In this document: in pieces, positions 1-21,271 of the stretch
Layout: each line of letters starts with the position of its first letter
How positions within the stretch are numbered: the first letter of the stretch is position 1
NCBI RefSeq assembly: GCF_004010195.1
Contig: NC_057719.1
Location: forward strand, 15,868,844-15,890,114
Direction of reading: 5' to 3'
DNA: 21,271 bases
Origin: Chiloscyllium plagiosum
Taxonomy: Eukaryota
Translations under genes and position numbers: made by a program
Notes under the pieces: model-generated
Seen by the model: only the letters and a program-made list of their open reading frames with translations
Told to the model about the DNA's origin: nothing
Database searches by the model: none

Positions 1-618
1 TCCACCTGAGTGACAACCTTCAAAGATCTATGTACATAGACCCCAAGATCCCTCTGTTCCTCCACCTGACTAAGAACCCTACCATTAACCCTGTATTCCG
101 CATACTTATTTGTTCTTCCAAAATGGACAACCTCACACGTGGCAGGGTTGAACTCCATCTGCCACTCCTCAGCCCAACTCTGCATCATATCTAAGTCCCT
201 CTGCAGCCGACAACAGCCCTCCTCACTGTCCACAACTCCACCTATCTTCGTATCATCTGCAAATTTACTGACCCACCCTTCGACTCCCTCATCTAAGTCA
301 TTAATAAAAATTACAAACAGCAGAGGACCCAGAACTGATCCCTGCGGAACTCCACTTGTAACTGGGCTCCAGGCTGAATATTTACCATCTACCACCACTC
401 TCCGACTTCGACCAGTTAGCCAGTTTTCTATCCAATTGGCCAAATTTCCCTCTATCCCATGCCTCCTGACTTTCCGCATAAGCCTACCATGGGGAACCTT
501 ATCAAATGCCTTACTAAAATCCATGTACACTACATCCACCGCTCTTCCCTCATCCACATGCTTGGTCACCTCCTCGAAGAATTCAATAAGACTTGTAAGG
601 CAAGACCTACCCTCCACA
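1..618 (-). mobile_element. CR1-clade LINE ORF2 reverse transcriptase fragment, frame open across the visible part
   Basis: Hand translation of the minus strand gives ...SCLTSLIEFFEEVT...VDVVYMDFSKAFDKVPH...SGVPQGSVLGPLLFVIFINDLD...SKFADDTK...WQMEFNPATCEVVHFG...QRDLGVYV with no stop. It is bounded by the gap and the window edge. The + strand ORFs at 139 and 459 are its antisense shadows. Confidence 0.95.
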
Positions 619-917
619 NNNNNNNNNNNNNNNNNNNNNNNNNNNNNNNNNNNNNNNNNNNNNNNNNNNNNNNNNNNNNNNNNNNNNNNNNNNNNNNNNN
701 NNNNNNNNNNNNNNNNNNNNNNNNNNNNNNNNNNNNNNNNNNNNNNNNNNNNNNNNNNNNNNNNNNNNNNNNNNNNNNNNNNNNNNNNNNNNNNNNNNNN
801 NNNNNNNNNNNNNNNNNNNNNNNNNNNNNNNNNNNNNNNNNNNNNNNNNNNNNNNNNNNNNNNNNNNNNNNNNNNNNNNNNNNNNNNNNNNNNNNNNNNN
901 NNNNNNNNNNNNNNNNN
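619..917. other. Assembly gap (299 N)
   Basis: Run of N. Confidence 1.
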
Positions 918-1757
918 TAAAGGTGGATAAATCCCCAGGACCTGATCAGGTGTACCCTAGAACTCTCTGGGTAGCTAGAGAAGTGATTGCTGGGCGTCTT
1001 GCTGAGATATTTGTAACATCGATAGTCACAGGTGAGGTGCCGGAAGACTGGAGGTTGGCTAATGTTGTGCCACTGTTTAAGAAGAGTGGTAAGAACAAGC
1101 CAGGGAACTATACACCAGTGAGCCTGACGTTGGTGGAGGGCAAGTTTTTGGAGGGAATCCTGAGGGACAGGATGTACATGTATTTGGAAAGGCAAGGACT
1201 GATTAGGTATAGTCAACATGGCTTTGTGCATGGGAAATCATGTCTCACAAACTTGATTGAGTTTTTGAAAAAGTAACAAAGAGGATTGATGAGGGCAGAG
1301 TGGTAGATGACATCTATATGGACTTCAAAAAGGCGTTCGACAAGGTTCCCCATGGGAGACTGGTTAGCAAGTTTAGATCTCATGGAATACAGGAGAACTC
1401 GCCATTTGGATACAGAACTGGCTCAAGGGTAAAAGACAGAGGGTGTTGGTGCGGGTTGTTTTCAGACTGGAGGCCTGTGACCAGTGGATTGCCACAAGGA
1501 TCGGTGCTGGGTCCTCTATTTTTTGTGATTTACATAAATGATTTGGATGCGAGCATAAGAGGTACAGTTAGTAAATTTGCAGATGACACCAAAATTGGAG
1601 ATGTAGTGGACAATGAAGAAGGTTAACTCAGATTACAACAGGATCTTGATCAGATGGGCCAGTAGGCCGAGAAGTGGCAGATGGAGTTTAATTCAGATAA
1701 ATGCGAGGTGCTGCATTTTGGGAAAGCAAATCTTAGCAGGACTTACACACTTAATGG
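918..1757 (+). mobile_element. CR1-clade LINE ORF2 RT fragment, degenerate (5' part of a copy split by the MULE)
   Basis: ORFs 923-1276 (KSPGPD, VPEDWRLANVVPLFKK, NYTPVSLT, SQHGF) and 1300-1626 (YMDFKKAFDKVPH, PQGSVLGP, FADDTK), with frameshifts and stops. Similarity ends at about 1757. Confidence 0.95.
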
Positions 1758-2465
1758 AAGGACATTTGTAAAGTTTGAATGGTGACCTGGTGAAACAAAT
1801 TAATGAACATTCGCATGCAGCTTCGACATCTAAGGTGGAAAGAGATACCGTCATTTCAAAGATAAAAGTACGAGCTGCTGAAACTGTAGAGGGAACTTTC
1901 CAAGTGATTAACGAGTGCCTAGAAAATTTGTCGGAAGCTTGCCAAGGAACGATGCCTAACAACAGAGCGCTGAAGAAAATGGTTAATAGGACAAGGAAAG
2001 AATTTGCTGCTTACCCAGTAAATCCAAGAACTTGTAATTCCAGATAGCTTTAAAACATATTCTGTTAATGAATATAATGAGGGACAATTTTTACTCGCCG
2101 ATAGCGGTAGCACCACCTGCAGAATTCTTATATTTGGAAGAAAAAGGAATGCCGAGTTTCTGAAACAGTCAAAAAAGTTATATGTTGATAGAACATTCAA
2201 AATTTCCCCACCTGTATTTTCACAAGTTTATGTTATTTTAGGGGAAATACATAAAGGTGTGTTCCCACTGTTGTATGCTTTACTCCCAAATAGGTTATGA
2301 TCAACATATGATAAATTATTTGAAAAGGTTCTGGAAATACAGCCCTAATGCCACCCTGACATTATCAAGTGTGACTTTGAACTTGCAAATTTCAAAAGTT
2401 TACAGCAGCATTTTCCTTCTGCAGACATCCGGGGATATTTTTTCACCTGACTCAAAATATGAGAA

Positions 2466-2575
2466 CAGCGCAGCAGGTCAGGCAGCATCCAGGGAACAGG
2501 ATGCTGCCTGACCTGCTGCGCTGTTCCAGCAACACATTTTCTCTGATCTCCAGCACCTGCAGACCTCACTTTCTC
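2466..2575 (+). mobile_element. Short PLE-terminus-derived insertion with hairpin, inside the MULE transposase
   Basis: Perfect 15-bp TSD CTCAAAATATGAGAA at 2451-2465 and 2576-2590. Perfect 28-bp inverted repeat at 2463-2490 / 2499-2526. Same family as the repeats at 16342 and 16951. Confidence 0.88.
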
Positions 2576-3494
2576 CTCAAAATATGAGAAAACATTCTGC
2601 CAGTTTGGGACACTTGAGTAAGTATAACATTGACTCGGAGTTTTCCTTGAGAGCTAAAATGAGAATTGGACTTGCATTTATTCCGATTGAAAACACTGAT
2701 GAAGCTATTGAACATTTGGCTGATGTGCTTCCAGATAAACTGCAACCGCTGCTGGACTAGTTCGAGGATAACTATGTAGGTAGAAGATTATGCAGAGGAA
2801 ATGGTCGGCATCCACCGCTTTTTCCAGTTGGAATGTGGAATTTATATGAAAGAACTTTAAACAATGAGGACAGAACAAACAATCATACAGAAGCTGCCCA
2901 CAGGAGATTACAATGCAAACTTGGAGTGGAACATCCAGTTATTTGGAAATTTATTGACAATTTACAAAAAGTTCAGAGAGGAAGGGACATTTACTATGAG
3001 CATCTCGTAGCAAGGCACGATATTCCGTTGAAATTAAAGAAATTCAGGGAAGCAGACACTAGAATACAAACACTCGTAAGAAGATTTAGTGAGAGAAAAT
3101 ATATTGAGTATTTACGAGGGATTACCCATAATTTTGAATAAATGTCATATTTTAGATTTTTTGTAATTAACTAATTTCTTTTTTTTCCTTTTTAACATTT
3201 TTATTAAAGAGAATAAACATTATTTTTAATTCTATGTAAACATAATAAAATTTTTCTTAAATGAACATTTTTATTAACCATTTGGGCATTATTAGTGATT
3301 TGCATTTTTTCCTTATATATACTCTCTGTCATAATATTAGTTCTTTTATTTACTTATTTTGCTTATATTTAAATTTAAATTTATAATATTTTCAACTTTG
3401 AAAGTCTCTCTGAATTGTCCCTAATAGTGTATTATCAACTCCCATCTTGCTTTCATTAATGCTTTTAACTAAGCCTGAAAAGAATAAATATGAG

Positions 3495-3606
3495 CTGTGC
3501 CGAAATAGTTCTGCGCCTAAATGGCTCTGCGGCAAAATGGGCTGCGCCAAACAGGCCATGCCAAATCACTCGTGCCAAAATTGCTGCGCCTAAAGGTCCT
3601 AAATCC
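3495..3606 (+). repeat. Subterminal ~15-nt periodic repeats, the putative right end of the MULE
   Basis: About 7 copies of a TGYGCCNAAA-like core (tgtgccgaaat, tgcgcctaaat, tgcggcaaaat, tgcgccaaaca, catgccaaatc, cgtgccaaaat, tgcgcctaaag) immediately before CR1 sequence resumes at 3607. Confidence 0.7.
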
Positions 3607-3756
3607 TTTGGATGGGTATATGAATAGGAAGAGTTTGGCGGGATATGAGCCGACTGCTGGCAGGTGGGACTAGATTGGGTTGGGATATCTGGTCAGCACG
3701 GACGGGTTGGACCGAAGGGTCTGTTCCCATGCTGTTCATCCCTATGACTCTATGAC
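3607..3756 (+). mobile_element. CR1 LINE 3' end and tail
   Basis: ...GGGTTGGACCGAAGGGTCTGTT... 3' UTR motif with a CTATGACT repeat tail. It nearly matches the tail at 16808-16891. Confidence 0.88.
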
Positions 3757-5926
3757 ATCATTTTTTAGATAGTAGCACACCAGGATACATCTAGATTTTT
3801 CTTCCTTGTATGCTTTCTGATACAATTTGTACAGTTTCTAATCTTTCTGCTGTAACTCCGTTAACTTTTCTGAACTAAAGATGACTGATCTGTCATCTGT
3901 TTGCTCCTGCTTTGTGTCGACCATTTGATCAAACAGGGTCTCTGCGAATTCCACTTCAACCTTCTTATCTGTACTCTTTGATCTCTCCTGTTTCAACTGA
4001 TGACTTTGTGACCTCGTTAGGGCAAGTCAGGAAAAATCCCAGCATGTGCGCCCTTTAATTGTTCAGTTGCCTGAGTTTCCATTGGTTTTTCAACCACAGT
4101 TGGCAGCACTCCTATTTATGAACCAGCTATTTCGTTAGCAAGGACAAATTGTATTCTTGGAGCAGAGAGTTTCTCCAGTACTCCTATCACAACTTCTCCA
4201 CTCTTCACCGGATATTCTGACCTCACTGTACATAATTGGGCACTTCTTGTCTCACTGTGAATTCCAATTACTAGCACTATTTCTGGCCATACTCCTTCTG
4301 ACGTACGTATGTACTCCTCTATTAACAGCAAAGATTGAGAGGATCCTGTATCTCTTAATATTGTAACCTCTTTATGTGCTGCTCCTGGCCTATGCGAATA
4401 AACTATACTTTCGCAGGTATATGGTTTAAGAAGATCTGGGACTTCCTCCTTAACCAACCTCTGACCAGGTTGTGCATTCTGGTGCAGCATTTTAGCCTCC
4501 ACTGTGCTTTCCATTACCATTCCAAGAAAATTCGCAGACATCCTATTTTCCTACATCTGACTTCCCAGTGCCTTCTGTAATGCACCAAAACTGTGATTTC
4601 ACATGGTCTACTTTATTGCAGTGAAAACACCGGAGCTTTTTAACTTCTCTTTCCCCTTCAAAGGTAAGTGGTAAGTTATCTTATGATCTTCACCAAGATC
4701 TACCTTTCCCTTACCATCTGATGATTTCTCTTTTACCCAATTTACCCTCATGGATTGAAATTGATTTTGGAAGCCAAACTTTGATTTATGGACTAACTCA
4801 TAGTCATCAGCCATTTCAGCTGCTAATCTTGCAGTTTTACTCTCTGTTTTTCCACGTGAGTTCTCATTACTTCAAGAAGTGAATTTTTGAACTCCTCCCA
4901 ATAATCGTCTCTCTAAGAGCGTCATAGGTTTGTCCTATTTTTCATGCCCCTATCCACCTATTAAAATTACATTGTTTGATCCTTTCAAACTCAGTGTAGG
5001 TTTGACCAAGGTCCCTCCTTAGATTCCTGAAATGCTGCCTGTAGGCTTCTGGCACAAGATGATATGCACTTAAGATGACTTTCATCACCACCTCATACAC
5101 CCCAGATATCTCCTGTGGTAGTGATGCAAATACCTCACTATCTCTACTTGCAAGCTTTGTTTGGATCAACAAAACCCACATGGTCACTGGCCTCCACATT
5201 TGTTTAGCCACCTTCTTAAATGAGATGAAAAAGGCTTCTACATCATTCTCATCAGATTTAAGCAATGCATGAATATATTTAAACAGCTTCTCACCAGGCC
5301 TTTGGTTACCATGAGTTTGCTCATCCTCACTCTCTTCAGCTTAAGAAGATGGGGATGAAGACTGAAGGTAAGTTTAGTGATGAATTTCCTGTCTAAGTGC
5401 CAATATCTGAAGTTCAAACTCCCTCTCTTCCTTTCCTCTCTCTCTCTTTCCCTTTGCTAAAGTGATCTGTACTTTTTCTCTTTCCTCTGTTTTTAATTGT
5501 AATTCAGTTTCATTTCCTTTGCCTTTTCCTTGTCTTTTGCCTCTAACTCAAGCTGCTTCATTTCAATTGAATTTTAGCCATCTCTAAAGATTCTGATGGC
5601 ATTTCCAGCAAATTTAAATGTAGAGCTATTGCTGTAATTATCCCTCCTTTCTTCATGGAAGGAGGCAGCTCCAACCCCAGCTTGTCAGTTAATTCCAGCA
5701 GTTTAGCCTTAATTACCTTTTGTAAAGCCTCCAAAGTCACTTCTTCCATCCCCAGAAAACTCTTAGTGACTGAAAGAGCAATTACTACACCAATCACTGT
5801 TTAAAACAACCTTAATCAACATCCAGAATAAAAAAACACTGACACCTACCACTCGCTGCCTTCAAATCCAACAACCCTAATCCCAAATTGGAATTATAGA
5901 ACAAATCCTGCAAAGAGCCCCCAGTC
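3757..5926 (-). mobile_element. Gypsy (Gmr1-like) LTR retrotransposon internal region: gag with SCAN-like capsid and Zn knuckle, protease, probable start of integrase; degenerate
   Basis: ORF 4942-5265 (VEAFFISF...ILSAYHLVPEAYRQHFRNLRR...TYTEF) is SCAN/capsid-like. A CFHCNKVDH knuckle lies at about 4600-4630. ORF 4116-4541 has the protease motif ILRDTGSSQSL. CYYLKND lies at about 3757-3780. There are multiple stops and frameshifts. Confidence 0.85.
5905..5923 (-). other. Primer binding site of the Gypsy element, tRNA-Pro type (degenerate)
   Basis: The minus strand reads TGGGGGCTCTTTGCAGGAT, 3 nt after the LTR end. The canonical tRNA-Pro PBS is TGGGGGCTCGTCCGGGAT. Confidence 0.8.
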
Positions 5927-6517
5927 TGTTATGGACCAGGCCAGACCCCCTCAAAACATTTCAAGAAAGTATCCTGGACCCTAACCTTTCTAGTTGTTTT
6001 AAGCAAATGTAAAATGGGTATTCCAGGAGTGATATAGCTGGTCAAAAACCTTGTTTTAAATAAAACAATTTATTTACAGAGTACTGAATGAAACACAAAC
6101 AAAAGATAACAGAACAACTTAACCTATCCAAAAGCCCAACATACTATCCCAACTTAATGATGCTGTTCCAAATTCCTGCAACAATCCTCATAAACACCCC
6201 TTGACAAATAAGGTAAAATCAAACACAGGGTCTTACAGGAGAGAGAGCTGTCAGAGAGATTCAGCATGGAACACCTTCTTCCATGTAGCTGTTTCTTTTG
6301 GATTCTCACCTAACAACGGACAGCTTGCTAAAACCAAACCAAACCAGAGAAAAACCGAGTTGGGAGAACTGACCACTCCCTTTTCACTGTACAGGTGTTT
6401 ATTTAAAAACGTAAAAGCTTTTTCAAGTAGACAAGCCTAGACATTTCAGAATCTATGCATTTACGACCTCTCTGAAAAAACCCAAGGACAACCTAACTTT
6501 GTTAAAGAAGCATCACA
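5927..6517 (-). repeat. 5' LTR of the Gypsy element (about 591 bp)
   Basis: On the minus strand it has TGTGA...TAACA termini, directly followed by the PBS and gag. The 6517 boundary is inferred from the TG...CA rule only. Confidence 0.75.
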
Positions 6518-6785
6518 CTGGCCTCTAACACCATGGGCCATTATTAAATACTTGAGATTGTTAACTACCTTTTAACTGGGCTGCTATCCCTTTAAGAAAC
6601 TAACTGTCAAAACAGCACTTATGTAAAATTGCATGAATGAATTACATTGCATATAAAGAGGCTATTGTAAAAACAGTATTTCAGGATTCTATTGCTGCCT
6701 CAAACTTGTACTACTGCTATTGCTGAATAAAGAGGCTATTTTCACCACTCACCAATTTCGGTCGTTGTTTGAACACAATCCCAAA
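6518..6785 (+). repeat. ERV 5' LTR, 3' portion (upstream part displaced by the Gypsy element)
   Basis: 6652-6783 aligns without gaps to 15017-15148 (about 28 mismatches in 132 nt by hand count). TATAAA at 6652 and AATAAA at 6726. The assignment of 6518-6559 is uncertain. Confidence 0.85.
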
Positions 6786-6788
6786 ACT

Positions 6789-6806
6789 TGGCATAGTTGG
6801 CAGGAT
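6789..6806 (+). other. ERV primer binding site, tRNA-Ser
   Basis: TGGCATAGTTGGCAGGAT matches the complement of the tRNA-Ser 3' end (TGGCGTAGTCGGCAGGAT) with two CpG-decay substitutions. It sits 3 nt after the LTR end. Confidence 0.9.
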
Positions 6807-6841
6807 AGCTGGAGACACTGTCTCAACTGACAATTCTTTGA

Positions 6842-6849
6842 GGGTAAGA
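6842..6849 (+). promoter_or_regulatory. Putative retroviral major splice donor
   Basis: GG|GTAAGA about 37 nt downstream of the PBS, the usual position in retroviral leaders. Supported by motif and position only. Confidence 0.45.
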
Positions 6850-6916
6850 AGCTTCCTTCTTAAAGTCGTGATCTAGTCCCTGAACAAATCCTGAACCTTT
6901 CATAAGTTGGCCATTT

Positions 6917-8091
6917 AGAACATAGAACATGGAACATAGAAAAGTACAGCACAGAACAGGCCCTTTGGCCCATGATCTTGTACCGAGGATTAATCCTAAT
7001 GTAAAATATAGTAACTTAACCTACGCACCCCTCAACTCACTGCTATCCATGTGCATGTCCATCAGTCGCTTAAATGTCCCTAATGACTCTGCTTCCATGC
7101 ATTCACAACTCTCTGCGTAAAGAACCTTCCTCTGACGTCCCCTCTATACCTTTCTCCTAATATTTTAAAACTATGACCCCTCGTGTCAGTAGGTCCTGCT
7201 CTGGGGAAATGTTTCTGGCTATTGACTCTATCCATACCTCTCATTACCTTGTATACCTCGATCAGGTCACCTCTCTTCCTTCTTCTCTCCAGAGAGAAAA
7301 GTCTGAGCTTAGTCAACCTCTATTCATAAGGCAAGCCCTCCAGGCCAGGCAGCGTCCTGGTAAACCTTCTTTGCTCCCTCTCCAAAGCCTCTGTATCTTT
7401 CCTATAGTAGAGTGACCAGAACTGGACAAGATTCCAAGTGTGGTCTCACCAGAGACTTATAGAGCTGTACCAAAACCTCGCAGCTCTTAAACTCGATCCC
7501 CCTGTTAATGAAAGCCAAAGCGCCATATGCTTTCTTAACAACTCTATCCACTTGGGTGGCAACTTTGAGGGATCTATGTACTTGAACACCAAGATCCCTC
7601 TGTACCTCCACACTGCCAAGAATCCTGTCTTTAATCCTATATTCAGCATTCGAGTTCGACCTTCCAAAATGCATCACTTCGCATTTATCCAGGTTGAACT
7701 CCACCTGCCATTTCTCAGCCCAGCTCTGAATTCTGTCTATGTCGTGCTGCAGTCTACAGTAGTCCTCGATACTATCAACGGCACCACCAATCTTTGTGTC
7801 ATCTGCAAATTTACTAACCCACCCCTCAACCTCCTCATCCAAGTCATTTATAAAAACTACAAAGAGCAGAGGCCCAAGAACAGAGTTCTGCGGGGCCCTA
7901 CCTACCACTGACCTCCAGGCAGAATACTTTCCATCTACAACCACTAATGCCTTCTATCAGCCAACCAATTCTGAATCCAGATAGCTAAGTCTCCCTGTAT
8001 CCCATACCTCCTGACTTTATGAATGAGCCTACCATGGGGATCCTTATCAAATGCCTTGCTGAAATCCATATACACCACATCCACTGCTCGA
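6917..8091 (-). mobile_element. 5'-truncated CR1 LINE inserted in the ERV leader
   Basis: ORF 7402-7944 (PQNSVLGP, FADDTK, YKSLVRPHLE) and ORF 7080-7316 (LFSLERRRKRGDLIEVYK, FFTQRVVNAW). (CATAGAA)n tail at 6917-6945. Possible 5-bp TSD CATTT at 6912 and 8092. Confidence 0.95.
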
Positions 8092-8407
8092 CATTTGTTC
8101 AAATTCCCCCGCATCTTGACCTCAAATCTGCTAACATAGCCTTCAACAGGAAATTGCTTGTGACGTGTGAATTAGGGTGATCATGAGTGACCTTGGGAAA
8201 CTGCTTACGCCCTCCAAAGTGGGATGGTCCCTCCTGACATAACTAAGGAAGAAATGCTACAGAATTACCTTGAGGTACAGTTATCGTTAAGGAAGACCCT
8301 AACCAAAATCAGGCAGTAGTATAATAGTAGCATCAAGGACAATGGACTCTAGATGATATGAGATGGGTCTGGGGAAAACCACCAGACAGAAACATAAAGA
8401 CAGAATT

Positions 8408-9342
8408 CTAGATGTAGATTTGCTCACTGATCTGGAAAGTTTGTTTTCAAATGTTTTGTCACCATACTAGGTAACATCATCAGTGAGCCTCCAGATGAAG
8501 CACTAGTGGTATGGCCCACTTTCTATTCATGTGTTTGGGTTTTCTTAGGTGATTTTGCCATTTCCTGTGGTGACATCATTTCCTGTTCTTTTTTTCATAC
8601 AGTGGTAAATGGGATCCAAGCCAGTGTGTTTGTTGATAGAGTTCTGATTGGAATGCCATGCTCCTAGGAATTCTCATGCATGTCTCTGTTTGGCTTTTTG
8701 TCTGTATGTAAGGATATTAGTGAGAGTGTGTCATGTCTTTTTGTGGCTCATAGTGTTTGTTACAGTTCTTGCAAGGTATTTTGTAAATTACATTAGTTTT
8801 ACTTTTTGTCCTTATAGGGTCTTTCAAGTTCAAGCTGCTGTTTGTGTGTTTTGTGGGTTTGTGGGCTACCAGGATGCCAAGTGGTCTGAGTAATCTGGCA
8901 GTCATTTACGAGATGTCTTTGATGTAGGGGAGAGTGGCTAGGGTTTCTGGATGCGTTTGTCTGCTTGTTTGGGTTTATTGCTAAGAAGTCATTGGACTGT
9001 GTTCATTGGGTACCCATTCTGTTTGAATATACTGTATAGGTGATTTTCCTCTGCTCTTTGTAGTTCCTCTATGTTGCTCATTGAAATAATGTCCGAATCC
9101 ACCTGAATTTGTGAGTTCCCCATTGGCTGTTTACTCTACTGTGACATCTAGGATGACAATTTGTTGTTGTTTTCCTCCTCTTTAGTGAATTTTATGCCAG
9201 TAAGGATATTAATAATGGTCTTAAAGGTTTCTTCTAATTAGTTTCGTTTAGCGGATCCAAAATTTGGGTTGGATGGTTGGCAGAGCAGTCTGCATTACTG
9301 CCTCTGCTAAGAACCCTAATATTGGAGATCCCAAGGGTGTTC
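8408..9342 (-). mobile_element. Penelope-like element, 5'-truncated and degenerate (RT C-terminus plus GIY-YIG)
   Basis: The minus strand gives TPLGSPILGFLAEAVMQ (about 9290-9342) and KTNVIYKIPCKNCNKHY (ORF 8717-8905). A decayed hammerhead motif lies at about 8445-8486. Boundaries are approximate. Confidence 0.85.
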
Positions 9343-10440
9343 TGTGCCTCGTCCATGAGGTAGTCAGAGGTGCTCTTGAAGAACATGAGGAGGAGCTACA
9401 AACTATCTGGACAGCAATAAATTAGTGGTTACAGGGGTCTAGTCCACATAAGACCAATTGAACAAAAGTAACAGTTTGCTGTTAAAAATCCGTAGAAGAA
9501 ATCCCAGAATATGAGGAAAGGTTTAGGATGACCTGAAAATAATATGCAGGATCCCAAATGTGCAGAATGACAAGGATTTTGAAGATTGTGATTACGGCCC
9601 ACTGCTTTTGTGGTTGGATTTAAAACTGAGCTCACTAAAATTTTAAAGCTAACCAAACCAGACTGGGACCAGAGGGGGACTAATTACTATGACTTGGTGG
9701 ACCAAGCCCACTAGTTTGACAGGAATTTGGCTGCCAAACTGCAAGTGGTACAGATAGAACAAATGGAACAGACCCCTCAGTAACCCTGAGAAGACCAAAG
9801 ACAAACGCCAAGGGAAATGTTACATCTGTGGGAAGGAAGGCCACTGAACCAGGAGGTGCTGGCAAAAGGGAAAAGTTTCCGAATAAACAATGGGGAAGAG
9901 GAGACCCCAGAAACTGGGAGTAAGACAAATCTCCTCAAACGATTTGAAAAACTAATCATCCAGCAGCAGCAGGAGCTGCTGAAGTTGACAAAATCTGAAA
10001 GAGCCCACCCTATGCCCCTTACACTCCTACTGGCTTCATGCCAGCAGAGAGGAGATAGACTGTATGTTACCATGAGGACGAGCGACCCGGACATTGAATG
10101 CCTTTTGGACACGAGCAGAATTGATATGCCTACCCAAGAAGTATGAGATCAAACTCCTGCTAAACTGGACAGTGAGAACAATGTACGGAGCAGGAGTTGC
10201 GAGAATCAAAATTAAAAGGACCAACCCCATACACATTGAATTTGGTCCCAAATGAGTTCATAAGCTTTACATGACTAGGACCTGTTGCCTAACTGATCCT
10301 CAAAATGGATTTCCTCACCCAACTGAATTCATCTTTACATTTCAGTGATGGACAGGTAACGTGGTCCGTCAGAACCCTACAAAGAGAAGAATTAAAAGAT
10401 CACCCCAAATTGACTAAAAACAAGGATGACCGTGCGTTAC
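9343..10440 (+). pseudogene. ERV gag C-terminal region and protease remnants
   Basis: ORF 9817-10146 contains IECLLDTS (aspartic protease LLDTG-like, D at 10108). LILKMDFL (ILGxDFL-like) follows at about 10293-10316. The gag call rests mostly on position between the PBS and the protease; 8092-8407 is probably also leader/gag. Confidence 0.6.
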
Positions 10441-10499
10441 TAAAATGGAACCCATGACTTTTACAAGAACATCTCCACCTTGTACCAAACAGGAAAAAG

Positions 10500-11020
10500 G
10501 GACTTTAATAAAAACCCACATTATCTCTAACAGCCTGGTGTGGCCCGGTTGAAAGGCAAGCGGGAAATAGATATTAACTACAGATCACAAGAAGGCTGGA
10601 TGGGTGTCACGATACTTCACACTGTCATGAAATCAAGTAGCCTACCACCTGGAGCATCGGCACAGCCAGCGGAATTACAGGTCTGACTGCAGAACAGCAG
10701 AGGATCAATCTGCCAACTTTTGCAAAGACTCCTGCTAGGCTGCTAAATGTCTTCTTACGAGTGATGTCCTATTGTCCCATTGCAAAATACTAACCGATGC
10801 TGTTAAGTTCTGCTTCCTCATAGGTATCGGCTGCCTGGAAAGACCCGGTGGAGGGAGGTCATGATATCGTACTAGTGGGTTCTTGTGAAAAATATGCACA
10901 TTGAACCTTTTGGCACGAAGTGGGAAGGATCTTATCAGATGCTACTGATCACCCAGTTGGCTGTTAAGGTCTGAGGGAAGAAGGCCAGGATTCACACCTC
11001 CTACATCAAAAAGGCATCCC
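10500..11020 (+). pseudogene. Collapsed ERV pol: RT N-terminus, RNase H piece and integrase C-terminus
   Basis: SNSLVWP..KASGK*ILTTDHKK (RT NSPVWPVxK..GKWRLTxDY-like, about 10525-10593) is joined directly to KSSSLPPGASAQPAELQ (RNase H SAQxAEL, about 10630-10680). EPFGTKWEGSYQMLLITQLAVKV*GKKARIHTSYIKKA (integrase C-terminal GPY/F region) follows at about 10903-11016. Confidence 0.82.
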
Positions 11021-11189
11021 ACAATACAGCACGACCAGAGACTGACTGACCACCATGATGTTTATTATTGTTATTCTAACTGTACATGCTTTCTTGTTTG
11101 TAAAATACATTTGCCAACAAGAACCATCCCCAATTACTAGCCATGTTCTAGCAAGCACCTCCAACATCTAAAAGAACCAAATGATATTT

Positions 11190-11495
11190 TTTTTTTAGAT
11201 TACATTACAGTGTGGAAACAGGCCCTTCGGCCCAACAAGTCCACACCGACCCGCTGAAGCGAAACCCACCCATACCCCTACATTTACCCCTTACCTAACA
11301 CTACGGGCAATTTAGCATGGCCAATTCACCTGACCCTGCACATCTTTGGACTGTGGGAGGAAACCGGAGCACCCGGAGGAAACCCACGCAGACAACGTGC
11401 AAACTCCACACAGTCAGTCACCTGAGGCGGGAATTGAACCCGGGTCTCAGGCGCTGTGAGGCAGCAGTGCTAACCACTGTGCCACCGTGCCGCCC
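11190..11495 (-). mobile_element. tRNA-derived V-SINE (HE1-type) with CR1-like tail
   Basis: The minus strand begins GGGCGGCACGGTGGCACAGTGGTTAGC (A box) and has the B box GGTTCAATTCC. It carries the V-SINE core (GCGTGGGTTTCCTCCGGGTGCTCCGGTTTCCTCCCACA) and a 3' end GGGCCGAAGGGCCTGTTTCC resembling the local CR1 tails. Confidence 0.93.
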
Positions 11496-11555
11496 ACAAT
11501 ATATTTAAGTAATGATAAGAAGTGAGTGATTCTCTTCGAAAGATCTTGGTAGAAT

Positions 11556-11567
11556 AAAAAGGGGGGA
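11556..11567 (+). other. ERV polypurine tract
   Basis: AAAAAGGGGGGA followed by C and then TG (LTR start at 11569). Confidence 0.85.
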
Positions 11568-11686
11568 CTGAGAGATATTGTAGGTCCTTTCACTAATCCA
11601 CTCACAAGCGCTTTATATTTACACATTCATAACTCCTTTACTAACGCACTTCATAACACCGCTTCAAAGCTTCCTATTATAACACG

Positions 11687-13552
11687 TTAAAAATCACACA
11701 ACACCAGATTATAGTCCAACAGGTTTAATTGGAAGCATTAGCCTTCAGAGCACTGCTCCTTCATCAGGTGGCTGTGGAGTATAAGATTGTAAGACACAGA
11801 ATTTTTAGCAAAAATTTACAGTGTGATGTAATTGAAAATATATATTGAAAAATACCTGGATTATTTGTTAAGTCTTTCATCTTTTAGAATGACCATGTTG
11901 GTTTCAGTTCTTTCATATGTAAATTGAAACATTTTTTAAAAAAGTTACATTCTCAAGTGAACTTTAACAATTGGTGTCTGTCAGCCCAGATAATGTATTG
12001 AAGGTGTGAGCTTCCCTGTGTGATACTGTCTGTGCCACAATGTTGAAAAAAGGAATCTTACATGGATTCATGCGCAAAGTAAAATGTAACTCTGCAAGTA
12101 CAAATTCACCCCACAAGTGTGTGTGTGTGTGTACATAGTGCAATGAAGTCACATGTAGTGTGACACGAACCCAAGGTCCCGGTTGAGGCCATCCCTATGG
12201 GTAACGAACTTGACTATCAGCCTCTGCTCGGCCACTTTTCATTGCTGCCTACCCTGATGTAGGATAGTCACCCGAAGGTCCGATGTCAAATGTGCCAGAC
12301 TACTGAAGTGTTTTCTGAGTGGGAGGGAACACTCCTGTCTGTTGATTGTTGTGCGGTGCCCATTCATCCATTGCCATAGTCTGTACTCAGTCTCACCAAT
12401 GTACCATGCCTCAGGACATCCTTGCCTGCAGCATATGAGATAGACAACATTGGCTGAGTCATATGAGTACCTGCCACGTATATGGTGGGAGGTGTCCTCA
12501 CATGTAATGGTGGTATCCATATCCACACTCTTACACATTTTGCAACATCTACCATGACAGGGTTGTGTGGAGTTGTCCTGAAAGCTGGGCAGTTTGCTAC
12601 GAACAATGATCTGTTTGAGGCTTGGTAGTTGTTTAAAGGCGAGTAGTGGAGGTGTGGGGAAGGTCTTGGTGAGGTGCTCATCCTCATTGATAATGTGTTG
12701 CAGGCTGCGTAGAACATGGCATAGTTTTTCGGCTCCTTGGAAGTATTGGACAATTAAGGGTACCCTGTTGATTGCAGCTCATATCTGTCTCCTGAGGAGG
12801 TCATTATGGTTCCTTGCTGTAGCACATCAGAACTGATGTTCGATGAGTTAAGCATCGTACCCGTTCTTATGAGGGCATCCTTGAATACTTCTAGGTGCCC
12901 GTCATGATCCTCCTCATCTGAACAGATCCTGTGTATATGCGTAGAGCTGCTGGAGATGTGCAGCATCGTGAGGTTATCTGTGGGTTTGCGGTAGAGTGAG
13001 GTGCTGAGGTGCCCATCCTTGAGGGAGATGTATGTGTCCAAGAATGAGACACATAGAGAGTAGTCCATGATGACTTTGATGATGGGATGAACCTCATTTA
13101 TCAGTGACTCCAGAGGAAGAAAATGTGTTAATGTACCTAGTGTATAGTGTTGGTTGGAGGTCCTGTGGAGAGAAGAAGTCTTGTTCGAACCTATGCATGA
13201 AAATGTTGGCATATTGGGGTGCAAAGTTTGTCCCCGTGGCTGTTCTATGTGTCTGGATGAAGAAGTGGTTGTCAAAGGTGAAGGCGTTGTGATTGAGGAT
13301 AAAGCGGATGAGTTGTAGGACAGTGCTTGGAGATTGGCAGTTATTGCCATTGAGTACTGAGGCTGTTGCCACGATGCCGTCATTGTGGGGGAGGCTGGTG
13401 TAGAGTGCAGAAACATTCATTGTGACGAGGAATATTCCCATTTTGACTGGTCCGTGGGTGCTGAGTTTCTGTAAGAAATCTGTCGTGTTGCAACAGAAGC
13501 TGAGGATCCCCTGTACAATGGGTTTTAAGATGCATTCGACATAGCACGTCCA
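11687..13552 (-). mobile_element. Penelope-like element, 5'-truncated (RT plus GIY-YIG endonuclease, frameshifted)
   Basis: ORF 13094-13579 (MNVSALYTSLPH, GTNFAPQYANIFM, YTRYIN), SFLD/LYRKPTD (ORF 12754-13416), and GIY-YIG NVVYLICC..C..WYIGET (ORF 12239-12538). (GT)n at about 12116-12132. TSD TATTATAACA(C/T)G at 11675-11686 and 13553-13564. Confidence 0.93.
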
Positions 13553-14198
13553 TATTATAACATGGTTCCATTCATTCATAAAACCATGGTTCTGTAGTAT
13601 ATTTTACTACAACAAGATAGGCCAAATTAAAACAATCCTTACAACTCATTACCAATCAAAACAACCCTTTCAACCCATTACTGCTTTCTCATACCTTCCA
13701 TCCTTATCAACCCTTGCTCCACTAAAGATTATAATATTAATCAGCCAACTGTCTATCATGCATGAATAGATTACAGAACACCAAACAGTTTCACCAATTA
13801 GTATGTACTTGTTAAATACCTTTTAACTGGGCCGCTATCCCTTTAAGAAAATAACAGTCAAATCAGTGCTTATATAAAATCGCATGAATGAATGAAACTC
13901 GCACTGGCGAATAGGTATAAATCTTACAACCTAGCTGCAGTAATCAGTTTAATATCCTTTATCCTTTTATTAAGTACAGATATAATTTCTAACTTATTTA
14001 GAGCATATAGGCCTAGTACTTTTACTAACATTTACTAACTTAAAAGACAAAATGACTAACACTTCTTAATTATGCAAGCAGACCAGACAGATAGTCTTAA
14101 TCCCATCAGTGGTAACAGCCACCATTTAAGTAATGTCTTCCCCAGGACAAAAGTCCCTCAAACCTTTGTGTTCCATAGATAAAATAATGTAATATCAT

Positions 14199-14970
14199 TG
14201 TTGTGGTTCTGTTCGCCGAGCTGGGAATTTGTGTTGCAGACGTTTCGTCCCCTGTCTAGGTGACATCCTCAGTGCTTGGGAGCCTCCTGTGAAGCGCTTC
14301 TGTGATCTTTCCTCCAGCATTTGTAGTGGTTTGAATCTGCTGCTTCTGGTTGTCAGTTCCAGCTGTCCGCTGCAGTGGTCGGTATATTGGGTCCAGGTCG
14401 ATGTGCTTATTGATTGAATCTGTGGATGAGTGCCATGCCTGGCTGTTCTCTATGTTTGGCTTGTCCTATAATAGTACCGTTGTCCCAGTCGAATTCATGT
14501 TGCTTGTCATCTGCGTGTGTGGCTACTAAGGATAGCTGGTCGTGTCGTTTCGTGGCTAGTTGGTGTTCATGGATACGGATCGTTAGCTGTCTTCCTGTTT
14601 GTCCTATGTAGTGTTTTGTGCAGTCCTTGCATGGGATAGCGACCAGCTATTATAGGACAAGCCAAACAGAGAACCGCCAGGGAATTCCCAGAGGCATGGC
14701 ACTCATCCACAGATTCAATCAATACGCACATCGACCTGGACCCAATATACCGACCACTGCAGTGGACAGCTGGAACTGACAACCGGAAGCGGCAGATTCA
14801 AACCACTACAAATGCCGGAGGAAAGATCACAGAAGAGCTTCACAGGAGGCTCCCAAGCACTGAGGATGTCACCTAGACAGGGGACAAAACGTCTGCAACA
14901 CAAATTCCCAGCTCGGCGAACAGAACCACAACAACGAGCACCTGAGCTACAAATCTTCTCTCAGACTTTG
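14199..14970. mobile_element. Penelope-like element 3' ends joined head-to-head (large inverted repeat)
   Basis: The minus arm (14199 to about 14634) encodes PCKDCTKHYIGQTGRQLTIRIHEHQ (GIY-YIG). The plus arm runs from about 14635 to 14970. The arms are near-identical over about 280 bp (mirror ORFs 14229+ and 14715-). Perfect 13-bp TSD AATGTAATATCAT at 14186-14198 and 14971-14983. Confidence 0.93.
14236..14275 (-). ncRNA. Minimal type I hammerhead ribozyme motif, intact core
   Basis: GCA-CUGAGGA-U-GUCACCU(AGAC)AGGGGAC-GAAAC-GUC-UGC: 3-bp stem I, stem II hairpin, palindromic ACGU stem III and GUC triplet. The mirror copy at 14857-14896 (+) has GAAA changed to AAAA. Confidence 0.8.
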
Positions 14971-15309
14971 AATGTAATATCATAGTGATGGAATTTTAAA
15001 ATATAGAACACCTGTGTATAAAGAGGCTACTGTAAGATCTGTATTTTGGGATTCTGCTGCCACCTCGAACTTACGCTACTGTGGTTGCTGAATAAAGAAG
15101 CTATTTTTGCCACTCTCTGACTTTGGCCCTTATTTGAACACAATCCCACAGTACTCTTTCAGCTTATTCTTTAATTAAGGTAAAATTGACTGATACAACC
15201 CATCCTTATCATGACAAAAGTCTGAAGCTATTTTAATTTTACAAAGCTAACACTTAAATGTATAACTGCCCCATGGAAAAATTTTCTTTATCCTTGCACT
15301 CACCCAATT

Positions 15310-15610
15310 CTCTGGTTCCCCATTCCTTCTTCTCTTCTTAAAATACTCTGTCCCTCTCTGCCATCCTAATCATTTCCTCAATCCTTCTGTCAATTCTTAT
15401 TCACTTCACACTTCCTTTCTGTCTTCTTTTGGCCTCACACTCCTTACCATTACGTGCCTTGTATTCCCATCTCTTCTTTCATTCTCCTAATTCACAGTAC
15501 CTCTTTCTCCAACCCTCCCTCTTCCATCTTCACTTTCTCTCTTCTCTTCATTTACTCTCTTAGCTCCTCTACATTACTACCAGGCCTTTTCCGTCCAACT
15601 CTGTTTATTC
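15310..15610 (+). repeat. Pyrimidine-rich (C/T) low-complexity tract
   Basis: About 300 nt strongly skewed to C and T, with no clear period. Confidence 0.6.
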
Positions 15611-16341
15611 TGTAAGGGACCTTTGGTTTTGACTGGTTGCATTCTTGAAAATCTTAAAGATTTTGATGGGTGTTTTCCTACTTTAATTCTAAAATCTCAC
15701 TGGAAGAATTGCAGAATCCATAAAGGAATTGCATAATTGGCTGTTTACACCATTTCTCTGCAGTTCTGAACATTTTACATTGATTTTGTAGTAGCAGATC
15801 TAGCAAGTTCGTGTGATCTTTGATAATATCTCTATTTACATTTTACCTGCAAAATTTACTTGCAATTTTGGCATAACTTTGTGTCACCTAGTCCATTATC
15901 CATTTTGGTATCCACATTTAAAATGGAGATTGCCTGAGTTAATTGTATATGTACAATTTGGAACTGTAAGACCTAAACTTCTGATTTATTTCTCCTAGCC
16001 TGGACGTCAGATTGAATACTACAGAAGCAAGCTTTTGCCTTTAAAACAACAGACTTTATCAAAGGTGTGTAGATCTTAGAATTTGAAAATTAATATTATT
16101 ACTTGTGTGCGGTTTGGCGAGTAAGGGATAATGTAAATCAAACAGATGTAATTAATAATGTAATTATGAGTTGAACAGAACACTCAGAGCAAGTCTAAAA
16201 TGGAGACTGCGAGAAATTGTAATCTACAATAGTCTGTAATAACATATTTAGTGTAAATATAAGGTTGGAATTACTTCACCATGATTATGTCCAGATTCTG
16301 GAAGGGTACAGCATATAAACCCAGCCTGTAGAACCTACAAA

Positions 16342-17178
16342 GGAGAAAATGAGGAATGCAGATGCTGGAAATCAGAATTGAAAAGTGTGGCGCTGGAAAA
16401 ACACAGCAGGTCAGGCAGCACCCAAGGTGCAGGAAAGTTGCCGTTTCAGGCATAAACCCTTCATCAGAAATATAAGAGGAGAAAACTCCATCTGCCACTC
16501 CTCAGCCCAGTGTGTGATATTACCACCACCTCACCTTCCCTGTTTAATTTTACAATACCCTCCCCATCTCCAGGAGGCCTGCACACTCCGGCCTTGATTT
16601 TCACAAAGACCCTGAGCTTGGTTTGCCTTGTGTGGTTAGGGGAAGGAGGAACAGATTGCAGACACAGTCAGTGGGGTGGGGAGGCTAGACAGTAATCAGC
16701 TGCCTGGTATCATTTCATGGTTTTAGGAAGAGGGCAGTCACACATGAGAATTGGGTAATACTGATCGGTGCTTTGTGGGCTTTCTCTGTCTCTGGTGTTC
16801 AATAATATGGGTTGGGATATCTGGTCAGCATGGATGGGTTGGACCGAAGGGTCTGTTTCCATGCTGTATATCTCTATGACTCTATGACTCTAAGAACCTC
16901 TTAAAGGTGGGATTCCTTTGAAGAGGCTTTGCAGTAAGGTTACAATGCCTAGGAGAAAATGAGGACTGCAGATGCTGGAGATCAGTCGAAAAGTGTGGCG
17001 CTGGAAAAGCAGAGTAGACCAGGCAGCATCCAACGAGCAGGAGAGTCGACATTTCAGGCATAAGCCCTTCATCAGGAATGTCACGTTCCTGATGAAGAGC
17101 TTATGCCCGAAATGTCGACTTTCCTGCTCCTCAGATGCTGCCTGACCTGTTGTGCTTTTCCAGTGCCACATTTTTCAA
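16342..17178 (-). mobile_element. Composite non-autonomous PLE-type insertion: hammerhead-bearing direct repeats flanking non-coding cargo, plus an inverted partial copy
   Basis: Direct repeats at 16342-16470 and 16952-17079, inverted partial copy at 17086-17178. The whole unit is flanked by a 16-bp TSD, CTGTAGAACCTA(C/T)AAA, at 16326-16341 and 17179-17194. Confidence 0.8.
16808..16891 (+). mobile_element. CR1 3' tail fragment inside the composite
   Basis: TGGGTTGGGATATCTGGTCAGCATGGATGGGTTGGACCGAAGGGTCTGTTTCCATGCTG...(CTATGACT)2 matches 3676-3756. Confidence 0.88.
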
Positions 17179-17204
17179 CTGTAGAACCTATAAAATCCTC
17201 CTCA

Positions 17205-17630
17205 TAATGCCTGGGAGATTGTGCCAAAATTGGGAGAATTGTCCCACAAATTAGCTCAGCAACACCTGACTTGGTAAATTCACAGAATTATACCTTACAG
17301 ACAATGCCTTAGAAATCACCTCCATCTTCCCTGGGTATGTCCTGTCTCACCAGCAAGATAGACCCATCAGAGGTAGCAGCATGGCAGTATACAGTGAGAC
17401 TCCTCAATGTTATTATGGGTACTCATGTACATCTCATGGCATTGACTCAAACATGAGTTGCTGATTACCACCTACAGCCCCTATGCTGCCCTACCACAAT
17501 GTTGCCACCACCCCCAAGCTGGTGAATTAGTAAACCAAATAAACACCAAATGGAAAAAATACATATTGCACTGTGAGTGAGGAACTTCAGTGTCCATTAA
17601 TAAGAGTGCCTTGGAAGTACCACGACTGAT
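17205..17630 (+). mobile_element. Decayed LINE AP-endonuclease fragment (CR1/L2 group)
   Basis: Frame-broken translation: VPKLGELSHKLAQQH...TELYLTDNA...IFPGYVLSHQQDRPIRGSSMAVYS...LLITTY, resembling the N-terminal TE/GY/DR..RGGG motifs of LINE APE domains. Confidence 0.7.
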
Positions 17631-17647
17631 CAAGTTTTCCCAGTCCT

Positions 17648-17757
17648 GAAGAACATAAAAAACAAGGAAGTGCTGGAGAAACTCAGCAGGTCTGGCACCT
17701 TCTGTGGAGAATGAAACGGGGTTAATGTTTTGAATACAATATAATTCTTCTTCAGAC
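17648..17757 (-). mobile_element. Old short PLE-terminus-derived repeat
   Basis: TGCTGGAGAAACTCAGCAGGTCTGGC core, related to the 16342/16951/21145 repeats. It ends in CTTCTTCAG (CUGAAGA on the minus strand) with a decayed hammerhead. Confidence 0.65.
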
Positions 17758-18332
17758 AAGCAAAGGCATTCATGGAGATTAAAGAAATCTGTATTTCTTG
17801 TGATATATTTACACACCGCAGTCCACAACTGCTCAAACATAGTGGTAGCAGATGTACCTTCTACAGGGCTAGAAGCCATACTCTCGAAACTTCAAGATGA
17901 TGTCAAAAGAAACATACATTACTTTGCCTCTAGATCTTTAATAGAGACAGAATCATAATATTCAATCAATAAGAAAGAAGCTTTGGTTGTATTGTGGGTG
18001 TGAGAAAAAAGTTCTGATTGTATTATTGAGTTACGATTTAAGGTACAGTCAGACCACAAATCTTTTGATTGTATCTAAGTTTTAAAGAAATTGCCAAGAT
18101 GTTACTTTGAGATTAATGAGATAAAATTCAACATTAGGGTATGTGTCAGGAGAGGCACGACATTTGCAGGCACTCTGTGATGAGCTTCAGTTGATGTAAC
18201 TGAAGAACAAGATGTCTCACTCATTTCAGAGATGAAAGCTAATTTTTCCACATTGGCCAAAACTTTCCCATCTTCACAGAACATGACTAGCTAAAAGTGA
18301 GAAGCACAAGTGAAGATGGTGAACAAGTCACT

Positions 18333-18549
18333 GTTAAAAATCACACAACACCAGGTTATAGTCCAACAGGTTTAATTGGAAGCACTAGCCTTCGGAGCGC
18401 TGCTCCTTCAACAGGTGGTTGTGGAGTACACAATTGGAAGACACAGAATTTATAGCAAAAGTTTACAGTATGATGTAACTGAAATTATACATTGAAAAAT
18501 ACCTTGATTGTTTGTAGAGTCTCTCATCTGTTAGAATGACCATGATATT
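18333..18549 (-). mobile_element. PLE 3'-end fragment (same family as 11687-11900)
   Basis: Colinear with 11686-11900 (GTTAAAAATCACACAACACCAG...TTAGAATGACCATG). It carries a mutated hammerhead at 18384-18417. Confidence 0.88.
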
Positions 18550-18561
18550 TCACTTCTAGGC

Positions 18562-18785
18562 TAAAAATCAACACCAGGTTATCGTCCAACAGGTTTAATT
18601 GGAAGCACACTAGCTTTTGGAGTGTCGCTCCTTCATCAGGTGATAGTAATCGTCAGCTACCACCTGATGAAGGAGCGATGCTCCGAAAGCTAGTGTGCTT
18701 CCAATTAAAACTGTTGGACTATAACCTGGTGTTGTGTGATTTTTGACTTTGTACACCCCAGTTCAACACCGGCATCTCCAAATCA
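18562..18785. mobile_element. Short palindromic PLE-end insertion
   Basis: Minus arm 18562 to about 18645 and plus arm from about 18658 to 18785. 12-bp TSD TCACTTCTAGGC at 18550-18561 and 18786-18797. Confidence 0.88.
18661..18695 (+). ncRNA. Minimal hammerhead ribozyme motif, intact core
   Basis: CAC-CUGAUGA-A-GGAGC(GAU)GCUCC-GAAAG-CUA-GUG, with palindromic AGCU stem III and a CUA triplet. Confidence 0.78.
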
Positions 18786-19280
18786 TCACTTCTAGGCAGC
18801 TTGCTTGAATATGTTCAAACAACAATGCTTTGAGGAATGCAAACACTAGTAGATAACTTGTTAGTTTGCTATGAGTGGTAATTCTAATACTTATTAGAGA
18901 CAAGATCCTCCAGAGATTCCATGGAGGCATCACAAAATGCAGAGTAAAAGCACACCTTTTGGTATGATGGCCTGCAAACAACCATAAAAAATATTATTAC
19001 AGAATGATATGATTAAGCCACAGATAGTATAATAGCAACTGAACCTTTGATGCCATCAACCCTTCCAGCTAGATCTTAATTTATTTGACTCCAGAGGGAA
19101 AACGTACATCCTCGTTGTTGGTAATGTTTTTCTTTAGATGGAGTTTAGTAGACTTCATTCCACAACAGCAGATGCTGTGACAAAAACAGAATCTCTTATA
19201 GGTCTGAGCAGCATAGTCTATGGCAGAATTTGTGACAGAATCAGGCCAAAGATCCAGAGAGGTCTATCTGGATCTTTTCT

Positions 19281-19432
19281 CATACAACACCAGGCTATAG
19301 TCCAACAGGTTTATTTGAAGTCACAAGCTTTCGGAGCGCTACTCCTTCATCAGGTGAAGTGACTTCACTTGACGAAGGGGCAGCGCTCAAATAAATCTGT
19401 TGGACTATAACCTGGTGTAGTGTGACTTCTGA
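19281..19432. mobile_element. Short palindromic PLE-end insertion
   Basis: ACACCAGGCTATAGTCCAACAG...CTTCATCAGGTGAAGT is followed by its inverted, internally deleted copy ACTTCACTTGACGAAG...CTGTTGGACTATAACCTGGTGT. No clear TSD. Confidence 0.82.
19322..19356 (-). ncRNA. Minimal hammerhead ribozyme motif, intact core
   Basis: CAC-CUGAUGA-A-GGAGU(AGC)GCUCC-GAAAG-CUU-GUG. Confidence 0.72.
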
Positions 19433-20354
19433 TCATGGATGTGTTATGCATTTGCTGAGCAGTTTCTCACCAGGTACCATGGAGTTGTCAATAAGGTAGT
19501 TTATGGCTTGTTAAATGTCTTATTAACACTGCAACTCACCTTATTAATATTCAGCTTCCTATGTTAACAAACTCATTGAACAAGCTCAATGTTAAGTTAA
19601 AAAAAAAACTTGACATGGAAGTCAGTGCAGTTATCTGGCAACTTCAGCTCATTGCTAGCTGCGAAAAGCCTCCATGTTGCTCAGTAATAAAACTGTGTTC
19701 AGGATTTGATTCATGTCCACTGGGCACATGTATTCCTGATCCACTGAAATTGGCATCCACCAATTACCAACCCAATCGATTATCATGATACCCGTCCAAT
19801 CCCCTTGCATGTTGTTTAGGAAGCATAGACCTACATTGCAGGCAACTAACATTGCAAGACCGCTAAGGACTTTACATGCTGAGATATCCACCTCATGGAT
19901 TGTCTGGTGAACACCTTACTGCAAGAGGTCTGCAGCTGGCCGAGGGAAAAAAAGCCCCAGACTGCTGGCAGTTCAAGGACTGTTCAACCCTAGGCAAATG
20001 AGGACCCAGTGGCATTGATAATCAGAAACTTCATCCAATTGCACAGTCAGGAACAGGAACATCACACTAGTATTGGGGCGCAATGTCCCTAATTGCCCAG
20101 AAGCTGCGTAAGTGTAGTAAATCATGCACCCGTCTTTCTGCCTCCATGGTCAGGGGGCTGCCAGTGAGATGCATAAACCTGGTCTCCATCATCCCAGCCA
20201 ATGGTCCTTAGGACCAAACGCATGGTGGTACATGTAACCTAACACAATCCACAGGTGCCCTTTCCTCACAAAGAGACAAGGCAGTGCCAGGAAGCACCCA
20301 GCCAGAAGAGGAACCACTCACTACTGTCACAGGTAGGAATCAAAGAAAAAATTT

Positions 20355-20472
20355 TCTGGACTCAAAAGATTAACTCTGTTTCTGTCTCTACAGATGCTGT
20401 TAGACCTGTTTAGTTTTTCCAGCAGTTTCTGTTTTTATTTCAGATTTCCAGAATCTGCAGTATTTTGCTTTA
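20355..20472 (+). mobile_element. Old short PLE-terminus-derived repeat
   Basis: CAGATGCTGTTAGACCTGTTTAGTTTTTCCAGCAG...GATTTCCAGAATCTGCAGT is the reverse-orientation relative of the 17648 and 21145 repeats. Confidence 0.68.
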
Positions 20473-21144
20473 ATTTGGTCTTAGAAGGTCCTCCTTTGGG
20501 CTGCCTCACCTTTGGCATGAGTGACAGTAGTCTTAGCTAACAGGTGTAACAAACAAGGTGCTGTAGGAGAGGCACTGATGGTTAGATAGGTGATATCATC
20601 CTGAGAGAGGATAGTAAGTTCTTGTTCTAAAGTGCCACCATCTTTCTCTTGTTGTGGTGCTAGTGTAGTTCTTACATCTATTGGAGAATAGATGTTTATA
20701 ACACGCTACAAGTCTGTTTGAACACAGCTATAATGACTAATCTGAACCTTTGTGGCAGCAAGCTGAGTTTTGTCATCTGAATGGAATTGACCAATACGTG
20801 TAAGGCTGGGCAGGATGGTCCTCAAGTTCTTTCCACAGATCTGTGTCAATTTGATGCCATCTTCCTTCATGTGCTTTGGCATCAACTGAAAACTGCTGGC
20901 ATACTTGCCAATTGTTCAAATATTTTGTATTGACAATCAATATGGAACCACTTTCATGTTTTAATATATTTTAAACTTTAAACTTTTATGCTTTAAATCC
21001 CAGAGAATATGGGCATCAGTCGTAAGGGTATATATAATCTGATTTTCAATGTTATTGCATTTCAGAATCCCAAATTAGTTTTTATATACATCACAACAGA
21101 TCATCCAATATGAATTAGAGACCATATTGACATCATTTGAACTC

Positions 21145-21271
21145 AGGTAAAAACAATGACTGCAGATGCTGGAAACCAGATTCTGGATCAGTGGTGCTGG
21201 AAGAGCACAGCAATTCAGGCAGCATCCGAGGACAGGCAAAATCGACGTTTCGGGCAAAAGCCCTTCATCAG
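21145..21271 (-). mobile_element. PLE terminal repeat running off the window edge
   Basis: Homologous to 16342-16470 and 16952-17079 (ACTGCAGATGCTGGAA...GGTGCTGGAA...CAGGCAGCATCC...GCCCTTCATCAG). Confidence 0.85.
21242..21271 (-). ncRNA. Minimal hammerhead ribozyme motif, intact core (5' strand of stem I lies outside the window)
   Basis: CUGAUGA-A-GGGC(UUUU)GCCC-GAAAC-GUC-GA. Confidence 0.72.

Follow-up and report, generated by a model that had tools for sequence, protein, structure and literature searches.

Penelope-like elements (PLEs) of the EN+ type leave insertions with a standard layout, described as a partial tandem, an adjacent inverted 5'-truncated copy and a one-sided tail of 30-40 bp (PMC8557442). 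Minimal hammerheads, including opposite-strand pairs, have been described in pLTRs and are reported to cleave poorly in vitro, and the same source gives the canonical type I hammerhead a helix I of 6 bp (PMC4209133). The active PLE of Anolis (Poseidon), presented in its report as the only one studied in vitro, has an ORF that starts at hammerhead stem II and an internal reverse transcriptase (RT) start at +111-118, and both strands of its target are cut and extended; hammerhead mutants of this element insert normally, cleavage being dispensable in vitro (PMC11167929). Capture of foreign sequence between pLTRs by Penelope elements was described in the rotifer Adineta vaga by Arkhipova et al. 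in 2013 (PMC3846280), an account repeated in a review (PMC6431247). Hammerheads also delimit the retrozymes, and in non-LTR retrozymes canonical hammerheads are reported in tandem repeats (PMC7229834). One preprint (10.64898/2026.07.22.740005) takes consecutive tandem units with complete hammerheads as the retrozyme criterion, proposes that animal retrozymes are PLE derivatives, and reports them in one chondrichthyan genome; the definition of LTR retrozymes used below is also taken from it. With regard to chimeras between LINEs and other sequences, twin priming is described as shown for L1, and chimeras of L2 and RTE as arising by template switching only (PMC4476161). Our search of the literature found no shark-specific description of such a locus, nor its sequence motifs in print.

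The locus considered here lies in a 21,271-nucleotide stretch of Chiloscyllium plagiosum DNA, the whole of which is referred to as the window. An original prediction, made from the letters of the window, had read it as a retrozyme-like composite, in which hammerhead-bearing direct repeats carry captured non-coding cargo and were inserted as one unit. Our analysis suggests that the anatomy is largely as predicted and the interpretation partly right, and that the phenomenon is one already known. The features of the locus are as follows.

16326..16341, no strand: left target-site duplication (TSD) of 16 bp, matching 17179-17194 at 15 of 16 letters, with a sharp end
16342..16473, minus strand: repeat B, a PLE-type end repeat; its 5' edge can be placed anywhere within 16470-16473 and its 3' end is at 16342
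16440..16467, minus strand: minimal type I hammerhead motif of B, in which a G replaces the conserved U of the cleavage triplet, leaving the core broken
16474..16483, no strand: filler, containing the 7-mer with which repeats A and B also begin
16483..16807, no strand: fragment of a multi-copy repeat, X, whose left 26-27 nt are CR1 RT sequence with its sense on the minus strand
16808..16892, plus strand: 5'-truncated CR1-type 3' end with short terminal repeats, and with an orientation opposite to that of the CR1 piece of X
16893..16950, minus strand: extension of 58 bp lying immediately downstream of repeat A and weakly similar to the sister tails
16951..17081, minus strand: repeat A, a PLE-type end repeat, whose 3' end is +121 from the ATG in the hammerhead
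17048..17075, minus strand: minimal type I hammerhead motif of A, with core letters kept, two G-U wobbles and a stem I of 2 bp
17083..17178, plus strand: partial copy of the repeat in inverted orientation, placed head to head with A and carrying a third hammerhead motif
17179..17194, no strand: right TSD, whose junction is bridged by one organism C record

The outer boundaries bear out the prediction of a single 16-bp TSD, with one mismatch, around the whole 837 bp. The two 16-mers agree at 15 of 16 letters and their match ends exactly at both element edges; the chance of such a match is about 2e-8 at one fixed pair and 8e-6 when 10 bases of slack are allowed on each side. Neither direct repeat has a TSD of its own, the whole unit being bracketed by the one. 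The prediction had named a 16-bp repeat belonging to the element consensus as a result that would speak against it, and this is ruled out by a sister copy of the same family at 2447-2592, which has its own, different duplication (14 of 15 letters, at 2452/2577). Because the 15/16 match is sharp, the sister copy has a different duplication and two other hammerhead-bearing families show duplications of 12 and 16 bp, the evidence supports a true TSD and an outer unit that entered as one PLE-type insertion. The right flank (17192-17391) is a lower-copy repeat with a summed depth of 175-9,800, placing the target site beside or within an older repeat.

The two direct repeats (16342-16470 and 16952-17079) are 85% identical, and the inverted partial repeat (17083/86-17178/81) is 84-85% identical to both, all three lying where they had been predicted. 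Differences among the three arms form a star-like pattern, the counts of private letters over 97 nt being 10, 7 and 8. In addition, the direct repeats have minority letters in common. Both carry an A where 90-94% of the family depth is G (16349 and 16959), and both carry a C at 16391/16999, where the family has T at 74-77% for 16391; for 16999 the figures for T conflict, at 31-38% in contigs and 260/289 in RNA. Such letters fit the descent of A and B from one parent or subfamily, and not from two random resident copies.

Assignment of the repeats to PLEs rests on anatomy and analogy, and on that basis is supported: they are probably PLE-type end repeats with minimal hammerheads. Several features of EN+ PLEs are present, namely a pLTR with a minimal type I hammerhead, an inverted copy beside the upstream repeat and a copy-specific TSD. 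The 3' ends of the repeats, at +121 (A) and +123 (B) nt from an ATG inside the hammerhead core, lie near the internal RT start, by analogy to a different family. At the place of a one-sided PLE tail is the 58-bp extension, considered below. In contigs of three related species, organisms A, B and C, aligned at 82% likeness, the repeat family reaches extreme abundance, and the summed depth over repeat B is very high in all three. Protein searches found no ORF protein for the repeat family, and a tblastn search of 150 PLE-related proteins against the locus returned weak matches only, the best at 26.6 bits.

Sister PLE insertions elsewhere in the window have TSDs of 12-16 bp and inverted arms, and two of them have one-sided tails of ~38 bp. 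A second PLE family (18333-18797) is inserted into its own copy with a 12-bp TSD (18550/18786), head-to-head arms at the hammerhead and a 38-bp tail. A third hammerhead-bearing family (14186-14986) looks young, having 246-bp arms that are 97% complementary, a 16-bp TSD, a ~38-bp tail and a hammerhead with a longer stem II at 14272(-). The sister copy of our own family at 2447-2592 is a fold-back stub, with a TSD of 14-15 bp, that inverts downstream of the hammerhead and hence has no core; its host, which has no Pfam match, we take to be the remnant of a DNA-transposon ORF. The window end cuts through another copy of a sister family (21244-21271), whose minimal hammerhead core is intact. A different family, present as a decayed PLE with ORF fragments on the minus strand (11686-13603), has relatives that carry RT and GIY-YIG domains. 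Elsewhere in the window, a Pfam search of frames matched one of nine (RVT_1 at 7405-7953), a retroelement protein has close relatives in Rhincodon typus and Heptranchias perlo, and broken frames on the minus strand at 4116-5800, without a Pfam match, are presumably the remnant of an LTR-retroelement gag/protease. At ~619-917, 299 N inside a CR1-like copy mark an assembly gap between oppositely oriented CR1 pieces.

A hammerhead had been predicted on the minus strand of each direct repeat. The motifs are there by pattern scan and reading by eye, but Rfam does not match them: all 12 of its matches at E<=1 are microRNA-hairpin models below the gathering score, and none is a hammerhead. Numbered by the standard scheme for the hammerhead core, C3 falls at 17075(-), 16467(-) and 17089(+). 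All three arms have the core, a 4-bp stem II and a palindromic stem III region, the third, in the inverted arm, with a mismatch in stem II. The prediction that the hammerheads are now partly mutated, with a stem I of about 2 bp, agrees with the broken core of B, the wobbles of A and a stem I that reads as 2 bp. When the isolated hammerhead is folded, the minimum-energy fold keeps only stem II and is no better than that of shuffles (z -0.4 to +0.1).

The cleavage sites of the A and B hammerheads lie 608 nt apart, and the DNA reads through both without a break. Cleavage at the two hammerheads would release a linear RNA running from 17047 to 16440, from which 16342-16439, with the inferred start of reverse transcription, and 17048-17081 would both be missing. 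The insert holds both segments, a result that contradicts the predicted template, a linear RNA of about 610 nt cut out between the two hammerheads. Because sequence outside the cleavage interval is present and the cleavage sites are continuous in the DNA, the template was probably either uncut or circular. The description as retrozyme-like does not hold either. With regard to non-LTR retrozymes, the locus has ~1.2 units rather than consecutive tandem units, the cleavage triplet in the core of B today no longer has its conserved U, and a helix I of 2 bp falls short of the canonical hammerhead. We also considered the plant LTR retrozyme, which has a type III hammerhead in its LTRs and a 4-bp TSD, and rejected it, given the type I motif and 16-bp TSD found here.

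Within the repeats, the prediction had seen a mosaic of 26 nt of CR1 followed by about 300 bp of unassigned sequence. The identity of the 26 nt to CR1 RT sequence at 151-176 stands, but starts at 16484 and not at 16486, and the mosaic itself gives way to another arrangement: in contigs of organisms A, B and C, the interval from 16483 to 16775 or 16807, including the 26-nt CR1 piece, is one continuous multi-copy repeat, here called X. Summed depth over 16542-16741 is 6,500-78,000, compared with 4-89 over the unique left flank, a difference of ~1000-fold, summed depth over X not being a copy number. X accounts for 17 of the 24 pieces listed among 426,224, at 10-17% difference. No piece of X from the locus itself is among those listed. 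Within these listed matches, 16482-16484 is the starting point of 8 of the 17 X pieces, while the end lies at 16775 in seven and at 16807 in one, and none of the 17 enters repeat B, any PLE repeat or the CR1 tail; six plus-strand X records, again among the matches listed, run on for 66-230 unlike letters. X found no match in protein searches, a tRNA search or Rfam, and no tRNA was found anywhere in the window. An Atlas protein search, run to name X or confirm the extension, found nothing. X may be a chimeric non-autonomous CR1 derivative common to organisms A, B and C.

To the right of X, the predicted CR1 3' tail at 16808-16891 was recovered, with 16808-16888 being 93% like 3676-3756; upstream of 16808, the family sequence of this tail continues differently in the contigs. 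The CR1 label of 16808-16892 is carried over from the original prediction, and is one that we assume. A 4-bp word at 16480-16483 is repeated at 16893-16896, flanking the block formed by X and the CR1 tail, at a chance level of 3.7%. Beyond the block, 16893-16950, left unnamed in the prediction, may be PLE sequence, either the element's own tail or the start of its ORF. Compared with the 38-bp tails of two sister PLE families, it gives a summed p of 0.003-0.016 in three of four scoring schemes and of 0.16-0.24 in the fourth; the similarity, noticed after the fact, is on the element strand, and the other strand scores lower. Presumably, the downstream sequence of the PLE family reads on across the X and CR1 block. 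A 13-bp hairpin occupies 16893-16935 (z -2.1 for 16890-16955).

The filler at 16474-16483 resembles the end of the TSD joined to the start of the element. Its score of 9 is reached by 0.035% of 20,000 random 12-mers with the right TSD copy, and by 2% of random 12-mers with the left copy. The filler could be either the distal end of the PLE extension, separated from the rest by a nested insertion, or an aborted restart. A similar resemblance at 16893-16906 (4/1000 with the right copy, 44/1000 with the left) was post hoc and was not used. Joints between the CR1 tail and the repeat start were also set aside: they occur in at least 11 rows, with 5-21 contigs each, but skip the extension, and we regard them as chance neighbours of two abundant families.

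Which events assembled these parts is a separate question, and we put about even confidence in an ordinary PLE partial tandem that later received, inside its tail, a 413-bp chimeric insertion made by CR1. A Penelope-like element would have nicked an AT-rich site and, with an uncut RNA as template, started reverse transcription ~120 nt downstream of the hammerhead, copying as far as the front edge of the hammerhead to give repeat B. The RT would then have passed onto a template with ~70 extra downstream bases, giving the extension and repeat A, and the other target strand would have received the inverted copy. The product, a mini partial tandem, would have measured ~424 bp, bracketed by a 16-bp TSD and with 195 nt between its hammerheads, the distance that remains between those of A and B once the X and CR1 block is taken out. 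Later, CR1 machinery would have placed the 413-bp chimera in the extension with a 4-bp duplication, the chimera consisting of an inverted piece of X and a CR1 3' end, fused through twin priming or a template switch. We infer the template steps, the identity of the extension, and the nested event and its order.

For nesting speak the TSDs of 12-16 bp, inverted arms and, in two cases, one-sided tails of the sister insertions, as well as the multi-copy nature of X together with the absence, among the 17 listed X pieces, of any that enters repeat B or the CR1 tail. The block has a CR1 piece at either end, the two oppositely oriented, an arrangement also found in LINE chimeras formed by twin priming or template switching (PMC4476161), the 4-bp word flanks the block, and the extension resembles the sister tails on the expected strand. 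Against it, the 4-bp duplication stands at the 3.7% chance level, and the tail similarity is weak, post hoc and gone under one of the four scoring schemes. Furthermore, the extension (58 bp plus ~10 bp) is longer than the 38-bp sister tails, the filler is also like the TSD end and element start, which would suit a restart during the PLE event, and arms and block show no age difference.

The absence of an age difference counts in favor of another possible, less probable, reading, that the whole 837 bp was copied in one event by the PLE RT from an uncut RNA. The cargo would have been captured either by read-through of a parent locus in which A, B and the block were already present, or by template jumps that led from B into X, then into the CR1 end and finally into A, and the reading includes the case in which the nested CR1 event had happened in the parent copy. 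One TSD for the whole, with none for either repeat, would follow from this, the filler resembles the left junction, and the divergences of arms and cargo are of similar size. However, none of the 17 X pieces among the matches listed joins a PLE repeat or the CR1 tail, two unrelated resident copies would be hard to reconcile with the minority letters common to A and B, the version by jumps needs three switches, and both the opposite CR1 pieces at the two ends of the block and the 4-bp word are left unexplained. The captured host or other-TE cargo of the original prediction is therefore possible, and capture is a known phenomenon (PMC3846280), but later nesting explains the cargo at least as well. 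Events at the level of DNA, in which a resident short PLE (a repeat and an inverted arm under one TSD) acquired the block and the second repeat, whether through recombination with a circular DNA or through repair of a break from an ectopic donor, are improbable. They would account for one TSD and two direct repeats without RNA, and the extreme abundance of the repeat family suits them, but a random incoming copy would not be expected to have minority letters in common with the resident, and the star-like arm differences give no sign of a chimeric crossover.

A circular template is a further reading, for which the spacing of the cleavage sites, 608 nt, speaks. If an RNA cut at both ends to 608 nt had been ligated and the PLE RT had gone round it ~1.2 times, A and B would have been equal at birth, as their common minority letters would allow, and animal retrozymes, proposed to derive from PLEs, are known in one chondrichthyan (preprint 10.64898/2026.07.22.740005). 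A circular template, however, is endless, whereas A terminates at the hammerhead's front edge, as do B and the palindromic insertions at 18569-18734 and 19280-19432. Moreover, stem I is 2 bp, minimal hammerheads are reported to be poor cleavers in vitro (PMC4209133), PLE insertion in vitro can do without cleavage (PMC11167929), and no second unit or sister copy is present among the pieces listed (24 of 426,224). We consider it quite unlikely that rolling-circle copying took place, and just as unlikely that the 837 bp is the footprint of a 608-nt RNA circle that carried foreign repeat, with sister copies under other TSDs. Least probable of all, and scarcely credible, are the linear-RNA model taken literally and independent insertions with a chance flanking match. 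Hammerhead motifs in both repeats speak for the former, but it is already contradicted by the boundaries, where sequence beyond the cleavage interval is present on both sides; the latter would need the TSD to have arisen with a chance of 8e-6 or less.

The outer junctions are carried by relatives B and C, whose flanks differ by 1-5%. One organism C record bridges the right junction, reaching 45 letters inside the element, and three further records, from B and C, extend 27-28 letters into it, against a bridging rule of 31 letters. As the outer junctions are common to B and C, the insertion is older than these species. No empty-site joint was found among the joints listed (15 of 2,592), and no locus with the PLE but without the X and CR1 block among the pieces listed (24 of 426,224). 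Arms and cargo have diverged to a similar extent, with no sign of the block being younger. In one polyA single-cell RNA run, of which 2% was read, depth over 16542-16791 was 0-0.8, in a library type that would miss circles; of 4,709 reads, 98% ran into unlike sequence, 12 matched at >=99%, and there were no pile-ups of starts or ends. A search for family loci in metagenome collections gave six matches of 20-24 nt only, with no further similarity, viral collections gave one 20-nt match only, and prokaryote genomes gave none. The insertion is old and decayed and, in the nested reading, a fixed fossil without a function of its own.

If the nested reading is right, the locus is one fixed fossil among very many PLE stubs, and its lesson is a warning that what looks like cargo between hammerheads can be a later nested insertion. 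Capture, if true, would add a shark example of the process shown in rotifers in 2013. Only the circle would bear on the role of PLE hammerheads and on the origin of animal retrozymes, as a genomic record linking cleavage by minimal hammerheads to the shuffling of cargo and to the birth of a retrozyme in a vertebrate. In both leading readings, nested insertion and capture, the template would have passed the hammerheads uncut, in agreement with the behavior of the Anolis PLE in vitro (PMC11167929).

Compared with known systems, the locus is closest to the complex insertions of EN+ PLEs (PMC8557442) and to Anolis Poseidon (PMC11167929), with the same arms, TSD, 3' ends at ~120 nt and uncut hammerheads. 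It differs from these in that the extension is ~58-70 bp and interrupted. With animal non-LTR retrozymes (PMC7229834; preprint 10.64898/2026.07.22.740005) it has in common non-coding sequence, type I hammerheads at unit ends and PLE-related repeats. However, it has no full-unit tandem, one core is broken and the hammerhead is minimal rather than canonical. The inner block is similar to the LINE chimeras (PMC4476161), in which a truncated LINE 3' end is fused to other sequence, sometimes in opposite orientation. In that account the chimeras are of L1 with snRNAs, and of L2 and RTE by template switching, with one CR1 case left unresolved, whereas here repeat X is the partner and no more than 4 bp are duplicated. 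The locus does have one feature of pLTR capture, foreign sequence enclosed by direct pLTRs within a single TSD, and its layout of two direct repeats and one inverted repeat is the same as that of the Adineta vaga capture (PMC3846280). For the rotifer capture, an empty allele is shown together with further members of the gene family, whereas here the cargo is itself derived from repeats and may have arrived later. We file the locus as a PLE insertion and not as a retrozyme, and its membership among true captures is possible.
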